DNA from: Bacilli bacterium
GTDB taxonomy: Bacteria > Bacillota_I > Bacilli_A > RF39 > UBA660
DNA length: 64,000 bases
Assembly (NCBI GenBank): GCA_017398945.1
Contig: JAFQES010000008.1
Span: forward strand, 15,565 to 79,564
Reading direction: 5' to 3'
In this document: positions 1 to 64,000 of the stretch, one piece after another
Layout of the letters: each line of letters opens with the position of its first letter
Position numbering within the stretch: the stretch's first letter is position 1
Notes under the pieces: generated by a model
Told to the model about the DNA's origin: nothing
Database searches by the model: none
Seen by the model: only the letters and a program-made list of their open reading frames with translations
Made by a program: the position numbers and the translations under genes

Positions 1-1
1 A

Positions 2-862
2 AATAATACCAAAGTAATACCTGCTCGTATAATTGGTAGTAAGGCTGAAACAAACGCAGTAATTGAGTTGTTACTATTAAAAGAATTAAATGATGATGTT
101 TGGGAATGTTTAGCTAAGCCAGCAAAACGTTTGAAAATAGGAACCGAAGTAACTTTTGGAGACGAATTAAAAGCAGTTGTAACCGAAAAGTTAGATGATG
201 GCATGGTTCATGTAAAATTTATTTACGAAGGAATCTTTTTACAAATATTAGATAGACTAGGGGAAATGCCACTTCCACCATATATCAAAGAAAAATTAGA
301 AGATAAAGATAGATATCAAACGGTATATGCTAAATACGAAGGAAGTGCAGCAGCACCAACTGCCGGGCTTCATTTTACTCAAGAACTTTTAGAGAAAATA
401 AAAGAAAAAAATATTCAAATTTGTTATGTTACACTACATGTGGGACTGGGTACATTTAGACCAGTTGAAGAAGAAAATATTTTAAATCATAAAATGCATA
501 GCGAATTTTACAAGATGGATGAAGAAACTGCTAATGTTTTAAACCATGCTAAAAAAAATGGAAAAAACATTATAGCTGTTGGTACAACTTCTACAAGAGT
601 TTTAGAAACCATAATGGAAAAATATAATTGTTTTAAAAAGTGTAGCGGCTATACTGAGATATTTATTTATCCTGGATATAAATTTAAAGCGCTAGATGCT
701 TTAATTACTAATTTTCACTTACCTAAGAGTACATTATTAATGCTTATTAGCGCATTAGCAACTAAAAATAATGTTCTAAACGCTTATAAAGAAGCAATTA
801 AAGAAAAATATCGTTTCTTTTCATTTGGAGATTCAATGTTTATTACAAACAAAAAATTCTGA
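2..862 (+). CDS. queA: S-adenosylmethionine:tRNA ribosyltransferase-isomerase QueA, 5' end cut by the window edge
   Basis: The frame is open from nt 2 ([29 protein letters not shown]...). QueA hallmarks are present: [68 protein letters not shown]. Confidence 0.93.
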
Positions 863-880
863 ATTTCAGAATTTTTTTTA
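851..880. terminator. Bidirectional rho-independent terminator between convergent queA and the 173-aa ORF
   Basis: Perfect 8-bp stem aattctga (855-862) / tcagaatt (866-873) with a 3-nt loop. An A-run lies 5' and a T-run 3'. It overlaps both stop codons. Confidence 0.7.
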
Positions 881-1399
881 AAAAGTTTTTCTTCCTTGTG
901 TACATTTAGCAAGATGCTCTTTAATTTCTTCATTTTTTTGTTCTTCGATCATTTGAAGATACTTTCTTTCTAACATAAATAATTTCAAATCCCAAAAACC
1001 TAGATACTTTTCGCTAAATTCTTTAATTTCAGCTATAGTCGAATTATTTCTTGATGATTCAATTAACATAAAAGTTGGATCTGTGACAAACATAATAAAT
1101 AAAAGTAATTCAGCAGCATTTTCAACAGAAACTCTCGTGCATGTTGATCCAAAAGAAAAAGAACCGATATTAATACTATTTTGAGATGCTGAACTATATG
1201 CTTTTTGAACAGCTCTAGACCATCTTGAGTTAAAAGAATATCTCTCCAATTGATTTTGTAAAGAATATTTTGCTGCCAATTCAACTAAGGAGTGTATTTT
1301 TTCAGATGGAATGTTAACTATATCAATGATTTTTAATTTTGCGTAAAATTCTATATGCTCCTTTTTTAAAGTTATTAGTTTATCAGATTTTTCTATCAT
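878..1399 (-). CDS. Hypothetical 173-aa soluble protein, second gene of the cassette inserted between queA and tgt
   Basis: Intact ORF. Its start overlaps the upstream ORF's stop in an ATGA (1396-1399). No recognisable motif. The C-terminal half resembles that of the upstream ORF. Confidence 0.7.
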   Translation of the reverse strand: MIEKSDKLITLKKEHIEFYAKLKIIDIVNIPSEKIHSLVELAAKYSLQNQLERYSFNSRWSRAVQKAYSSASQNSINIGSFSFGSTCTRVSVENAAELLLFIMFVTDPTFMLIESSRNNSTIAEIKEFSEKYLGFWDLKLFMLERKYLQMIEEQKNEEIKEHLAKCTQGRKTF

Positions 1400-1926
1400 A
1401 AATTACCTCCATCAATTTTTCTGTTTAGTACTTGCTCACTTCTATCAGAAGATAGTTTGTTTTGAAGTAAACAATAATGTAATTCAATTGCGTAAAGCTT
1501 AGGACTATAAAAACCGAATGTTAAATATAATCGTTGGCGTACATCATCAATATTTTGATATTCTGAGAATGCTGCTTTATATTCCGTTAAATATTTAAGT
1601 TCATTATCGCATACCATCATTATAATTAAACCTATTTCCTCTAAACTATTAAACGTGTAATTAAAATTACTAAGTATAGTAGTATTTTGTATATCATTTA
1701 ATAATTGTAAAGCACCACTAAAATAGTCAGCTACTGAATGATTTGCGTAATAATAATTCGGTTTTTTCGCGATTATTTTAGTTTTAATATCTTCAGACAA
1801 TATTTTTAGTTCTTCCAATCTTTCTTTTGAAATAGCTAAAATTTTTCTGGTTGGTAAAGATTCAAATCTTGACTGAACTACTTTATTATCATAAATATTC
1901 TTTTTTTCTGGCAAAAAAATCATCAT
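1396..1926 (-). CDS. Hypothetical 176-aa soluble protein, first gene of the cassette inserted between queA and tgt
   Basis: Intact ORF with a strong SD (GAGGGG) 5-6 nt upstream of ATGATG and a consensus promoter upstream. No recognisable domain. Confidence 0.72.
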   Translation of the reverse strand: MMIFLPEKKNIYDNKVVQSRFESLPTRKILAISKERLEELKILSEDIKTKIIAKKPNYYYANHSVADYFSGALQLLNDIQNTTILSNFNYTFNSLEEIGLIIMMVCDNELKYLTEYKAAFSEYQNIDDVRQRLYLTFGFYSPKLYAIELHYCLLQNKLSSDRSEQVLNRKIDGGNL

Positions 1927-1948
1927 AACCCCTCATTTCTAATGATGT

Positions 1949-1977
1949 ACTATACAATATTTTGCTAAAATTGTCAA
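1949..1977 (-). promoter_or_regulatory. Sigma-A type promoter for the 1926..878 operon
   Basis: On the minus strand: TTGACA (1977-1972), 17-nt spacer, TATAGT (1954-1949). Confidence 0.6.
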
Positions 1978-2003
1978 ATTATCTACTAATTTAGTAGTCA
2001 TTT

Positions 2004-2012
2004 TGGTATAAT
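2004..2012 (+). promoter_or_regulatory. Extended -10 element (TGgTATAAT) upstream of tgt
   Basis: tggtataat at 2004-2012. The -35 is poor. The element lies only about 10-18 nt from the candidate tgt start codons. Confidence 0.4.
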
Positions 2013-2020
2013 CTTTTTGA

Positions 2021-3452
<1,432 letters not shown>

Positions 3453-3461
<9 letters not shown>

Positions 3462-3827
3462 TTCATTGCTTTTTTTATTTATACCAATAATTGAACCAAA
3501 AACACTACTTAATAATAAAATAAAATAATATATTATTCTTTTAAAATTAAAAGAACTATTAAATAATATTAAATTTAAAATTATAAAAGATGCAATCATT
3601 ATTAAACTTACTTTAAAACCAGCTATATACCCTTTATTTTGACGTTTTTTTCCGCCTGAAAAACCCGCTATAAAAAATATAGCCACTGTTATTAATAATA
3701 AAATATATTTTGTTATATTATAACTTAAACCTAAATAATTAAATAAGCTAAGCATTGTTATTAATAAAATTACAATTCCTGCAATAATCAATCCGTTTTT
3801 TATTTTCTTTAAACATTTTACCATCAT
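3453..3827 (-). CDS. Small polytopic membrane protein, possibly YrzE/TIGR04086-like
   Basis: 124 aa with about four hydrophobic segments. It sits next to a spoVB-like gene, as yrzE does in B. subtilis. The family assignment rests on position and architecture only. Confidence 0.5.
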
Positions 3828-3897
3828 ATCACCTAATTTATCTTATTCAAATGTTTAAAAATTTATGAAAGTTATCATAATATAAATGGTGATTTTA

Positions 3898-4545
3898 ATG
3901 GAATTATTTCAGGTAGTAACCAAAACAATCTTTTTTTACTTTTTTATAATATTAGCTTACCGTTTAATGGGGAAAAGAGAAGTAGGACAACTAGGGATAA
4001 TTGATTTAATTGTAACGATTTTAATTGCAGAATTAACGGCTATTAGTATTGAAAATCCAGAAAATTCGGTTTTTTTAACAATTTTTCCTATAGTTACCTT
4101 AGTAATATTAGAAATGGGGTTATCTTTTATATCCCTTAAATCTAGAACATTTAGAACAATTTTTGGTGGAAAGCCTAGCTTAATAATTAGTAATGGAAAA
4201 GTAAATTATCATGAAATGATAAAACAAAGATATACTTTAGATGATCTACTAATGAGTTTGCGTCAAAATGAAATCAGAAACATTGAAGAAGTAGAATACG
4301 CTTTTTTAGAGCCGAATGGAAAATTATCGATTTTTAAATACGGGATATTTAAAACTAAAAAAGCTTATCCTATGCCCTTAATCGTAGATGGTAAAGTCCA
4401 AGAGAAAGCTTTATTATTCATAAAAAAAGATAAAGATTGGTTAATGAATCAAATTATTGAGAAAAACTTGAGCTTAGACAATATTTTCTATGCCTTTTAT
4501 AAAAACAATAAAATTTATGTTATTAGAACAACTAATTTAAAATAG
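3898..4545 (+). CDS. DUF421 (YetF-type) membrane protein
   Basis: N-terminal motif YRLMGKREVGQLGIIDLIVTILIAEL, typical of DUF421, followed by a soluble C-terminal domain. GGTGA SD lies before ATG 3898. Confidence 0.75.
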   Translation: MELFQVVTKTIFFYFFIILAYRLMGKREVGQLGIIDLIVTILIAELTAISIENPENSVFLTIFPIVTLVILEMGLSFISLKSRTFRTIFGGKPSLIISNGKVNYHEMIKQRYTLDDLLMSLRQNEIRNIEEVEYAFLEPNGKLSIFKYGIFKTKKAYPMPLIVDGKVQEKALLFIKKDKDWLMNQIIEKNLSLDNIFYAFYKNNKIYVIRTTNLK

Positions 4546-5829
4546 ATATTTTTTAATAAATATGCTATTTAACGAAACAACAAAAATAATATTAATTATT
4601 TCAGCATAAATTAAAGCATATATACCTAAACCAGCAAAACTTAATAAACTCATCACACTTAATTTAACAACGATACCTAAGAAAGTGATTGCAAACGAAG
4701 TTTTGGCTTTACCAATAGCTTGCATTGTACTAGTTAAAGGCCCCTCTAAATAAAATAAAACGAAAATAGGACCTAAAACTTTAATGAATTCGCTTCCAGT
4801 AGTTGTTTTGTATAAAAGAGATAAAAGGCTATCACGAAATGCCATAATTAATAAAGAAAATAATAATCCTATAATAAAAGATAATATAGTTGCTTGTTTA
4901 AATCTTTTGCGTACCCAAGTCAAATTATTATGACAATAAAATTTGCTTATTTCTGGCACAATTGATGAACAAATAGCCATGATAAAAAAACTAGGAAGAG
5001 TAAGTAAAGAAATAGCGTAGGCATTGTAAGCACCGTAATTTGCCAAAATGTAATTGTTGCTAAAACCACTATATAATAATATATTTGTAAGTAAAATGGG
5101 TTCAAAGAAAAAACCAATATTTCCAACTAGTCTCGAGGAAACCGTCGGTACACTTATACTTAAAATATCATTAAAAGTCCCTAAATCTGGTTTAATATCA
5201 GATTTTTTTATGGTAAATTTTTTAGGGGCAAAACAAAGAAATGTGATGATGGATGCAGTTTCTGATGCGATACTCATTAAAATAAGCCCGATAACTGCAT
5301 AAATAATACTTTTTTCAATTAATTTAGGAATTATCAAGATAATTAAAATAATTCTTATTATTTGTTCTATTATATTTGATAAGGCGTTGGGAAACATTTT
5401 CTGTTTGCCAAAAAAGTAACCTTTTAAGATACTTGAAATGCTTATAAATGGGATAGTAAGGGCCATCGCATATATTAATTTAGTTGCCCTAGGTTCTTTT
5501 AAAAGATTAACAGCAATATATTCGCCACATAAAAAAACAATTAAGATTATTGCTATATTTACAAGCATAATGATAAAACCAGAATTAATTAAAATCTTTT
5601 GAGGACGTTTTTTATTTTCAGCAACAAGTTTAGATATAGCAAGCGGTAAAGCTAAAGTGGCAAAGGTAATTAGAAGCGAATAAGTTGGTGTAACAATAGT
5701 ATATAAACTGATAGCTTCTTCACCAACAATTCTGGTATAAATAATTCTTATAATAAAACCTAATATTTTTGTAATTAATCCGCTACACATTAATATCAAT
5801 GTTGAAATAAAAAACTTATTGTTTCTCAT
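4537..5829 (-). CDS. MOP-superfamily flippase (SpoVB / polysaccharide biosynthesis protein-like)
   Basis: 430 aa with about 12 TM segments. The N-terminus (GLITKILGFIIRIIYTRIVGEEAISLY) is typical of the SpoVB/YtgP family. Its position matches B. subtilis spoVB. Confidence 0.7.
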   Translation of the reverse strand: MRNNKFFISTLILMCSGLITKILGFIIRIIYTRIVGEEAISLYTIVTPTYSLLITFATLALPLAISKLVAENKKRPQKILINSGFIIMLVNIAIILIVFLCGEYIAVNLLKEPRATKLIYAMALTIPFISISSILKGYFFGKQKMFPNALSNIIEQIIRIILIILIIPKLIEKSIIYAVIGLILMSIASETASIITFLCFAPKKFTIKKSDIKPDLGTFNDILSISVPTVSSRLVGNIGFFFEPILLTNILLYSGFSNNYILANYGAYNAYAISLLTLPSFFIMAICSSIVPEISKFYCHNNLTWVRKRFKQATILSFIIGLLFSLLIMAFRDSLLSLLYKTTTGSEFIKVLGPIFVLFYLEGPLTSTMQAIGKAKTSFAITFLGIVVKLSVMSLLSFAGLGIYALIYAEIINIIFVVSLNSIFIKKYLF

Positions 5830-5903
5830 AAATCACCTTTAATTCTTATCTAAATTGTTATATAATAACTATATGAAAAAAGAATGATTTTTAGGTGAGA
5901 TAA

Positions 5904-6191
5904 ATGAACGAAATAAAATTTCATAGTTTAAATGAATTATATAAAAGATTATTACCGGCTTTAAAAAGCAAAAAGAAAACCTTACATCAAAAAGGTTATA
6001 CTTATATATATGAAGAAGATATATGGAATTGCTGTAAGGCCTCTTGGTCTAAAAGAACTAATTTAGAATTATATAATATGGTAGATGATATTTTAAATAC
6101 CGATGATGAAGTATTTGATAAATATTTAAAAGATTATTTTAAAGGCAGTCACCGCCGATTAAGTAAGGATGAGATACATAGTGAGAACTGA
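5904..6191 (+). CDS. ComN/YrzD-like post-transcriptional regulator family protein
   Basis: 95 aa. The pattern LNELYKRLLPAL...EEDIWNCCKASWSK...LELYNMVDDIL and its position next to the spoVB-like gene match the B. subtilis comN (yrzD) arrangement. Confidence 0.55.
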   Translation: MNEIKFHSLNELYKRLLPALKSKKKTLHQKGYTYIYEEDIWNCCKASWSKRTNLELYNMVDDILNTDDEVFDKYLKDYFKGSHRRLSKDEIHSEN

Positions 6192-8337
6192 CATTTTAAC
6201 AATTGATGATTTATTAAAATTAGTAGACAAAAACTTTCAAAGAAATAATAGTTTAAAAAGGATCAAAAAAGCCTATGATTTTGCTTTAGAAAATCATGCT
6301 GGAAAAACTAGATTAACTAAAGATCCTTACATAATGCATCCATTAAATGTTGCTTATATATTAGCCAATTTAAATGTTGATGAAACAACGATCGTTGCAG
6401 CATTAATTCACGAAACAATAAATAATGGTAATGCTACAGAAGAAGAGATAGAAAATTTATTTGGCATTGAAGTTAAAAATATTGTAAGCATAATTTCGAA
6501 AATAAATAAACTAGAAGCAACAGATGATTCTGATTCAGCATCAATATATTTGCGCAAAGTATTAGTTGGTATGGCAGAAGATGTCAGAATTTTATATGTA
6601 AAATTAGCTGATCGTTTGCACAATATGAGAACAATCTGGGCCGTTCGAAAAGAAAAACAAAAACATAAAGCAAATGAAACTATGAATGTGTTGGTGCCAA
6701 TTGCTCATCGACTTGGAATAAATTCAATTAAAAGTGAATTAGAAAATATATGTTTACGCATTTTAAAACCTGATGTCTACCACGATATTGAAGAAAAATT
6801 AAATGAATCATTCCCTGATTCAAAAATTATTTTAAATGATATGCAAGATGCTATAACAAATATTTTAATTGAAAATGATATTAAATTCGAAATCAAAAGT
6901 CGGGTGAAAAGTGTCTATAGCGTTTACAATAAACTAAATAATGGTAAGAAGTGGAATAATATATATGACTTTTTAGCTTTAAGAATTATTTTAGAAAAAG
7001 AAAGCGATTGCTATTTAGCAGTTGGTTTAATTCATTCTAAATTTAGACCCATGCCAAATCGTTTTAAAGATTATATAGCTATGCCCAAAGAAAACATGTA
7101 TCAATCATTACATACGACAATATTTGGAGCAGATGGACATTTATTCGAAGTTCAATTAAGAACATACGAAATGGACGAGTTTGCCGAAAAAGGTATGGCT
7201 TCTCATTGGTCATATAAAGAAAAAGGCACCAAAAAAGCTCAAAATATTATGGAACAAAAACTAGAAATATTTAGGGCAGTTATCGAAAATAATCGCGATG
7301 AAGAAAATGATAGCATCTTTGCTAAAAATATTTCGGGAGAATTTTTATCAGATTTAATATATGTTTTCACCCCTAAAGGGGATGTTGTAGAACTTCCTAA
7401 AGGAGCAACTCCAATTGACTTTGCTTATCGTATCCATTCAAACGTTGGTTCTAAAATGGTTGGCGCTATCGTAAATGATGTAATGGTTCCATTAACATAT
7501 GAACTACAAGATAATGATATAGTTACCATAAAAACTAGTAATAGTGCAAAACCAAATAAAGATTGGTTAAACATAGTTAAAACATCCCAAGCCAAGAATA
7601 AAATTAAGGCTTATTTTAGCAAACAAGATAAAGCTATGTATATTGAAAGAGGAAAACAATATCTAGAAAAAGAACTGCGCAAAAGAAAACTTTCGATAGC
7701 CGAAACTTTAAGTGACGAAAACATCGAAAAAATATTAAAAGACTTAAAACTTAAAGATCTAAATGATATTTATTTTTCAATTGGATCAGTAAGATACACA
7801 GCCGGCTATATAATTAACTTAACAACTGAAGACAAGCATTCAACCCAAGAAGCATTAATTGAAAAGTTACAAGATAATAAGAAAAATATTGTTTCTAATC
7901 ACAAAAGTGAAATAATTGTTGCTGGAGCTAATGATATTATTGTTAATTTCGCTAAGTGCTGTAATCCGATCAAAGGAGACAATATTGTTGGATATATTAC
8001 TAAAAACCAAGGAATTATCATTCATAAAGAGGGTTGTAAAAATATAGAAAATAAACAAGATCGATTTGTTGATGTTATTTGGAATGAATCTAGTGACAAT
8101 TTATTTATAAGAAAATTACATGTAAAAATAAATGACAATAAAAATCACATGATGGATATTTTTACCTTAGCGGCGAAAAGAAACTTTACAATTGTTTCAA
8201 TCGATACTAAAGAAAGCTATGAAAATAATTTGCCAAACATTAACTACGAAATAAGCATAAAAATCAAAAATATTGCTGAATATAATACATTTGTAAAAGA
8301 TTTAAATAACCAAACATATATAACGGAGGTTTACTGA
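6169..8337 (+). CDS. relA: Long RelA/SpoT homologue with an intact (p)ppGpp synthetase and a degenerate hydrolase motif (RelA-like)
   Basis: Synthetase motifs are present: RVKSVYSVYNK, DFLALRII, DYIAMPKENMYQSLHTT, EVQLRTYEMDEFAEKGMASHWSYKE. A TGS domain (IYVFTPKGDVVELPKGATPIDFAYRIHS), a CC zinc-finger region and a C-terminal ACT/RRM-like domain are also present. The hydrolase HDVxEDT motif reads HETINNG. The start may be ATG 6169 or GTG 6181. Confidence 0.9.
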   Translation: MRYIVRTDILTIDDLLKLVDKNFQRNNSLKRIKKAYDFALENHAGKTRLTKDPYIMHPLNVAYILANLNVDETTIVAALIHETINNGNATEEEIENLFGIEVKNIVSIISKINKLEATDDSDSASIYLRKVLVGMAEDVRILYVKLADRLHNMRTIWAVRKEKQKHKANETMNVLVPIAHRLGINSIKSELENICLRILKPDVYHDIEEKLNESFPDSKIILNDMQDAITNILIENDIKFEIKSRVKSVYSVYNKLNNGKKWNNIYDFLALRIILEKESDCYLAVGLIHSKFRPMPNRFKDYIAMPKENMYQSLHTTIFGADGHLFEVQLRTYEMDEFAEKGMASHWSYKEKGTKKAQNIMEQKLEIFRAVIENNRDEENDSIFAKNISGEFLSDLIYVFTPKGDVVELPKGATPIDFAYRIHSNVGSKMVGAIVNDVMVPLTYELQDNDIVTIKTSNSAKPNKDWLNIVKTSQAKNKIKAYFSKQDKAMYIERGKQYLEKELRKRKLSIAETLSDENIEKILKDLKLKDLNDIYFSIGSVRYTAGYIINLTTEDKHSTQEALIEKLQDNKKNIVSNHKSEIIVAGANDIIVNFAKCCNPIKGDNIVGYITKNQGIIIHKEGCKNIENKQDRFVDVIWNESSDNLFIRKLHVKINDNKNHMMDIFTLAAKRNFTIVSIDTKESYENNLPNINYEISIKIKNIAEYNTFVKDLNNQTYITEVY

Positions 8338-8771
8338 TGAAAGTAGTAGTCCAAAGATGTGAAAAAGCTAGCGTTTCAGTTGATGATAAATTAATTAATG
8401 CCATCGAAAACGGCTTAATGATTTTAGTTGGATTTACCGAAGGGGACACCGAAAAAGAGATTGATTATATGGTCAAAAAAGTTGCTAATTTAAGAATATT
8501 TGATGATGAAAATGGCATTATGAATAAATCTGTTTTAGACATAAAAGGGAGCATTCTATCAATAAGTCAATTTACTTTATATGGTGATGCTTCCAAAGGA
8601 AATAGACCTAGTTATATCAAAGCTCTAAATGGAGAAAAAGCAACAAAATTATATGATTTATTTAATGAAAAACTAAATGAACTAGCTCCAACTAAAACAG
8701 GAGTATTTGGAGCTGAAATGAAAATTGATTTTATAAATGATGGTCCAATAACTATTATTTTAGAAAAATAA
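8337..8771 (+). CDS. dtd: D-aminoacyl-tRNA deacylase
   Basis: MKVVVQR...ASV, SQFTLYGD..KGNRPS, GVFGAEMKIDFINDGPIT. ATGA overlap with the relA stop. Confidence 0.92.
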   Translation: MKVVVQRCEKASVSVDDKLINAIENGLMILVGFTEGDTEKEIDYMVKKVANLRIFDDENGIMNKSVLDIKGSILSISQFTLYGDASKGNRPSYIKALNGEKATKLYDLFNEKLNELAPTKTGVFGAEMKIDFINDGPITIILEK

Positions 8772-8828
8772 TTGAAAGAACATTTTATATTTGTTAATAT
8801 AACAAATAAATTCAGGAGGTTTTTTAAA

Positions 8829-10658
8829 ATGGAAAAATCTAAAACTAATATACTTGTAATTTCAGAACACGAAAAGGATTATAACGCAATTAAAGCTATT
8901 GGTTACACTCACGTAGATTATATTCCCTCATCTGTAGTAGCAACTAAATACTTTAGCGGTAAAAATCGTAACGCATTAAATCAATACCATTATATATTTG
9001 TCAATCATAATATAATAGATAACAATAACTACGGAAACTATGACCACTATAAAAACGAATTTATTGATTTGTTATTTTGCAGAGGATGTCTAGTAATTGA
9101 TTATTTATCACATGAAGATAGCGATGAGATACGTGCTTCTGTTTATACAGGAGCAAAAAAATCATTATTAAATTATAATTTATATCATAATATGAAAGAT
9201 TTATTTGCAAAGTTTGATGAACTCAATTGGAAACACAAGAAAAAAGAGTATCAACCAATAAATTATATAAATCAAAAGAAACTACCTTTATGTCCCTCTT
9301 TAAAAAACATTAAAGTATTAATGTTAATACCTTATCCAGACAAAATAATTGATAAATTAAAATCATTTGCTAATGGGATTGGTATAAAAAAACTTGAAAT
9401 AGTTGAAGACCATAATTGCGCATTTAATGAAAATTACGTCACTAAATTAGCTGATTATGATATTATTTTGGCAAGTAGTCTATATTCAAGCAAAATACTT
9501 AGTTTAGCTAAAGAAGCATCTATTCAATGTCAAGCCTCTGGTAAACAATTACTTATATTACAAACATATAGCGATGTTCTTTATTATAACCAATCAAATA
9601 TACATTATAAAATAATAAAACCAAACCCAGAAAAAATAGAAGACATTTATCAAGAATGTAAATTAGGAATAACAAAAGAAGAAATAGATTTTTATAAATG
9701 GTTATTAGAAACATCGGCATATAGATATATTGCTAAAAGAAATATTATTTGTCCAAGAGGCGAAGTCTTAGAACACAATTTATATAGCGAAAAAAAATAT
9801 GAAACCATATATCAAAATGAGGTTTCTGAAAAAGAAAGAGAATTACAACTTTTTCAAGAAGTATACAGATTTATAAATCGTTATTTTACCGATAAAAACA
9901 TAGACAAAAACAAATTAAGATTGAAAAACTTAAACTTAAAAGAAACGAAATATACAAAAGATTATACAACAATATATGTATATCATGCTTTGTTTGAAAC
10001 TAAAAACAAAGAAAAATACGAAATACTAATTGATACAAAATGTGGTTATAACGGTCGTGAAATTGCTAACACCAATGCAGTTGAATTACAAATCATTAAA
10101 CCATATGACGCTAAATTTAAACCACGCAAATTAAACTTTTCTCAAATCTGGTCTCGTTATGGAGTACATGCCGATTGGGCTAATCCCGAAGATATAACTA
10201 TATTAACTGAATTGTTGCAAGTTCTAAAGCAAGAATTAAAGCCAACATTTAACAAAATAGATGCTGAACAAACTCAAATCATTAATAGAAAATACACTTA
10301 TAGTGAAATAATAAATTCAGTAAAAGAGTATCTAAAACTAGAAAATACTTCCCAAATTTATATTCCTGGTCAAATAAAAATTGAACGCAGAAAAATTGAT
10401 TATAAAATAACCTGCTATATTAACGAAAATCCTGTATCAATTATGATAATTAATAAAGAAAATTGTAGTACTCAATTTGAATTAAGTGTTTTAAATAAAA
10501 ACGGCAATTTAGCTCCAAGTCGAGTAATAAAATTAGATGAGAAACCTCCGTATAACGAGAAAGAATTAACGACACTAGAAGCAATTAAGAAAAAATTGGA
10601 ATTTCATTTAAATAAAAGCAAAGATTGTCAAAAAAGAAATAGAAAGAAGCCGGAATAA
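8829..10658 (+). CDS. Hypothetical 609-aa protein with two N-terminal flavodoxin/receiver-like modules and two beta-rich C-terminal repeats
   Basis: AGGAGG SD 9 nt before ATG 8829. Beta-alpha patterns NILVISEHEKDYNAIKAIGY and IKVLMLIPYPDKIIDKLKSF lack a phospho-acceptor Asp pair. No catalytic motif recognised. The next gene starts 1 nt after the stop. Confidence 0.7.
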   Translation: MEKSKTNILVISEHEKDYNAIKAIGYTHVDYIPSSVVATKYFSGKNRNALNQYHYIFVNHNIIDNNNYGNYDHYKNEFIDLLFCRGCLVIDYLSHEDSDEIRASVYTGAKKSLLNYNLYHNMKDLFAKFDELNWKHKKKEYQPINYINQKKLPLCPSLKNIKVLMLIPYPDKIIDKLKSFANGIGIKKLEIVEDHNCAFNENYVTKLADYDIILASSLYSSKILSLAKEASIQCQASGKQLLILQTYSDVLYYNQSNIHYKIIKPNPEKIEDIYQECKLGITKEEIDFYKWLLETSAYRYIAKRNIICPRGEVLEHNLYSEKKYETIYQNEVSEKERELQLFQEVYRFINRYFTDKNIDKNKLRLKNLNLKETKYTKDYTTIYVYHALFETKNKEKYEILIDTKCGYNGREIANTNAVELQIIKPYDAKFKPRKLNFSQIWSRYGVHADWANPEDITILTELLQVLKQELKPTFNKIDAEQTQIINRKYTYSEIINSVKEYLKLENTSQIYIPGQIKIERRKIDYKITCYINENPVSIMIINKENCSTQFELSVLNKNGNLAPSRVIKLDEKPPYNEKELTTLEAIKKKLEFHLNKSKDCQKRNRKKPE

Positions 10659-10659
10659 T

Positions 10660-11337
10660 ATGGCTGATGTAGTAAAAATTGAAGATCGTTCATTATGCGC
10701 TGAATGCGGCGGACAATGTTGCAAAAAATGTGGTTGTGATTTATTTATATCTGATATTGAAAAACCAGAATATGATTATATTAATAAGTTATTAGATAGC
10801 GGACGAGTTTCAATTGTATCAAGAATATATGTTTTGCCGTTAAAAAATGGCTCATACGCTATAAATCCATTTTTACATTTAAGAACTAGAAATATTGATA
10901 GAGAGGCAATAGATTTATTTTCTTTGAAAAAAACATGTGCATCATTAGAAGATGATGGTTGTTTTTGGGATTTATACCACCGACCAAGCGGAGCAACTCA
11001 TATTAAACCATCAAAAAATGCAGCTGGAGAGTTTACATGCAAGCCTACATTAGATCACAAAGCAGAAATAAAAAAATGGGAAAAATACCAAAAACTACTA
11101 GCTAAAATTGTTAAAGAAAGAACCGGTAACACAGTATATGAACAACTAAGATTAGATGTTATAAAAACATTTAATGACATATTAAATAGAAATTTTGAAG
11201 GAGTTAGCAAAGAAGCTTTAGAAGAGTTCGAAGAAATATTTCCAGTATTAAAATCAAGATATGCTGATGAATATAAAATCGCTCAAGAAACTTATAAAAA
11301 ACAGAACCCATTGCTTCTTAGAATTCATCGTCAATAA
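10660..11337 (+). CDS. CxxCxxCC-motif (YkgJ/UPF0153-like) zinc/iron-chelating domain protein with a helical C-terminal extension
   Basis: CAECGGQCCKKCGC near the N-terminus and CASLEDDGCFWDLYHRPSG downstream. This matches the two-part Cys pattern of the YkgJ family. Confidence 0.7.
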   Translation: MADVVKIEDRSLCAECGGQCCKKCGCDLFISDIEKPEYDYINKLLDSGRVSIVSRIYVLPLKNGSYAINPFLHLRTRNIDREAIDLFSLKKTCASLEDDGCFWDLYHRPSGATHIKPSKNAAGEFTCKPTLDHKAEIKKWEKYQKLLAKIVKERTGNTVYEQLRLDVIKTFNDILNRNFEGVSKEALEEFEEIFPVLKSRYADEYKIAQETYKKQNPLLLRIHRQ

Positions 11338-11349
11338 TTATTAAATTAA

Positions 11350-11378
11350 TTGACTAAACAACAAAAAAGTTATAAAAT
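11350..11378 (+). promoter_or_regulatory. Promoter of the hisS-aspS leader
   Basis: TTGACT (11350-11355), 17 nt spacer, TAAAAT (11373-11378). Confidence 0.5.
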
Positions 11379-11384
11379 AAAAAT

Positions 11385-11582
11385 ATAGTTTTTCTATGGA
11401 AAGACAAGTAATTTATTATTTAAAGTTTACAGAGAAGACGGATGGTGCAAAAGTCTAACAAAAATAATAAACGAAGACACTTTCATAATTAGAAACGCTT
11501 GCGAGCGATAAAATATTAAGACCTAGAAGTAAGGTGGCACCGCGGGATTATCTCGCCCTTACACGCTAGGTCTTTTTTTAGA
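11385..11582 (+). promoter_or_regulatory. T-box riboswitch leader (His specifier) controlling hisS-aspS
   Basis: AGAGA and GGTGCAA stem-I elements. GAA-GA-CAC specifier context (CAC at 11478-11480). T-box core AAGGTGGCACCGCGG at 11531-11545. Terminator aagacctag/ctaggtctt followed by a T-run (11518-11581). Confidence 0.85.
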
Positions 11583-11595
11583 AAGAAGGATAAAA

Positions 11596-12861
11596 ATGAT
11601 AACAAAACCCAAGGGAACTTATGACATTTTAGGAAAAGATGCAGTAATTAACGGATATTACAACGACATATGTGAAAGTTACGCTAAATTATATAACTTT
11701 AATTATGTTAGAACCCCAATTTTTGAAAGCAGTGACTTATATCATAGAAGTGTAGGAGAAACCAGTGATATTGTCACAAAAGAAACCTATGATTTTAAAG
11801 ATCGTTCTGAAAGAAATATGACATTACGCCCAGAAGGAACAGCTGGAGTAGTAAGATGTTTAATCGAAAATAAATTATACGGAAACAGAAATGACGCGAT
11901 AAAACTTTATTATAATGGCACAATGTATCGTTACGAAAGACCACAAGCAGGAAGAAACCGTGAATTTACTCAATTCGGCATTGAAATGTTTAATTCAAAT
12001 GACCCTTTAAGTGACGCTGAAGTAATTAGTATCGGTTATAACATTTTACAAGAATTAGGAATTGAATCATTAGTTGTAAATATAAACTCTTTAGGAGATA
12101 AAGAATCACGCCAAAACTACACAAAAGCTCTAGTTGATTATTTAACTCCAAGAATAAATGAATTATGTGAAGATTGCCAAAAAAGGCTTAAAACTAATCC
12201 ACTACGTATACTAGATTGTAAATATGATCAAAATAATGAAATTCTAAAAAACGTTCCTAAAATGACTGATTATTTAAATGAAGAAAGCCAAAAAAGATTT
12301 AAAGAAGTATTAAATAATCTAGATGTTTTAGAAGTTGATTATGTTGTAAATCCTAATATTGTTAGAGGACTAGATTATTATGATCACACTGTTTTTGAAT
12401 TCATTTTAGAAGATAAAGGTATCACTTTAGGAGCAGGCGGACGATATAATAGCCTAGTTAAAGAGCTTGGAGGCCCTGAAATACCAGCCGTTGGTTTTGC
12501 TTTTGGAAATGAACGTATCATAAATGAATTAAAAGAACATTCAGTATTTAGTGAACTACCTGAAGATTATCAAGGTAATGTTGATGTATATATTATGTCT
12601 GTTAGCGACGAAGAAAAACTAAATGCTTTAAAAATAAGTCAAAATTTACGTTTAAATGGAATTAGTTGTGAAATTAATTCGAATAATCTAAGCATGAAAA
12701 GTCAATTTAAAATAGCAGATAAATTAAATGCTAAACAATTAATCATTTTAAATAGTGAAGACTTACAAAAAGGTTTAATTAATATTAAAGATAACGCTAC
12801 TAAAGAAGAACAAAAAATTGATGAAGACGAAGTAGTAGAATACTTAGTTGGAATATTATAA
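11596..12861 (+). CDS. hisS: Histidine--tRNA ligase
   Basis: Class II aaRS HisRS motifs: GTYDIL, MTLRPEGTAGVVR, MYRYERPQAGRNREFTQFG, GGRYNSL, AVGFAFG. Confidence 0.93.
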   Translation: MITKPKGTYDILGKDAVINGYYNDICESYAKLYNFNYVRTPIFESSDLYHRSVGETSDIVTKETYDFKDRSERNMTLRPEGTAGVVRCLIENKLYGNRNDAIKLYYNGTMYRYERPQAGRNREFTQFGIEMFNSNDPLSDAEVISIGYNILQELGIESLVVNINSLGDKESRQNYTKALVDYLTPRINELCEDCQKRLKTNPLRILDCKYDQNNEILKNVPKMTDYLNEESQKRFKEVLNNLDVLEVDYVVNPNIVRGLDYYDHTVFEFILEDKGITLGAGGRYNSLVKELGGPEIPAVGFAFGNERIINELKEHSVFSELPEDYQGNVDVYIMSVSDEEKLNALKISQNLRLNGISCEINSNNLSMKSQFKIADKLNAKQLIILNSEDLQKGLINIKDNATKEEQKIDEDEVVEYLVGIL

Positions 12862-12874
12862 AAAGGTGATTAAA

Positions 12875-14614
12875 ATGAAAAATAAATATAGAACTATATA
12901 TTGTGGTGAAGTTACTAAAGAATATGTAGGTACTGAAGTAAGAGTAGCAGGTTGGGTTGATTCAATTAGAAACCTAGGAAGCTTAATGTTTATGGTAGTA
13001 AGAGATGAAACCGGAATAGTTCAATTAATTAGTAATGAACCAGAAAAATTTGCTGATGTTACAAGAGAAAGTACTATAACAGTAACAGGAATAGTAAATA
13101 AAAGAACTGATGATATGATTAATCCTAATATGAAAACCGGGGAAATTGAAATTGAAATTAAAGAATTTGAAATTTTAGGCAAATGTGCTAGTACTTTACC
13201 ATTTGAAATAAAAAAATCGAAAGAATCATTTGAAGATACTAGATTAAAATATCGTTATTTAGATTTAAGAAACAAAGAAGTACATGACCGCATTTTATTT
13301 AGAACTGAAGTAATAGATTTTATTAGACAAACTATGAAATCAATGAAATTTACCGAAATTCAAACCCCAATTATAACAGCATCATCTCCTGAAGGAGCAA
13401 GAGATTTTATTATCCCTTCAAGAAAGTATAAAGGAAAATTTTATGCTCTTCCTCAAGCCCCTCAAATATTTAAGCAATTATTGATGGTATCAGGTTTTGA
13501 TAAATATTTTCAAATAGCACCATGCTTTAGAGATGAAGACCCAAGAAGCGATCGTTTATACGGAGAATTTTATCAATTAGACTTAGAAATGAGTTTTGCT
13601 ACCGAAGAAGATGTTTATGAAGTAGGTGAAAAAATATTTTATGATATCTTCACAAAATTTGGTGATAAAGAAGTAAGTCCACTTCCATTTAGAAGAATAC
13701 CTTATAAAGAAGCAATGCTAAGATATGGAACTGATAAACCTGACTTAAGAAATCCATTAATTATTGAAGAACTAACTGATATCTTTGCAAATACAACTTT
13801 TGCTCCATTTACAAACACAACAATTAGAGGTATTAAAGTAGAAAATATTGAAAAATCTAACTCTTGGTATAAAAGTATGGAAGAATATATTAAAAGCATT
13901 GGTGGTTCAGGGTTAGCTTATATCAAAGTAAATGAAGATATGACTTTTAAATCATCTTTAGATAAATTTTTAACTGATGAAGAAAGAAAAAGTCTCATAG
14001 AAAGAATGAATCTGACTCCAAATTCAGTTTTATTCATTGTAGCTGATAAGAAAAAATGTGCCAAATTAACTGGTATGTTAAGAGATAAACTAGGTTTAGA
14101 ATTAGATTTAATAGATAAAAATAAGTTTGAATTCTGTATCATTAACGATTTCCCATTCTATGAAGAAAATGAAGAAGAAGGGACAATTGATTTTTCTCAC
14201 AACCCATTTAGTATGCCTCAAGGAGGAATGGATGCTTTAAATAATAAAAATCCATTAGATATTTTAGCTTATCAATACGATTTCGTTTGTAATGGATACG
14301 AAATGGCTTCTGGTGGTGTACGTAATCACAGCACAGAAATGTTAAGAAAAGCATTTGAAATAGCTGGTTATGATGAAGAAGTTGTCAAATCGAAATTCCC
14401 ATCTTTATATACAGCATTCAATTTTGGAGCTCCTCCTCACGCTGGTATGGCGCCTGGCATTGATCGTATCTTAATGCTTTTAAAAGATGAAGAAAATATA
14501 AGAGAAATGGTGGCATTCCCACTAAGCGCTAACGGATCTGATGCAATGATGGGATGTCCTGGTGAAGTATTTGAAAAACAACTTCGGGAAACTCATATAA
14601 AAATAAGAGATTAA
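12875..14614 (+). CDS. aspS: Aspartate--tRNA ligase
   Basis: GWV..IRNLGSLMFMVVRD, YRYLDLR, FIIPSR, ALPQAPQIFKQLLM, QIAPCFRDEDPRSDR, FSHNPF, GGVRNH, GAPPHAGMAPGIDR. GGTGA SD before ATG 12875. Confidence 0.93.
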   Translation: MKNKYRTIYCGEVTKEYVGTEVRVAGWVDSIRNLGSLMFMVVRDETGIVQLISNEPEKFADVTRESTITVTGIVNKRTDDMINPNMKTGEIEIEIKEFEILGKCASTLPFEIKKSKESFEDTRLKYRYLDLRNKEVHDRILFRTEVIDFIRQTMKSMKFTEIQTPIITASSPEGARDFIIPSRKYKGKFYALPQAPQIFKQLLMVSGFDKYFQIAPCFRDEDPRSDRLYGEFYQLDLEMSFATEEDVYEVGEKIFYDIFTKFGDKEVSPLPFRRIPYKEAMLRYGTDKPDLRNPLIIEELTDIFANTTFAPFTNTTIRGIKVENIEKSNSWYKSMEEYIKSIGGSGLAYIKVNEDMTFKSSLDKFLTDEERKSLIERMNLTPNSVLFIVADKKKCAKLTGMLRDKLGLELDLIDKNKFEFCIINDFPFYEENEEEGTIDFSHNPFSMPQGGMDALNNKNPLDILAYQYDFVCNGYEMASGGVRNHSTEMLRKAFEIAGYDEEVVKSKFPSLYTAFNFGAPPHAGMAPGIDRILMLLKDEENIREMVAFPLSANGSDAMMGCPGEVFEKQLRETHIKIRD

Positions 14615-14631
14615 AAAGAAAGGTGATTAAT

Positions 14632-16005
14632 ATGGATATTAAAGATTTATTTGACAATATAGAAAAATATTTAGATCAAGAAATAGAGATAAATGGATGG
14701 ATTAGAAACCACCGTCGTCAAAAAGAATTTGGTTTTATTGATTTCTATGATGGAACATGTTTTGGTACTATCCAAGTAGTATACGATAATAAATTAGAAA
14801 ACTTTGATGAAATTCAAAAAATGCTTGTGGGAAGCGCCCTACAAGTTAAAGGAACATTAATTAAATCAAATGGAAATCAAGATGTTGAAGTTCAAGCAAA
14901 AGACATAACCTTGCTTGGAGCGTGTCCAGATGATTATCCAATTCAACCAAAAAGACATACTAATGAATTCTTAAGAAGTGTAGCTTATTTAAGACCAAGA
15001 ACAAATCTATATAATAGTATTTTTAGAGTACGTAATGTGGCTTCATATGCAATTCATAAATATTTTCAAGAACACAACTATGTATACGTTCAAACTCCAT
15101 TAATTACGACTGCCGATTGCGAAGGCTCTGATCAAATGTTTAAAGTTACTACTTTAGATATGAATAACATTCCTAAAGAAGAAGGAAAAGCTAACTTTAA
15201 AGAAGACTTATTTGGCAAACAAGCTTATATAACAGGTTCAGGACAGTTACATGGTGAAACTTTTGCAATGGCTTATAAAAAGATTTATACATTTGGACCA
15301 ACATTTAGAACTGAAAACTCTAATACTAAAATTCACGCTAACGAATTTTGGATGATCGAACCAGAAATAGCATTCTGTGATTTAGAAGGTTTAATGAATA
15401 TTGAAGAAGATATGCTTAAATACGTTGTAGGGTATGTTTTAGATAAATGTTCTAAAGAAATAGATTTCTTCGATAAATTTGTTAATCCTGGACTTAAAGA
15501 TAAACTAACTAAACTAGTAAATAGTAAATTTACTAAAATTTCACATAAAGAAGCGGTTGATTTACTTTTAGCAGCCGATCGCAAATGGGAATTTTTACCG
15601 TCTTATGAAGACGACATTGCTAAAGAACATGAAAAGTACTTAACTGAATACTTTAATGGCCCAGTATTCATTACAAACTGGCCAAAAGATATCAAAGCTT
15701 GGTATATGAAACTTAATGATGACGGTAAAACTGTTGCTGCCGTAGATTTAGTAGTTCCTGAAGCTGGTGAATTAATGGGCGGAAGTCAAAGAGAAGAAAA
15801 TTACGATGTTTTAATGGAAAGAGCCAAAGAACTAGGTGTAGATGTTGATTCAGTTTCTTGGTACATGAATTTAAGAAAATATGGTACATGTGTTCATGCC
15901 GGATTTGGAATGGGATTTGAAAGATTATTAATCTATTTAACAGGAGTAGATAATATTCGTGATGTAATTCCATATCCTAGAACACCAGGAAACTGTGAAT
16001 ATTAA
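14632..16005 (+). CDS. asnS: Asparagine--tRNA ligase
   Basis: INGWIRNHRRQKEFGFIDFYDG, LRPRTN, FRVRN, TPLITTADCEG, FGPTFRTENSNT..HANEFWMIEPE, GGSQRE, HAGFGMGFERL. Confidence 0.9.
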   Translation: MDIKDLFDNIEKYLDQEIEINGWIRNHRRQKEFGFIDFYDGTCFGTIQVVYDNKLENFDEIQKMLVGSALQVKGTLIKSNGNQDVEVQAKDITLLGACPDDYPIQPKRHTNEFLRSVAYLRPRTNLYNSIFRVRNVASYAIHKYFQEHNYVYVQTPLITTADCEGSDQMFKVTTLDMNNIPKEEGKANFKEDLFGKQAYITGSGQLHGETFAMAYKKIYTFGPTFRTENSNTKIHANEFWMIEPEIAFCDLEGLMNIEEDMLKYVVGYVLDKCSKEIDFFDKFVNPGLKDKLTKLVNSKFTKISHKEAVDLLLAADRKWEFLPSYEDDIAKEHEKYLTEYFNGPVFITNWPKDIKAWYMKLNDDGKTVAAVDLVVPEAGELMGGSQREENYDVLMERAKELGVDVDSVSWYMNLRKYGTCVHAGFGMGFERLLIYLTGVDNIRDVIPYPRTPGNCEY

Positions 16006-16016
16006 GGAGGTATATT

Positions 16017-16313
16017 ATGAGTAAATTTACCAAAGAAATGGTAGATGATTATGCAAATAAATTATTAATCGGCCTTACGGAAGAAGAAAATAAATTAGTT
16101 TTAGATGAGTTTGAGCAAATTGATAAACAAATCGACTTAATAAATGAAATTCCTAATATTGAAAATGTAACTCCAATGACTCATGCATTAGATAATTTTG
16201 TAACTTTCTTAAGAGATGATGAAGCAAAAACATCTGATGATATTGATGATATTTTGGCTAATGCTAAAGATGTTGAAGGAAGAGAAATTCAAATTCCAAA
16301 GGTGGTTGATTAA
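16017..16313 (+). CDS. gatC: Glu/Asp-tRNA amidotransferase subunit C
   Basis: 98 aa, A.LL.GLTEEE...F..I......EI...NV.P. Sits directly upstream of gatA/gatB. Confidence 0.85.
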   Translation: MSKFTKEMVDDYANKLLIGLTEEENKLVLDEFEQIDKQIDLINEIPNIENVTPMTHALDNFVTFLRDDEAKTSDDIDDILANAKDVEGREIQIPKVVD

Positions 16314-16314
16314 G

Positions 16315-17781
16315 ATGTCTAATATGAATAAAACAATTAAAGAATTACACGAGCTTTTAAAAAATGGTGAAATTACTAGTGAAGAATTAGTCAAAGAATC
16401 ATTAGAAAAAGCTCACCAATTACAAGAAGAGTGTAATGCTTTCGTAACAATTATTGATGATGCTAATCCAGAAAAAGTAACAGATAACTTACTTTCAGGA
16501 ATTCCTTATGGAATAAAAGATAACTATAGTACTAAAGGAATACTAACTACTGGTTCTTCAAACACTTTAAAAGATTATATTCCGTACTTTAACGCAACTG
16601 CCATTGAAAAGTTAAATAAAGCTGGGGCAGTTAAAGTAACCAAAACAGTTATGGATGAATTTGGCATGGGTGGAACCGGAACTACAGGGCACACTGGAAT
16701 AGTTCTAAATCCATGGGACAAAACTCGAATTTGTGCCGGTTCTTCTGCCGGAAGTGCTTGTGCAGTTGCTGCTGGAGTATTTCCTTATGCTTTAGGTACA
16801 GATACAGGCGATTCTATTCGTAAACCAGCTGCTTACTGTGGAATTGTTGGATATAAACCAACCTACGGAATGATATCACGTTACGGGGTATTTCCTTTTG
16901 CATCTAGCTTAGATCACCTAGGAGTGCTAGCAAGAAATGTCGAAGACTGTGCTATTGTTGTGGACGAAATGAAAGGCATAGATGAAAAAGATATGACTTC
17001 GTGGGATTCAAAAAATATCAATTTATTTGCCAATTTAAAAGAAGAAACTGAAGGCAAAAAACTTTGTTATATTAAAGAATTATGTGATATTTCTAGTTAT
17101 CCAAATGCTGATGAAGAATTAAGACTTCACTTAGAAAACTTTCATAAAACTATTCAAAAATGCCGTAACTTAGGTATAGAAGTTGAAGAAGTAAGCGTAG
17201 ATAGAAAATTATTAAATGCTTTATTTAGTTCTTATATCGTTATTTATTCAGCAGAAGCATCAAGCAATATGAGCAATTTAACAGGTATTATTTTTGGACC
17301 TCGTGGAAATGCTGATAACTACATTGATATGATTAAAGATCATCGAACAAATGGTTTTTCAACGTTGATTAAAAGAAGATTTATAATTGGTTCATATGTT
17401 CTTCAAAAAGAAAATATGGAAAGATATTTTAAAAATGCCCAAAGAATCAGAAGACTAGCAGTTGATATTTGGAAAGATTTATATAAAAAATACGATGCAG
17501 TTATATCCCCAGTAGGAATTGGACCAGCTAAAAAAATAGAAGATATTAATAAATCGCACGATACAAATACTGTAACTTTAGATGAATATCTATGTATTGC
17601 CAATTTTGGAGGATTCCCATCAATTACAATTCCTAATGGTTTTGTAAATAATTTACCAGTAGGAGTAAACATTACCGGAAACTGTTTTGATGATTCCAAC
17701 GTTTTAAATATCGCCTATACATTAGAAAATGCCTTAGGATACAAAAATCAAATTGCAAAGGAAGTGAAAAATAATGAGTAA
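16315..17781 (+). CDS. gatA: Glu/Asp-tRNA amidotransferase subunit A
   Basis: Amidase signature GGSSAGSA-like (AGSSAGSACAVAAG), IPYGIKDN, GTDTGDSIRKPA. AAGGTGG SD before ATG 16315. The longer track ORF (16216) overlaps gatC and is not preferred. Confidence 0.92.
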   Translation: MSNMNKTIKELHELLKNGEITSEELVKESLEKAHQLQEECNAFVTIIDDANPEKVTDNLLSGIPYGIKDNYSTKGILTTGSSNTLKDYIPYFNATAIEKLNKAGAVKVTKTVMDEFGMGGTGTTGHTGIVLNPWDKTRICAGSSAGSACAVAAGVFPYALGTDTGDSIRKPAAYCGIVGYKPTYGMISRYGVFPFASSLDHLGVLARNVEDCAIVVDEMKGIDEKDMTSWDSKNINLFANLKEETEGKKLCYIKELCDISSYPNADEELRLHLENFHKTIQKCRNLGIEVEEVSVDRKLLNALFSSYIVIYSAEASSNMSNLTGIIFGPRGNADNYIDMIKDHRTNGFSTLIKRRFIIGSYVLQKENMERYFKNAQRIRRLAVDIWKDLYKKYDAVISPVGIGPAKKIEDINKSHDTNTVTLDEYLCIANFGGFPSITIPNGFVNNLPVGVNITGNCFDDSNVLNIAYTLENALGYKNQIAKEVKNNE

Positions 17782-19201
17782 ATATGAAGCAACAATCGGT
17801 TTAGAACTTCACTGCGAATTAAAAAGTAACTCAAAAGTTTTTTCCCCTTCTAAAAATAGCTATGATGTAACACCAAATAACAATGTTTGTGCTATTGATT
17901 TAGCATTTCCCGGAACATTACCGGTCGTTAATAAAGAATGTGTAAAAAAGGCTTTAATGATGAGTATGGCATTAAATTGTAAACAACCAGAATATATGTG
18001 TTTTGATCGTAAAAACTATTATTACCCCGATCTACCTAAGGGATACCAAATTACGCAATTTTATAATCCTGTTGGTACAAATGGAGAAATTTTAATTAAC
18101 TACGATGGTAAAGAAGTTCCAATTAAAATCCATGAAATTCATTTAGAAGAGGATACCGCAGCTCTAGAACACTTATATAATACAACTACCCTTGATTATA
18201 ATAGAGCAGGGGTCCCACTATTAGAACTAGTAACTGAACCTTGTATCACTTGTGCAGAGGAAGCTATTGCATTTATTGAAACAATTATTGGAATGTATCG
18301 TTATTGCGACATATCTGAAGTAGATACCAAAAAAGGCCAATTAAGATGTGACGTTAACGTATCAATCAAAGAAGTAGGAAGTAATGAATTAGGAACTAAA
18401 GTTGAAGTTAAAAATGTTAATTCCCTTTCTAATATTGCCAAAACAATTGATTATGAAATTGAAAGACAAACAGCTTTAGCAGAAGCAGGTCAATATGATG
18501 AAGTTGTTCAAGAAACGAGAAGATTTGATGAAGCTACTGGCGCAACTATCCATATGCGTTCCAAAGCTGATGCCATCGACTATAAATATTTTCCTGAGCC
18601 AAATATTCCTCCAATTAAAATTGATGCACAATGGTTAGAAGATATCAGAAGAGAAATTCCTGCGCTTCAAAACGAAAGAAGAAAAATCTATACAAGCGAG
18701 TATGGATTAGACGAATATGATACAAATATTATTATTAAAGATAAAAAACATGCTGATTATTTTGAAAAATGTATAGAAATTGGCATTGATGCTAAAACCG
18801 CGTCTAACTGGTTTATTGTTCAAATTTTAGGTTATTTAAATAAAAATTATCTAGATATTACAGAATTTTATTTAAAACCTGAAGATTTAAAAGTAATTAT
18901 AGATGAAATTAATAAAGGAACCATTTCAAATAAACAAGCAAAAGAAATATTTACTAAAGCTTGTGATGAAAAAGTTAGTCCAACAAAATTAATTTCCCAA
19001 GAAGATAGCCAAATATCTGATAAGAATAAATTAGAAGAAATCATCGAAAATATATTAAATAATAATCAAGCTCAAATTGAATCATATCATAACGGAAAAA
19101 CAAACCTTTTTGATTTCTTTGTTGGACAAGTTATGAAAGAAACTAGAGGAAAAGCTAATCCAGTTATAACAAAAGAAATTTTAAATGAAAAATTGAAATA
19201 A
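17774..19201 (+). CDS. gatB: Glu/Asp-tRNA amidotransferase subunit B
   Basis: YEATIGLELH.EL, DRKNYYYPDLPKGYQITQ, HLEEDTA, DYNRAGVPLLE, RCDVNVS, NVNS, C-terminal YqeY-like tail GKANP. Confidence 0.93.
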   Translation: MSKYEATIGLELHCELKSNSKVFSPSKNSYDVTPNNNVCAIDLAFPGTLPVVNKECVKKALMMSMALNCKQPEYMCFDRKNYYYPDLPKGYQITQFYNPVGTNGEILINYDGKEVPIKIHEIHLEEDTAALEHLYNTTTLDYNRAGVPLLELVTEPCITCAEEAIAFIETIIGMYRYCDISEVDTKKGQLRCDVNVSIKEVGSNELGTKVEVKNVNSLSNIAKTIDYEIERQTALAEAGQYDEVVQETRRFDEATGATIHMRSKADAIDYKYFPEPNIPPIKIDAQWLEDIRREIPALQNERRKIYTSEYGLDEYDTNIIIKDKKHADYFEKCIEIGIDAKTASNWFIVQILGYLNKNYLDITEFYLKPEDLKVIIDEINKGTISNKQAKEIFTKACDEKVSPTKLISQEDSQISDKNKLEEIIENILNNNQAQIESYHNGKTNLFDFFVGQVMKETRGKANPVITKEILNEKLK

Positions 19202-19291
19202 TTTACATAACATTTTACACACATATTTAAAAAAATATATATATTAATTCATTAATTTATTATAATAAATATATGAGGGAGCTAGAAATTT

Positions 19292-19762
19292 ATGAAAAGT
19301 CTATTTAATATTTTTAAAAAAGATAAAGAAAAACAAAGAATTATAGTAAAAATTAAAAACGGGAATGAAATATGGGAGACAAAATTAAGCAGTATATATA
19401 ATTTTGACAACTCAATGAAACCTATTGTTTTAACGATACCCGCTAATAAAGAAACAATTTCTATAACTGACGAAGACATTATATCAATGATTCAATTTAT
19501 TATGAGAAATTATCCAAACAAAGGTTTTGAACAGGCAATACAATCACTTGGAAAAATTAACATAATGTTTGCAATAGGAATTATGCCAGAAATTTTTACA
19601 GATATGACATTTAATTATGTTGATCCAACTAAAGTCACAGAAGGATTTCAATATTTTACTTCAGTAATTTTAAAAGGCGACAATAATACATCTATAGGTA
19701 CAGGTATTTTCTTTAACGTTGTAAAAGAAGAAAATATCAATAAGTATTTCACAGCAAATTAA
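19292..19762 (+). CDS. Hypothetical 156-aa protein, first gene of the accessory island after gatB
   Basis: GAGGGAG SD. No recognisable motif. The N-terminus MKSLFNIFKKDKEK resembles that of the next ORF (FSLFKKRKNN). Confidence 0.6.
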   Translation: MKSLFNIFKKDKEKQRIIVKIKNGNEIWETKLSSIYNFDNSMKPIVLTIPANKETISITDEDIISMIQFIMRNYPNKGFEQAIQSLGKINIMFAIGIMPEIFTDMTFNYVDPTKVTEGFQYFTSVILKGDNNTSIGTGIFFNVVKEENINKYFTAN

Positions 19763-19792
19763 AATATTTATAAAAATAGAGGTGATAATAAA

Positions 19793-20329
19793 GTGTTTAG
19801 TTTATTTAAAAAAAGAAAAAACAATATAATATTTGAATCAAATGTAAATAATTTTGATGAAAACAAACTAAATATAATTTACGAAAGGCTAACTAATTAC
19901 AAAGATAATTGCAATACATATGAACCAATATCAAACGTAGAAATAGAATCCAAGAATATTATTATTGGAGAAAAGTTACTTGTTAAAATTCCAAATGATT
20001 ACAAACAACTATTACAAAAAAGCAATGGTATTTATTTTGGAAATGGTATTAAATTATTAAACTGCGATGAAATTTTAGAAGAAACTGTAATTTTTAAAGA
20101 TATGATGGAAGATTGGGAAATTGGAAGAATTACTAAGCCGTTTTTAGAAATTATCAGATATCATGACGGCAATGGATTTGTTTTTTGGTATTCTGAAATC
20201 AATAAATATGTTGTTGCAGATTACATAACTGATTATGAGTTGGATGATTTAAAATCTCTTAAAACATTTGATAATATATGCGAAGTAATAGAAGATCTAG
20301 AAAATAGATACATAAAAAGAGTAAATTAA
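19793..20329 (+). CDS. SMI1/KNR4 (SUKH-1) family protein, immunity-protein-like
   Basis: GTG start after a GAGGTGA SD. SUKH-1 hallmark IPNDYKQLLQKSNGIYFGNGIKLL, plus a downstream aromatic-rich beta region (GNGFVFWYSE). Confidence 0.65.
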   Translation: MFSLFKKRKNNIIFESNVNNFDENKLNIIYERLTNYKDNCNTYEPISNVEIESKNIIIGEKLLVKIPNDYKQLLQKSNGIYFGNGIKLLNCDEILEETVIFKDMMEDWEIGRITKPFLEIIRYHDGNGFVFWYSEINKYVVADYITDYELDDLKSLKTFDNICEVIEDLENRYIKRVN

Positions 20330-20351
20330 TTTTTACTTTTTTTATTTGCTA

Positions 20352-20360
20352 TGGTATAAT
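20352..20360 (+). promoter_or_regulatory. Extended -10 promoter element (TGgTATAAT) upstream of the HerA-like gene
   Basis: tggtataat at 20352-20360, 26 nt before ATG 20386, followed by an AGAGG SD. Confidence 0.45.
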
Positions 20361-20385
20361 TTTATACATAATAGAGGTGACTAGT

Positions 20386-22167
20386 ATGTTTGGAAGAATT
20401 TTATATATTTCCGATAATATTGCAGAAGTAGAAAATGTAGCACAAGGAACAATTACAGCTGACTTAATGAATGTTCATGTGATTTTCGAATCACAAGATC
20501 AAAGAATTTTAGGAGAAATTACAGAATTAAACGATAAAACCATGAAAATAAGGTTTTTAGGAGAATACATTAATGGTAAATACGTAAATGGTATTATGCG
20601 TAAGCCATTATTATCTTCTAAAATAAGAATTATTAGTAATAATGAATTATTAGAATTAGTTGGACAACCAACCAATAAAAGTTTTACTTTAGGAAAAAGT
20701 GCTGTATACAAAAACTATACCATTTATCCGGAAATAAATAGTTTTTTTTCAAGCCATCTAGCTATATTTGGTAACTCAGGTAGTGGTAAATCTTGTGGAG
20801 TAGCAAGAATTGTTCAAAATGTATTTTCTAATCCAAGCATGTTATCATCTAATGCGAACCTTTTTATTTTTGATGCTTATGGTGAATATAAAAATGCCTT
20901 TGCAGCTATAAGTAATTACAACGAAAACTATAATTATAAATTTATAACTACAAACCCAGAAGATGAAAATGATTTTCTACTTCAAATCCCAACTCATTTA
21001 CTTACATTAGATGACTGGGCATTAATGTTACAAGCATCTAATCATAGTCAATTACCAATCATTGAAAGAACTATCAAGCTAGCTAAGATATTTGCTCAAA
21101 ATGACCAAGCTGCTCAAGCATATAAGAGTCATCTAATAGCTAAAGCTCTACTTGCTGTATTATTTAGTAGTGAAACAACCGCCTTAAAGAAAAATCAAAT
21201 CTTTACTATTATTGAAGTATGTAATACCCCTGAATTTAACTTTGGTAGTGTAATTCCTGGATTAGGTTATACTAGAACATTAAGCGAATGCTTTGAAATA
21301 GATTCCAACGGAAACTTTGGTGAAAGTGTTTTAATTACTAATTATATTCTAAGCTTTATCAAAGATGATATTGAAAATATTACCGTACCAACTGATAGTT
21401 TCTATTCGATAAGAGATTTTGCTAAAGCCATGGAATTTACTTTGATTAGTGAAGGATTCCAAAACAATGAAAACTTATATTCAGATTCAATTATTTTAAA
21501 AGTACGTTTAAACGCTATTATAACAAGTAAAGTAGGTAGCTATTTTGAGGGAAATGGTTATACACCAGTTGAAAAATATATTACATCATTAATCGATAAA
21601 CGTGGTAAAAAATCGCAAATTATTAATATTAACTTAGAAGATATCGACGATGTTTATGCTAAAGTAATTGTTAAAATATTCTGTCGCTTATTATTTGAAT
21701 ATAATAAAAATCGTAAAGAAAGAGCTCAAGTACCATACCATTTATTCTTAGAAGAAGCTCATAGATACATTCAAAAAGATTCTGATACATTCTTAATCGG
21801 ATACAACATCTTTGATCGTATCGCTAAAGAAGGAAGAAAATACGGTGTTATTTTAGATATAATTAGTCAACGTCCAGTTGAAATATCAGATACAGTTATA
21901 GCTCAGTGTTCAAACTTTTTAATCTTTAAAATGACCCATCCACTAGATATAAAATACATTGAAGAAATGTTACCAAATATCTCTAGTGATGTAATTGAAA
22001 AGCAAAAAGTATTACAACCGGGAAGTTGTGTAGGTTTTGGAGGGGCATTCAAAATTCCTATGATTGTTAAATTAGACATGCCAAATCCATCACCAGCATC
22101 TGCAAACTGTGATGTATCAACTTGTTGGGCAAACAATAATCAAATAGAAAACGGAAACGAGGTTTAA
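20386..22167 (+). CDS. HerA/DUF87-family ATPase with an N-terminal HAS-barrel
   Basis: HAS-barrel-like N-terminus (GRILYISDNIAEVENV...ILGEITELNDKTMKIRFLGE). Walker A AIFGNSGSGKSCGV. Walker B YHLFLEEAHRY. EGRKYGVILDIISQRPVEISDTVIAQCSNFLIFKMTHPLD and LQPGSCVGFGGAF, typical of the HerA/COG0433 C-terminus. Confidence 0.8.
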   Translation: MFGRILYISDNIAEVENVAQGTITADLMNVHVIFESQDQRILGEITELNDKTMKIRFLGEYINGKYVNGIMRKPLLSSKIRIISNNELLELVGQPTNKSFTLGKSAVYKNYTIYPEINSFFSSHLAIFGNSGSGKSCGVARIVQNVFSNPSMLSSNANLFIFDAYGEYKNAFAAISNYNENYNYKFITTNPEDENDFLLQIPTHLLTLDDWALMLQASNHSQLPIIERTIKLAKIFAQNDQAAQAYKSHLIAKALLAVLFSSETTALKKNQIFTIIEVCNTPEFNFGSVIPGLGYTRTLSECFEIDSNGNFGESVLITNYILSFIKDDIENITVPTDSFYSIRDFAKAMEFTLISEGFQNNENLYSDSIILKVRLNAIITSKVGSYFEGNGYTPVEKYITSLIDKRGKKSQIININLEDIDDVYAKVIVKIFCRLLFEYNKNRKERAQVPYHLFLEEAHRYIQKDSDTFLIGYNIFDRIAKEGRKYGVILDIISQRPVEISDTVIAQCSNFLIFKMTHPLDIKYIEEMLPNISSDVIEKQKVLQPGSCVGFGGAFKIPMIVKLDMPNPSPASANCDVSTCWANNNQIENGNEV

Positions 22168-22169
22168 AA

Positions 22170-23324
22170 ATGAAAAAGATAGAAAAATATATAATAGCAG
22201 TAATAACCCTAATCGCAATTGGAGCTATAGGAACAGCAATTTATTTTGGGCTGAATAAAACTGATGAGGTGAATAACAAGCTTGAAAACAATGTTGAAAC
22301 AAATAAAGATGATCAAGAAAATACTACAAAAAAAACTACTTTAACATTTTATAAAAATGATAAAGTACTATCTACGTTTGAATGTGATGGAGAATGTCGT
22401 GTGGTAACTTTCGATCAGGATTATTTCGAAGATTCGGATTACTATGTTAAAATTAAAGAAAATATTGAAGGTGAATCAGTTCAATATTTAGGATCTCAAA
22501 ATATTAATGTAATTATAGAATATTGTAAAAATGATATCTGTCAAGGCATAAATTCTTATAACAAAGATTACTTTGAACCTAAAATCGAAAAAAATAAGGC
22601 TGTCGGAATAGTATTATTATATAATATAGAAACCGGAAATTATAATAATTATAATAACATATCGAAAACTTTTTATGGAACTAATATGACTATTTTAGAA
22701 AATAAACAAAACAACGAATACAATTACACAGTATTACTTAAAAATGGTTTTTCACGCGAATTGACAACAACGCCAACTATCTATGATGAAGGAAATCGCC
22801 ATATGAAATTCCCTAAAACAGACGGGGACGTGTTAATTAGCGAAAATAATTATAAATTTGGTGTAGAAGAATTAAAAACTGGTAAAGTGATTATTAAACA
22901 CGAATACGATGACATTTACAGCTACGATGAAGATACATATGTTGCGAAAAAAGATGGTTCATATAATGTATACAATTCCAAAACAAATACAAAATTATTT
23001 AATAAAGATTACAAAATAATTTATAAAATTAATAACAACTCATATATGGTCTTAAATGAAAATAAAGTTCAAGTTATAAATGAAAAAGAGAAGATAATCT
23101 CTAAAAATAATTTTGAAGTTAAAGAAGTTTGTAAAAATTCATACATGCAAAGAGGTTATAGGGCATATGAACAGGATGGTAAATATCATATCGATATATG
23201 TGCATCAGATAAAATAGATAAAAATGGTGTAGCTATTGGCAGCTATGAAGCAGAACTTAACTATAAATATGATCTAAAAACAAGAAAATTTGAAGGAATA
23301 ATTAATTATAATTGGTCTGAATAA
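22170..23324 (+). CDS. Membrane-anchored extracytoplasmic protein with a Cys-rich region and WG-repeat-like beta repeats
   Basis: Starts 2 nt after the HerA-like stop, with its SD (GAGG) inside the HerA 3' end. N-terminal TM segment YIIAVITLIAIGAIGTAIYFGL. Repeats of the type YKFGVEELKTGKVIIKHEYDDIYSYDEDTYVAKKDGSYNVYN. Confidence 0.65.
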   Translation: MKKIEKYIIAVITLIAIGAIGTAIYFGLNKTDEVNNKLENNVETNKDDQENTTKKTTLTFYKNDKVLSTFECDGECRVVTFDQDYFEDSDYYVKIKENIEGESVQYLGSQNINVIIEYCKNDICQGINSYNKDYFEPKIEKNKAVGIVLLYNIETGNYNNYNNISKTFYGTNMTILENKQNNEYNYTVLLKNGFSRELTTTPTIYDEGNRHMKFPKTDGDVLISENNYKFGVEELKTGKVIIKHEYDDIYSYDEDTYVAKKDGSYNVYNSKTNTKLFNKDYKIIYKINNNSYMVLNENKVQVINEKEKIISKNNFEVKEVCKNSYMQRGYRAYEQDGKYHIDICASDKIDKNGVAIGSYEAELNYKYDLKTRKFEGIINYNWSE

Positions 23325-23382
23325 AAATCATGTAAACATATGTAAAAAATACATAAGGAATTACATATTATTATAATATTTG

Positions 23383-23391
23383 TGTTATAAT
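23383..23391 (+). promoter_or_regulatory. Extended -10 promoter (TGtTATAAT) for the structured RNA
   Basis: tgttataat at 23383-23391. The predicted start near G23398 coincides with the 5' arm of the closing helix. Confidence 0.5.
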
Positions 23392-23397
23392 AAAAAT

Positions 23398-23578
23398 GCC
23401 TGAGAAGAGTAGTTTGTTTTATATAAAACCGACTAAGATAAAATATAGGGAATCTAATTGGTGTATTGTGTTGAAGACTGATCCATTAAGTGAATCAGAA
23501 TCCTAATATGCATCATGTGATGCCCACCTCGCGAGAGCGGGTTTTTATCACTGACAAACTCCTTCTTGGGTTTTTATT
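23398..23578 (+). ncRNA. ssrS: Candidate 6S RNA (ssrS / bsrA-like) in the aspS-side to tcdA intergenic slot
   Basis: About 180 nt with its own promoter. The 5' end CCTGAGAAG..TTTGT (23399-23417) pairs with the 3' end ACAAA..CTTCTTGGG (23554-23570). A second helix pairs ATAAAACCG (23423-23431) with CGGGTTTTTAT (23538-23548). There is a large internal region with an apical hairpin (CTGAT/ATCAG, 23478-23498) and a U-tract at 23571-23578. B. subtilis 6S-1 (bsrA) is encoded in the aspS-yrvM(tcdA) intergenic region. Confidence 0.5.
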
Positions 23579-23590
23579 TGGAGGTAAAAT

Positions 23591-24274
23591 ATGTTTGATA
23601 AGCTAAATAAACTTATATCAGAAAAACATTTTAAAATAATGCAAAATACCCACATATTACTAGTAGGTATAGGTGGAGTAGGAGGTTATGCTTTTGAAGC
23701 TCTAGTACGTAGCGGAATAGGCAAAATAACCATTATTGATCACGATGTAATTGATATTACAAATTTAAATAGACAAATCATTACAAATCAAGAGAATATT
23801 AATCAAAAGAAAATTGCTGAAGCAAAAAAAAGAGCTTTAGAAATAAATCCTGGATGTGAAATAATTACTCATGATTTATTTTTAGATGAATCAAATATAG
23901 ATGAAATATTTAAAGATAAATTTGATTATATCATCGATGCTTGTGATACCATTACTACAAAAGTTTTACTTGTAAAAAAAGCTCAAGAATTAAATATTAA
24001 ATTAATTTCTTGTATGGGTACTGGAAATAGATTAGATCCTTCTAAAGTAATGATTACAAAACTAAATAAGACTTATAATGATCCATTAGCTAAGGTAATG
24101 CGTAAGCTTTTAAAAGATAATAATTTAAAGACAAATATCAATGTTGTTTGGAGTAGTGAATTGCCAATTAAAACTCGTGATAGAAAACCAAGTTCAATTA
24201 TCTTAGTTCCAAGCGTAGCCGGAATTTATGCTGCTTCATATATAATTAATGACATATTAAAAACTGATTTATAA
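23591..24274 (+). CDS. tcdA: tRNA threonylcarbamoyladenosine dehydratase (ThiF/MoeB-fold, TcdA/YrvM)
   Basis: HILLVGIGGVGGYAFEALVRSGIGKITIIDHDVIDITNLNRQI, IIDACDT, CMGTGNRLDP, YNDPLAKVMRKLL. Confidence 0.85.
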   Translation: MFDKLNKLISEKHFKIMQNTHILLVGIGGVGGYAFEALVRSGIGKITIIDHDVIDITNLNRQIITNQENINQKKIAEAKKRALEINPGCEIITHDLFLDESNIDEIFKDKFDYIIDACDTITTKVLLVKKAQELNIKLISCMGTGNRLDPSKVMITKLNKTYNDPLAKVMRKLLKDNNLKTNINVVWSSELPIKTRDRKPSSIILVPSVAGIYAASYIINDILKTDL

Positions 24275-24283
24275 TCGGTCTTT

Positions 24284-25477
24284 TTATTTGGTAAATTCTT
24301 GATGAATCTTATTTATATTATTTTCATATTTATTATTAGCTGGATGATAATATTTTTTATTTTTAATCTTATCTGGTAAATATTGTTGCTTTACATAACT
24401 ATTTGGATAATTATGGGGATACAAATAATCTATGCTATGGGTTTTAATGTGATTAGGAACTTGCCCAGTATTTCCTTTTTCTAAATCTTCTAAAACTGCA
24501 TTCAAAGCTATATGAGCACTATTACTTTTAGGAGATAAAGCCATCTCAGTCACAATAGTACCTAAAGGAATTCTGGCTTCTGGTAACCCAACTAATTCAC
24601 TAGCTGAAATAGCTGCCATAATCTTAGGACCAATACCAGGATTAGCTAAACCAATATCTTCATAAGCAATTACTGATAAACGTCTATAGATACTATCTAA
24701 ATCGCCACCTTTAATTAACTTTCCCAGGTAATATAATGAAGCATCAACATCACTACCACGAATCGACTTTTGTAAAGCACTTAAAATATCATAGTGATTA
24801 TCTTCATCATTATCAAAAGAAAAGTTAGCTTTACTTGAAATTGTTTTTAATAAATCAATATCTATACGTTTATCAGAAGAAGAGTAGTAAGCTACTTCTA
24901 AAGTATTTAAAGCATTTCTTAAATCTCCTCCGGCATGATAAGTAATATATTTAATTGCATCACCATCAATTTGACAATCAGGTAAAGCTTTAGCCCCTTT
25001 TAAAATACCGTCTTCGATATCTTCATCATTTAAATCATGTAATTCAAATATTTGGCATCTGCTTCTAATCGCTGGATTTATTTTAAAATATGGATTAGAT
25101 GTAGTTAAACCTATCAAAATAATTAAGCCAGATTCAATATGAGGAAGCAGTATATCTTGTTTATCTTTATTCATTCGATGAATTTCATCAACCACCAATA
25201 TTAATTCACCATACATTGCAGCTTCTTTTATAGCAATATCAAAATCACTTTTATTATTAATTGTAGCATTTAAAAAACGATGATGAATATCAAGCTCACT
25301 AACAATCGCCTGAGCAATACTTGTTTTACCAATACCAGGTCGACCATACAAAATCATCGAAAATAATTTCTTATTTTTAATCATATTACTAATAACTTTA
25401 TTTTCTCCAACTAAATGTTTCTGACCAATTACTTCGCTTAAAGATTTTGGTCTTAGTTCATTTGATAAAAGCTTCAT
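24284..25477 (-). CDS. rarA: Replication-associated recombination protein A (AAA+ ATPase)
   Basis: LRPKSLSEVIGQKHL, Walker A LYGRPGIGKTS, Walker B LVVDEIHR, NPA..SRC, YHYD..SA..KS.RGSD.DA..YYL, GLPE. Confidence 0.92.
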   Translation of the reverse strand: MKLLSNELRPKSLSEVIGQKHLVGENKVISNMIKNKKLFSMILYGRPGIGKTSIAQAIVSELDIHHRFLNATINNKSDFDIAIKEAAMYGELILVVDEIHRMNKDKQDILLPHIESGLIILIGLTTSNPYFKINPAIRSRCQIFELHDLNDEDIEDGILKGAKALPDCQIDGDAIKYITYHAGGDLRNALNTLEVAYYSSSDKRIDIDLLKTISSKANFSFDNDEDNHYDILSALQKSIRGSDVDASLYYLGKLIKGGDLDSIYRRLSVIAYEDIGLANPGIGPKIMAAISASELVGLPEARIPLGTIVTEMALSPKSNSAHIALNAVLEDLEKGNTGQVPNHIKTHSIDYLYPHNYPNSYVKQQYLPDKIKNKKYYHPANNKYENNINKIHQEFTK

Positions 25478-25558
25478 AAAATCACCTTAAATTATTATAA
25501 CAAATAATTCTTGTTTTACCAAATTATGTTTAATATAATAAAGATGAGGATTGATTAC

Positions 25559-26434
25559 ATGAAAGAGTTAGAAAAATATCTTGATTATTTACGATTCGAA
25601 AGAAAATTATCAAATAATACAATTGCATCTTATGAAAACGATTTATTAATGCTATATAATACATTAAATAAACCTTTTACAAGCATCACAACATCAGATA
25701 TAAGAGATTACTTAGTAAAATCTAATCAAAAAAGCGATCGTACAAGAGCTCACAATATAACCGTATTTAATAATTTTTATACTTTTTTAGTATCAGAAAA
25801 TATAATGGCTAAAAATCCATGCGAAGATATATCTCAACCAAAATTAACTAAAAAACTTCCTAAATACCTTACTATAGAAGAAGTAGATAAACTATTAGAT
25901 ATTAAATTAAATACACCTTTAGATTATCGTAATAAAGCGATGTTAGAACTATTATATGCAACCGGTGTTAGAATAAGTGAACTTCTTGATTTAAAATTAA
26001 GCGATATTGATTTAGAAGAAGCTTTTATTAGAGTAATAGGAAAGGGTGACAAACAAAGAATAGTTCCCATGGGAGATATTGCAATTAAATACTTAAAAAT
26101 GTATCTTTTAGAAAACCGTAATTTTTTAATAAAGAAAAAATCTAGTGAATATGTATTCTTAAATAATTATGGAAATCAAATGACTAGACAAGGTTTCTTT
26201 AAAATACTAAAAAAACAGTGCCTTATAAGCGGAATTAAGCAAGATATTAGTCCACATACTCTAAGACATTCTTTCGCTTCACATTTGCTAAATAATGGGG
26301 CAGATTTAAGAGTAATTCAAGAACTTTTAGGACATACTGATATTTCTACAACCCAAATATATACACATTTATCTACAGATAAATTAAAAAGTGATTATAA
26401 AGCACATCCCCATCAAAAAAAGGAACATAATTAA
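25559..26434 (+). CDS. xerD: Tyrosine site-specific recombinase XerD/XerC type
   Basis: YLDYLRFERKLSNNTIASYENDL, ELLYATGVRISEL, GKGDKQRIVP, HTLRHSFASHLL..GADLR.IQELLGH..ISTTQIYTH. GAGGA SD before ATG 25559. Confidence 0.88.
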   Translation: MKELEKYLDYLRFERKLSNNTIASYENDLLMLYNTLNKPFTSITTSDIRDYLVKSNQKSDRTRAHNITVFNNFYTFLVSENIMAKNPCEDISQPKLTKKLPKYLTIEEVDKLLDIKLNTPLDYRNKAMLELLYATGVRISELLDLKLSDIDLEEAFIRVIGKGDKQRIVPMGDIAIKYLKMYLLENRNFLIKKKSSEYVFLNNYGNQMTRQGFFKILKKQCLISGIKQDISPHTLRHSFASHLLNNGADLRVIQELLGHTDISTTQIYTHLSTDKLKSDYKAHPHQKKEHN

Positions 26435-26452
26435 CGTTCCTTTTGTTTTTTA
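26417..26452. terminator. Bidirectional terminator between xerD and the small basic ORF
   Basis: aaaaaaaggaac-ataattaac-gttcct-tttgtttttt: a 6-bp GC-containing stem flanked by an A-run and a T-run. Confidence 0.45.
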
Positions 26453-26457
26453 AATAA

Positions 26458-26613
26458 CTATTTACTGTTGTTATTACGTTTATTAGCATTACTTCTGCTA
26501 CTATTATTCTTGCTATTTCTAGATTCTTGTTGTTTAGAAGATCTTTCATTAGCACGAGAATTATTATTTCTAGCATTAGCCTTGCTATTATTATTTCTTG
26601 AACTATTATTCAT
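26458..26613 (-). CDS. Unannotated 51-aa highly basic Asn/Ser/Arg-rich low-complexity protein
   Basis: GGAGG SD 7 nt upstream of ATG (26613). Translation: MNNSSRNNNSKANARNNNSRANERSSKQQESRNSKNNSSRSNANKRNNNSK. Contains RNNNS[KR]AN repeats. Below the 60-aa ORF-track cutoff. A terminator follows. Confidence 0.55.
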   Translation of the reverse strand: MNNSSRNNNSKANARNNNSRANERSSKQQESRNSKNNSSRSNANKRNNNSK

Positions 26614-26689
26614 AATCTTACCTCCTACTTATATTATGGTAAGAATTTAATTAATAATGCGATATAAATAGTGGTAATAATTGGCTAAT

Positions 26690-27094
26690 TTATTCTGGTT
26701 TAACACGTATTTTATAATGTTTTGCTCTAAAGCAGTAATCCGGATAGTCTTCCCAAGAAGGTATTAATATCCCTCCATTATTTAGAGCCACTTTAGATGA
26801 AGCTTTATTTACCGCTACTATATATAATTCTAGTAAATCATCTTGATATATATTATACATTAATCTTTTTAATAAGCCTAATGCATCTGTAGCAATATGC
26901 ATTTTTTGGTATTGAGGAAAAACAGAATACATGACTTCATTATTCATTTCTGGATCAAAACCAATCGTCCCAACAACTTCATTTGTCTTAAGTAAAATAA
27001 TATTATAAATTTTTCTCATAGTGCTACTAGATTTGTGCGATAAAACTAGAGCAATACGATCATCATTTATTATATAAGCATCATTACTTTCCAT
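26690..27094 (-). CDS. GNAT-family N-acetyltransferase-like protein
   Basis: 134 aa. IGF...V.P.YQ..HIATDALGLL motif-A-like segment and NKASSKVALNNGG, typical of the RimJ/RimL-type GNAT C-terminus. Confidence 0.5.
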   Translation of the reverse strand: MESNDAYIINDDRIALVLSHKSSSTMRKIYNIILLKTNEVVGTIGFDPEMNNEVMYSVFPQYQKMHIATDALGLLKRLMYNIYQDDLLELYIVAVNKASSKVALNNGGILIPSWEDYPDYCFRAKHYKIRVKPE

Positions 27095-27121
27095 AAAAAA
27101 TCCCCCAAGTAGATACTATTG

Positions 27122-27154
27122 TAACATAAAAATTATATGTTTTCATGAAATTTA
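27122..27154 (+). repeat. Direct repeat copy 1 (33 nt, 32/33 identical to copy 2)
   Basis: taacataaaaattatatgttttcatgaaattta. Contains the imperfect palindrome AACATA-N7-TATGTT. Confidence 0.9.
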
Positions 27155-27191
27155 ACAATTATTATATTTTTATAAAAAGCTATTTGTTTGC

Positions 27192-27220
27192 TTGTTTTAA
27201 AAATATATCTGTAGTATATT
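27192..27220 (+). promoter_or_regulatory. Candidate promoter of the small-peptide mRNA
   Basis: TTGTTT (27192-27197), 17 nt spacer, TATATT (27215-27220). The predicted start is just before the 5' helix arm at 27229. Confidence 0.4.
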
Positions 27221-27228
27221 AGTTACTA

Positions 27229-27460
27229 GGAAATACTAACTGTTGAGTACTTGCCAAACTTCAAAAGAAGGGTGGCTTGATATTATGAAGAGAAAAGATC
27301 TATTAATCTCATTTCTAATACTAATTATCATTTTATTAATAGTCTCTTTAATGATTCTATGCATAAAAAAATAGTACTCAATCCGAAGAATAAGTACTTA
27401 AACAATTAACTTGGGCAAGTACTCAACAAGCGAAAGTTAAGTATTTCCCATTTTTATTTT
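27229..27460 (+). other. Small-peptide mRNA with a 5'/3' long-range helix and a terminal U-tract
   Basis: gttgagtacttgcc (27242-27255) is perfectly complementary to ggcaagtactcaac (27414-27427). ggaaatactaac (27229-27240) pairs with gttaagtatttcc (27436-27448) with one bulge. tttttatttt follows at 27451-27460. Confidence 0.6.
27285..27374 (+). CDS. 29-aa hydrophobic peptide, type I toxin-like
   Basis: MKRKDLLISFLILIIILLIVSLMILCIKK: charged ends and a single TM helix. SD-like GAAGGGTGG lies about 10 nt upstream. Below the ORF-track cutoff. Confidence 0.5.
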   Translation: MKRKDLLISFLILIIILLIVSLMILCIKK

Positions 27461-27480
27461 ATGCAAGATTTCTTTCTTAC
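27365..27480 (-). ncRNA. Candidate cis-antisense RNA (antitoxin-like) overlapping the 3' end of the peptide mRNA
   Basis: Minus-strand promoter: TTGTCA (27515-27510), 17 nt spacer, TACTAT (27492-27487). Minus-strand terminator: AGTACT-tatt-C(UUCG)G-attg-AGTACT hairpin (27373-27398) followed by U7 (plus-strand A-run 27365-27371). Confidence 0.4.
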
Positions 27481-27536
27481 ATACTAATAGTATCATAACT
27501 TTACTATTTTGACAAGTAAAGCATTTTAAATAAAAA

Positions 27537-27569
27537 TAACATAAAAATTATATGTTTTCATAAAATTTA
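27537..27569 (+). repeat. Direct repeat copy 2, immediately upstream of the zupT SD
   Basis: taacataaaaattatatgttttcataaaattta, 415 bp from copy 1. Confidence 0.9.
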
Positions 27570-27580
27570 TTGGTGATTTT

Positions 27581-28336
27581 ATGAGACTTATAGCTGCATT
27601 ACTTATTTCAACAATAGCTGGTTTTGCTACCTTAATTGGAGGATTACTATCCTATTTAAAAATATCAAAAGAGAATATTAATAAATTTATAACTTTTTGT
27701 TTAAGTTTTTCATTAGCAATTATGTTAAGTCTAAGTGTTTTTGAACTAATACCTGAAACTTTTATTACTTTAATTAAAAGTTATAAGTTAGATTTAACAT
27801 TATTAATTATAGGAATAGTATTCTTACTAGGAGTAGGGCTGATCTTGATATTGAATAAAATTATCAGTAAATTATCATCAAATACTAATAATTTATATAA
27901 ACTAGGTATTTTAAATATGATTGCTTTAATGGCTCATAATCTTCCCGAAGGAATTGCAACTTTTATGTCATCTTATAATGATATAAGTCTTGGAATTAAA
28001 ATAGCAATAGCCATAATGCTTCATAATATACCTGAAGGTATAAGTATAGCCATACCAATATATTATGCTACCAAAAGCCGTAAAAAAGCTTTAAAAATGA
28101 CTGCTATTTCTAGTTTAGTAGAACCACTTGGAGCAATTTTATGTTACATGTTTTTAAAAGATTATATTAATGATACTTCAATAGGGATAATTTTAACATT
28201 AGTAGCGGGAATAATGATAACACTAGCCATTCACGAACTATTACCTGAAGCAAAAAAATATAATGAAGAAAAAATTTTGTCGTTAGGAATTATTACTGGA
28301 GTTATAATTATGATAATAAATATATTTATATTATAA
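27581..28336 (+). CDS. zupT: ZIP-family zinc transporter
   Basis: 8-TM protein with the paired motifs AHNLPEGIATF and LHNIPEGISIA, and HELLPEA. Confidence 0.88.
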   Translation: MRLIAALLISTIAGFATLIGGLLSYLKISKENINKFITFCLSFSLAIMLSLSVFELIPETFITLIKSYKLDLTLLIIGIVFLLGVGLILILNKIISKLSSNTNNLYKLGILNMIALMAHNLPEGIATFMSSYNDISLGIKIAIAIMLHNIPEGISIAIPIYYATKSRKKALKMTAISSLVEPLGAILCYMFLKDYINDTSIGIILTLVAGIMITLAIHELLPEAKKYNEEKILSLGIITGVIIMIINIFIL

Positions 28337-28350
28337 GAGGGGAGTAGTTT

Positions 28351-28956
28351 ATGAAAAAAAGAGTAGGGGTAATACTACGAACAGAAAAAATAAATGACGT
28401 ATTAAAACATTATGTCAGAAATAGTATGTTAGAAAAGCTTACTAAATATGATATAGAAATAATTTGTATTCCAATAATTAATAATTTAGAAAATATTTAT
28501 AGTATAATTGATACCTGTGATGGAATTATTTTCCCTGGCGGAGACGATGTAGTAGCTAAAGATCTTGAAATATTAAATTATGTATATAAAAATAACACCC
28601 CTACTTTAGGTATTTGTTTAGGAATGCAAGAAATGGCTATTTTTAAAAATGGTATGATGATTGATTTAAATGACGATAAGCATAATATGAAAGATAATGA
28701 GACTCATGAAGTAATAATTGATATATCATCTAAATTATATGAAATAATTGGTAAAGAAAAGATTACAGTTAATTCAAGACATCATAGTATTATTTCTAAA
28801 ACAGATTTAAATATTAGCGCACATTCAACTGATAATATTATTGAAGCTGTAGAAGATCCATCTAAAGATTTTTTTGTTGGCGTTCAATGGCATCCTGAAG
28901 ATTTAGAAGTAGAAGAGACATATTTACTATTAAATTATTTTATAAATTGCTTATGA
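28351..28956 (+). CDS. Class I glutamine amidotransferase / peptidase C26 (gamma-glutamyl hydrolase, PuuD-like)
   Basis: IIFPGGDD, nucleophile elbow LGICLGMQEM, VGVQWHPE His/Glu motif. Confidence 0.8.
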   Translation: MKKRVGVILRTEKINDVLKHYVRNSMLEKLTKYDIEIICIPIINNLENIYSIIDTCDGIIFPGGDDVVAKDLEILNYVYKNNTPTLGICLGMQEMAIFKNGMMIDLNDDKHNMKDNETHEVIIDISSKLYEIIGKEKITVNSRHHSIISKTDLNISAHSTDNIIEAVEDPSKDFFVGVQWHPEDLEVEETYLLLNYFINCL

Positions 28957-29004
28957 ATTGAAAGTTTACATAATATATATTATGCGAAGTTCAATTTTAA
29001 TAAA

Positions 29005-29028
29005 AAGTGATGAATAACTTCATCACTT
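29005..29028. terminator. Bidirectional terminator between the convergent amidotransferase and HTH genes
   Basis: 10-bp stem aagtgatgaa (29005-29014) / ttcatcactt (29019-29028), 4-nt loop. Confidence 0.6.
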
Positions 29029-29032
29029 TAAT

Positions 29033-29815
29033 TTAAACTTTTCTAGATTGAATCTCCGCAATTTTTTCAAATACTTCAGCTGCATTAGATTCATTGATTT
29101 CTGTATAACCAAGTTCACGTAACGCTTGAACTTTTGTAGTATTTAATTGTTGCGTACGACTTAGTTTTTCTTCATTTTTTTGTTCGATCTCTTGAACAAA
29201 TCTCTTATGGCTTTCAGCTAATTTACTACGGCTAGCTCCCCCATTATTATATAAAGTTAGAGCAGAGTACAAGATTCCTTCAAAAATAAATTGTTTATCT
29301 TCATCAAATTTAAATTCATCTGGTGATATAAATCCAGTTGTTTTTGACATATATCCAAAGATATATTTTATTTCTGGAACATTATCTAAAGATTGTAACA
29401 TATGATATAAATATAATAGGGCAAAATAGTTTTCTTTTTTTCTAGAACTCTCCCCTTCTAAAAGCTTTTCTTTAAGTAGGTAAGTTATATCTGCAATTAA
29501 GTTTTGTTCCTCTTTATTAAGACCATTTAAATCAAAATAGCTATCAAAATCAGAAGCTGATTTAACACCTTGATTTAATCTGCTTTCTACAGCCATTAAA
29601 TATTCAGTTGTAACTTTAATAGAGTTAATACTCCCCTCTTCTCCGTCTTCAATATCAAGTAATTTTAAAAGAAGTATTTTCTTTTCTTTTGGCCATTTAT
29701 TTAAATCTTCTAACTCTAAATAGTTATAAACCATTTGACGAGAAACGCCTAAATATTTAGCAAGTCTTACTTTAGAAACCCCTAATTCTTGTAATAAACT
29801 ATTTATTTTTTTCAT
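29033..29815 (-). CDS. XRE-type helix-turn-helix protein with a large helical C-terminal domain
   Basis: N-terminal HTH LQELGVSKVRLAKYLGVSRQMVYNYLE. The remaining roughly 220 aa are unrecognised. Confidence 0.7.
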   Translation of the reverse strand: MKKINSLLQELGVSKVRLAKYLGVSRQMVYNYLELEDLNKWPKEKKILLLKLLDIEDGEEGSINSIKVTTEYLMAVESRLNQGVKSASDFDSYFDLNGLNKEEQNLIADITYLLKEKLLEGESSRKKENYFALLYLYHMLQSLDNVPEIKYIFGYMSKTTGFISPDEFKFDEDKQFIFEGILYSALTLYNNGGASRSKLAESHKRFVQEIEQKNEEKLSRTQQLNTTKVQALRELGYTEINESNAAEVFEKIAEIQSRKV

Positions 29816-29891
29816 TATAATACCCACTTTCAAAAAACAAAACAATATTTACATTAATTATAATAAACTTAACACTTATTTGTCAATTGTT

Positions 29892-31016
29892 TTATGGTAA
29901 ATACCACAAGTCATTATTATTCTTCATAACTTTCTTTATAAAGCCACAACCTAAACAATAATCTCCGCTATATAATACACAAGCTTGCCCAGGTGTAACA
30001 GATTTAACTTTTTCGGGATATGATACTAATATTTCCGAATCATTTAAATGTTTTAAACTTACAGGATAATCTTCGCCACGATAACGAAATTTTGCTGTAC
30101 AATTCTCCGGTAATTTATCAGTTAAAAGATTTATGTTATCAATAATACAGGAATCGCTATATAGATATTCTTCATCATTATCTTTAGCAAAAGCCACATA
30201 TAAAATATTTTTTGCCACATCCTTACCACAAACATAATGGCGATTTTCATTACCGCTTATACCAACACCACGTCTTTGACCAATTGTATAATTCATTAAA
30301 CCGGTATGGCACCCAATAACTTCTTTCGTACTAACATCAATTATGTCTCCTGGATTAGGTTTTAAATAACTACTTATAAATTTTTGATAATTACGTTCTC
30401 CAATAAAACATATTCCTGTTGAATCTTTTTTACTAGCTACAGGAATTTCATTATCTAAAGCTATTTGTCTAATTTCACTTTTTAAATAGTCTCCAACAGG
30501 AAATAATACATCTTTAAATTGACTTACAGGAACATCAGCTAAGAAATAACTTTGATCTTTTGATAAGTCTTTAGCTCGCATTAATTTTCCATCACAAATT
30601 TTAGCATAATGACCTGTGGCAATTTTATCAGCCCCCAGTCTTTTAGCTTCTTTAATAAATAAATCAAATTTAATAAACTTATTGCATAGTAAATCAGGAT
30701 TTGGAGTACGTCCTTTTTTTAATTCTTCTAAAAAATAAGTAAAAACATAATCCCAATATTCTTTTATAAAATCAACTCTTTTTAAAGGTATATTTAAAGT
30801 ATTACAAACAGCTAAAGCATCATTATAATCTTTTTCTTGAGGACATATATTTTCCTCCTGAATTTTCATTCCTTCACCATCATTATTTAGAGTAGAATCC
30901 CAATTACGCATAAATAAACCGATTACATCGTAACCTTGTTTTTTTAGTAAATAAGCAGCAACTGCACTATCTACTCCCCCACTCATTCCTATAACTACTT
31001 TTTCCATAGACATCAC
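29892..31016 (-). CDS. mnmA: tRNA-specific 2-thiouridylase
   Basis: PP-loop VIGMSGGVDSAVAAYLL, GRTPNPDLLCN..IKF, ATGHYA, KDQSYFL, KKDSTGICFIGE. The start may be M4. Confidence 0.93.
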   Translation of the reverse strand: MMSMEKVVIGMSGGVDSAVAAYLLKKQGYDVIGLFMRNWDSTLNNDGEGMKIQEENICPQEKDYNDALAVCNTLNIPLKRVDFIKEYWDYVFTYFLEELKKGRTPNPDLLCNKFIKFDLFIKEAKRLGADKIATGHYAKICDGKLMRAKDLSKDQSYFLADVPVSQFKDVLFPVGDYLKSEIRQIALDNEIPVASKKDSTGICFIGERNYQKFISSYLKPNPGDIIDVSTKEVIGCHTGLMNYTIGQRRGVGISGNENRHYVCGKDVAKNILYVAFAKDNDEEYLYSDSCIIDNINLLTDKLPENCTAKFRYRGEDYPVSLKHLNDSEILVSYPEKVKSVTPGQACVLYSGDYCLGCGFIKKVMKNNNDLWYLP

Positions 31017-31037
31017 GTCAAATATTATAGCATAAGT

Positions 31038-31613
31038 TTAAAGAATTAGAAAAGAAAAATAACAACATAATCTATTGAGTATAGGCACTAACAAGATTTC
31101 ATTTAAAGTTGCTAAAAGCATGAAAGCGATATTACACTTAAAAATAGCGTACATTTTTAAATAATAATCTTGCATTTTATGTTTCTTTAATATATTTTTA
31201 AAAATCTTAAATGATATTATAGTCATCCCTAAAAGCAAAGCCAAAAATATTAGTTTTGCACTAATTGTGTAAATTATCACATACACTAAACCTTTTAGTG
31301 TTTTTTTACCAAAAAACAAAGAAAACATCATACCAGCCGAAAAACCTTCATAAAACAACGCAAAAACACTAAAAAAGGGCCCAATTAAGATATAACTGAA
31401 AATGGGAACAAATGAAATAATACTAAGATGATACCAATTAGCATTTAAAACTTTTTTTCTGTCTATTAAGTCAAAAAAACAATCAAAAATATTATTCTTG
31501 AGTGAGTTATCCAGCCTATAATTGTAATATAAGCCAGCAAAAAAACCTATAGCAACTATGAATAATAAGAAGAACAATAAAAATTTATATTTTTGATAGC
31601 TTGTCCTAATCAT
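31038..31613 (-). CDS. Polytopic membrane protein, possibly SpoIIM-like
   Basis: 191 aa with about 5 TM segments. The family call rests on size and topology only. Confidence 0.35.
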   Translation of the reverse strand: MIRTSYQKYKFLLFFLLFIVAIGFFAGLYYNYRLDNSLKNNIFDCFFDLIDRKKVLNANWYHLSIISFVPIFSYILIGPFFSVFALFYEGFSAGMMFSLFFGKKTLKGLVYVIIYTISAKLIFLALLLGMTIISFKIFKNILKKHKMQDYYLKMYAIFKCNIAFMLLATLNEILLVPILNRLCCYFSFLIL

Positions 31614-31681
31614 ATTAATATCACCAATAAATCATATTGCAAAACATTTAAAATTATGCTAAATTAAATATGGTGATTGTA

Positions 31682-31774
31682 ATGAAAAAGAAAACGAAAA
31701 AAATTCTTGCTTGGGTAATGCTAATCATAATGTTATTTAGTGTCGCAGCTACTTTTTTAGCTTACATTATATAA
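31682..31774 (+). CDS. Candidate 30-aa single-TM peptide, convergent with the prepilin peptidase gene
   Basis: MKKKTKKILAWVMLIIMLFSVAATFLAYII. GGTGA SD 5 nt upstream. Possible promoter TTGCAA-17-TAAATT. Below the ORF-track cutoff. Overlaps the peptidase 3' end by 13 nt. Confidence 0.35.
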   Translation: MKKKTKKILAWVMLIIMLFSVAATFLAYII

Positions 31775-32541
31775 ATAAATAAATAATTTAATAAATTTAC
31801 AAACTTAGGTAAAAAAACATATATTATAGCACAAGCGCTAATTATAAAAGGTCCAAAAGGGACTTCTTTTTTTTGGCCTAAAAACAGATTTAAAAAAGCA
31901 TACGGAAAAGCTAAGAAAGTCGATAAAATTAAAGCGCATAACCCCAATCTTAAGCCTAATATTAAACCAACTACAAAAGAAAGTTTAATATCTCCTCCCC
32001 CTAAAGATTCCCTTTTAAATGCAAAATCACCAATTTTTTTTATTAAAAGCATAAAAGTAAAAAGCATTAAACCACTCACAATGGCAATTATTAAAGTTTT
32101 AAAATCAAAAAAGAAAATTTTAAATACCATAACTAAAATACTAGTTACTAACAAAGGCGAATCTAGAATAATATAATATTTAAAATCGCTGATATAAATA
32201 TTTATACATAATGAAAACAATGTAATACAAACAACTAATTCATAACTAAAACTAGGCCCATATAAATAATATGCCAAACAAAATAACATTCCGGTACTAA
32301 ATTCAACCGCAAAATACTCAAAAGAAATTTTTTTCTTACAATAATGACATTTTCCCCCATTAAAAAGGTACGACAATAAAGGAATTAAATCATACCACTT
32401 TAATGCATGTTTACAATCCGAACAGTAAGAACCAGGTTTAATGATTGATTCGTTCATAGGGCCTCTAGTATTTAAAACATGAAAGAATGACCCAAAAACT
32501 GTTCCAAAAACGAACAAAAAGAAGTAAACAAAACCTTGCAT
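31762..32541 (-). CDS. Type IV prepilin peptidase (PilD/ComC family, A24 aspartic peptidase)
   Basis: N-terminal Zn-Cys pairs CSDCKHAL...CHYC. Catalytic Asp motifs ISDFKYYIILD and GGGDIKL. GGGAGG SD before M5 (32541). Confidence 0.85.
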   Translation of the reverse strand: MQGFVYFFLFVFGTVFGSFFHVLNTRGPMNESIIKPGSYCSDCKHALKWYDLIPLLSYLFNGGKCHYCKKKISFEYFAVEFSTGMLFCLAYYLYGPSFSYELVVCITLFSLCINIYISDFKYYIILDSPLLVTSILVMVFKIFFFDFKTLIIAIVSGLMLFTFMLLIKKIGDFAFKRESLGGGDIKLSFVVGLILGLRLGLCALILSTFLAFPYAFLNLFLGQKKEVPFGPFIISACAIIYVFLPKFVNLLNYLFIYIM

Positions 32542-32552
32542 GCAACCTCCCA

Positions 32553-34106
32553 TTAAATTGCACTATACATTTGGAACATTGGAACAATAACCGCCAACAA
32601 TATTCCTCCAACAATCAAAGCAAGACTAGAAATCATAATGGGTTCTATAAAGTTTTTTAAGTTTCCAACAATGTTACGATGCATATCTTGATAATATTCA
32701 CTTACTTTTTGCATCATTTCGGCAAGTTCTCCAGTTGATTCACCTGTAACAATCATATAATAAGCTACATCAGGTATTGCCCAATGATTATTAAAAGATT
32801 CTGATATTTTATTTCCTCTAACAATATTATCAATTGTATTCGCCATAATTTCTTTATATACTTCATTATTAGTAATCTTACTTAATATCTCCATGCTATT
32901 TGTAATAAATACATTGTTTTTTAACAAAGAAGCAAAAGTTTTAGTAAAAATTGTAATTTCGTTATAAATAATTATTTTGCCAACAATTGGAATACGCATT
33001 GTTATGTTTTGAAAAAACGCTCTAATTGGCTGAACATTTTTATATAAGACGGCCATAATTATAACAAAAAGAACTATACCTAAGATAATAAATAATCCAT
33101 TATTTATTAGAAACTCACTTAAATTAATTATAAAACGAGTTATACCAGGAATTTCAATATTTGATGATTCATAAATATCTACAAATTGAGGAATTACAAA
33201 GACAATTATAAAAACAACTACAGCTAATGCAAAAACAGTTATAATAGTTGGATAAGTCATTGCACTAACCATTTGTTTTTTAGTTTTATCTATTTCAGTA
33301 TAATAATTTGCCATATCATCTAAAGTTTCAATTAATGTTCCCGTTGCTTCTGCTGCCCTGACCATATTGATTAACAAAGAAGGAAACATCTTTCCTTGTT
33401 TTTCCATTGCTGTCGAAAAAGATTCTCCCACAGTTAATTCATATGACAAAGATTGTAAAGCTTTTAATTTATGACGATTTTTTCTACCCATTTGCTTTGA
33501 TAAAATTCTCACAGATTCCGCCAATGTTATACCAGCTTTTAGATAAGTAGATAATTGTGTTAACCAAAAAATTAAATCTTTAACAGACATTTTAGGTTGA
33601 AACATTGTACTGCCACCATACAAAAAGTTAACTGATTTAGAAGTTTTAATACTATAAACTTCATAACCTTCATTAACTAAAAAAGTATTAACTTCTGCCT
33701 TAGAAAAACCATTAATGGTATCTGTAATAATTTTTCCTTCTGGCGTTTTAGCTTTATAAACAAAAGTTACGGCTTCTTTGCTCCTTGTAGCATTTGGATC
33801 TTGCAACTCGTTTATAAGGATTTCTCTTTCTTTTTCTAATTTGGCCAAAGTACTTGAACTATATTTGTATGTTTTTCGGTTTGAATTCATTGGTTTATGA
33901 TTAATATTTGAATTATTTGTACCTGAAAAATTGCGATAAGTTTTATCTAAACGAAAACTTATTATGTCAAAAATATTTTTTGGCAACCGAAAAAAAACAT
34001 AAACAACTCCATTAATAAAATTCAAAAAAATAAAGTAAATATTTTGAAAAGGAAACAATAACCAATTAATCTTTATTTCTTCTTTTTTGATATTACTCTC
34101 AACCAT
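32553..34106 (-). CDS. GspF/PilC/ComGB-family type IV pilus platform protein with an N-terminal extension
   Basis: Two T2SSF-type repeats (LSTYLKAGITLAESV..., TFASLLKNNVFITNSM...), the PilC N-domain (FVYKAKTPEGKIITDTINGFSKAEVNTFLVNEGYEVYSI) and a GESTGEL motif. About 120 extra N-terminal residues include a TM segment. AAGGAG SD before ATG 34106. Confidence 0.8.
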   Translation of the reverse strand: MVESNIKKEEIKINWLLFPFQNIYFIFLNFINGVVYVFFRLPKNIFDIISFRLDKTYRNFSGTNNSNINHKPMNSNRKTYKYSSSTLAKLEKEREILINELQDPNATRSKEAVTFVYKAKTPEGKIITDTINGFSKAEVNTFLVNEGYEVYSIKTSKSVNFLYGGSTMFQPKMSVKDLIFWLTQLSTYLKAGITLAESVRILSKQMGRKNRHKLKALQSLSYELTVGESFSTAMEKQGKMFPSLLINMVRAAEATGTLIETLDDMANYYTEIDKTKKQMVSAMTYPTIITVFALAVVVFIIVFVIPQFVDIYESSNIEIPGITRFIINLSEFLINNGLFIILGIVLFVIIMAVLYKNVQPIRAFFQNITMRIPIVGKIIIYNEITIFTKTFASLLKNNVFITNSMEILSKITNNEVYKEIMANTIDNIVRGNKISESFNNHWAIPDVAYYMIVTGESTGELAEMMQKVSEYYQDMHRNIVGNLKNFIEPIMISSLALIVGGILLAVIVPMFQMYSAI

Positions 34107-34236
34107 AATCAACAACTCCTTATTATGAAACAAGTATAACATATATAATAATTTATTACCATTATTTTTTTCTTTTTTAACAATATTTTAATATTACAAA
34201 ATAATATCTAAGCATATAATAATATAGGTGATTCTA

Positions 34237-34512
34237 ATGTTTCCAAATATTTCATCTCAAGGTTTATCAATAACAAAGGTTTTAACAGGAATTTCTAAAA
34301 CATTAAATGTAGCTAATCAAATAATTCCTATTTACAATCAAGCTAAACCAATGATAAATAACGCTAAAAACATTCTCGCAGTTTTAAAAGATATTAATGT
34401 AAAGCCAAACAAAAACAATAATAGCTCTATCAAAAAGTCTCAACCAGTTAATAATACTCAAATAAAAAAAACGGACTTTCCTTTAACAAATGAACCCGTT
34501 TTCTTTACTTAA
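34237..34512 (+). CDS. VrrA/YqfQ-like small protein
   Basis: Pattern ITKVLTGISKTLNVANQIIPIYNQAKPMINNAKNI. Located next to trmK-sigA-dnaG, as yqfQ is near this operon in B. subtilis. AGGTGA SD. Confidence 0.45.
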   Translation: MFPNISSQGLSITKVLTGISKTLNVANQIIPIYNQAKPMINNAKNILAVLKDINVKPNKNNNSSIKKSQPVNNTQIKKTDFPLTNEPVFFT

Positions 34513-35142
34513 GTATTTATTTAAATAATATATTTGTTTTTGATATTTTAACCTTTTAAAGAGATGTTTCCTTGGAATAGACTTTAAAATATTCGTGTTA
34601 ATATTTATCCAGATTTTATATTCATCAACATTATCTTGATTATAAAGTCCGACTAGTTTTTCTTTTTTAGTTAATTTCCCTTCTTCTTTAGTAAAAACCA
34701 TAATAGAATACAATTTTTTATTTTCATAAATTAGTTTTTCTTTTCGCAAAGAATAATTTAATTTAATAAGATTTTCTCTAATCAAATCCCAATGATTGTT
34801 AGATTGAATTATTAATTTTTGGGCTTTACTATCCTTTTTTAATATATTAATTATTGTATGAGCGCCAAGTCCCGATAATACTATTGTATTGTATTCTTCA
34901 TGTATATTCTCTATTCCACTTGTACAATAAGTCTTTATTTTGTTATCTAAATTATATTTAGAAATGTTTTCTCTCGTTGATTTTATAACTAAAGGAGAAA
35001 TATCTGATGCTATAATCATTTTGTTCTTTTTATTTAGAGCTAAATATATATCAAGATAACCATGATCACATCCGACATCCACAATTTTATCTTTACAATC
35101 TATATAATTAGCAATAGCTAATAATCTTGACGATAACTTCAT
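34483..35142 (-). CDS. trmK: tRNA (adenine22-N1)-methyltransferase
   Basis: MKLS.RL..IA.YI.....I.DVGCDHGYL.IYL, ASD....P, GLG. Conserved position downstream of sigA. Confidence 0.85.
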   Translation of the reverse strand: MKLSSRLLAIANYIDCKDKIVDVGCDHGYLDIYLALNKKNKMIIASDISPLVIKSTRENISKYNLDNKIKTYCTSGIENIHEEYNTIVLSGLGAHTIINILKKDSKAQKLIIQSNNHWDLIRENLIKLNYSLRKEKLIYENKKLYSIMVFTKEEGKLTKKEKLVGLYNQDNVDEYKIWININTNILKSIPRKHLFKRLKYQKQIYYLNKYLSKENGFIC

Positions 35143-36227
35143 TATTCAGTTAAGAAGTCTTTTAATTTTTTGGCACGAGATGGATGTCTTAATTTTCTTA
35201 ATGCCTTAGCTTCAATTTGTCTAATACGTTCTCTAGTTACGTTAAATCTTTTTCCAACTTCTTCTAAAGTATGGCAAGTACCATCAACCAACCCAAATCT
35301 TAATTCGAGCACTTGTTGTTCACGTTCTTGCAAAGTCATTAAAACACTTTTTATTTCTTCTTTTAAAATTTCATTAGTAGCATATTCTTCAGGAGACATA
35401 CTACTTTCATCTTTTAAGAAATCTCCTAAATGTGAGTCATCCTCTTCTCCAATAGGAGTTTCTAATGAAACTGGTTCTTGACTAATTTTAATTACTTCAC
35501 GTACTTTTTCTACTCCAATACCCATTTTTTCGGCCAATTCTTCTTCAGATGGTTCCCTATTTAACTCTAAGGTAAGCTGTCTTTGAATACGTGACATTTT
35601 ATTAATAGTTTCAACCATATGAACCGGTACTCTTATTGTTCTTGCTTGATCAGCTAAGGCTCTTGTAATAGCTTGACGAATCCACCATGTCGCATAAGTA
35701 GAAAATTTAAAACCCTTATCATAATCAAACTTGTCTACCGCTTTCATAAGACCAATATTTCCTTCTTGAATTAAATCTAAAAATAATAAGCCACGTCCTA
35801 CATAACGTTTTGCAATCGAAACAACTAATCTAAGATTTGACTCTGCCAACTGTCTTTTGGCATCTTCATTACCATTAGATACTTCAACGCTTAACTTAAA
35901 TTCCTCATCTGGTGATAACAAACTGATTCTTCCAATTTCTTTTAAATACATTCTAACAGGATCATTAATATTCATATCCTTAGTAATTTCCGCATCATTT
36001 AAAATAATCGGTTCATCTTTTAAAGAGCCACCTTCAGCATCTTCGTCTTCAGTAACAATCTCGATGTTATTATCAACAAAAAAATTATATAACTCATCTA
36101 AATCATCTGGTTCAATTTCTAACCCTTTTAAAGATTCTGCTAATTGTTCATAGGTTATATGCCCTTCTTTTTTTCCCAGTTCTAACAATTCATTTTTTCT
36201 TTCTTCTAATGTTTTAATTTCTTTCAT
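35142..36227 (-). CDS. sigA: Primary RNA polymerase sigma factor
   Basis: [101 protein letters not shown]. Confidence 0.95.
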
Positions 36228-36229
36228 AA

Positions 36230-37957
36230 TTACACTTCTTTCTTCAATTTTATTATTTCATTTGCGATAGATATTTTTTTATTGACATCCAATGTGGTTT
36301 TTAATTCATTTTTCAATTTCCTTATTTTATCTTCGTTATTTATTTTTGTCAAATTAATAATATACTGCTCAAAATTATCATTTTCAATATCTTCCTCGAT
36401 ATCACTAATTATTTTTAGAAATAGCTCATTTAAAGAATTAGTACTCATATAAGAAATAAACTCTGCCATACTTATTGTTTTATTCTTTTTATAATAATAT
36501 ATTATTTCATTTATAAGATTTCTATATTTTTGATCATTTATAAAAAGATTGCTTTTTTCAAATTTAATTATATAAGCTGGATCGCTAATTAAATAGAATA
36601 TAATTCTTTGAATGATCTTTTGATATTTTGAGGTTTTGACCTTGTCTTGCATAATAGGTTCTTGATTAACTTTATCTTTTTTTAAATCATTTAAATGTTC
36701 TTTTAATAGTTCAATTGGGATATCGTATTGTTCACTTAATTTTTTTAAAGTAATTTCTCGAGTTAATTTGTCTTTAATGTTTTCAACACTACTTAATATT
36801 TGTTTAATGTAAGTAATTAAATCATATGTATTATTTAGATCTTTGTTTTGGCGATAATAAAATAATTTAAATTCTAAAAAACTAATTGAAGACGAAATTA
36901 AACTTTCAATTTTTTCTGTTCCCATCTTTATTATGTACTCATCCGGGTCTTTATAGTCACTTAAACGAACTACAAAACATTCAATATTATCATTTTCTAA
37001 AGCTTGTCCAATCGATAATGTTGCCAGTTCTCCTGCTTCATCATTATCTAACATTAAAATTACTTTAGCCCTTAGCTTCTTTATTATCTGTCTTTGCTCT
37101 TTAGTTAGTGAAGTCCCCATTAAGGCAATCGTATTTTTTATCCCCGAGGCATACATTCTAATAGCATCCATATTGCCTTCAACTATAACTACTTCTCTTT
37201 TTTGTTTTATAAATTCTAATGCTCGATGATAATTATATAATATTTGGCCTTTTTTAAAAATTTTTGATTCACGCGAATTAAAATATTTGCTCGTCTTTTC
37301 ACAACCATATATTCTTCCCGTAAACGCAATTGGATGACCTTCTAAATTATGAATAGGAAAAATAATTCGATTACAAAACGAATCATATATTCGTGCTCCA
37401 TCAACATTTATAAGGCCTACTTCTTTCAAAGTATTTTGATCAAAACCTTTCTTTAACAACAAAGTTGCTAAATTATCTTTAACAAATGGTGATAACCCAA
37501 TATCAAAAGTTTTTATAACGTCATCAGATAGTCCACGCTCATTTAAATATTTTCGAGCTTTCTCCCCATCCTTCGTTTTTAAGTAGTTTTGATAAAATTT
37601 TAAAGCCAAGTCCATAGCTTCCAATTCTTTAGTGTTTTTGGCTGTTTTGGTATTAGGAGTAATTATTTTAATATTATAACCAATCTTTTGCGCTACAATT
37701 TTAACACTTTCCAAAAAAGATACATTCTCATAATCCTTAACAAACGAAAAAACATTTCCTGCTGCTCCACATGAAAAACATTTGTAAATTTGCTTATCCG
37801 TTGATACACTCATACTTGGCGAATGATCCTCGTGAAAAGGACAGACCCCAAAATAATTTTTCCCTTTTAAAGTTAAAGGTATATAACTGGAAATAATATC
37901 TACAATATTTGCACTAGATCTTATAGATTCAATCTCTTTATCCGACAATATCGCCAT
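36230..37957 (-). CDS. dnaG: DNA primase
   Basis: Zinc ribbon [13 protein letters not shown]....[14 protein letters not shown] and a TOPRIM domain ([17 protein letters not shown]). Confidence 0.93.
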
Positions 37958-38010
37958 AAAATCGCCCTCTAATAATATTTATTGCCAAAAAAAACGGATT
38001 TTCCTTTTTT

Positions 38011-40263
38011 TTATTTAATTTTTTTTAGAAAATCCACTTTTTTGGGCTTGTTTAACATAAAAATCCCTAAAATCATCATAAATATACCAACTTTTAAAAA
38101 GCAACAACATTTTAAAAACGAATCACCAGTTTGGGGATTAGACACTTCTTCTTTTGGCATATCAAATTCAGGAATAACTTCTTCTGGTTTAGAAACAATA
38201 ATTGGTGGAATAATTATTTCCGTTTTAGAATCATTAATATTAGGGGTAATTATTCCTTCTGGAATTACAATTTCTTCTTCAGGTAAAACTTCTTTTATAC
38301 TTTCTTTTTCTTTTAAATAATTAATTATTTCCAAATTGTTATTTAAACCACTAAATATAACTTCAATGGGTTCAAGCGGTTTGTAATCTTCACTTGTATC
38401 TTCTAAAAAATAGTAATTTCCATACCATAAGTTAGAAAATGAAGCGATTGCATCTTTATTAGTTATTTGACATTGAATTAGCTCATTTTTACTATAAATT
38501 AAATCTTTGCTTTTAAAGATATCTTCATTTGCATATAAACAAAATTTAATATCAATTCCCGGAGCTAAAATTTTTGTTTCTTCATGAGATATCTCTTGTT
38601 TTTTCAAAATATTAATATTATATCTTTTTTCTTTATTAATTAGAACAATTTCAACTTTATCATTATTACTTTCATCTATTATAAATTCTTTCTTAACACC
38701 CGTTTCGTAATAATCATTATCTTCTTCTAGTTCTTCAATAATATAGGTTCCGAAAGGAAGCTTTATTGGCAAGATAATTTGACCATTTTCCGCAAATTTA
38801 AATATTTCCTTATTTTCATACAATATATAACAATTTCTCTTTACATCATAAATTTTAAACTGAAAACTCATATTTTTTATAAGTTCATTATTTTCATCAA
38901 ACTTTTTGACAGTTACCTGTGATAAAACCGGCTCATTTAAAATAGTTTTATCTATGATTAATGATTCAGTTACACTAATAATTATTTCATCTGCCAACTT
39001 ATAACCAACCTTACCAGCTATTTGTTTTATTTTATAATCTCCATAAGGAATTTTAAATGTTAACTCGCCGTTACTATTTGTTTCTTTTTTTATAAGTAAA
39101 TTATCTTCCAAATCATATATTCCAAACAACGCGTTATTTTCTAAAATCAAATTATCCCAATCATTGTAATATTTTTTTATATTAAGGCGCATTACAATTG
39201 GTTTTTCCCAAACTGTTATCTCATTAATTGCACCATCAGAAACCTCTATTTGATATATTGTTTCATCAAGTTCATAGCCAAGGCTAGGAGAAATCTCTTT
39301 AATATAATATTTTCCTACTTTTAAATAATCCGTTAAAATAACTCCATTAGAATCGGTATTAAATTCTTGATAAAAAGAATCATTATATATAGCATACTTT
39401 GCGCCTTGTAGACTAATTAAAGGACTTTTAAAATCAACAGCAGCATTATCAATTGATTTTTTTAACAATCTAATTTGTCCTTTTTTTACGTGCACATTAT
39501 AAGTTAGTTCTTTAGAGGGTAAAGTTCCTCTTGTTATAACAGACTGAGCGCCATCATATTTATATAATATAGGAGCAATACCCTCTGTTTTTAATCTCAG
39601 TTTAAAAGAGAAATCATCAATAACATTATTTAAATATAAATAATTAGAATTAACTGAAACATTATTATTTGTTATTAATTCATAATTATTTAAAACATTA
39701 TTATAGTCTATTATTCTTCTGGTTTCTAAATAATCAAGTTCAATATTTTGACTAACCGTAGGATTTAAATAATAATTATTTACTAAAGCTAAAATTTCGT
39801 TTATTTTATCATCATACTTATTTATTTTCTCTCCTCTTAACTTATCAGTAAAATAAACATCCCAGCCATCTGGTAATACTTCTAACCAAATAAGGTATTG
39901 CGTAACCGCATACCATTCTAAATCTTGATGATTGTCATATTGATATCCATAATAAGCAATAAGATTAATCTTTTCCCAAGTTTTTTCACTAACATTTAAA
40001 TGACTCCACTGATTTGTTTCATATGCATTATAAACCTCTTCGGCATTTATAGCTACTCCCGGCATAACACAATAAACAAAAGCGTTATCACTTTTTCTTC
40101 TAATTACTTTCACATAATTAGCAGCCTTCTTGTACCCCTTATCCATTAAAGTATAAACTCCCGGTATTGGCAAGTCCAAAAAAAACATTTTTGAACTATC
40201 CGCTTTGATACATAAAGGGATTAAAAATAACCCAAATAAAACCAATAATATTTTCTTAATCAT
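38011..40263 (-). CDS. Sortase-anchored surface adhesin: N-terminal thioester (TQXA-type) domain plus about four SpaA/Cna-B (prealbumin-fold) repeats and an NPQTG sorting signal
   Basis: Signal peptide MIKKILLVLFGLFLIPLCIKA. Candidate thioester Cys in FVYCVMPGV and Gln in AVTQYLIW. Repeats of the form GAKYAIYN...TDSNGVILTDYLKVGKYYIKEISPSLGYELDE. C-terminal NPQTGD, then a hydrophobic stretch and a KKVDFLKKIK tail. Confidence 0.8.
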   Translation of the reverse strand: MIKKILLVLFGLFLIPLCIKADSSKMFFLDLPIPGVYTLMDKGYKKAANYVKVIRRKSDNAFVYCVMPGVAINAEEVYNAYETNQWSHLNVSEKTWEKINLIAYYGYQYDNHQDLEWYAVTQYLIWLEVLPDGWDVYFTDKLRGEKINKYDDKINEILALVNNYYLNPTVSQNIELDYLETRRIIDYNNVLNNYELITNNNVSVNSNYLYLNNVIDDFSFKLRLKTEGIAPILYKYDGAQSVITRGTLPSKELTYNVHVKKGQIRLLKKSIDNAAVDFKSPLISLQGAKYAIYNDSFYQEFNTDSNGVILTDYLKVGKYYIKEISPSLGYELDETIYQIEVSDGAINEITVWEKPIVMRLNIKKYYNDWDNLILENNALFGIYDLEDNLLIKKETNSNGELTFKIPYGDYKIKQIAGKVGYKLADEIIISVTESLIIDKTILNEPVLSQVTVKKFDENNELIKNMSFQFKIYDVKRNCYILYENKEIFKFAENGQIILPIKLPFGTYIIEELEEDNDYYETGVKKEFIIDESNNDKVEIVLINKEKRYNINILKKQEISHEETKILAPGIDIKFCLYANEDIFKSKDLIYSKNELIQCQITNKDAIASFSNLWYGNYYFLEDTSEDYKPLEPIEVIFSGLNNNLEIINYLKEKESIKEVLPEEEIVIPEGIITPNINDSKTEIIIPPIIVSKPEEVIPEFDMPKEEVSNPQTGDSFLKCCCFLKVGIFMMILGIFMLNKPKKVDFLKKIK

Positions 40264-40281
40264 AAATCCACCCTTTCAAAC

Positions 40282-40305
40282 AAAAAAATTCCTTATACAG
40301 GAATT
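40282..40305 (-). terminator. Rho-independent terminator after the RnfD-like gene
   Basis: 7-bp stem aattcct/aggaatt (40287-40293 / 40299-40305) with a 5-nt loop, followed on the minus strand by T7. Confidence 0.55.
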
Positions 40306-40349
40306 TTAAGTTTGTTATAACATGCCAAGATTAAGAAGTTTGTCATATT

Positions 40350-41210
40350 TTAGTTTAAAAGAAATTTTTTATCAAAAAGCTTTTTTATAATACTAGCAAT
40401 TACTACTACAATAGCAATTCCTTCATATGGTAAAGCTAATACACTAACTAAAGCTCCAAATAAACCAACAAATACCCCAAATAGCCACTGGCCCTTTAAT
40501 GTATATGAACTATATTCATTTAAAGGAGCAATCATCACCATCTCAAATAAAATACTAGCAGAAAGTATCAATTCGAAAACTCTAGCTTCACTAATAAACA
40601 ATGCAAACAATAACAAAACAACAATATAACTTGCTATAGCTGGTACACTAATATTTTTTTTGTACAAAGGATGAAATAATAAAATAATAAAACTGATTAT
40701 AACTAATATTAAATTTGAAGTTGCAATTCCCCCTACTTGATTTTTGAAAAATAAATCAGTAAAAGAATAAACATATAATCCACTGGCTTCATAATAATTC
40801 TGGTAACTATATTTAGATAATAAAAATAAAATTAAGACACAAAATAGCTTTGATAGCATAATTGGATGGACAAAATCATTTAATTTTAAAAGACTTAACC
40901 ACAGAATTCCAAAACCAGCAACATATAACCAAAAAGGAGTACCTACCGGTAATATCATCCATAAAAATAAAGCAGATATAGTAAAACGATTTACTTTTAT
41001 TGTTTTAGTAAATTTATAATCCATTAAAAATCCTAAACCCAAAGATAGTATTAAACTGATAATGGGTTTTACTAGCAATAAAACTTGTTTACTTTCTAAA
41101 TAAACCATTAAAGAATTTTTGTATAATCCATAAACAATAAATGGAATACATAGGAAAAAGATAAATTTATAATAATTATTTAAATCATTTTTAGAATGAT
41201 TAATTGTCAT
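40350..41210 (-). CDS. Polytopic membrane protein, RnfD/NqrB-like (divergent)
   Basis: 286 aa with about 8-9 TM segments. Overlaps the RnfC-like gene by 11 nt. The segment VGGIATSNLILVIISFIIL resembles the RnfD G.IGE.S motif. The assignment is weak. Confidence 0.4.
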   Translation of the reverse strand: MTINHSKNDLNNYYKFIFFLCIPFIVYGLYKNSLMVYLESKQVLLLVKPIISLILSLGLGFLMDYKFTKTIKVNRFTISALFLWMILPVGTPFWLYVAGFGILWLSLLKLNDFVHPIMLSKLFCVLILFLLSKYSYQNYYEASGLYVYSFTDLFFKNQVGGIATSNLILVIISFIILLFHPLYKKNISVPAIASYIVVLLLFALFISEARVFELILSASILFEMVMIAPLNEYSSYTLKGQWLFGVFVGLFGALVSVLALPYEGIAIVVVIASIIKKLFDKKFLLN

Positions 41211-42327
41211 TTAGTTCACCTACTTCTATAGCAGCTTTTAAATTAATATAAGAAGGACATACATAATTACATAAACCACATTTTAAACACTTATCTAAGT
41301 ATTTTTTAGAAACAATTTTACTATTTTCATAAATATATTTAGGATTAATTTCAGCTGGACAATAAGCTTTGCATAAACCACAACTAATACATTTAGCTGT
41401 TTTCTCTTCTTCCTTTTTATTAAAAACTAAGGCTCTTAAATCTTTCGTGACAATTAGTTCATCAAGCTGTGTTACTTTATTGCCGGAAATACATCCATTT
41501 AAAAATATATCACAATCATTATTCTTAATTTTAGCAAATCTTAAAATCTCGCTTACTTTGGTTCCTAATTTAACATTTATTACGCAAGATTTGATATCTG
41601 TTCCACTAATACTTAAATATTTCTCTGTCACATTTTTCTTACACCTTAAAACATTATTAATTTCATAAACTTCTTCTGGATTAAGAATAATCCCTTCTTT
41701 TATATTTAGAATATTATATAAATAGTCTGTATTTAAAATTGGATAAACATTTGGAACTGTCACCAATTTTATATAAGGAAAAATACCCAAAGTACTAATT
41801 AAATTTTCAATATTTTTCTTTTCGTTATCTTTAATAACAATATATATATTTTTAAACTTCTCAAGGTCATTCAAATAATCAATGGTATCTAATAAATCTT
41901 GAAAATGATTATTAACTAACATTGAATAAGTATAAACTAGTGGTTCATCTTCAATAATACTAAAAATCAAGTTAGTTGATTTCTTTTGTAATTTTTTACT
42001 TAAATCAGTTCTTAAATATTTTAGCATTTCTTCGTTAGACATTTTTTTAATCTTTTTGTTTTGTTCTTTAAAATCATTTTCTATTACTAAACAGCTTTTA
42101 ATACCATTTACGGTAAGACATTTTTTAATTCCACAAGCGCTTCCTGAAACATAACTAACTGACGCATCTGTTATAAAATCTCCTTTTAATACCTTTTTAT
42201 TTTCTTTTAAATTTAATTTAAAATTTTCTTCTAAAGGCACATATACATAATCAGGGGACAAATAATTTTTTAATTTTGGAGTGCCGATGGTCATTATATT
42301 TGTTTCCAACTTCATAAGTTTTCGCAT
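41200..42327 (-). CDS. RnfC-like protein with two 4Fe-4S ferredoxin motifs
   Basis: RnfC N-terminal barrel-like segment. IIEDEPLVYTYSMLV corresponds to the RnfC GAECEPYLT motif. SLBB-like region present. CISCGLCKAYCP and CLKCGLCNYVCP. No obvious Gly-rich NADH/FMN motif. Confidence 0.6.
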   Translation of the reverse strand: MRKLMKLETNIMTIGTPKLKNYLSPDYVYVPLEENFKLNLKENKKVLKGDFITDASVSYVSGSACGIKKCLTVNGIKSCLVIENDFKEQNKKIKKMSNEEMLKYLRTDLSKKLQKKSTNLIFSIIEDEPLVYTYSMLVNNHFQDLLDTIDYLNDLEKFKNIYIVIKDNEKKNIENLISTLGIFPYIKLVTVPNVYPILNTDYLYNILNIKEGIILNPEEVYEINNVLRCKKNVTEKYLSISGTDIKSCVINVKLGTKVSEILRFAKIKNNDCDIFLNGCISGNKVTQLDELIVTKDLRALVFNKKEEEKTAKCISCGLCKAYCPAEINPKYIYENSKIVSKKYLDKCLKCGLCNYVCPSYINLKAAIEVGELNDN

Positions 42328-42389
42328 ACTATCACCTAACTTATCTTAAACTTAATATTCATTATACACTATAAATAACATAATTCTAA

Positions 42390-44156
42390 CTATTTTTTAA
42401 ACTCATCTATAAATTTTTTTAAATTAACGGCTACATTAACAGGAATAATCTGTTGTAATTCTTCTAAAGAAGCTTGTTTTAACTTCATAATACTTCCATA
42501 TTTTTTTATTAATAATTTTTTACGTTCTTTTCCAATACCTTCAACATTATCTAAAATACTTGAAATAGATCCTTTACTTCTTATACTTCGATGATAATTA
42601 ATTGTAAATCTATGTACTTCATCTTGCATTCTTGTTAAATAGAAAAATACTTGGCTATCTTTAGGAATATTTACCACATCATATGTATCCCCATCTAACA
42701 AATCATTTGTTCTATGATGTGCATTCTTTTTTAAACCGCATACCTTGATATTTAAATTTAAGTCTTCTAAAACACTTTTAGCAGCATTGATTTGATTAAT
42801 TCCCCCATCAACAATAATCAAACTTGGTAATTCTGTTTTTTCTAATAAAGCTTTATAATAACGACGATATATAACTTCTTTCATCATATTATAATCATCA
42901 TTTTTATCTAAACTAATTTTATATTTACGATATTCATTTTTATCTGGTTTACCATGGCGAAAAACGACCATCCCACTAACGCTAAATGTTCCAAACAAAT
43001 TGGAATTATCAAACAAATCAATTCTATTTAAATTAGCTATATTTAAGATTTGTCCTAATTCTTCGTTAGCTTTATCTGTTTTTTCTAATTCTTTTTCCAC
43101 TATTTTCAAATGATTTTCTAAAGCAACTTTAGCATTCATAGTTGCCATATCAAGTAATTTCTTCTTACTGCTTTTTACTGGTGTAACTAATTTAGCAGCA
43201 ATTAATTTCATAATTAGTTCTTTATTAATTTCTTCAGGGACTAGTATTTCACTAGGAATTTCTTTAGTTTGATAAAAGTTTGCTATATATAATTCTAATT
43301 GTTCTAATGCATCATCTACTAAAATCAAATAATCTTGATGAGACCCAACCAATTTTCCGTTACGAACAAAAAAGATTACGATTGCTAAGTAGCCATTATC
43401 ATAATGATATGATATAACATCTCGATTAGCTAAATCCGTTAACTCTACTTTTTGTTTTTCTTCTAAAATTGTAATATAATCTAATTCTTGTTTTAATTCA
43501 TTAGCCATTTCATAATTTAATGATTCACTATATAAATTAATCTTTTCCATTATTTTATCTTTTAAAGTTTTGTTGTTACCTCTTAAAAAAGCTAAAATAT
43601 CTTTTTCCATTTGTTCTAATTTTTCTTGATCATAACCTTTCGTACAGTATCCCAAACATTCATGGATATGATAATATAAACAAGGTTGTTTTGGCATCGA
43701 ATCGCATTTTTTTAACGGATATAATCTATTCAATAAATTAACTATTCTTCTCGCCGCATAAGCATTTGGATAAGGTCCAAATAGCATTTTTTTATCTTTC
43801 TTTTTAATATTTAAATAGCGAGATACTTTAACTTTGGGAAATGGTTTAGAAATATACTCAATATAAGGATAACTCTTATCATCTTTAAGTAAAATATTAT
43901 AATACGGATTATATTTTTTTATTAAATTGATTTCTGTAATAAACGCTTCTGCTTCCGTATTTGTAATTATATATGTAAAATCAATTATTTGACCAACTAA
44001 CATCGCTGTTTTTCCTGTGTGTTGCCGATTAAAGTAAGAAGAAACGCGTTTATGTAAATTTTTTGCTTTTCCCACATAAATAATTTGCTTATCTTTATTA
44101 AGCATTTGATAACAACCTGGTAAATGTGGAACTAATTTCAGTTTTTCTTGAATCAT
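42390..44156 (-). CDS. uvrC: Excinuclease ABC subunit C
   Basis: GIY-YIG (PGCYQM.NKDKQIIYVGKAKNL..RV.SYF), a UVR domain, an endonuclease V domain and a C-terminal (HhH)2 (VEGIGKERKKLLIKKYGS). AAGGAG SD 9 nt before M7 (44156). Confidence 0.93.
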   Translation of the reverse strand: MIQEKLKLVPHLPGCYQMLNKDKQIIYVGKAKNLHKRVSSYFNRQHTGKTAMLVGQIIDFTYIITNTEAEAFITEINLIKKYNPYYNILLKDDKSYPYIEYISKPFPKVKVSRYLNIKKKDKKMLFGPYPNAYAARRIVNLLNRLYPLKKCDSMPKQPCLYYHIHECLGYCTKGYDQEKLEQMEKDILAFLRGNNKTLKDKIMEKINLYSESLNYEMANELKQELDYITILEEKQKVELTDLANRDVISYHYDNGYLAIVIFFVRNGKLVGSHQDYLILVDDALEQLELYIANFYQTKEIPSEILVPEEINKELIMKLIAAKLVTPVKSSKKKLLDMATMNAKVALENHLKIVEKELEKTDKANEELGQILNIANLNRIDLFDNSNLFGTFSVSGMVVFRHGKPDKNEYRKYKISLDKNDDYNMMKEVIYRRYYKALLEKTELPSLIIVDGGINQINAAKSVLEDLNLNIKVCGLKKNAHHRTNDLLDGDTYDVVNIPKDSQVFFYLTRMQDEVHRFTINYHRSIRSKGSISSILDNVEGIGKERKKLLIKKYGSIMKLKQASLEELQQIIPVNVAVNLKKFIDEFKK

Positions 44157-44258
44157 AAACAACATCTCCTTCAAAATTATTATACTACAAAAAAAATTAA
44201 TTATCTAAAAAACATTGTGTAAAACAATATACATTTCTATAGGATGATTTGACTCATT

Positions 44259-44287
44259 TTGACACAATTAATTAAATATGTTATAAT
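44259..44287 (+). promoter_or_regulatory. Perfect-consensus sigma-A promoter
   Basis: TTGACA (44259-44264), 17 nt spacer ending in TGt, TATAAT (44282-44287), followed by a GGGGGG SD. Confidence 0.65.
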
Positions 44288-44312
44288 CAAACCATCTATG
44301 GGGGGGTAAATA

Positions 44313-45278
44313 ATGGCTAATGAGTATTTTAAAAATAAAAGGAATTTGATAAATTCTCGAGAATTTATTAGAAAAACTTTGATGGATACTTTGGATACAG
44401 CTAAATTTAACGCCTCCCTAATAACAACAGGATGTATACCGCCAGAATTTTCGGGTATGATTTTTGTTATTCAACTCTATTCTATTTATTTTCATACATG
44501 TTATAATGCACTAAATATATTTTTTAAAAAAGAGAATAAAGAATACTTAAAACTGATTGAAAAATATAATACTTTTATAAATGAAATAGCAGAACTTTTT
44601 AGAAGTTTTGGAGAATTAGATATATATGAAATAAATGTGTTATATAATATATTACTTTATCAAGGAACATTTTCAAAAACAGATACATTCTCTTACTATA
44701 AATATGCAATTGATAACGCAGAAATAGAAACATTAGGATCACGAGTTACATCAGGAACAGGGGTATGCCGCCATATAAGCGCAAATTTACTTGATATCTA
44801 TAAGAAGTTAGGATATAAGGGATTCGAAATAGAATGCAGTAACAGTTGGAAAAAAATCAGGATACACCCTAACCATCAAATAATAGGTGTGTATGACAAG
44901 AACACTTTGCTAATATCTGATCCAACCAATGAATATATAGGATATTTTTCTACTGATTCAACCCAAACAATTATAATGTCACCCATAAATAATATGAATT
45001 TAAAAATAGAATATTATGTTCCAATATTAGAATATTTATTAAATTATGATGAACACAGAAAAATGGTTAAAGCTCACAACATACCAAGCTATATAGAAGA
45101 AAAAGGAATTGAAGAAATGACTAAAAGTTTTGATAAAATTTATACATTAGTTGAACAAAATAAATTAGCAGTTCAAAAATGGAAAGAAAAAAACTTTGTC
45201 TTAATTCAAGAAATAAGCCAATTAGAAAAACAAATAACAGATTACAGAGATCAACCAACAAGAAAATTGAAAAGGTGA
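44313..45278 (+). CDS. Transglutaminase-like (Cys-His-Asp) putative cysteine peptidase with a coiled-coil tail
   Basis: GTGVCRHISANLLDIYKKLGY (Cys), HPNHQIIGVY (His), LLISDPTN (Asp), in the order typical of the transglutaminase core. One hydrophobic N-terminal segment. Confidence 0.5.
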   Translation: MANEYFKNKRNLINSREFIRKTLMDTLDTAKFNASLITTGCIPPEFSGMIFVIQLYSIYFHTCYNALNIFFKKENKEYLKLIEKYNTFINEIAELFRSFGELDIYEINVLYNILLYQGTFSKTDTFSYYKYAIDNAEIETLGSRVTSGTGVCRHISANLLDIYKKLGYKGFEIECSNSWKKIRIHPNHQIIGVYDKNTLLISDPTNEYIGYFSTDSTQTIIMSPINNMNLKIEYYVPILEYLLNYDEHRKMVKAHNIPSYIEEKGIEEMTKSFDKIYTLVEQNKLAVQKWKEKNFVLIQEISQLEKQITDYRDQPTRKLKR

Positions 45279-45282
45279 TTAA

Positions 45283-45630
45283 ATGAAACTAATTAAGAAA
45301 ATAGAAATAATCGAAAAGAAAAGTAAATTTATTGCTTATTATTATGAAATAAATTCAGAAGATGAAGCTAAACAAATCATAAATGAATTAAAAGAAGAGC
45401 ATAAAAAAGCTAGACATATCCCCTACGCTTATAAATTACCATCTACAGCACGTAAAAGCGATGATAAAGAACCATCTAATACTGCTGGAACTCCAATCTA
45501 TAATTTAATCGAAAAAAAAGGACTAAACAATGTTTTTATTGCCGTAGTCCGTTACTTTGGTGGCACTAAATTAGGTGCCGGTTTACTTACTAGAACTTAC
45601 TTAAAAGCTGCCAGTAATGTTATTTCATAA
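45283..45630 (+). CDS. YigZ/IMPACT-family N-terminal domain protein, short form
   Basis: EKKSKFIAYYYEI, ARHIPYAYKL, DDKEPSNTAGTPI, VVRYFGGTKLGAGLLTRTY. Lacks the usual C-terminal DUF1949 domain. Confidence 0.7.
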   Translation: MKLIKKIEIIEKKSKFIAYYYEINSEDEAKQIINELKEEHKKARHIPYAYKLPSTARKSDDKEPSNTAGTPIYNLIEKKGLNNVFIAVVRYFGGTKLGAGLLTRTYLKAASNVIS

Positions 45631-46894
45631 AAGGTAACACTTTAGTAATACTTACATTACTTACCTCTAAAGATTTAATAACTTTATTTACATTAGATAA
45701 AGTTATTTTTTTATACATTTCTTTAATATTATCATGAATAGTTCCATACATAATTAAATCACTTTGAATATCATTACTTACTAATTCAATATCATCATAT
45801 TTTAAAATTAAATTAGCTATAGAGCCATTTAAAGATCTAGTTAAATCTTTTTCTGTCACATTTATATTCTCTAGTTGCTCTTTTATTTTTCCTATTACTG
45901 CCTCTGGCATTTTAGATTCAAAAGTAAAATTAATTAATAGATAATCATCATAAAAACTAGCATTATAAGTAAAACTTAATATCATGTTATTTTCTAGTAG
46001 TTCTTCATTAAAATCAGTTACACTACCAAAATTAGTATTTAAAATGATATCTAAAATTGCTTGTAACTTAACATCTTCAAAGTCTTTAAATCTCTTTTTG
46101 GGTATTTTCAAACAATACTTAACTTTAGGTAATTCAACATTATCATAATAAGTATCATCTATTTTAAATACTTTAATTGGTTCTTTTTCTTTAATAATCT
46201 CTGGTCTAGAATATTTTTTAATATTTAATTTTGCCAACGTATCATTAACAATTTGTATAGATTCATAAGGATTTATGTTACCAGTAATAACTAAGAACAT
46301 ATTTTCGGGATGATAAAAAGCTTCAAATATTAATTTAATATCCTCTAAAGTAATATTCTTGATATCTTTAACATCACCTGCTACTCGATTACGATAATGA
46401 CTTCTTTTAAATACATTACTTAACGAATTAAAAAACAAATTAGAGTATGGATTATCTTTATCCATTTTTATTTCTTCCGTAATAATTCCTTTTTCATTAG
46501 CAATAATTCCTTTAGTAAAATATGGAGTTAAAACATATTTTATTAAATGAGACAGATTATCTTCTAAATTATCATTACCAAACACTTCATAATTAGTATA
46601 TTCAAATGTTGTAAAAGCATTTATATCGCTACCTAATTTTTCAAAATAATCATTTGCTTTTACCCCTTTTTTCTCATTAAATTTAATATGTTCCATAAAA
46701 TGAGCAATTCCTAAAGGCATATGATAAGTTTTATTCTTAAAATTAAAATCGGTATGTAAAGATCCATATTTAACACATAAAGATAAATAAAAACCATTTA
46801 ATTTAGGATTTTGCCATATATAAACAGGCATATTATGTAAAGATTCTTCATAAAAAATTGTTTCGTCTAAACCATTTAACTCAATCTTTTTCAT
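45620..46894 (-). CDS. M16-family zinc peptidase, active-type subunit
   Basis: Inverted zinc motif HFMEH (GIAHFMEHIKFN) and downstream NAFTTFEYTNY. Confidence 0.85.
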   Translation of the reverse strand: MKKIELNGLDETIFYEESLHNMPVYIWQNPKLNGFYLSLCVKYGSLHTDFNFKNKTYHMPLGIAHFMEHIKFNEKKGVKANDYFEKLGSDINAFTTFEYTNYEVFGNDNLEDNLSHLIKYVLTPYFTKGIIANEKGIITEEIKMDKDNPYSNLFFNSLSNVFKRSHYRNRVAGDVKDIKNITLEDIKLIFEAFYHPENMFLVITGNINPYESIQIVNDTLAKLNIKKYSRPEIIKEKEPIKVFKIDDTYYDNVELPKVKYCLKIPKKRFKDFEDVKLQAILDIILNTNFGSVTDFNEELLENNMILSFTYNASFYDDYLLINFTFESKMPEAVIGKIKEQLENINVTEKDLTRSLNGSIANLILKYDDIELVSNDIQSDLIMYGTIHDNIKEMYKKITLSNVNKVIKSLEVSNVSITKVLPFMK

Positions 46895-48159
46895 ATATTG
46901 CTACCCTCTTCTAAAGTATAAATTGTATTAAGTTTTAATTTCTTAGCAAACATCATAATATCTTCTTTAGATAACTCTCTTATTATTTTAATTCGATCTT
47001 CTGGCAATGGAAAATCATCAAAAGTATTAAAAATATAATTTCCTAACAAAGCCACCTGATTATCCCCCGCCATATTAATTGAAAATATTGCACTTTTTTT
47101 CGCATCTTCTAAATTTTCTTCGGTAAAATCTCCTTTAATCATTTCATTTAAAGCTTTTTTAATCAATTTAATTGCTTTAGAAACATTTTCTTTAGCTAAA
47201 GATACTTTTATCATCGCTAAATTATCGTATTTTAAATACATGAAATTTACCCCATAACACATGGCATTTTCTTCTCTTAAATATCTGTATAGTTTACTAT
47301 TTAAAGTACCATTTCCAAAAATACCATTAAATATATAAGGAATAATATTTCTCTCATTAAAATTTAAATCACATGTATTATAAATCATAATTAAATTTGA
47401 TTGACCAAAATTACCTTGATCGTTTACTTCTTTTACTTTTTTTATCACATTATTATTTAAATATAAAGTTGATTTAGTATTTTTAATGACTCTATTTAAA
47501 AAATATTTATTAATAACACTTGCTATAGCATCTAAATCAATATCTCCAATAACAAATATATCACATACATCATTTTTTAACATGTCATGATAAACTTCCC
47601 ATAACTTACTTGTGGTAATATCACTTAAATACTCTTTTTGATCAATTAATCCATAACTAGATGGCGAATTATTATCTAAAGCTTTCAAAGCATTAATAAT
47701 AGATATTTTATTTGGATTTTCCTTTATAGTTTCTATTTCACTTAATAAATTGTTTTTATTTATATTAAAACTTTTTAAATCAAATTCTTTGTTGGTAATA
47801 TTTGGTTTAAAAATTATTGTCATAAGTAATTTAATTACTTCATCCAAATAATTACTTTCATCAATATATTTTGGATTTACAAAACTAGAACAATAACTAG
47901 TAAATAAACTATTTCCTAGGCGATTAATAACTCCCGTATAGTTAACATTATATAATTCTTCACATCTAATAACAAAATCTTTTCTTTTTTTATAATCTTT
48001 ATTAGAATGAAGCATTGTATCAACTAATAAACTTCTTTCTACCAAATCATGTTCTAAAATATTTTTACGAAATATAACTTCGATATGACAACTTTTAAAT
48101 TTATCATTTTTAATGCCGTATATATTATAATTAGGATATTCAAACTTTTTATATACCAT
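46891..48159 (-). CDS. M16-family peptidase-like protein, non-catalytic partner
   Basis: Same size and fold pattern, 4-nt overlap with the downstream M16 gene, and no HxxEH motif (the corresponding region reads LLVDTMLHSN). Confidence 0.7.
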   Translation of the reverse strand: MVYKKFEYPNYNIYGIKNDKFKSCHIEVIFRKNILEHDLVERSLLVDTMLHSNKDYKKRKDFVIRCEELYNVNYTGVINRLGNSLFTSYCSSFVNPKYIDESNYLDEVIKLLMTIIFKPNITNKEFDLKSFNINKNNLLSEIETIKENPNKISIINALKALDNNSPSSYGLIDQKEYLSDITTSKLWEVYHDMLKNDVCDIFVIGDIDLDAIASVINKYFLNRVIKNTKSTLYLNNNVIKKVKEVNDQGNFGQSNLIMIYNTCDLNFNERNIIPYIFNGIFGNGTLNSKLYRYLREENAMCYGVNFMYLKYDNLAMIKVSLAKENVSKAIKLIKKALNEMIKGDFTEENLEDAKKSAIFSINMAGDNQVALLGNYIFNTFDDFPLPEDRIKIIRELSKEDIMMFAKKLKLNTIYTLEEGSNI

Positions 48160-48188
48160 CTAACTCACCATTTATTATTATAGCATAA

Positions 48189-49307
48189 TTACTTTATTTT
48201 ATTATATTGTTTTATAAAATAATCATCAGTCATCCCACCAATATAATCGATAACAATTCTTTCTTTAGAATTACAATTTTTATATTCTAAAGACATATTA
48301 TTTAAAAACGAGCTATAGATTAAAGACTCTTGATTATTTTCTTCAACATCTTTTAAATATTTATTAAATAACTTTTCAAACATTTCTTGATATTTTTCTA
48401 TTTGTTCTTTAGAATTTGCTTTTAAATAGATATTTTCATAATTAAAATTCTTTAATTCAACAATTGCTTGATATACATCTTTACTCAATTTAAGATATGG
48501 TTTATCAATACTATTATTAATAATATCTAATATTATCGTATTTACAATAGCACTATTATTATCGCCTAATACACTAACTATGTTAGCAGAAATATCTTCT
48601 TTTTTAATTAATTTCATTCGGTAAGCATCTTCTAAATCTCTTCCTAAATAAGCTATCATATCACTTATTCTTACCACACAGCCTTCCAAGCTCATTGCTT
48701 TTAATTCTTTGGTATCAGCACTTTGATAAGATGCACTATATTCACTTATAAAGTTTTCTTTTGTTTTATTATAATCCGGTTCTATTTTATCAATAGCAAA
48801 CTCACCATTATGACACATAATACCATCCAATACTTGCATACTAACATTTAACCCATTACCATAGTTTTCTACATTCATAAGCATCCTAACACTTTGAATA
48901 TTATGATTAAAATATCCTTCACCGTGTTTCAAACTTAAATCACTTAAAATCTTTTCGCCAACATGCCCAAACGGTGTATGTCCTAAATCATGCCCTAGAG
49001 CTATTGCTTCAATTAAATCTTCATTTAAAGCTAATGCTCTACCAATAGTTCTCGCTATTTTACTTACATATTGGACATGCAGCATTCTTTTCGTAATATG
49101 ATCAGATTCATTAAAAGAAAATACTTGGGTTTTATCCATATAACGAATAAAAGATAACGCATACAAAATCTTATCACAATCATGAAAATAATTAGAACGT
49201 ATATCTTCCTTTTTAGCTTTAAAATAAATTGCTTGCTCATCAAGACAAGCATACTTACTTAAACTATTATTATGTCTTTGCATCTTTTCTTTTATTAAAT
49301 TATTCAT
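48189..49307 (-). CDS. dGTP triphosphohydrolase-like HD-domain protein
   Basis: R..F..D.D.I..S..FRR...KTQVF, HITKRMLH, LGHDLGHTPFGHVGE, DGIMCHNGE. GGAGG SD 6 nt before M6 (49307). Confidence 0.85.
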   Translation of the reverse strand: MNNLIKEKMQRHNNSLSKYACLDEQAIYFKAKKEDIRSNYFHDCDKILYALSFIRYMDKTQVFSFNESDHITKRMLHVQYVSKIARTIGRALALNEDLIEAIALGHDLGHTPFGHVGEKILSDLSLKHGEGYFNHNIQSVRMLMNVENYGNGLNVSMQVLDGIMCHNGEFAIDKIEPDYNKTKENFISEYSASYQSADTKELKAMSLEGCVVRISDMIAYLGRDLEDAYRMKLIKKEDISANIVSVLGDNNSAIVNTIILDIINNSIDKPYLKLSKDVYQAIVELKNFNYENIYLKANSKEQIEKYQEMFEKLFNKYLKDVEENNQESLIYSSFLNNMSLEYKNCNSKERIVIDYIGGMTDDYFIKQYNKIK

Positions 49308-49407
49308 AGCATCCTCCATCATATATATTAAAAGTTTAAACTATTTTTAATTAAAATACAATGAATTTAAATTTATTATAAAAATATACTTTATTAGGTG
49401 ATTTTAA

Positions 49408-50106
49408 TTGTTTTTAAATTTTATTAATATTATTAAAGATATGTTATTTTTTACAGGAAGTTATTCCAATAATGTCTTTCCGGAACCACTAAGTAAAGAA
49501 GATGAAGATTACTATGTAAATAAAATGTTACAACACGATAAAGAAGCCAGAAACATTTTAATTGAAAGAAACCTTCGTTTAGTAGCACATATTGTTAAAA
49601 AATTTGAAACAAAAAACATTGATACGGATGATTTGATAAGCATTGGAACAATCGGACTTATTAAAGGAATTGATACTTATAAAGAAAACAAATCAACCAA
49701 AATTACAACCTATGCCGCAAAATGTATTCAAAACGAAATTTTAATGTATTTTAGAAGCAATAAGAAAAATCAAAATAATGTCAGCATTAATGATTCGATC
49801 GGCTATGATAAAGAAGGAAATGAAATTAATTTAATAGATGTTTTACAAAACGAAGATAAAGAAGACTTTGCTGACTCTATTCATAAAGAACATAATATCG
49901 AATTATTAAAAAAATACTTAGTAGTTTTATCTAAAAGAGAAAAAGAAATTATCATCAAAAGGTATGGACTTTGTATGCAAGACGAGAAAACTCAAAAAGA
50001 AATAGCCAAAGAAATGGGAATCTCAAGAAGTTATGTATCTAGAATTGAAAAAAGAGCATTAACTAAGATGCTCCGTGAATACTTAAAAAATAATCAAGAA
50101 ATATAA
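49408..50106 (+). CDS. sigK: Sporulation-type pro-sigma factor, closest in motif pattern to SigK (SigE/SigK family)
   Basis: TTG start 6 nt after a GGTGA SD. FFTGSYSNNVFPEPLSKEDE matches the SigK pro-sequence junction (SY..NN.FP.PLS). LIERNLRLVAHIVKKFE, DLISIGTIGLIKGIDTY, KITTYAAKCIQNEILMYFR. Region 4 reads QKEIAKEMGISRSYVSRIEKRAL. Confidence 0.75.
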   Translation: MFLNFINIIKDMLFFTGSYSNNVFPEPLSKEDEDYYVNKMLQHDKEARNILIERNLRLVAHIVKKFETKNIDTDDLISIGTIGLIKGIDTYKENKSTKITTYAAKCIQNEILMYFRSNKKNQNNVSINDSIGYDKEGNEINLIDVLQNEDKEDFADSIHKEHNIELLKKYLVVLSKREKEIIIKRYGLCMQDEKTQKEIAKEMGISRSYVSRIEKRALTKMLREYLKNNQEI

Positions 50107-50113
50107 AAACGTC

Positions 50114-50542
50114 TCAATTAAGACGTTCATCAATATCATCAATATCTTTTATTTGTTCTTCTAAAGCTTGTTTAAAGCGACGTTTAAATACAATAACTTT
50201 TCTTTTTAAATTTTGGGCTTCGTATTCAACCCTTTCAGCTTTAAGAAGTGCATCATTAACAATTCTTGATGCATTTTTCTTCGCATCTTCAATAATCGAA
50301 TTAGATTCATCACGAGCAACTCGTTTTATATTATTTGAAGCATCTTCTGCAACCAAAATTGCTTTATTTAATGTATTTTCTAAGTTTTTATATTTTTCTA
50401 ATTCATTTTTTAAACTTAAAATTTCTTGGTCACGTCTTTTTAAATTAGTAAGCATGTTTTCATATTCTTTAGTAACTTCTTTTACAAAATTATTTACTTC
50501 TATTTTAGAATATCCCTTAAAACTAGTACTAAATTTTTTCAT
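50114..50542 (-). CDS. divIVA: DivIVA-domain protein
   Basis: F..SFKGYSKIEVNNFV, followed by a coiled coil. Adjacent to sepF. Confidence 0.75.
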   Translation of the reverse strand: MKKFSTSFKGYSKIEVNNFVKEVTKEYENMLTNLKRRDQEILSLKNELEKYKNLENTLNKAILVAEDASNNIKRVARDESNSIIEDAKKNASRIVNDALLKAERVEYEAQNLKRKVIVFKRRFKQALEEQIKDIDDIDERLN

Positions 50543-50572
50543 GCTTCACCAACTTTCTACTTCATACTTTAA

Positions 50573-50983
50573 TTACCATTCTAATTCGTCATCATTTGCT
50601 GTTTCTTTTTTTGCTCGTTCATCAGTTATTTTACCTTGAACATTAACGTTTTTTGGAGTACAAAGGTAAATGCCTACTCCTATTTTTTGCATCGTCCCCC
50701 CAATAGCATAAATGCATCCACTTAAGAAATCAATAATACGCTTAGCTTGTTCAGTTGTAACTCTTTTCAAATTTACAACAACACTATTACGATTTTTTAA
50801 ATAATCCGCAATTTGTTGACTTTCTGAATAAGCTCTAGGTTCTAAAAGAATCATTTTATTTCCGCATTTATCTGCTTCTTTGATTGCTTCTGTTTCACTC
50901 ATATTATAATATTCATCTTCAGTACCCAAAAGAGTATCATCTTCTTCATCAGAAAACATTTTTTTTAATTTATTAAATGCCAT
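50573..50983 (-). CDS. sepF: Cell division protein SepF
   Basis: ILLEPRAYSESQQIADYLKNRNSVVVNLKRV..EQAKRIIDFLSGCIYAIGG.MQKIG..IYLCTP.NV. Confidence 0.88.
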   Translation of the reverse strand: MAFNKLKKMFSDEEDDTLLGTEDEYYNMSETEAIKEADKCGNKMILLEPRAYSESQQIADYLKNRNSVVVNLKRVTTEQAKRIIDFLSGCIYAIGGTMQKIGVGIYLCTPKNVNVQGKITDERAKKETANDDELEW

Positions 50984-51057
50984 TGCTATTCCTCCTATAT
51001 TACATTTCTTATTCTAACAAAATTTATCATATTTAGCAAGTAGCTAGTTTAATATTT

Positions 51058-52725
51058 TTAACGACTTCCGCCGCCACCTCTGCCACCGCCGAAGGACCCG
51101 CCACCGCCTCCGCCGGAAGAAAATCCGCCACCACCAGATGAATAGCCCATCGCAGCACTTCTTGCTGAAGATGCTGAATGATACCCAGTAAAAGCTAATC
51201 TATCAATAAATATAAAAGTATCATAATCAAACTCAGCAAATTCATTTATTTCCGGATAAAAATCTTTAAATTGTTTAGCTACTTTATCAGCGATACCAAA
51301 TAATTGAGCAAAAATTAAATACTCTTGCCACAAGTGAACTTCAATCGGAGCCTTTTCTTTAATGTTCGAAAATTCTATTAGATATTTCTTTAATCCATCA
51401 ATTTTACAAGCCTCTTCATATAATTTTGGAGTAGCATAACGGTAATTTATTTTTAAAGGGCTTGATTCAGACTTAGTTGTTATCCAACCTTTAGAAATTA
51501 AAACTTCCCTAGTAACCCGATAATTATCATCGTACCATTCCAATATATCTTTATAAAAAGTTTTACAATACCAAGCAAAATCCTTTTTTTCAAGCACATC
51601 GTTATTACTTGCGCCATACATCCACTTAAACAATTCTCTTTCTGGATCATATAATGTATAATTTTCAGGTAAAACTTTATACATAAATCGTATAACATTT
51701 AATCCCTTATCATTTTTTTCTATTTTTATAATGCTATCTTTAAGCCATTTTAATAATAAGCATCCCATGAAATTAGAATTATTTTTATCAAGTTTATAAG
51801 CATTTGCAATATAACTAGCAATATAAATATCTTTTTCACAAGGAATTTCTCTAAATAAAGGATTGTTTTTTGAAATCTTACTTGATACTCCCTCATAACG
51901 CAATTTAGTATATTTTGATTGATTATTAAAAGATTTCTTAGCAACTAGAAGAAAAATTAAAATATATGGAATAACACCGATTATAAAAAATCTAAAAATA
52001 TCCAATAAATAATTATATTTTGAAGCCCCTTCTTGCGCCATGCTTAAATAATATTCAAAATTATTATTTAAATCAGAGGATGTCTGGAAAGTCCCGCTCG
52101 GGATTTTTGCTAGCAAAACAACATACTCGCTTGACTTCATTGCATCTTCATTTGACAATTTTATTTCTCCGTTAGATACATAAGCATAGTCACCTTTAAC
52201 TCCATAACCCCATACATCAATACTATCTTCAAAATAATAATTTGCCCTTATTGTTATATCATAATTATATGGTGCTGGGTCCATTTTTTTAGGAATAAGT
52301 GTCCAATAAATCATTTGAGCATCTGCCACATTTATTACAAAATTAGATATCTCATATGTCAATTTATATTGCATATTTCCATATTCACTAATACCCCAAC
52401 ATAGCTCTAAACCTTCACTAGTATGGTTAATTCCACTTTTGTAAGCTTTATAATTAAAAGTTTCATCTATATCCCAATAAGTTAATGGTTCAAATTCTTT
52501 ATTTCCTACACTAACTCTAAAATTAGAAATATGTGAATCACCTAAATTACCATAGGATTTATAATTTTCTGTTCCTTCATTAGTATCCATATCCCAATAT
52601 TCAGTCACATGAGCTGTTCCATATTCATCAATATAAATATCCATATCAATGTTATTTATCGTATTTGCGTAAGAAACAGTAACCGTCAAAAACAAAACAA
52701 ATAAACTAAAAATAATTTTTTTCAT
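51058..52725 (-). CDS. DUF2207-family membrane protein with a C-terminal Gly-rich tail
   Basis: Signal peptide, large ecto-domain, internal TM segment (FFIIGVIPYILIFLLVA) and a terminal SSGGGGFSSGGGGGGSFGGGRGGGGSR. Adjacent to lemA, as is typical. Confidence 0.75.
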   Translation of the reverse strand: MKKIIFSLFVLFLTVTVSYANTINNIDMDIYIDEYGTAHVTEYWDMDTNEGTENYKSYGNLGDSHISNFRVSVGNKEFEPLTYWDIDETFNYKAYKSGINHTSEGLELCWGISEYGNMQYKLTYEISNFVINVADAQMIYWTLIPKKMDPAPYNYDITIRANYYFEDSIDVWGYGVKGDYAYVSNGEIKLSNEDAMKSSEYVVLLAKIPSGTFQTSSDLNNNFEYYLSMAQEGASKYNYLLDIFRFFIIGVIPYILIFLLVAKKSFNNQSKYTKLRYEGVSSKISKNNPLFREIPCEKDIYIASYIANAYKLDKNNSNFMGCLLLKWLKDSIIKIEKNDKGLNVIRFMYKVLPENYTLYDPERELFKWMYGASNNDVLEKKDFAWYCKTFYKDILEWYDDNYRVTREVLISKGWITTKSESSPLKINYRYATPKLYEEACKIDGLKKYLIEFSNIKEKAPIEVHLWQEYLIFAQLFGIADKVAKQFKDFYPEINEFAEFDYDTFIFIDRLAFTGYHSASSARSAAMGYSSGGGGFSSGGGGGGSFGGGRGGGGSR

Positions 52726-52760
52726 AATTTCTCCTATAAAAAAACTTACTTAAGTAAGTT

Positions 52761-53318
52761 TTAAAATTTAACTGAAACGCTTTCTCTTTCAGATTCCAGT
52801 GCTTCAAAGAATGATTCTTGTTTAAATTTAAACATACTAGCAATAATATTAGACGGAAACATTTCAATCTTATTATTATAATTCATTACTACATCATTAT
52901 AAAATTGTCTAGCATAAGATATTTTATCTTCTGTTTCTTTTAATTCATTTTGTAAATTTAAAAAATTCTCATTCGCTTTTAGTTCTGGATAACTTTCTGC
53001 TAAAGCAAACAATTTTGTTACTGCACTAGTTAATTCATTAGCAGCTTTCATTTCTTTTTCAGGAGTATCAGCAGATTCAAAACTATTTCTAGCTTTTACA
53101 ACATCCTCAAGGGTATCTTTTTCATGTTTCGCATATCCCTTTACCGTTTCTACTAAATTAGGAATTAAATCAAAGCGTCTTTTCAAATAAACATCAATTT
53201 GGGCCCATTGATCTTTCACTTTATTTCGTAAAGACACTAATGAGTTATAAACAGATGCAACATAAATTGCAATTAATACTACTGCTACAATTAAAATAAT
53301 AAGTCCAATATTCATCAA
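52761..53318 (-). CDS. lemA: LemA family protein
   Basis: N-terminal TM segment, then YNSLVSLRNKVKDQWAQIDVYLKRRFDLIPNLVETVKGYAKHE and ARQFYNDVVMNYN. Confidence 0.88.
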   Translation of the reverse strand: MMNIGLIILIVAVVLIAIYVASVYNSLVSLRNKVKDQWAQIDVYLKRRFDLIPNLVETVKGYAKHEKDTLEDVVKARNSFESADTPEKEMKAANELTSAVTKLFALAESYPELKANENFLNLQNELKETEDKISYARQFYNDVVMNYNNKIEMFPSNIIASMFKFKQESFFEALESERESVSVKF

Positions 53319-53367
53319 AAAACCTTCTTTCTATTATCATTATATCGCATAAAAAATAAAACAACAA

Positions 53368-53673
53368 TTATTTATTTTTATAAATGTCTAATAACTTGTC
53401 AAAATCATCATCTAAAGCCATAATGTTTTTTCGAAAGCTTCCACATTTTTCACATTTATATATAATTTTATACGTATTCTTATATTTTTCTAATTCAACA
53501 GGCACAAGTTTACCATGACAATCTTCGCTTCGATCACCGGGATTTATATCAACATGTTTTGATGCCAAACAATAAGGACAATGGTCTCTGGCTGTATAAC
53601 TTAATCTATTTACTTCTTTACCACAATATTCACAAATAAAATCTTCATCAATCATCGTAAACTTCTTTGGCAT
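53368..53673 (-). CDS. RNHCP-domain zinc-ribbon protein
   Basis: FICEYCG...ARDHCPYCL.SKHVD...C.G.L....CEKCG, which fits the RNHCP pattern. Confidence 0.65.
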   Translation of the reverse strand: MPKKFTMIDEDFICEYCGKEVNRLSYTARDHCPYCLASKHVDINPGDRSEDCHGKLVPVELEKYKNTYKIIYKCEKCGSFRKNIMALDDDFDKLLDIYKNK

Positions 53674-53677
53674 AATA

Positions 53678-54379
53678 TCACCCCAATAAGTATTCTAACA
53701 CAACTGGTGCCAAAATAATAAGCATCATTATTGGTAAAAAAAACAATACTGATATAACACTAATCTTAGTTGGCAATTTAGCGATTTGAGCTTTAATGTT
53801 TAATATTTGTTGCTCCCTTAAAAAATCAATTTGATTATATAAAGATTCAATAATACTATTTCCAAAAATATTTGATTGTGTGATATTTAAAATTGTATTA
53901 TTTATTATATCGCTAGGAATCCTTTTTTTCATATCTTCTAAAGCTTCTACTAAACTTTTTCCTAAATCAACTTCTTCAAGCATTCTTTTAAACTCGCTGG
54001 ATATATCATTATTAATGTTTTTGGTTGTTATTTCTAAAGATGCTTTTAAATTTCGTCCACTTTCAAGTGTTAAGGCCAATACTTCAAAAAAATAGATCGC
54101 TTCATTTTCCAAACTTTTTTTTCGTTTGTTTATTTTAACATCTAATAACAAAAATTCATATGCATAAAAATACATTAAACTAATTAATGGTGCCAAAATA
54201 AACCCTTTATCTGATAAAATTAAGATAGCAAAGAATATCATTAATGTAGTAAGCAAACGAACATTTAAAAAATCTAACGAATCAAATTTATTTAACATTC
54301 CAGCTTTAATAATTTTTTCTTTAATTTTTTTAATAGTACTTTTTCGATAAATCTTTAAAATCATTTTACTACTTTTCAT
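53678..54379 (-). CDS. tadC: Tad pilus inner-membrane platform protein TadC-like (T2SSF domain)
   Basis: TM-soluble-TM architecture with a T2SSF-type helical domain (FFEVLALTLESGRNLKASL). 4-nt overlap with the tadB-like gene. Confidence 0.7.
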   Translation of the reverse strand: MKSSKMILKIYRKSTIKKIKEKIIKAGMLNKFDSLDFLNVRLLTTLMIFFAILILSDKGFILAPLISLMYFYAYEFLLLDVKINKRKKSLENEAIYFFEVLALTLESGRNLKASLEITTKNINNDISSEFKRMLEEVDLGKSLVEALEDMKKRIPSDIINNTILNITQSNIFGNSIIESLYNQIDFLREQQILNIKAQIAKLPTKISVISVLFFLPIMMLIILAPVVLEYLLG

Positions 54380-55389
54380 AATTTCACCTTTAATAGTCTT
54401 TTTATTACAACGATATACATGCTGTATAGTAATATAATTATTCCTAAAATTAACATTCCTATTTTATTTTCAAACAAGGGAAGAAAATATTCTGGATTTA
54501 AAATGAAAATAACCAAACTAAACAAAAATGGTAATAAAACTAGCATTCTAAAAACAAATACACTTGAAGCTGTCAAACTGTTTAATTCATTTCTTAATTT
54601 CTTTTTATCAAAGAAAGATTTTTCAATCATTGAAAAAACTTTAACGATATTACCACCAGTTTTATTAAGTAAAGACAAACTAGAAGTAATATATTGCGCA
54701 TCTTCTAACTTAACTCTCTCATAAAAACGTTTAAAAACAACTTCCAAACTTAAACCATAATTAATATCAATATAAATTTTTTTAAACTCATCTCTAATTG
54801 GACCATCTAACTCTTGTTTTACAATTTCTACCGCTTGCGTAACATTGCTCCCTGACTTAAATGCATTATTCATAATAATAACAGCTTTTAATAAATCATC
54901 TTCTACCAATTTACATTTTTTATTAAATTGAAAACTCCAATAGGCATCAGGTAAAAAGAATGCTAAAGATGCAGCTATAATTGCCGTATATATATTAAAA
55001 TGAGCATATTGAAACATCAAAGTAAATAAATATAATATTTCAATGATAATAACTAGAATTATCTTGAAAGAAACGAAATCCACTTCATCTTTAAAATCTT
55101 TTTCTTCAAAAGTTATATACCTTTCATATCTCTCAGCATATCGACTCAAAAAAACCGACTTTTTCAAAATGGCTGATATTTTTCTTAATATTTGCCATCC
55201 TTTATAAAATAACTTATCAAATAAAGATTCTTCATCTTCAATATCAGGGTCTAAAGCAAATTTACTAATTCTTCTTTCATACTTTAAGGCTTTTGTCTGA
55301 CGCAATAAAACAATTATAGCAACAATAAAACCTAAAATCGAAATCACTTGAATAATAAACGCTTCCCAAATAATTGATTCTTGCGTCAT
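54376..55389 (-). CDS. tadB: Tad pilus platform protein TadB-like (T2SSF domain)
   Basis: N-terminal TM segment, T2SSF helical domain (LLKAVIIMNNAFKSGSNVTQAV) and C-terminal TM segments. Downstream of cpaF. Confidence 0.7.
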   Translation of the reverse strand: MTQESIIWEAFIIQVISILGFIVAIIVLLRQTKALKYERRISKFALDPDIEDEESLFDKLFYKGWQILRKISAILKKSVFLSRYAERYERYITFEEKDFKDEVDFVSFKIILVIIIEILYLFTLMFQYAHFNIYTAIIAASLAFFLPDAYWSFQFNKKCKLVEDDLLKAVIIMNNAFKSGSNVTQAVEIVKQELDGPIRDEFKKIYIDINYGLSLEVVFKRFYERVKLEDAQYITSSLSLLNKTGGNIVKVFSMIEKSFFDKKKLRNELNSLTASSVFVFRMLVLLPFLFSLVIFILNPEYFLPLFENKIGMLILGIIILLYSMYIVVIKRLLKVKL

Positions 55390-55405
55390 AATTTTCCTTC
55401 CTTAT

Positions 55406-56740
55406 CTATTTTTTATCTTCAAACATATCATCAACCGAATTTATTCCTCTAGCTTTTAATTTCTTATAAACTTTTGGAATAACATCATACAAAATATATG
55501 TTCCGTCAACTTCGTTATTTTCAGTTAACCCTTTTTGCTTAAATGCAAATATTTCTTTCATTTTTATTTCATCATCGGAAAAACCAATTAGTTCTGAAAT
55601 GCTGGTAACTTTTCTTCTTCCATCACTCATTCTTTCAATATTAATTACCAAATCAATGGCATTTACAATATACTCTCTTATCGCTTTAATTGGAATTTCC
55701 ATCCCACCCATTAAAACCATCGTTTCCAATCTATTTAAAGCATCAATCGGACTATTTGCATGTAATGTAGTCATTGATCCATCATGCCCTGTATTCATCG
55801 CTTGTAACATATCAAAAGCTTCTTTTCCACGTACTTCTCCAACAATAATACGATCAGGTCTCATACGTAGTGAATTAATAACTAAATCACGAATCGTAAT
55901 TTCTCCTTCACTTTCATAATTAACATTTCTGGTCTCCAAAGAAATAACATGGTTTTGGTTCAATCTAAGTTCTGCAGCATCCTCTATTGTAATAATACGT
56001 TCATTTTCATTAATAAAACCACTTAAAATATTTAAAAGAGTTGTTTTTCCACTACCAGTACCACCGCAAATTAACATATTTACTCTTCCTTGGACACAAG
56101 CTTCCAAAAATCTCGCCATATAAGGAGTTAATGAGCCAATTCTAATAAAATCATCAATTGTTGACATGGTTTCTTTAAATTTACGAATAGTTATAACTGG
56201 ACCTTTCGTTGATAAAGGTGGAATAACTGCGTTAATACGCGAACCATCTTGTAATCTTGAATCAACCATCGGAGTAGTAGCATCTATCGTTCTTCCTAAA
56301 GGTTGAATTAATCTTTGTACAGTTCTAATTATATGTTCATCATTAATAAATGAAACACTTTCATCCTTAATAATTTCACCATCAATTTCAATATAAATTT
56401 CATCAGGACTATTAACCATAATTTCCGTAATGTTTTTATCTTCTAATAACTCTGTAAGAGGCCCAAGGCCATTTATTTCATTATCAATTAAATTAAATAA
56501 ATGACTTCTTTCTAAATTAGATAAATCATAACCCTCAATTGTTTTATCTATTTCATCATATATCCACTCATTTAATTGCTTATCCTTAGGCATTTCATTA
56601 TCAATTAAATTTTCTACTATCTTCGTTCTTAATTGATCTAACAATCTCTTATCAGGAAATATATCATAATCAGTTATATTACGATAAGTATTTTTTGTTT
56701 TTTCAAAAGAGAAGGCATCTCTTAACGTTTGTCTAGACAT
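55406..56740 (-). CDS. tadA: Tad/Flp pilus assembly ATPase CpaF/TadA
   Basis: GLGPL..LL.D..ITEIMVN, IRKF, Walker A CGGTGSGKTTLLN, IITIEDAAEL, RMRPDRIIVGEVRG.EAFDMLQAMNTGHDGSMTTLHAN. Confidence 0.92.
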   Translation of the reverse strand: MSRQTLRDAFSFEKTKNTYRNITDYDIFPDKRLLDQLRTKIVENLIDNEMPKDKQLNEWIYDEIDKTIEGYDLSNLERSHLFNLIDNEINGLGPLTELLEDKNITEIMVNSPDEIYIEIDGEIIKDESVSFINDEHIIRTVQRLIQPLGRTIDATTPMVDSRLQDGSRINAVIPPLSTKGPVITIRKFKETMSTIDDFIRIGSLTPYMARFLEACVQGRVNMLICGGTGSGKTTLLNILSGFINENERIITIEDAAELRLNQNHVISLETRNVNYESEGEITIRDLVINSLRMRPDRIIVGEVRGKEAFDMLQAMNTGHDGSMTTLHANSPIDALNRLETMVLMGGMEIPIKAIREYIVNAIDLVINIERMSDGRRKVTSISELIGFSDDEIKMKEIFAFKQKGLTENNEVDGTYILYDVIPKVYKKLKARGINSVDDMFEDKK

Positions 56741-57513
56741 TATTTAACCTCCTTTTTTTCTAAAAACTCTGAAGCAATTGTCATTAAAGTAACATAATCT
56801 TTATTAAATACATTTGGCATTTTAGGATCTAATGTAACAATTTTCCCTTCTAAAGTATATAGATCTAAATTTTTAATAAATAAATCACTTGATAACGTAT
56901 AATCAATATTATTTTTTAAGATATTTTTCATATCATACATCGAAAAATATTTTTTAAATGGATCCCTACTATTATTTAATAACACCTTATAATAATCTAA
57001 TCCAACATCTTTAAATACTGCTAATAAATTCCGCATATTTTTTAAATCTTGAACATCATTAGTTAGTACAAATAATATTTCATCAACTTTATCCATCATA
57101 GAAATATTAAATTCATTTAAATTATGATTAGTATCAATTAAAACAACATCATAATTATGAATAGCCTTATCTAAAACTATTTCAATAAATTTAGAATCAA
57201 TTCTTGTTGCTTGACGAGGATCTTTTGGTGCAGCTAAAAAATCTATATTTTCATTATAAATATACTTAGTAATATAATTATTAAAATCTTTATAACGATT
57301 ATTATTATAATCATCTACAAAATTATATAAACTCTTATCAAAAGGCGTGTTTAAACAAACCGCAATCGAGCCGCCTGATAAGTCAAAGTCTATTATTAAC
57401 ACTCTTTTTTCTAATTGTGCAAATATTCCAGCTAAAGATGTAGTTATAAATGTTTTTCCTACACCACCTTTAGAAGAGGAAATGCATAACGATTTACCTT
57501 TCACACTTGCCAT
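56740..57513 (-). CDS. ParA/MinD-type ATPase, CpaE/TadZ-like, without a receiver-like N-domain
   Basis: Deviant Walker A SSKGGVGKTFITTSLA and VLIDTN. Start overlaps the cpaF-side stop by 1 nt. Confidence 0.75.
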   Translation of the reverse strand: MASVKGKSLCISSSKGGVGKTFITTSLAGIFAQLEKRVLIIDFDLSGGSIAVCLNTPFDKSLYNFVDDYNNNRYKDFNNYITKYIYNENIDFLAAPKDPRQATRIDSKFIEIVLDKAIHNYDVVLIDTNHNLNEFNISMMDKVDEILFVLTNDVQDLKNMRNLLAVFKDVGLDYYKVLLNNSRDPFKKYFSMYDMKNILKNNIDYTLSSDLFIKNLDLYTLEGKIVTLDPKMPNVFNKDYVTLMTIASEFLEKKEVK

Positions 57514-57530
57514 AATTATACCCTCTATTC

Positions 57531-57899
57531 TTATTTAAAAATCACTTTATTATTCTTAATTTCCCCTGTTATGTCTATTTCTAATTCATAATTGTTAAAT
57601 CCAACTACTTTACCAAATATACTATTAATAAAATAATGATTTTTTATATTTAATTTACCTTTTTCTCTTATAATTTCTAATTCATCAGTTGGAATGTTAT
57701 TTTTTTTTAAAAGCATCTTTATTTTATCATTGTCAATTTGAGTTTTTATCAAATCATTCCTAATTATATCTTTAGTTACATTTTTTAAATGTAACTTTTC
57801 ATTTACTATCATTGAATTATCAATTATAAGAGCCGCGAGAATCATAAAAAGCGGAATTAAAAGAACAAATACAACTAACGTTTGACCTTTCTTATCCAT
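57531..57899 (-). CDS. TadE/TadG-like pseudopilin
   Basis: N-terminal KKGQTLVVFVLLIPLFMILAALIID, characteristic of Tad minor pilins. Confidence 0.65.
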   Translation of the reverse strand: MDKKGQTLVVFVLLIPLFMILAALIIDNSMIVNEKLHLKNVTKDIIRNDLIKTQIDNDKIKMLLKKNNIPTDELEIIREKGKLNIKNHYFINSIFGKVVGFNNYELEIDITGEIKNNKVIFK

Positions 57900-58248
57900 A
57901 AGGCAGCGTCCTGATTACTCTTACATTGTAAGGTTTTCCTAATATTAAATTCAAGCCTGGAGTAACTATATCTGTTTCCCGCGATATTTCAAAAATAATA
58001 TATTCATCTTTCTCATTAGTAACCTTAATTAAAGTATTCTTATTATTTTTCTTAAAATAACTTTCTACTTCCGCATAAGTTTTACCATTATTATACATCG
58101 ATATCGTTTCGTCCATTAGACTTTCTAAATCACTTTTATAATAAAAAATCTTACCAAAATCTACTAAACAAAATATCATCATAATCATAACTGGCATAAT
58201 TATAATAAATTCAACTAATGCTTGGCCCTTTTTACCAACTTTTATCAC
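57892..58248 (-). CDS. TadE-like pseudopilin
   Basis: KKGQALVEFIIIMPVMIMMIFCLVDFG: prepilin G/QALVEF processing motif plus a TadE hydrophobic segment. Confidence 0.7.
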   Translation of the reverse strand: MIKVGKKGQALVEFIIIMPVMIMMIFCLVDFGKIFYYKSDLESLMDETISMYNNGKTYAEVESYFKKNNKNTLIKVTNEKDEYIIFEISRETDIVTPGLNLILGKPYNVRVIRTLPYG

Positions 58249-58285
58249 TTTATCACCCCTACTATAGCTTTTTTATTATAGCATA

Positions 58286-58507
58286 TTATTCTTCATTTAA
58301 AAACTCTTTTGAAACACAAGTTGCTTCTCCTGGTTTGTTTCCTTCTTTGTATTCTTTATCTACTAAAGAACACGATGTTTTAGTTATTGAATCTTTTAAA
58401 AAACCTCCAAAATAATTTACTAAACCAATTACAATAACGCTTACAACAGCAATAATTAAAACATATTCGACTAACGCTTGACCGTTACGATTTAAATAAC
58501 GTTTCAT
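58286..58507 (-). CDS. flp: Flp-family type IVb prepilin, long form with a Cys-containing C-terminal tail
   Basis: MKRYLNRNG/QALVEYVLIIAVVSVIVIGLV: Flp G-x4-EY motif. AGGTGGAG SD. Confidence 0.8.
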   Translation of the reverse strand: MKRYLNRNGQALVEYVLIIAVVSVIVIGLVNYFGGFLKDSITKTSCSLVDKEYKEGNKPGEATCVSKEFLNEE

Positions 58508-58529
58508 CTACTCCACCTACTTTAATTTA

Positions 58530-58558
58530 AGTTTACTTCATCTTAATCTTTTTGTCAA
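58530..58558 (-). promoter_or_regulatory. Candidate promoter of the flp-tad operon
   Basis: Minus strand: TTGACA (58558-58553), 17 nt spacer, TAAACT (58535-58530). Confidence 0.45.
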
Positions 58559-58631
58559 TTTAATGAAAAGAAAAATCACTTTTTTGGAATATCTAAAAAT
58601 TTTTTTGATATGATTATATTAGGTGATTAAA

Positions 58632-58961
58632 ATGTATTTAACAATCGGCAAAAATAAATATAAAATTATTAAAGCTACTTCTTTTTTTAAAAGATTAATA
58701 GGATTAATAGGAAAAATCGATATTGATTACGGAATGTTATTTCCTAATTGTAATAGTATTCATACTTATTTTATGAAAGAAAATATTGATATAATTGGAT
58801 TAGATGAAAATAACGAAGTCATCTACAAATATCAAAATTTACAAAAAAATCAGATAATTCATATTAATAATCCCCAAAAGAAAACTAGCATCTTAGAATT
58901 ACCTAATAATGCCAGCAAAAAAATTAAATTAAATTCAATATTACTCTTTGAAGATGAATAA
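58632..58961 (+). CDS. DUF192-family protein, divergent from the tad operon
   Basis: A.SFFKRLIGLIG......GMLFPNCNSIHTYFM...IDIIGLD....V, which fits the DUF192 pattern. AGGTGA SD before ATG 58632. Confidence 0.65.
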   Translation: MYLTIGKNKYKIIKATSFFKRLIGLIGKIDIDYGMLFPNCNSIHTYFMKENIDIIGLDENNEVIYKYQNLQKNQIIHINNPQKKTSILELPNNASKKIKLNSILLFEDE

Positions 58962-60215
58962 ATAGTCTAAAATCTGAACTTCATCTCCCCGTTGGGCCCC
59001 TAAACGCTCTAATTCTTCTTCAATACCCATTCCTTTTAATTTACGAGCAAATCTTCGAATGCCTTCATCTTCCGTAAATTTAGTCATTTTAAATAGTTTT
59101 TCGACTTCATCGCCCTTAATAATCCATATACCATCTTCATTAGTAATTGTATACGGTTTTTCATTTTTAAATTTATAAATCACATGACTCTCTAATTGTT
59201 CATCGTTATATAACTCTTCTTGTTCAGTTTGGGCAATAATATCTGCTAACCGAAGCAACAATTTATCTAACCCTTGATGAGTAACTGCACTAATTTCAAA
59301 TACTTCAATATTTGGATATTGCTCTTTAAATTTAGCTAAATTATTTTGAGCATCCGGTAAATCCATTTTATTAGCAATTACAACTTGTTTCTTATTCGCT
59401 AATTTATCACTGTATTTTTTTATTTCGTTATTAATAATTTCAAAATCATTAATTGGATCTCTACCTTCAAACGATCCCATATCAAGTACATGCGCTAAAA
59501 TTTTAGTTCGCATAGCATGACGTAAAAATTTATGTCCTAAACCTGCACCATCACTAGCATTTTCGATTAACCCAGGTAAATCAGCTATTGTATAATTTCT
59601 GTTATCACTCAATTTTACAACTCCTAAATTGGGACTTAATGTTGTAAAGTGATATGCTCCTATTTTCGGCTTAGAAGAGCTAACTACAGAAAGCAAGGTG
59701 CTTTTTCCGACACTTGGCATTCCAATTAATCCTACTTCTGCTAAAACTTTTAGTTCGCATTTAATTAATCTTTCTTCACCAGGCTCACCATATTCACTCA
59801 ATTTAGGAGCCGGTTCATTTTGGGTAGCAAACGCTTTATTTCCTCGGCCCCCGCGACCACCTTTAGCAACAATAACTTTATCATCAGGATTAACTAGGTC
59901 AGCAATAACTAAATTAGTATCTAAATCAATTACTGTTGTACCTTGAGGAACTTTTATTATGACATCATCAGCCATCGCCCCAGTTCTGTTAGAACCTTTA
60001 CCATTTGTTCCCTTATCACCTTTAATAATTTTATGATATTTTAAATCAATTAAAGTTTTTAAGCCAGCGTCAACAATAAATACTATATCAGCACCTTTTC
60101 CTCCAGAACCACCATCAGGGCCTCCCATTGGCACGCATTTTTCTCTTCTAAAAGATGTGCATCCATCTCCACCTTTCCCTGCTTCAACCTTTATTGTAAC
60201 TTCATCTATAAACAT
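58941..60215 (-). CDS. obg: GTPase Obg/CgtA
   Basis: MFIDEV.I.V.AGKGGDG..SFRREK..P.GGPDGG.GG.G, G1 GMPSVGKSTLLS, DLPGLIE.AS.G.GLG..FLRH, NKMD, C-terminal OCT domain. Confidence 0.94.
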   Translation of the reverse strand: MFIDEVTIKVEAGKGGDGCTSFRREKCVPMGGPDGGSGGKGADIVFIVDAGLKTLIDLKYHKIIKGDKGTNGKGSNRTGAMADDVIIKVPQGTTVIDLDTNLVIADLVNPDDKVIVAKGGRGGRGNKAFATQNEPAPKLSEYGEPGEERLIKCELKVLAEVGLIGMPSVGKSTLLSVVSSSKPKIGAYHFTTLSPNLGVVKLSDNRNYTIADLPGLIENASDGAGLGHKFLRHAMRTKILAHVLDMGSFEGRDPINDFEIINNEIKKYSDKLANKKQVVIANKMDLPDAQNNLAKFKEQYPNIEVFEISAVTHQGLDKLLLRLADIIAQTEQEELYNDEQLESHVIYKFKNEKPYTITNEDGIWIIKGDEVEKLFKMTKFTEDEGIRRFARKLKGMGIEEELERLGAQRGDEVQILDYLFIFKE

Positions 60216-60318
60216 AATTTCACCTCTTTTTAACAACATTATTATCATACCACACTTTGTTTAAAATAAAAATAATTCATTAAAAAAAAGATTCTTATTA
60301 TGAATCTCGTTTTATTTC

Positions 60319-61287
60319 TTATAATATTTGTAAATCTTGAAGTTCTCTTTCCGTTTTTTCTTCCCAACTAGAAGCTTGCACCTCTGCTATATGTCTACAT
60401 CCCAGAATTAACATCAAAACTCTTGATTGACCAATACCACCACCAATTGTGTATGGTAATTCTTTATTAATAATTTTTTGATGATATGGTAATATTAATC
60501 TATCCATTGCATCAGCTTTTTCTAATTGAGCTAATAATGATTTTTCATCAACTCGAATTCCCATAGATGAGATTTCAACTGCTTTATCAATAATTTCATC
60601 ATATATTAATAAATCTCCATTCAACTCCCAGTCATCATAATCAGGACTTCGTAAATCATGAGGAATACCAGATTGTAATTTTTCTCCTACCCCAATTATA
60701 AAAACGGCTTTCTTATTTTTACAAATAATATCTTCACGTTCTTTTGGGGTTTTATCAGGATATATATCTTCTAATTCCTGACTATCAATAAAATAAACAT
60801 CAGAAGGTAAATCTATATACGAAAAACCATATTTTTCTTTAATTAAACTTACTGTTTCTTTTAAAGCATCATATATAGCTCTTATTGTTTCTTTTAAATA
60901 ATCTATTGTTCGGTCTTCTTTTAGTATAACTTTTTCCCAATCCCATTGTTCAACATACAAAGAGTGTAAAGCATCTACAACTTCATCTTTTCTGATTGCT
61001 TTCATGTCCGTATACAAACCACGATTAATTGGAAACGCATATTTTCCTAATGCTTCTCTTTTCCATTTTGCTAACGAATGAACTATTTCAAATGACTCAT
61101 CGCCTTTTGTAAAGCCAACAGCTTTTTCTACCCCTGTTAAACCATCCTGTAATCCAGAAGAAGTTTTAACAAACAACGGGCTTCCTACTTTTATTAAACT
61201 TAACTTTGCTTCAATTTTTTCTTCAAAACATTTTTTTATTTCAGCAATTAATTTTATTTTTTCTAAATAACTTATATCTTTTTTCAT
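60319..61287 (-). CDS. asnA: Aspartate--ammonia ligase (asparagine synthetase A)
   Basis: L.L..V..PLFV...SGLQD.L.G.EK.V.F, VHSLAKWKR, RKDE..D..HS.YV.QWDWE, GIGQSR..M. Start taken at M25 (MKKDISY). Confidence 0.88.
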   Translation of the reverse strand: MKKDISYLEKIKLIAEIKKCFEEKIEAKLSLIKVGSPLFVKTSSGLQDGLTGVEKAVGFTKGDESFEIVHSLAKWKREALGKYAFPINRGLYTDMKAIRKDEVVDALHSLYVEQWDWEKVILKEDRTIDYLKETIRAIYDALKETVSLIKEKYGFSYIDLPSDVYFIDSQELEDIYPDKTPKEREDIICKNKKAVFIIGVGEKLQSGIPHDLRSPDYDDWELNGDLLIYDEIIDKAVEISSMGIRVDEKSLLAQLEKADAMDRLILPYHQKIINKELPYTIGGGIGQSRVLMLILGCRHIAEVQASSWEEKTERELQDLQIL

Positions 61288-61390
61288 TATAATCCTTCTT
61301 TCTCTTAATTTTAATTTACGTATAAAACGTCTCTTAATTTTATGAAACATCACAAACAATTATTATCTTCTTTCAAAAAATCACACCCTT

Positions 61391-61669
61391 AAAAAAACCC
61401 GTTTCATCCCAAACATAAGGACGAATACGGGTATTTCGCGGTGCCACCTTAATTTATTACTAAAGGTTATTATACCTTTTATTTTAGTAATCTCTTTTGC
61501 TCTATTAAGCATTAGCAATATGATAACGGTTTGCATCCGAACTAGTCTACTAAGATAATTCCTTTCGGCAGTTTGCTCTAAGGTGTTCTTTCACAATATC
61601 CCTATAATCAGTTCACACTATACCTGATTCACTCGTATAAGCAATAAGGTTACTTTTCCTCTTCATCGC
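61391..61669 (-). promoter_or_regulatory. T-box riboswitch leader (Asn specifier) controlling asnA
   Basis: Minus strand: GCGATGAAGAGG...AGTA stem-I base. GAA-AG-AAC-A specifier context (AAC = plus 61585-61587). T-box core AAGGTGGCACCGCG (61450-61437). Terminator ACCCGTATTCGTCC...GGATGAAACGGGTTTTTTT (61433-61391). Confidence 0.85.
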
Positions 61670-61675
61670 AAAAAC

Positions 61676-61704
61676 AATATAGCATAAATAATTTTTTTTG
61701 TCAA
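61676..61704 (-). promoter_or_regulatory. Sigma-A promoter of the asnA T-box leader
   Basis: Minus strand: TTGACA (61704-61699), 17 nt spacer, TATATT (61681-61676). Confidence 0.6.
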
Positions 61705-61724
61705 ACTTAACCTACTTAATGAAA

Positions 61725-63191
61725 CTATTTACCAATATATTGCTTAATCTTTTTTCTAGCATAGGATGTTTGAGCATAAGAAAGCCATTCTTCTGAACAT
61801 GTAGTATTATCGTCTTCTACTATAACTGTAACTCGATCATCATTTTGCAATCTTTCAAACTTGTTTGCTTCAATACCATTAATTAATACTCGATCCATTT
61901 TAGCCCCAATATCACTATGAATTTTAAAAGCGAAATCTATTGCTGTAGCATCTACTGGTAATTCGACTATATATCCATTAGGAGTCTTAACATAAATATT
62001 ATTTGCCAATAATTCATCTTTTACTTTTGAAGCAAAATCTTTTGTCCCATCATTTGCCTCTCTAAGTTTTAATAGTTCCTCGTAGAACTGTAATGATTGG
62101 AATTTATCTTGCATTATTTGACTTGCTTTTCCAGGTTCTAAAATCCAATAAGCAGATAAGCCATAAGAAGCAATTGTTGCCATATCAAAAGTTTTAGGTT
62201 GGAACTGAATCAAGTGGCCAAAGGATGAATTTACGGTCGTATGAATAGATTGATACATATTAGTTTTAGGATTAAAAATAAAATCTTTAAAATATTTATT
62301 TTCCGGTTTATAACACATATGAACAGCCATTAAAGCTTTATAACACTCCTCTATTTTTTTTACCAACACATTAATAACCATTATGTCATGAATCTCATCA
62401 AACTCAATTCCCTTTGCTAATTTCAAATGAATACCAAAAATATCTTTGAATTTTATACGCAGCTGACTATCTACTCCTAGATTAAAAAGTTTATTTTGCA
62501 CTGTTATTTTCATCGCATCTAAGTCGTTAAAATGAGTTTCCTTTAAAAACTCTCTTTTTTGATAAATATCATTGTATTCGGAAGGTTTTAAATATTTAAA
62601 AGATAAATCCTGCAATTCCTTCATGATTCGGTAAGCCCCAATTTTTCCCGCTATTCTTGAATATATTTCTAAAGTTTCTAAAGCCTTTTCTTTTTGTTTA
62701 AATGAATTTTTATAATTTAGCGTTCTCATATTATGTAATCGATCCGCTAACTTTATAATAAGAATTCTAATATCCACCAAACAACTTTTTAATAATTTTT
62801 CTTCATTAGCAGCTTTTTCTTCTTCTTTTGAAGTAAAAGAAATATTATCTATTTTAGTTACACCTTGAACCAAGGTTAAAACAGTTTGACCAAAAAGCTT
62901 TAAAATTTCTTCTTCTAAAGCAGACGTATCTTCTAAAACATCATGTAACAAAGCTGCACAAATTGTATTACTATCGGCATGCATCTGCGCCAAAATTAAG
63001 GCAACATTTAAAGGATGAGTTATAAAAGGCTCTCCACTATTACGTTTTTGGCCAAAATGATATCCATTTGCATAATTATATGCTTTTATAATACGTTCTT
63101 CATCAATAGGCATATAACTATTTGTTTTATCAATCAATTGTTTTAATAATTCTGCTCCTACAATATCGTAGCTATTTACATTACAATTCAT
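61725..63191 (-). CDS. Second long RelA/SpoT homologue: intact HD hydrolase, degenerate synthetase, TGS domain, C-terminally truncated (SpoT-like, hydrolase-only)
   Basis: Hydrolase motifs are intact: GQKRNSGEPFITHPLNVALILA, LLHDVLEDT, LADRLHNMRT. The synthetase positions are altered: DIMVINVLV (Arg lost), DFIFNPKTNMYQSIHTT, and IQFQPKT in place of EVQ(I/L)RT, with YW.ILE in place of HW.YKE. TGS: IYVKTPNGYIVELPVDATAIDFAFKIHS. Ends shortly after the TGS domain (488 aa). Confidence 0.85.
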   Translation of the reverse strand: MNCNVNSYDIVGAELLKQLIDKTNSYMPIDEERIIKAYNYANGYHFGQKRNSGEPFITHPLNVALILAQMHADSNTICAALLHDVLEDTSALEEEILKLFGQTVLTLVQGVTKIDNISFTSKEEEKAANEEKLLKSCLVDIRILIIKLADRLHNMRTLNYKNSFKQKEKALETLEIYSRIAGKIGAYRIMKELQDLSFKYLKPSEYNDIYQKREFLKETHFNDLDAMKITVQNKLFNLGVDSQLRIKFKDIFGIHLKLAKGIEFDEIHDIMVINVLVKKIEECYKALMAVHMCYKPENKYFKDFIFNPKTNMYQSIHTTVNSSFGHLIQFQPKTFDMATIASYGLSAYWILEPGKASQIMQDKFQSLQFYEELLKLREANDGTKDFASKVKDELLANNIYVKTPNGYIVELPVDATAIDFAFKIHSDIGAKMDRVLINGIEANKFERLQNDDRVTVIVEDDNTTCSEEWLSYAQTSYARKKIKQYIGK

Positions 63192-63264
63192 CCCAAACCA
63201 CCACTTTTTATTTAATTAACTATATAATAATACGTTTTAAAAAAAAACACAAATAAAAAAGCGC

Positions 63265-63549
63265 TTAGTTTTCGTAAACGCTTACTTTCTTCTTATCTCT
63301 TCCTAATCTTTCAAAACGAACTGTTCCACTAACTTTAGCAAATAATGTATGATCTTTGCCCATTCCAACATTAGTTCCTGGGTAAATTTTAGTACCTCTT
63401 TGACGATATATAATAGAACCAGCAGTAACTACTTGACCATCGCTTGCTTTAGCACCTAAACGACGTCCACGAGAGTCACGACCATTATCGGTTGAAGATT
63501 GACCTTTTTTATGAGCGAATAATTGAATATTCAAAATCATAAATTTCAT
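63265..63549 (-). CDS. rpmA: 50S ribosomal protein L27 with a cleavable N-terminal extension
   Basis: [55 protein letters not shown]. Confidence 0.95.
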
Positions 63550-63552
63550 GTT

Positions 63553-63846
63553 TCATCCTCCTATAATTTTTATATTTTCTTCGTATTGACTTGCTAAATC
63601 TTTTAACATGTCTAACATATTTTTTATTATTGTTAATGTTATTTTATCTTTTTTTAAAACTTCAATTTCTAAACCATCTTTATTTTCTTGATAACTAATC
63701 GCATCTTTATCAAATTGTAATACACAATTAATTGAAGATATTATAATTGATGATGCACTAGCACAAACAATATCTTTACCATAATCATCATATAAAGCAT
63801 GGCCAGTAATTATAATTTTATCATTCTTAACATTTACTTTAATCAT
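63553..63846 (-). CDS. prp: Ribosomal-processing cysteine protease Prp
   Basis: 97 aa between rplU and rpmA. Motifs GHA......G.DIVCASASS. Confidence 0.88.
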   Translation of the reverse strand: MIKVNVKNDKIIITGHALYDDYGKDIVCASASSIIISSINCVLQFDKDAISYQENKDGLEIEVLKKDKITLTIIKNMLDMLKDLASQYEENIKIIGG

Positions 63847-63848
63847 AA

Positions 63849-64000
63849 TTATTTAACAATTTTCTTAACAACTAATTTAGTATATGGTTGTCTATGTCCT
63901 TTTTTATTACGATATTTTTTCTTTGGATGATATTTAAAAACAACTACTTTTTTGTTTTTACCATGTTTTTCAACATCACAAACAACTTTTGCTCCACTAA
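63849..64000 (-). CDS. rplU: 50S ribosomal protein L21, 3' part only (the gene runs off the window)
   Basis: The minus-strand frame ends ...[16 protein letters not shown]-stop (stop = 63849-63851). Conserved rplU-prp-rpmA order. Confidence 0.85.

Follow-up and report, generated by a model that had tools for sequence, protein, structure and literature searches.

The 486-bp intergenic region between a GNAT gene and zupT in the 64,000-nucleotide stretch of DNA analyzed here (the window) contains a cassette that is probably one copy of a previously undescribed type I toxin-antitoxin (TA)-like family, whose members reside on chromosomes of uncultured gut Bacilli of low GC content. Annotation tends to miss type I TA systems, given their tiny toxins and RNA antitoxins, and to our knowledge the families described so far derive almost exclusively from cultured Proteobacteria plus a few Firmicutes. 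An earlier note on this DNA had remarked on the length of the gap, which was measured correctly (GNAT starts at 27094 on the minus strand and zupT at 27581). No gene is called anywhere in the gap in this window; the cassette insert occupies 415 nt between these two ordinary genes and spans ∼330 bp from promoter to promoter (Table 1). The type I TA label is putative but well supported by anatomy, with a putative toxin and two predicted transcripts.

TABLE 1 Features of the cassette and its flanks, with positions in the window
Feature	Position	Strand	Details	Basis
Left flanking direct repeat	27122..27167	.	First 33 nt near-identical to the right copy	
Toxin-mRNA promoter	27192..27220	+	TTGTTT (27192-27197), 17 nt, TATATT (27215-27220)	Sequence match
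Predicted toxin mRNA	27229..27460	+	∼230 nt	Predicted from promoter and T-run
5′ clamp arm	27229..27255	+	Outer 27229-27240, inner 27242-27255	Pairing, fold, covariation
SD-sequestering hairpin	27253..27276	+	GCC..CUUC-AAAA-GAAG..GGC	Local MFE
SD	27267-27275	+	GAAGGGUGG	9 nt from ATG
ORF, putative toxin	27285..27374	+	29-aa peptide MKRKDLLISFLILIIILLIVSLMILCIKK	ORF call, hydrophobicity, family coding signal
Antisense Rho-independent terminator	27365..27398	-	Hairpin 27398-27373 and U7 27371-27365	Fold z = −4.24
Predicted antisense (antitoxin) RNA	27365..27480	-	∼116 nt	Ends inferred from promoter and terminator
Antisense stem-loops		-	SL1 27480-27463; SL2 over 3′ arm; SL3 = terminator	RNAalifold, 59 representatives
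Spacer between post-stop hairpin and 3′ arm	27400..27413	.	Candidate first-pairing site	Predicted single-stranded in both RNAs
3′ clamp arm	27414..27448	+	8-nt internal loop 27428-27435	Pairing, fold, covariation
T-run, predicted mRNA end	27451..27460	+	T5 A T4 (T5 27451-27455, T4 27457-27460)	Sequence
Antisense promoter	27487..27515	-	TTGTCA (27515-27510), 17 nt, TGA-TACTAT (27495-27487)	Promoter scan
Right flanking direct repeat	27537..27582	.	Native zupT upstream region, including ribosome-binding site and ATG	

At least 90 distinct related cassettes were recovered from metagenomes of gut and rumen and from MAGs labeled “uncultured Bacilli.” Every element that the earlier note described lies at the coordinates given there and is kept in these relatives far beyond chance. 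The metagenome search used a 24-nt pattern that does not overlap the clamp, the ORF, or either promoter, and the family members were found independently of all three. At least 120 metagenome loci match this pattern, and 116/120 carry a cassette; at least 90 cassettes are unique and full length, and covariation was assessed on 59 representatives. A peptide pattern matched at least 599 stretches, mostly of low complexity, among which at least seven are true loci in Bacilli MAGs. The query of the homologue search was a 43-aa TTG-extended ORF in place of the 29-aa peptide. No second copy was detected by nhmmer in the 64-kb window, where the cassette is present as a single copy, a point against the TA reading.

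The predicted toxin mRNA would start from a promoter whose hexamers and spacer are as the earlier note gave them. Its TTG and TAnnnT are conserved across the family, and a match (TTGnnn, 16 to 18 nt, TAnnnT) stands at the expected place in 72/90 members, compared with 17/90 shuffles. The ends of this RNA are complementary and are predicted to form a clamp that had been placed correctly: the inner helix has 14 perfect base pairs, and in the outer, 12-bp helix, 12 bases of the 5′ arm face 13 of the 3′ arm, leaving one base bulged. By chance, the 14-mer GGCAAGTACTCAAC is expected 0.11 times per 64 kb with ≤2 mismatches. An alternative pairing of 27243 to 27251 with 27373 to 27381, also proposed previously, has 9 perfect base pairs, and the cassette has four mutually complementary segments, giving it an attenuator-like look. 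The U-tract expected after the 3′ arm begins two bases past it, and a T-run of ≥5 follows the arm in 88/90 members. No canonical terminator for the toxin mRNA emerged from a pattern-matching scan, which weighs against the TA reading; the 3′ end of this mRNA would depend on the clamp, or else on a weak local hairpin, with the T-run after it.

Folding of the ∼230-nt mRNA, a check that the earlier note had recommended, supports the clamp in silico. A 228-nt RNA has a folding energy of −56.5 kcal/mol compared with a shuffle mean of −33.8 kcal/mol (z = −5.83; 0/200 shuffles as low), and the clamp is present in both its MFE and its centroid structure. The arms are likewise conserved in related loci, as the earlier note had required of its reading. 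The minimum-energy fold contains the clamp in 87/90 members, each with at least 19 clamp pairs, and 22/27 clamp pairs have changed on both sides, with pairing kept, in at least one of the 59 representatives (10/13 and 12/14 pairs by helix; compensatory pairs by RNAalifold, 11/13). The whole structure has 39 pairs, from the clamp and from the SD and post-stop hairpins. Of its cells, 87.7% are paired, compared with 36 to 45% after sliding of the partners; its covariation score is 0.428, compared with 0.07 to 0.12 after sliding and 0.222 after shuffling, and 0/500 shuffles reach 0.428. The fold z score and the family-wide covariation therefore exclude chance complementarity in AT-rich intergenic DNA.

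A local hairpin, which has GCC at 27253 to 27255 in common with the clamp, is predicted to sequester the SD. At least four SD bases are paired with upstream bases in the local MFE of 89/90 members, whereas paired SD bases scattered from 0 to 7 in a control with the upstream part shuffled, and on this in silico evidence the hairpin is a family-wide element. In thermodynamic modeling, SD accessibility was unchanged by bound antisense RNA or by removal of the 3′ end (0.24, 0.23, and 0.26), and a translational effect of the clamp or of the antisense RNA therefore lacks computational support. With modeled accessibility flat, a translational switch like that of bsrG/SR4 or aapA1 is not claimed.

The ORF between the arms fits the hydrophobic, single-transmembrane peptide that had been proposed for it. 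It tops all small ORFs of the window in hydrophobicity and has one transmembrane segment and its own ribosome-binding site. Family ORFs are mostly of 24 to 32 aa, also with one transmembrane segment. A strong SD (GGAGG type), a start codon, and an ORF of ∼24 to 32 aa are retained in 86/90 cassettes despite diverged peptides, and in every ORF found, the Kyte-Doolittle value of the best 15-aa window is ≥2.11 (median, 3.54). Synonymous changes account for 47% in frame compared with 19% and 13% out of frame, a 2.5- to 3.6-fold enrichment. Judged in silico by this coding-type substitution across the family, the ORF evolves as coding sequence. Some copies have frameshifted, C-terminally extended ORFs and still persist.

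A second, convergent transcription unit is predicted in silico on the opposite strand. Its promoter was described correctly by the earlier note, and the scan additionally detected a TG extension of the −10 hexamer TACTAT (27492 to 27487, minus strand). The promoter (TTGnnA, 17 nt, TGnTAnnnT) is at the expected place in 86/90 members compared with 4/90 shuffles; among the 90 members, 82 have the 17-nt spacer and 85 the TG extension. Of 12 consensus positions, the antisense promoter matches a mean of 10.1 and the toxin promoter a mean of 8.8, and by sequence the antisense promoter is the stronger. The resulting RNA, predicted at close to the ∼115 nt originally estimated, would cover the 3′ arm and the last codons. 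Three antisense stem-loops are conserved among the 59 representatives, and covarying pairs, including U-G, occur in the terminator and in SL2. The U7 of the terminator corresponds to two Lys codons of the toxin ORF. The terminator hairpin, which has a UUCG loop, had been held to exist on the minus strand only. The U-run and the extra G-U pairs do favor that strand, but the stem itself is possible on both because AGTACT is palindromic. The minus-strand form of the hairpin is the more stable one in 67/90 members, a U-run of ≥5 is present in 75/90, and no T-run follows the hairpin on the plus strand.

The antisense promoter lies downstream of the predicted mRNA 3′ end, and the two RNAs would overlap at their 3′ ends, over ∼27365 to 27460, including the last two Lys codons and the stop. 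Two stretches of this overlap are predicted to be accessible: the spacer at 27400 to 27413 has mean unpaired probabilities of 0.66 (mRNA) and 0.57 (antisense RNA), and the clamp internal loop is unpaired with probabilities of 0.82 and 0.83 in the two RNAs.

The insert is a 415-nt insertion polymorphism, present or absent between close relatives compared in silico. In an empty-site relative (L144), the flanks are 90 to 93% identical and exactly these 415 nt are absent; the flanking direct repeat of the window (46 nt, 85% identity, copies 415 apart) is single copy there. DNA fetched around zupT contained zupT without the cassette in three relatives, in two of which the same GNAT neighbor lies 71 or 106 nt upstream of zupT. 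A role as a cis-regulatory leader, or attenuator, for the zinc uptake gene zupT would be consistent with the position of the cassette directly upstream of this gene, on the same strand, and with the resemblance of its four complementary segments to an attenuator. However, the same cassette is found beside many unrelated genes, the three relatives have zupT without it, and zupT retains its native upstream sequence as the right-hand repeat. The empty-site relatives and the unrelated genomic contexts thus effectively refute a zupT leader, and we give this explanation, together with the chance complementarity considered above, almost no credence.

A discrete insertion between direct repeats of 33 to 46 nt could also represent a mobile or repeated noncoding element of structured RNA or DNA (a MITE-like repeat or an sRNA pair), with the ORF incidental. 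The many copies at different intergenic sites and the concentration of the strongest conservation in RNA structure and noncoding stretches agree with this, but the retention of SD, start codon, and ORF, the enrichment of synonymous changes in frame, and the hydrophobicity kept in every ORF found make it very improbable. Further, in an unsystematic look, no transposase was recognized among neighboring genes and no terminal inverted repeats were seen. A repeat test across the family found no flanking repeats of ≥10 nt at 54/88 cassettes, which counts against the noncoding element, and flanking repeats were rejected as a general insertion signature.

Copies of the cassette occupy unrelated intergenic sites, the same peptide occurs in unrelated contexts, and no partner gene is conserved. 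Tandem copies are frequent, and divergent peptides occur within one array. This multicopy and tandem spread, established in silico, helps to distinguish a type I toxin from a nontoxic small membrane protein, for example an accessory subunit or a regulator, whose expression is adjusted by a structured mRNA and a cis-antisense RNA. The anatomy of such a locus would be the same. All of the structural evidence is equally compatible with such a protein, and the persistence of frameshifted, extended ORFs favors it, as does the distribution: no copy was found in plasmid records, phage records, or viral contigs, and an addiction role on mobile elements is therefore without support. Nevertheless, we consider a nontoxic protein unlikely because the cassettes adjoin unrelated genes, form tandem arrays with divergent peptides, differ in presence between close relatives, and combine a predicted two-layer silencing of translation with a stronger antisense promoter. 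Type I toxins typically show this combination, which would be unusual for a small housekeeping protein.

The earlier note had not recognized the peptide, and no known toxin family matches it. Searches with 12 diverse family peptides gave no toxin-family profile match at E values up to 10 in Pfam and NCBIfam, only spurious sub-cutoff transmembrane matches; Pfam HOK_GEF and Fst_toxin were not matched, and PHROGs gave no significant match for family peptides. A literature text search with peptide strings found no match, T1TAdb and the candidate lists of Fozo et al. (2010) being outside its scope. Rfam yielded nothing relevant in an E-value scan of the region or in a gathering-score scan of the whole window. 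The sole match of the region, BsrG (RF01412), is at chance level (E = 4.8; 11.4 bits, with the cutoff at 55 bits). At E values up to 10, the region yielded no further type I TA RNA family, and neither BsrG/SR4 nor any other Rfam type I TA family reached its gathering score. The family is thus absent from Rfam, Pfam, and NCBIfam, and gene callers miss or mis-call its loci.

The predicted anatomy nevertheless has two of the features that define type I systems: a small (<60 aa) hydrophobic ORF with its own ribosome-binding site and a separate, complementary antisense gene. It also appears to have usual, although not universal, ones, namely, a structured mRNA with a sequestered SD (89/90 members) and a covarying clamp. 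The resemblance to txpA/RatA and bsrG/SR4 claimed previously holds for gene organization but not for homology, given the chance-level BsrG score. As in TxpA/RatA, BsrG/SR4, and YonT/SR6, there is a small hydrophobic ORF, here for a putative toxin, with a convergent cis-antisense RNA of ∼100 nt, here a predicted one, and sigma-A-type promoters. In the Gram-positive 3′-overlap families txpA/RatA and bsrG/SR4, the antisense RNA overlaps the toxin mRNA 3′ end and the end of the ORF (PMC8594479), and SR6 is a 3′-overlapping RNA of 100 nt (PMC5848175). The cassette is predicted to have this TxpA/RatA-type organization, with the antisense gene 3′ of the toxin gene and its RNA extending over the 3′ UTR and the ORF end. 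Unlike the Bacillus subtilis systems, however, the cassette RNAs have no sequence or covariance-model similarity to them, the peptides are shorter than BsrG, TxpA, and YonT (24 to 31 compared with 38 to 59 aa; BsrE has 30 aa), and the loci are chromosomal intergenic insertions without phage matches rather than prophage borne. The cassette also differs in its 26-bp 5′/3′ clamp, the 3′ arm of which would be the antisense target, and in an antisense terminator U-run that coincides with toxin Lys codons.

The clamp is instead shared with hok/Sok of plasmid R1 and aapA1/IsoA1 of Helicobacter pylori, which also have a long-distance 5′-3′ mRNA lock, a sequestered SD, and conserved alternative (metastable) pairings. 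Fold and covariation place a 5′-3′ interaction of this type in the full-length cassette mRNA. Silencing of the toxin mRNA by such a clamp is documented for aapA1 and hok, and AapA1 is a 30-aa peptide encoded by loci that are multicopy on the chromosome (PMC5416894). In these Gram-negative systems, however, the antisense RNA is directed against the 5′ UTR or the region of translation initiation, and both the SD and the antisense target become exposed through 3′ processing, whereas the cassette antisense RNA overlaps the 3′ clamp arm and modeled 3′ truncation unmasks no SD. The 5′-targeting antisense RNA of hok/Sok and AapA/IsoA, fully overlapped by the mRNA, has no counterpart in the cassette.

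A third comparison is with Fst/RNAII (par of pAD1) and SprA1/SprA1as, which are likewise Gram-positive and convergent, with 3′-end overlap, a membrane peptide of ∼30 aa, and a 5′ structure limiting translation. Fst toxins have a conserved central Pro, which the cassette peptides lack. In Fst and SprA1, the overlap excludes the ORF, and the functional interaction is outside it, at 5′ repeats (PMC8594479).

Both transcripts, toxicity and its neutralization, a role for RNase III, and any 3′ processing step are putative, and we propose the following. (i) A moderate sigma-A-type promoter would give the ∼230-nt mRNA for a 29-aa single-pass membrane peptide, and the local anti-SD hairpin would mask the ribosome-binding site while the mRNA is transcribed. 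With the 3′ end completed, the 27 nt at the start of the mRNA could pair with the 35 nt that directly precede the U-tract, and the 26-bp clamp would lock the mRNA in a compact form that is probably stable and poorly translated. (ii) The stronger convergent promoter, with its TG-extended −10, would supply an antisense RNA of ∼116 nt fully complementary to the last ∼95 nt of the mRNA, its target comprising the final Lys codons and stop, the post-stop hairpin, the spacer, the whole 3′ clamp arm, and most of the U-tract. Pairing would most likely begin at the 8-nt clamp loop and the spacer, since these are single-stranded in both RNAs, and then extend to a long duplex. (iii) By analogy with txpA/RatA, bsrG/SR4, and yonT/SR6, this duplex may be cut by RNase III and the mRNA removed, and a drop in antisense supply may allow the peptide to be made and to damage the membrane. 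A role for RNase III in such systems is reported (PMC3531473).

We tentatively advance a broader and less secure reading: that the cassettes belong to a genuinely new family of type I TA systems, which would be widespread among uncultured gut Bacilli and may unite two designs so far known only separately, a clamp in the style of hok and aapA1 (alternative pairings and four coevolving complementary segments) with a 3′-overlapping antitoxin that targets the clamp arm and whose terminator U-run is made of toxin Lys codons, all within an insertion unit of ∼380 nt that duplicates 33 to 46 bp of its target. If this is true, such a unit would imply that type I TA loci can move by a mechanism not yet described for them. 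As far as could be checked, the combination of clamp, anti-SD hairpin, and 3′-overlapping antisense RNA has no earlier description, and the family supplies a natural alignment, well sampled and rich in compensatory changes, for the study of how these three act in concert. The 415-nt insertion with its long flanking duplication makes spread of the cassette within chromosomes a testable question. A covariance model built from the family would improve the annotation of gut MAGs and would also account for the assembly breaks seen at these loci.

The 486-bp gap between the GNAT and zupT genes holds the promoter, clamp arms, ORF, and T-run of a predicted short mRNA and, on the opposite strand, a promoter and a hairpin followed by U7, each at the position assigned to it in an earlier note. 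It is very likely that this anatomy is right, i.e., two transcription units, a clamp between the two ends of the mRNA, and a coding ORF. A type I toxin-antitoxin module is the best-supported reading of the cassette and probably the correct one, and the comparative evidence supports the earlier note, which had called the locus type I toxin-antitoxin-like. The window has a G+C content of 27%, and an ENA metagenome scaffold holds a stretch identical to it. Its 6S RNA (23394 to 23576, plus strand, 62 bits) and T-box leader (61414 to 61675, minus strand, 103 bits; both Rfam, gathering score) fit a Firmicute.

Features of the cassette and its neighbouring genes (window positions)
Feature	Position	Strand
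GNAT acetyltransferase gene	26690-27094	-
Toxin-mRNA promoter, TTGTTT-17 nt-TATATT	27192-27220	+
Clamp 5' segment, complementary to 27414-27448	27229-27255	+
Peptide ORF, encoding MKRKDLLISFLILIIILLIVSLMILCIKK	27285-27374	+
Hairpin after the stop codon	27373-27398	
Antisense terminator hairpin + U7	27398-27365	-
T-run 3' of the clamp 3' arm		+
Antisense promoter, TTGTCA-17 nt-TACTAT	27515-27487	-
ZIP-family zinc transporter gene (zupT)	27581-28336	+

When the 43-aa TTG-extended ORF was used as a protein query, seven clusters sharing its peptide core came back; on their contigs the cassette adjoins unrelated genes (SASP/ThiI, AspS, radical-SAM/SDR, GDPD, and a resolvase fragment). At least seven loci turned up when one genome per GTDB species was scanned with a peptide pattern; those listed are all in MAGs annotated as uncultured Bacilli or Bacillales, with rabbit and water deer among the sources. 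At least 120 metagenome loci were retrieved with a 24-nt DNA pattern that comes from conserved sequence immediately 3' of the clamp and overlaps neither the clamp nor the ORF nor either promoter; nhmmer confirmed the cassette in 116 of 120 of these among the matches listed, and its matches total at least 159 (at least 108 full length and at least 90 unique). No fewer than 19 loci carry two copies on one strand, and many of these pairs are direct tandems with divergent peptides (e.g., L020 and L023). The 64-kb window itself has a single copy, and no copy was found in the viral contigs, phage genomes, and plasmids searched. In several assemblies of this strain the sequence breaks off within the ORF. 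Five independent assemblies with an identical zupT (L002 to L006) end inside the cassette (∼27246 to 27332), which is compatible with assembly breaks caused by repeats or with presence/absence at strain level, and one of them, L005, has a variant 5' half (SD AAGGAGG, peptide MKKKDLLISFLIIIII…), which hints at paralogues or strain heterogeneity.

Codon comparisons indicate that the ORF is coding. A Shine-Dalgarno (SD) sequence, start codon, and ORF, mostly of 24 to 32 aa, are present in 86 of the 90 unique full-length members, and 47% (912/1,947) of single-nucleotide codon differences between related members are synonymous in frame, compared to 19% and 13% in the other two frames. The best 15-aa Kyte-Doolittle window scores at least 2.11 in every ORF found (median, 3.54). 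Peptide subfamilies differ strongly (MKKKDLLISF…IKK, MKKRxYxIKLLRYI…VIKK, MSKKDFLIFFQT…, and MNKKDFLIL…); a Lys-rich N terminus and one transmembrane segment are common to all, and a C-terminal KK is usual. The A-run at the ORF end (27365 to 27371) varies between A6, A7, and A8 among copies (L008, L011, L012 to L014, and L007), and the resulting frame shift gives C-terminally extended ORFs of 36 to 51 aa (P0003 to P0007) that continue across the conserved terminator hairpin; possible causes are decay of the copy, homopolymer errors in assembly, and phase variation. In addition, the promoter spacer of the L008 copy is 13 nt long.

Several lines of evidence indicate that the clamp is real and under selection. 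First, the 228-nt plus-strand RNA, whose folding the earlier note had proposed, folds at −56.5 kcal/mol (shuffles, −33.8 ± 3.9; z = −5.83), with the 5'/3' clamp in both the MFE and centroid structures (the 124-nt minus-strand RNA has a z of −4.24), and the clamp 14-mer is expected 0.11 times per window with two mismatches allowed. Second, the complementary arms are conserved in related loci: in the MFE of 87/90 unique members at least 19 of the first 30 nt pair with the last 55 nt, and shuffling the 5' 30 nt abolishes clamp pairing in most members. Third, the arms covary. In an alignment of 59 representatives (mutual identity, <88%), RNAalifold recovered the inner clamp helix with 11 of 13 pairs compensatory, and the two clamp helices have both-side changes in 10/13 and 12/14 pairs. 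When a 39-pair structure from the window's own fold (clamp, SD hairpin, and post-stop hairpin) was mapped onto this alignment, 87.7% of cells were paired, versus 36 to 45% with partners slid by 1 to 3 columns, and the covariation score was 0.428, versus 0.07 to 0.12 slid and 0.222 shuffled (0/500 shuffles reached 0.428). In divergent subfamilies GAGTACTTGCC/GGCAAGTACTC is swapped for, e.g., GAGTGTCGTCC/GGCGACATTCAC, with pairing kept.

The local MFE has four or more SD bases paired to an anti-SD upstream in 89/90 members (CUUC/GAAG, CUUUC/GAAAG, or CCUCC/GGAGG), whereas with the upstream part shuffled the number of paired SD bases scatters from 0 to 7. The window's copy of this hairpin draws its outer pairs from the same GCC that closes the clamp. 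The pairing of the 5' arm over the stop codon (27243 to 27251 with 27373 to 27381), pointed out in the earlier note as an alternative, is conserved in the family (83% of cells; covariation, 0.373 versus ∼0.08 slid), so the coevolving unit is four segments in two mutually complementary pairs. From aapA1 and hok, in which alternative folds of such a kind are documented (PMC5416894), we infer by analogy a conserved alternative, possibly co-transcriptional, fold. In the window the segments are AGTACT centred (27243 to 27251, 27373 to 27381, 27392 to 27399, and 27417 to 27424) and can pair 1:4 plus 2:3 or 1:2 plus 3:4; non-palindromic subfamilies (GAGTGTC/GACACTC) retain the same four-way complementarity, with segments 2 and 4 resembling each other.

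Past the stop codon, 67/90 members have a hairpin whose minus-strand form is the more stable (median, −14.5 versus −12.0 kcal/mol); a U-run of at least 5 follows the hairpin on that strand in 75/90, and no T-run comes after it on the plus strand. The hairpin is therefore assigned as the antisense terminator, its U-run coinciding with the terminal Lys codons of the toxin. A local hairpin inside the clamp 3' arm covaries too, with a C·A mismatch on the plus strand in 35/59 sequences where the minus strand has a U·G pair, and makes better sense as stem-loop 2 of the predicted antisense RNA, which has three stem-loops. From promoter and terminator this RNA would run from ∼27480 to ∼27365 (∼116 nt), in agreement with the ∼115 nt proposed earlier. 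Positions conserved in the family alignment are TTG (27192 to 27194) and TAtAnT (27215 to 27220) in the mRNA promoter and TTGnnA (27515 to 27510), 17 nt, and TGnTAnTAT (27495 to 27487) in the antisense promoter. A match (TTGnnn, 16 to 18 nt, TAnnnT) lies at the expected place in 72/90 members for the mRNA promoter (17 in shuffles) and in 86/90 for the antisense promoter (4 in shuffles), where 82 members have a spacer of 17 nt and 85 a TG extension. On average, 10.1 of 12 positions match consensus in the antisense promoter and 8.8 in the mRNA promoter; in type I systems the antitoxin promoter is usually stronger than that of the toxin.

The two RNAs would overlap by ∼95 nt, comprising the last two Lys codons and stop, the terminator hairpin, a spacer, the complete 3' arm of the clamp, and the greater part of the U-tract. 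Within the overlap, only the 8-nt internal loop of the clamp (predicted unpaired, 0.82 in mRNA and 0.83 in antisense) and the spacer 27400 to 27413 (0.66 and 0.57) are predicted to be unpaired in both, and pairing would likely nucleate there. If txpA/RatA, bsrG/SR4, and yonT/SR6 are a guide, RNase III would cleave the duplex (PMC8594479 for the organisation, PMC5848175 for SR6, and PMC3531473 for RNase III). A translational switch found no support in modelling, which gives a predicted SD accessibility of ∼0.25 whether the mRNA is full length, antisense bound, or 3' truncated. The clamp may serve stability, block premature antisense or ribosome access, or help to form the 3' end.

The likeness to TxpA/RatA and BsrG-type systems claimed in the earlier note holds for gene organisation and fails for homology to known families on every test. 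The cassette shares with TxpA/RatA, BsrE/G/H, YonT, and SprG a (here predicted) antisense RNA over the mRNA 3' end and the ORF end (PMC8594479), and it resembles hok and aapA1 in its 5'-3' clamp, sequestered SD, and alternative pairings (PMC5416894). No homology to known type I families was found by Rfam, Pfam, NCBIfam, or PHROGs, and the peptide strings were not found in the full-text papers searched. The cassette is classed as a new family of a known, type I toxin-antitoxin-like kind, possibly listed earlier as an uncharacterised candidate in T1TAdb or the candidate lists of Fozo et al. 2010, and it probably behaves as a toxin-antitoxin pair. It provides a well-sampled family of this class from uncultured gut Bacilli, with an unusual mix of regulatory features and a clean insertion polymorphism.

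A 46-nt direct repeat (27122 to 27167 and 27537 to 27582; 85% identity, first 33 nt near-identical, spacing 415 nt) flanks the cassette. In the empty-site relative L144, with the same gene order and a 96% identical ZupT, the GNAT-zupT spacer is 71 nt, the repeat sequence is single copy, and the regions aligned to window positions 25001 to 27121 (90% identity) and 27537 to 30000 (92.7%) are exactly contiguous. Relative to L144 (2430 to 2500), the difference in the window lineage is thus a clean indel of 415 nt, made up of the cassette and one repeat copy; two other relatives also lack a cassette. What is duplicated is the native upstream region of zupT with its RBS, and a target duplication of 33 to 46 nt is unusual for known insertion mechanisms. 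Flanking repeats of at least 10 nt are absent from 54/88 cassettes; long ones are not general in the family, and the repeat here may or may not reflect a specific insertion mechanism. An 18-nt inverted repeat with 89% complementarity and a 9-nt gap (27163 to 27207) lies across the −35 region of the toxin promoter; its left arm is outside the conserved cassette, and it may be a junction feature or a chance product of AT-rich DNA. The 64-kb window contains no tRNA genes. By eye, the cassettes of L017 to L019 (∼340 to 400 nt past the peptide start) and L073 directly adjoin tRNA-gene-like sequences, and mobile DNA often lands at tRNA genes. Between the XerD-like recombinase and GNAT genes lies a 51-aa ORF (26458 to 26613, minus strand) of nearly all N, S, R, K, and A, and small ORFs of 45 to 52 aa are gene-called at the matching position in L144 and three other contigs (L001, L146, and L148).

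Follow-up and report, generated by a model that had tools for sequence, protein, structure and literature searches.

Within the 64,000-nucleotide window (the whole stretch of DNA analyzed here), our analysis identified a minus-strand ORF with an ATG start (61725..63191) that encodes a 488 amino acid paralogue of the long RSH proteins. The gene order on this strand is Prp/ysxB, rpmA, the short RSH gene, a T-box, asnA and obg. Prp/ysxB, encoding the L27 N-terminal protease (63553..63846, minus strand; ORF, with PF04327 detected on an orthologue), precedes rpmA, encoding L27 (63265..63549, minus strand; ORF, with PF01016 detected on the orthologue in L173/L174), which lies directly upstream of the short RSH gene at a distance of 73 nt. 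A consensus scan and the sequence itself revealed a terminator-like hairpin with a T-run (63259..63283, minus strand), overlapping the stop of rpmA and situated 68 nt ahead of the ATG of the short RSH. A Cys-rich leader mini-ORF ahead of the short RSH was looked for and not seen at the four loci of this genus. On the other side, a predicted promoter (TTGACA-17-TATATT; 61704-61676, minus strand) stands ahead of the asnA T-box leader (61414..61675, minus strand; Rfam RF00230, 103 bits), followed by asnA, encoding aspartate-ammonia ligase (60319..61359, minus strand; PF03590, 311 bits; TIGR00669, 337 bits), and by the GTPase gene obg (58941..60248, minus strand; GTP1_OBG, MMR_HSR1 and DUF1967 domains).

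An earlier sequence-only reading of this DNA had recognized a 488 amino acid long-RSH paralogue after rpmA, in the slot held by spo0B between rpmA and obg, and had described it as a neighbor of obg. The ORF and its Pfam HD_4, RelA_SpoT and TGS matches bear out the paralogue, and the gene does lie between rpmA and obg; it is not adjacent to obg, as asnA and its T-box intervene. Moreover, among 16 loci examined, the rpmA/obg neighborhood of the short RSH gene was restricted to G000 and G002-G005, which represent two genera, and a conserved functional linkage between the short RSH and obg was ruled out on these grounds.

The domain composition of the protein was established by Pfam searches and by alignment to B. 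subtilis Rel (PDB 6yxa), and comprises an HD domain, a pseudo-synthetase domain, Core helices, a TGS domain and a short helical tail. The HD (hydrolase) domain covers aa 37-185 (62637..63083, minus strand; HD_4, 132.8 bits), the pseudo-synthetase domain aa 249-350 (62142..62447, minus strand; RelA_SpoT, 75.2 bits, versus 129.5 bits in the 722 amino acid Rel encoded in the same window), and the TGS domain aa 399-457 (61821..61997, minus strand; TGS, 43.6 bits). Each of the three matches exceeds its Pfam cut-off, so that the domain order is that of the long-RSH class. The C-terminal tail (aa 458-488; 61728..61820, minus strand) corresponds to the start of the Rel helical domain, aligns to 6yxa as far as residue 482, and forms two short helices (467-471 and 476-487) in an AF2 model of the protein (pLDDT 87.9, pTM 0.84). 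The N-terminal half of this model superimposes on the S. aureus Rel NTD with bound pppGpp (7oiw) with a TM score of 0.93 and an rmsd of 1.9 A. A truncation after TGS had been claimed before, at a distance of about 40 residues; the truncation is confirmed, and the protein stops 31 residues past the TGS match. Relative to Firmicute Rel, approximately 240 C-terminal residues are absent. The reported loss of the zinc-finger and ACT/RRM regulatory domains also holds, since Pfam detected neither an AH/RIS nor an ACT domain in the 488 amino acid protein, which lacks the full C-terminal region (helical, ZFD/CC, ACT/RRM) of a long RSH. Its score against TIGR00691 (469.5 bits, model positions 1-449 of 687) falls below the 499.2 cut-off. 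Current NCBI and JGI database names for such proteins are "bifunctional (p)ppGpp synthetase/hydrolase."

Catalytic residues were assessed against B. subtilis Rel (6yxa), whose numbering is the same as that of RelSeq. All hydrolase residues are kept, namely R44 (R50 in the 488 amino acid protein), H53 (H59), H77/D78 (H83/D84), E81/D82 (E87/D88), D144 (D150) and N148 (N154), and every motif quoted in the sequence-only reading, including those of the hydrolase that it considered intact, is present as quoted. On the synthetase side, R241 is replaced by K247, R269 by N274, Y299 by F304, E324 by Q329 and R328 by K333, in agreement with the Arg loss and the Glu to Gln change noted earlier; further changes are E337 to S342, H343 to Y348 and Y346/K347 to L351/E352. 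The positions equivalent to K243, K251, D264, K297, K304, N306, Y308, H312 and Q326 are retained. An intact HD site combined with the loss of residues essential for synthesis (E324 to Q329, R269N, H343Y, R241K and R328K) corresponds to the [Hs] class. In RelSeq, the E323Q substitution eliminates detectable synthetase activity, and D264G likewise abolishes synthesis (PMC13299517); in E. coli RelA, G251E causes loss and H354Y reduction of synthesis (PMC4154780). A constant +11 offset would place RelA G251 and H354 at Rel G240 and H343, respectively. Since the catalytic Glu is a Gln, the pseudo-domain is not expected to catalyze synthesis, and the alignment supports the prediction of a catalytically dead synthetase beside an intact hydrolase. 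In the TGS domain, the His matching B. subtilis Rel H420 is retained as H425; work on this residue in B. subtilis Rel and on its counterpart in E. coli RelA (H432) indicates that it is needed for recognition of the tRNA CCA end.

The paralogue belongs to a family of 474-495 amino acid proteins. Out of 401 genomes from an order of uncultured gut Bacilli, at least about 115 carry a member, versus none of about 180 genomes sampled from other Bacilli. Sequencing runs found to hold the stretch are exclusively DNA metagenomes, mostly from unspecified gut or faecal material; sheep and bovine gut appear among the runs that contain it more weakly. A profile search of genome contigs with the family alignment returned 80 loci, almost all of them canonical Rels from many phyla; the patterns used in that search (DRLHNMRT, T[ILV]CA[AG]LLHD) fit ordinary Rel as well, and these loci do not outline the distribution of the family. 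Three frames of approximately 460-475 amino acids from other Bacilli families (G040, G050 and G055), which match RelA_SpoT weakly, were discarded as unrelated, having no BLAST match to either window protein at 1e-10.

Within the family, the HD pair is present in 115/115 members and the ED pair in 114/115, while seven positions of DRLHNMRT are invariant and its second Arg is found in 114. Gln stands in place of the catalytic Glu in 111/115 members, Tyr in place of His343 in 107/115, Lys in place of Arg269 in 96/115 (Asn in the 488 amino acid protein), and Val or Ile in place of Gly240 in most of them. The residues of the RelSeq synthetase site that contact pppGpp (R241, K243, K251, K297, Y299, H312 and Q325) are mostly conserved family-wide, the C-terminal end falls at one common aligned position in 106/115 members, and the TGS His is present in 82/114, being missing in about 28%. 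Between G000 and G002, the dN/dS of the short RSH gene is 0.10 overall, 0.034 in HD, 0.061 in the pseudo-synthetase (aa 246-355) and 0.12 in TGS. The short RSH evolves faster than Rel (85% versus 97% identity between these genomes). The gene is under purifying selection, and the view that it is a pseudogene or in decay was rejected on the dN/dS values together with family conservation. The synthetase had previously been described as eroded: it has indeed lost a catalytic residue, yet plain erosion does not describe it, as the sequences point to a pseudo-domain that is conserved in the family, in which a single change is near-invariant and most nucleotide-binding residues are kept.

The second RSH gene of the window (6169..8337, plus strand) encodes a full-length Rel of 722 amino acids with HD_4, RelA_SpoT, TGS, AH_RIS and ACT matches, for which the motif table predicts a monofunctional synthetase. 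As the sequence-only reading had it, this Rel appears hydrolase-dead: HD..ED is replaced by HE..NN, and LIHETINNG stands where Rel has LLHDVxEDT. Its synthetase motifs are intact, with equivalents of D264, R269, E324 and H343. The degenerate HD..ED, intact synthetase residues and full CTD place it in the RelA-like [hS] class, with the caveat of a Ser at the Gly of G-R-x-K. For this gene, dN/dS amounts to 0.05 as a whole and to 0.02 within the pseudo-HD. HD-motif loss of the same kind is seen in 18 related Rels that form a clade. These two are the only RSH genes of the genome, which is 95% complete; a search of it for small alarmone synthetases and hydrolases found none, and the 488 amino acid protein carries its sole intact HD_4 domain.

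Phylogenetic analysis grouped the short family into a single clade (SH-aLRT 99) whose sister group is the full-length Rels of the order (98), and both together (99) nest inside the Bacilli Rels. The duplication therefore took place at the stem of the order or earlier. Descent from the proteobacterial RelA/SpoT duplication does not agree with this placement (SH-aLRT 99/98/99), and the tree supports an origin of the paralogue from Rel within this Bacilli lineage, independent of RelA/SpoT, in line with the lineage-specific duplication of Rel that the sequence-only reading had raised as a question. The branch to the lineage of the 488 amino acid protein is long (1.13 changes per site).

To what extent the short paralogue accompanies the loss of Rel hydrolysis was evaluated in 38 genomes. 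The short paralogue is present in 11/21 genomes with a dead Rel hydrolase versus 5/17 with an intact Rel, so that a link between the short paralogue alone and Rel hydrolase decay is not significant (p = 0.20). When an extra HD_4 hydrolase of any kind is considered, the counts are 17/21 versus 6/17 (Fisher p = 0.007, uncorrected for phylogeny; HD decay maps to about four events only, which leaves a test that controls for phylogeny without power). SAH-type proteins occur in sister genera with a dead Rel hydrolase, where they appear to fill the same role as the short RSH. In G018, G021, G023 and G026, four genomes whose Rel hydrolase is dead, no extra hydrolase was seen, which may be due to their 91-94% completeness or to another degradation route. 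As genomes with an intact Rel can carry the paralogue too, the Rel hydrolase decayed at a later point. The independent subfunctionalization claimed in the sequence-only reading thus finds sequence-level support in the tree, but not as a single paired event; it is stepwise, and complete only in some lineages, including that of the 488 amino acid protein. In a first step, Rel would have been duplicated in or before the stem of the order, and one copy, truncated and deprived of synthesis, would have persisted in many lineages; later, in some lineages including the source genus, the hydrolase of the full-length copy would have decayed.

Taken together, we consider it probable (approximately 0.72) that the 488 amino acid protein functions solely as a (p)ppGpp pyrophosphohydrolase and represents a natural "mini-SpoT" of type [Hs], paired with the synthetase-only 722 amino acid Rel; for both proteins, we infer all enzymatic activities and regulatory steps from sequence. 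The Mn-dependent HD domain would strip (p)ppGpp of its 3'-pyrophosphate, the synthetase-like domain would be retained as a structural and regulatory pseudo-domain, and the Core helices and TGS would hold the HD site in an active conformation, as in A. baumannii SpoT (SpoT_Ab). Having lost the zinc-finger and RRM/ACT domains, through which Rel is anchored to the ribosome, the protein most likely acts off the ribosome. The 722 amino acid Rel, which keeps all ribosome-sensing domains, would synthesize (p)ppGpp at starved ribosomes, and removal of the alarmone would fall to the short enzyme. The HD site of SpoT_Ab is scaffolded by its Core and TGS, and SpoT_Ab tolerates being without RRM/ZFD in vivo; trimming down to TGS (1-454) strongly reduces hydrolysis (PMC9974481). 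By analogy, the 488 amino acid protein might be a weak enzyme at such a short length, unless adapted to it.

The pseudo-synthetase domain leaves room for other readings. That the protein is still bifunctional, with a weak or conditionally activated synthetase as in E. coli SpoT that the observed changes merely tune down, would fit its database names, the retained equivalents of D264, K243, K251, H312 and Q326, and purifying selection on the domain. We nevertheless regard it as very unlikely, as the Glu to Gln change of nearly all members is the one that kills synthesis in RelSeq (PMC13299517), two more positions at which RelA is impaired (G251 and H354) are replaced across the family (PMC4154780), and R241, R269 and R328 are also changed in the 488 amino acid protein; the database names were assigned by automatic transfer from models of the TIGR00691 type, and the protein stays below the TIGR00691 cut-off. 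With Asp264 and most nucleotide-binding residues kept, some residual or altered catalysis at this site is formally conceivable. A remnant in decay or without enzymatic function, or an HD domain with a different substrate, for instance (p)ppApp or, as is reported for Mesh1, NADPH, while (p)ppGpp is turned over by another route, would be consistent with the faster evolution of the short RSH, with its absence from some related genomes in which the Rel hydrolase is dead, and with PDB matches that include HD_4 hydrolases of other specificity (the (p)ppApp hydrolase 7smg and Mesh1-NADPH). This too seems highly improbable given the low dN/dS of HD, hydrolase motifs invariant or nearly so among 115 members, direct descent from Rel, and the position of this domain as the only intact HD_4 in a genome that bears a synthetase.

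A regulated rather than constitutive hydrolase, in which GTP/GDP, ATP or (p)ppGpp at the dead site, or uncharged tRNA at TGS, switches the HD domain on or off, draws on the conserved pppGpp-contact residues, the dN/dS of 0.06 in the pseudo-synthetase, the TGS His kept in most members and in the 488 amino acid protein, and the regulatory role of the pseudo-SYNTH of SpoT_Ab (PMC9974481). In the lineage of the 488 amino acid protein, however, binding residues are themselves altered (R241K, R269N, Y299F and R328K) on a long branch, and the TGS His is gone from over a quarter of the family, so that a metabolite-gated switch appears unlikely. Somewhat less doubtful, and still speculative, is that the family as a whole constitutes a minimal, ribosome-independent alarmone "sink," whose dead synthetase pocket, with R241, K243, K251, K297, Y299, H312 and Q325 kept and the catalytic Glu alone neutralized, would bind (p)ppGpp or GTP/GDP plus ATP and gate HD through the Core/TGS scaffold as a nucleotide sensor. 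If so, the pocket would provide feed-forward or product-sensing control of alarmone decay, and the location of the gene behind the rplU-prp-rpmA operon and its terminator in this genus would couple hydrolase supply to ribosomal-protein transcription.

Alarmone subfunctionalization has its textbook example in the RelA/SpoT split of Beta- and Gammaproteobacteria, which was followed by a second step in Moraxellaceae. For Firmicutes, a single bifunctional Rel together with small synthetases is the arrangement generally assumed. Under the hydrolase-only reading that we favor, a small-genome gut Firmicute probably repeats the division of labor of E. coli, and its order would have reached the same outcome independently, with several stages still on view: a duplicated Rel of which one copy is truncated and has lost synthesis; that copy next to a bifunctional Rel; and a Rel whose hydrolase has decayed. 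In the source genome the system is down to two genes, one of which encodes a natural minimal predicted hydrolase (HD, pseudo-SYN, Core and TGS) that could be used to ask which domains a long RSH needs and what a pseudo-synthetase does. The bifunctional naming of the family in databases would be affected as well.

Among known systems, the best sequence and structure matches are the bifunctional Firmicute Rels (B. subtilis 6yxa/8acu, S. aureus 7oiw and RelSeq 1vj7; E = 6.5e-100 to 6yxa), the direct evolutionary parent, from which the short protein differs by the lost catalytic Glu and the missing C-terminal residues. With small alarmone hydrolases (Mesh1, RelH and PaSAH) it would share stand-alone, ribosome-independent (p)ppGpp hydrolysis; SAHs, however, are single HD domains of about 180 amino acids, to which the short protein adds a pseudo-SYN, Core and TGS, and it does not fall in that class. 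RshC, an architecture named in 2011 from some Bacillus cereus-group strains (Atkinson, Tenson & Hauryliuk; PMC3153485), is likewise a second long RSH in Bacilli, cut in the helical domain, with HD, SYNTH and TGS kept and CC/ZFD and ACT absent (PMC3153485). Nonetheless, RshC is classed as [HS], with both activities predicted, whereas the short family carries the Glu to Gln change, so that it is not [HS] but [Hs]; and RshC is strain-sporadic beside Rel[HS], RelP and RelQ, whereas the short family is widespread in one order and provides the sole hydrolase of the source genome. RshC was compared by description, as seven named Bacillales and Lactobacillales genomes yielded only Rel and SAH-like matches.

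The labor split predicted here resembles that of E. coli RelA/SpoT, a ribosome-bound pseudo-HD synthetase with a hydrolase paralogue; unlike the short protein, E. coli SpoT is full-length and has weak synthetase activity, and the duplications are independent. Closer in kind is SpoT[Hs] of Moraxellaceae (A. baumannii SpoT, 7qpr; PMC9974481), a hydrolase-only, long-RSH-derived protein with a retained inactive pseudo-synthetase, which is also partnered by a synthetase-only paralogue with a pseudo-HD and arose by subfunctionalization after Rel duplication. The 488 amino acid protein shares about 24% identity with 7qpr, and the short family is independent in origin, being sister to the Rels of one Bacilli order. 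The helical, ZFD and RRM domains, still present in SpoT_Ab, are absent from the short family, and its route to inactivation appears different: a Glu to Gln change with Asp264 and Gln325 kept, whereas in SpoT_Ab both catalytic and most binding residues are replaced (PMC9974481).

The ORF at window positions 61725-63191 (- strand) is intact: it spans 488 codons, starts with ATG and is preceded by a GGTGG-type ribosome-binding site. It encodes a short RSH protein with HD_4 (aa 37-185; 132.8 bits), RelA_SpoT (aa 249-350; 75.2 bits) and TGS (aa 399-457; 43.6 bits) domains, all above the Pfam cut-offs, and the same search of the 488-aa protein returned no match to the helical/RIS or ACT domains. Its score against NCBIfam TIGR00691 (spoT_relA), 469.5 bits with model positions 1-449 of 687 covered, lies below the cut-off of 499.2, as expected for a truncated protein. 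The top solved relative was B. subtilis Rel (6yxa; E = 6.5e-100), in an alignment spanning residues 17-487 of the short RSH and ending at Rel residue 482, in the first helix past the TGS domain.

Using 6yxa numbering, which equals that of the Rel protein RelSeq up to residue 315 (E324 here is E323 in RelSeq), this alignment identified all hydrolase residues in the short RSH (R44, H53, H77-D78, E81-D82, D144 and N148). Within the synthetase domain, the catalytic E324 is replaced by Q329, along with further changes (R269 to N274, R241 to K247, R328 to K333, E337 to S342, H343 to Y348 and Y346-K347 to L351-E352); D264, K243, K251, K297, K304, N306, Y308, H312 and Q326 are unchanged. Every motif string quoted in the sequence-only reading occurs in the protein as quoted. 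Published mutagenesis supports the view that this synthetase is dead: E323Q and D264G are reported to render RelSeq synthetase activity undetectable (Hogg et al. 2004, as cited in PMC13299517), and in E. coli RelA G251E abolishes and H354Y lowers synthesis (as cited in PMC4154780), positions which, by a constant offset of 11, would correspond to G240 and H343 in Rel numbering. An AlphaFold2 model built from the family alignment was confident (mean pLDDT 87.9, pTM 0.84) and contains the HD helices, the alpha/beta synthetase fold, three Core helices (356-394), the TGS beta-grasp and two terminal helices. Foldseek ranked B. subtilis Rel, A. baumannii SpoT and E. coli RelA at the top, and the N-terminal half superimposed on the S. 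aureus Rel NTD with pppGpp (TM 0.93, rmsd 1.9 A). The predicted structure thus confirms the RSH fold but leaves activity undecided.

The assembly (1.21 Mb, 95% complete) holds exactly two RelA_SpoT genes and exactly two HD_4 genes, which are the same two genes, the short RSH and a 722-aa Rel (6169-8337, + strand), and no small alarmone synthetase or small alarmone hydrolase (SAH) was found in it. The 722-aa Rel has the full domain set and carries LIHETINNG in place of LLHDVxEDT (Asp78 to Glu, Glu81-Asp82 to Asn-Asn), with synthetase residues D264, R269, E324 and H343 intact, in agreement with its earlier description as hydrolase-dead. It should be noted that near aa 243 it has a Ser at the Gly of G-R-x-K (KSRVK), a feature common to three compared genomes (G002, G022 and G027); substitution of this Gly by Glu inactivates E. 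coli RelA (as cited in PMC4154780).

A search of a large protein collection identified more than 110 clusters of 474-495 aa with 42-48% identity to the short RSH, all with HD_4, RelA_SpoT and TGS domains and no domain past TGS; public annotation labels such proteins bifunctional. In an alignment of 115 short proteins, the HD motif is present in 115/115 and ED in 114/115, and DRLHNMRT is invariant at seven positions, its second R being kept in 114/115. The catalytic Glu is Gln in 111 of the 115, H343 is Tyr in 107/115 and R269 is Lys in 96/115, and most members have Val or Ile at the Gly of G-R-x-K; K243, D264, P303-K304, N306, Y308, H312 and Q326 are invariant or nearly so. The C-terminus falls at the aligned position of residue 488 in 106/115. 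This conservation argues that the truncation and the Glu-to-Gln change are ancestral, conserved characters and that the synthetase fold has been maintained as a pseudo-domain, the mark of a family and no accident.

The window copy and its 85%-identical orthologue in the same-genus genome G002 are more derived members, lying at the end of a long branch of 1.13 changes per site and having further substitutions at R241, R269, Y299 and R328. Nei-Gojobori dN/dS between these two genomes was 0.10 for the whole short gene (HD 0.03, pseudo-synthetase 0.06, TGS 0.12, C-terminal tail 0.23) and 0.05 for the whole 722-aa Rel, with 0.02 for its pseudo-HD; both degenerate domains remain under constraint. 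For the same pair of genomes, synonymous divergence was 0.74 for the short gene versus 0.28 for rel, a gap that local mutation rate, codon bias or recombination could explain.

To place the family, we inferred a tree with IQ-TREE (LG+C20) from the N-terminal 500 residues of 98 rows, comprising short paralogues (from 14 genomes, plus 19 metagenomic sequences), the full-length Rels found in 37 genomes of the order, and Rels from other Bacilli. The 33 true short proteins form a single clade (SH-aLRT 99), whose sister is the clade of all full-length Rels of the order (98), and the two jointly (99) are nested within the Rels of other Bacilli. This topology points to a Rel duplication specific to the lineage, the origin that the sequence-only reading had raised, no later than the base of the order and followed by many losses, although long-branch pull of the short clade towards the base is possible. 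A frame of 465-530 aa scoring >620 bits is held by at least ~115 of 401 genomes of the order, and by none of ~180 genomes from ~27 other families of the class. In some members of the order (G110, G177, G360, G115 and G322) the short paralogue is present in two or three copies, all full-length. In G001, from the window's genus, the short paralogue (L067, G001:C4) lies at a different locus and groups with that of another genus (L077, G029:C12; SH-aLRT 99), whereas its Rel groups with its own genus, which suggests that the short gene was laterally transferred or replaced. Window DNA was also detected in gut metagenomes, mostly without a named host, weaker holders including sheep and bovine gut samples.

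We then compared the HD..ED state of Rel with the presence of other HD_4 proteins in 38 genomes of the order. The motif is degenerate in 21 of these, comprising one clade of 18 and three separate cases, or ~4 events. The short paralogue occurs in 11 of the 21. A different HD_4 protein takes its place in six more, either SAH-like (~180-280 aa) or a larger SAH-AAA_28 fusion (440-653 aa) and in every case with HD..ED intact, and nothing could be detected in the remaining four; among the 17 genomes with intact Rel, five have the short paralogue, one another HD_4 protein and 11 neither. Any extra hydrolase is thus present in 17/21 genomes with a dead versus 6/17 with an intact Rel hydrolase (Fisher p = 0.007), and the short paralogue alone in 11/21 versus 5/17 (p = 0.20), both comparisons being uncorrected for phylogeny, since ~4 independent decay events are too few to give a phylogenetically controlled test any power. 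In our reading, the hydrolase-only paralogue arose first and coexisted with a bifunctional Rel, and a back-up hydrolase, of whatever type, then permitted decay of the Rel hydrolase, the window representing the completed state of that sequence.

The ~440-457-aa fusions (L082-L087; G011, G022, G024, G032, G034 and G015) join an N-terminal SAH-like HD_4 domain with HD..ED intact to an AAA_28 P-loop (GTPRTGKT); the G015 fusion has 653 aa, with an extra N-terminal HD region. Since they occur mostly in genomes with a dead Rel hydrolase motif, these fusions may be alternative alarmone hydrolases whose partner domain is kinase-like. In another family of the class, two genomes carry two full-length RSH genes (G038 L062 and G053 L063, with partners L022 and L031). 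L062 and L063 (683 and 701 aa) have fully erased HD motifs and an intact synthetase beside a normal Rel[HS], and are a further independent RelA-like, synthetase-only [hS] paralogue in Bacilli.

On the - strand, rplU (truncated at the window edge) is followed by prp/ysxB, by rpmA with a terminator-like hairpin and, after a gap of 73 nt, by the short RSH; next come a promoter, a T-box, asnA and obg. The hairpin with its T-run (63283-63259, - strand) overlaps the rpmA stop, 68 nt before the short RSH start, and no sigma-70-like promoter scored in the rpmA-short RSH gap, so read-through out of the rplU-prp-rpmA operon may be needed for expression. Directly after the short RSH stop lie a near-consensus promoter (TTGACA-17-TATATT with extended -10 TG; 61704-61676, - strand) and a T-box (Rfam RF00230, 103 bits; 61414-61675, - strand) that controls asnA. 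The placement in the spo0B slot between rpmA and obg is therefore broadly right, except that asnA and its leader intervene before obg. Across 16 loci, rpmA lies upstream of the short gene in the window's genome (G000), G002 and G003, and obg downstream in these and in G004 and G005; the other ten loci have no neighbour in common. Two unannotated genes occupy the interval before obg in G002-G004 (with asnA as well in G002), obg adjoins directly in G005, and in the window the asnA/T-box cassette stands in place of the two genes. These genes (~218 and ~234 aa; loci L068-L070 and L173-L175), conserved in the sister species, are without a recorded Pfam match. Seen at so few loci, the linkage to obg and ribosomal-protein genes emphasised in the sequence-only reading is a local and not a family feature.

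From sequence and homologues, the short enzyme would be a Mn-dependent (p)ppGpp 3'-pyrophosphohydrolase, and alarmone would be made by the full-length Rel[hS] in response to uncharged tRNA that it senses on the ribosome. Because it lacks ZFD and RRM, the short enzyme would not be anchored in the ribosomal A-site. Its retained Core and TGS fit the findings on A. baumannii SpoT, in which these parts keep HD helices alpha6-alpha7 positioned for activity, the pseudo-SYNTH has a regulatory role and loss of RRM and ZFD is tolerated in vivo (PMC9974481). The same protein cut to TGS (1-454) is a poor hydrolase (PMC9974481), which would imply either that the family has adapted to the short form or that its members are low-activity enzymes. 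Full-text literature searches returned no paper describing a family of this kind in Firmicutes. In function, the nearest known system is the SpoT[Hs]/RelA pair of Moraxellaceae, in which SpoT is hydrolase-only; the short family differs in its independent origin, its truncation and its mode of inactivation. In architecture, the short family most resembles RshC[HS], which was reported in 2011 as a truncated second Rel in some strains of the B. cereus group (PMC3153485); the dead synthetase, the wide spread through one order and the position here as the sole hydrolase set the short family apart from RshC.
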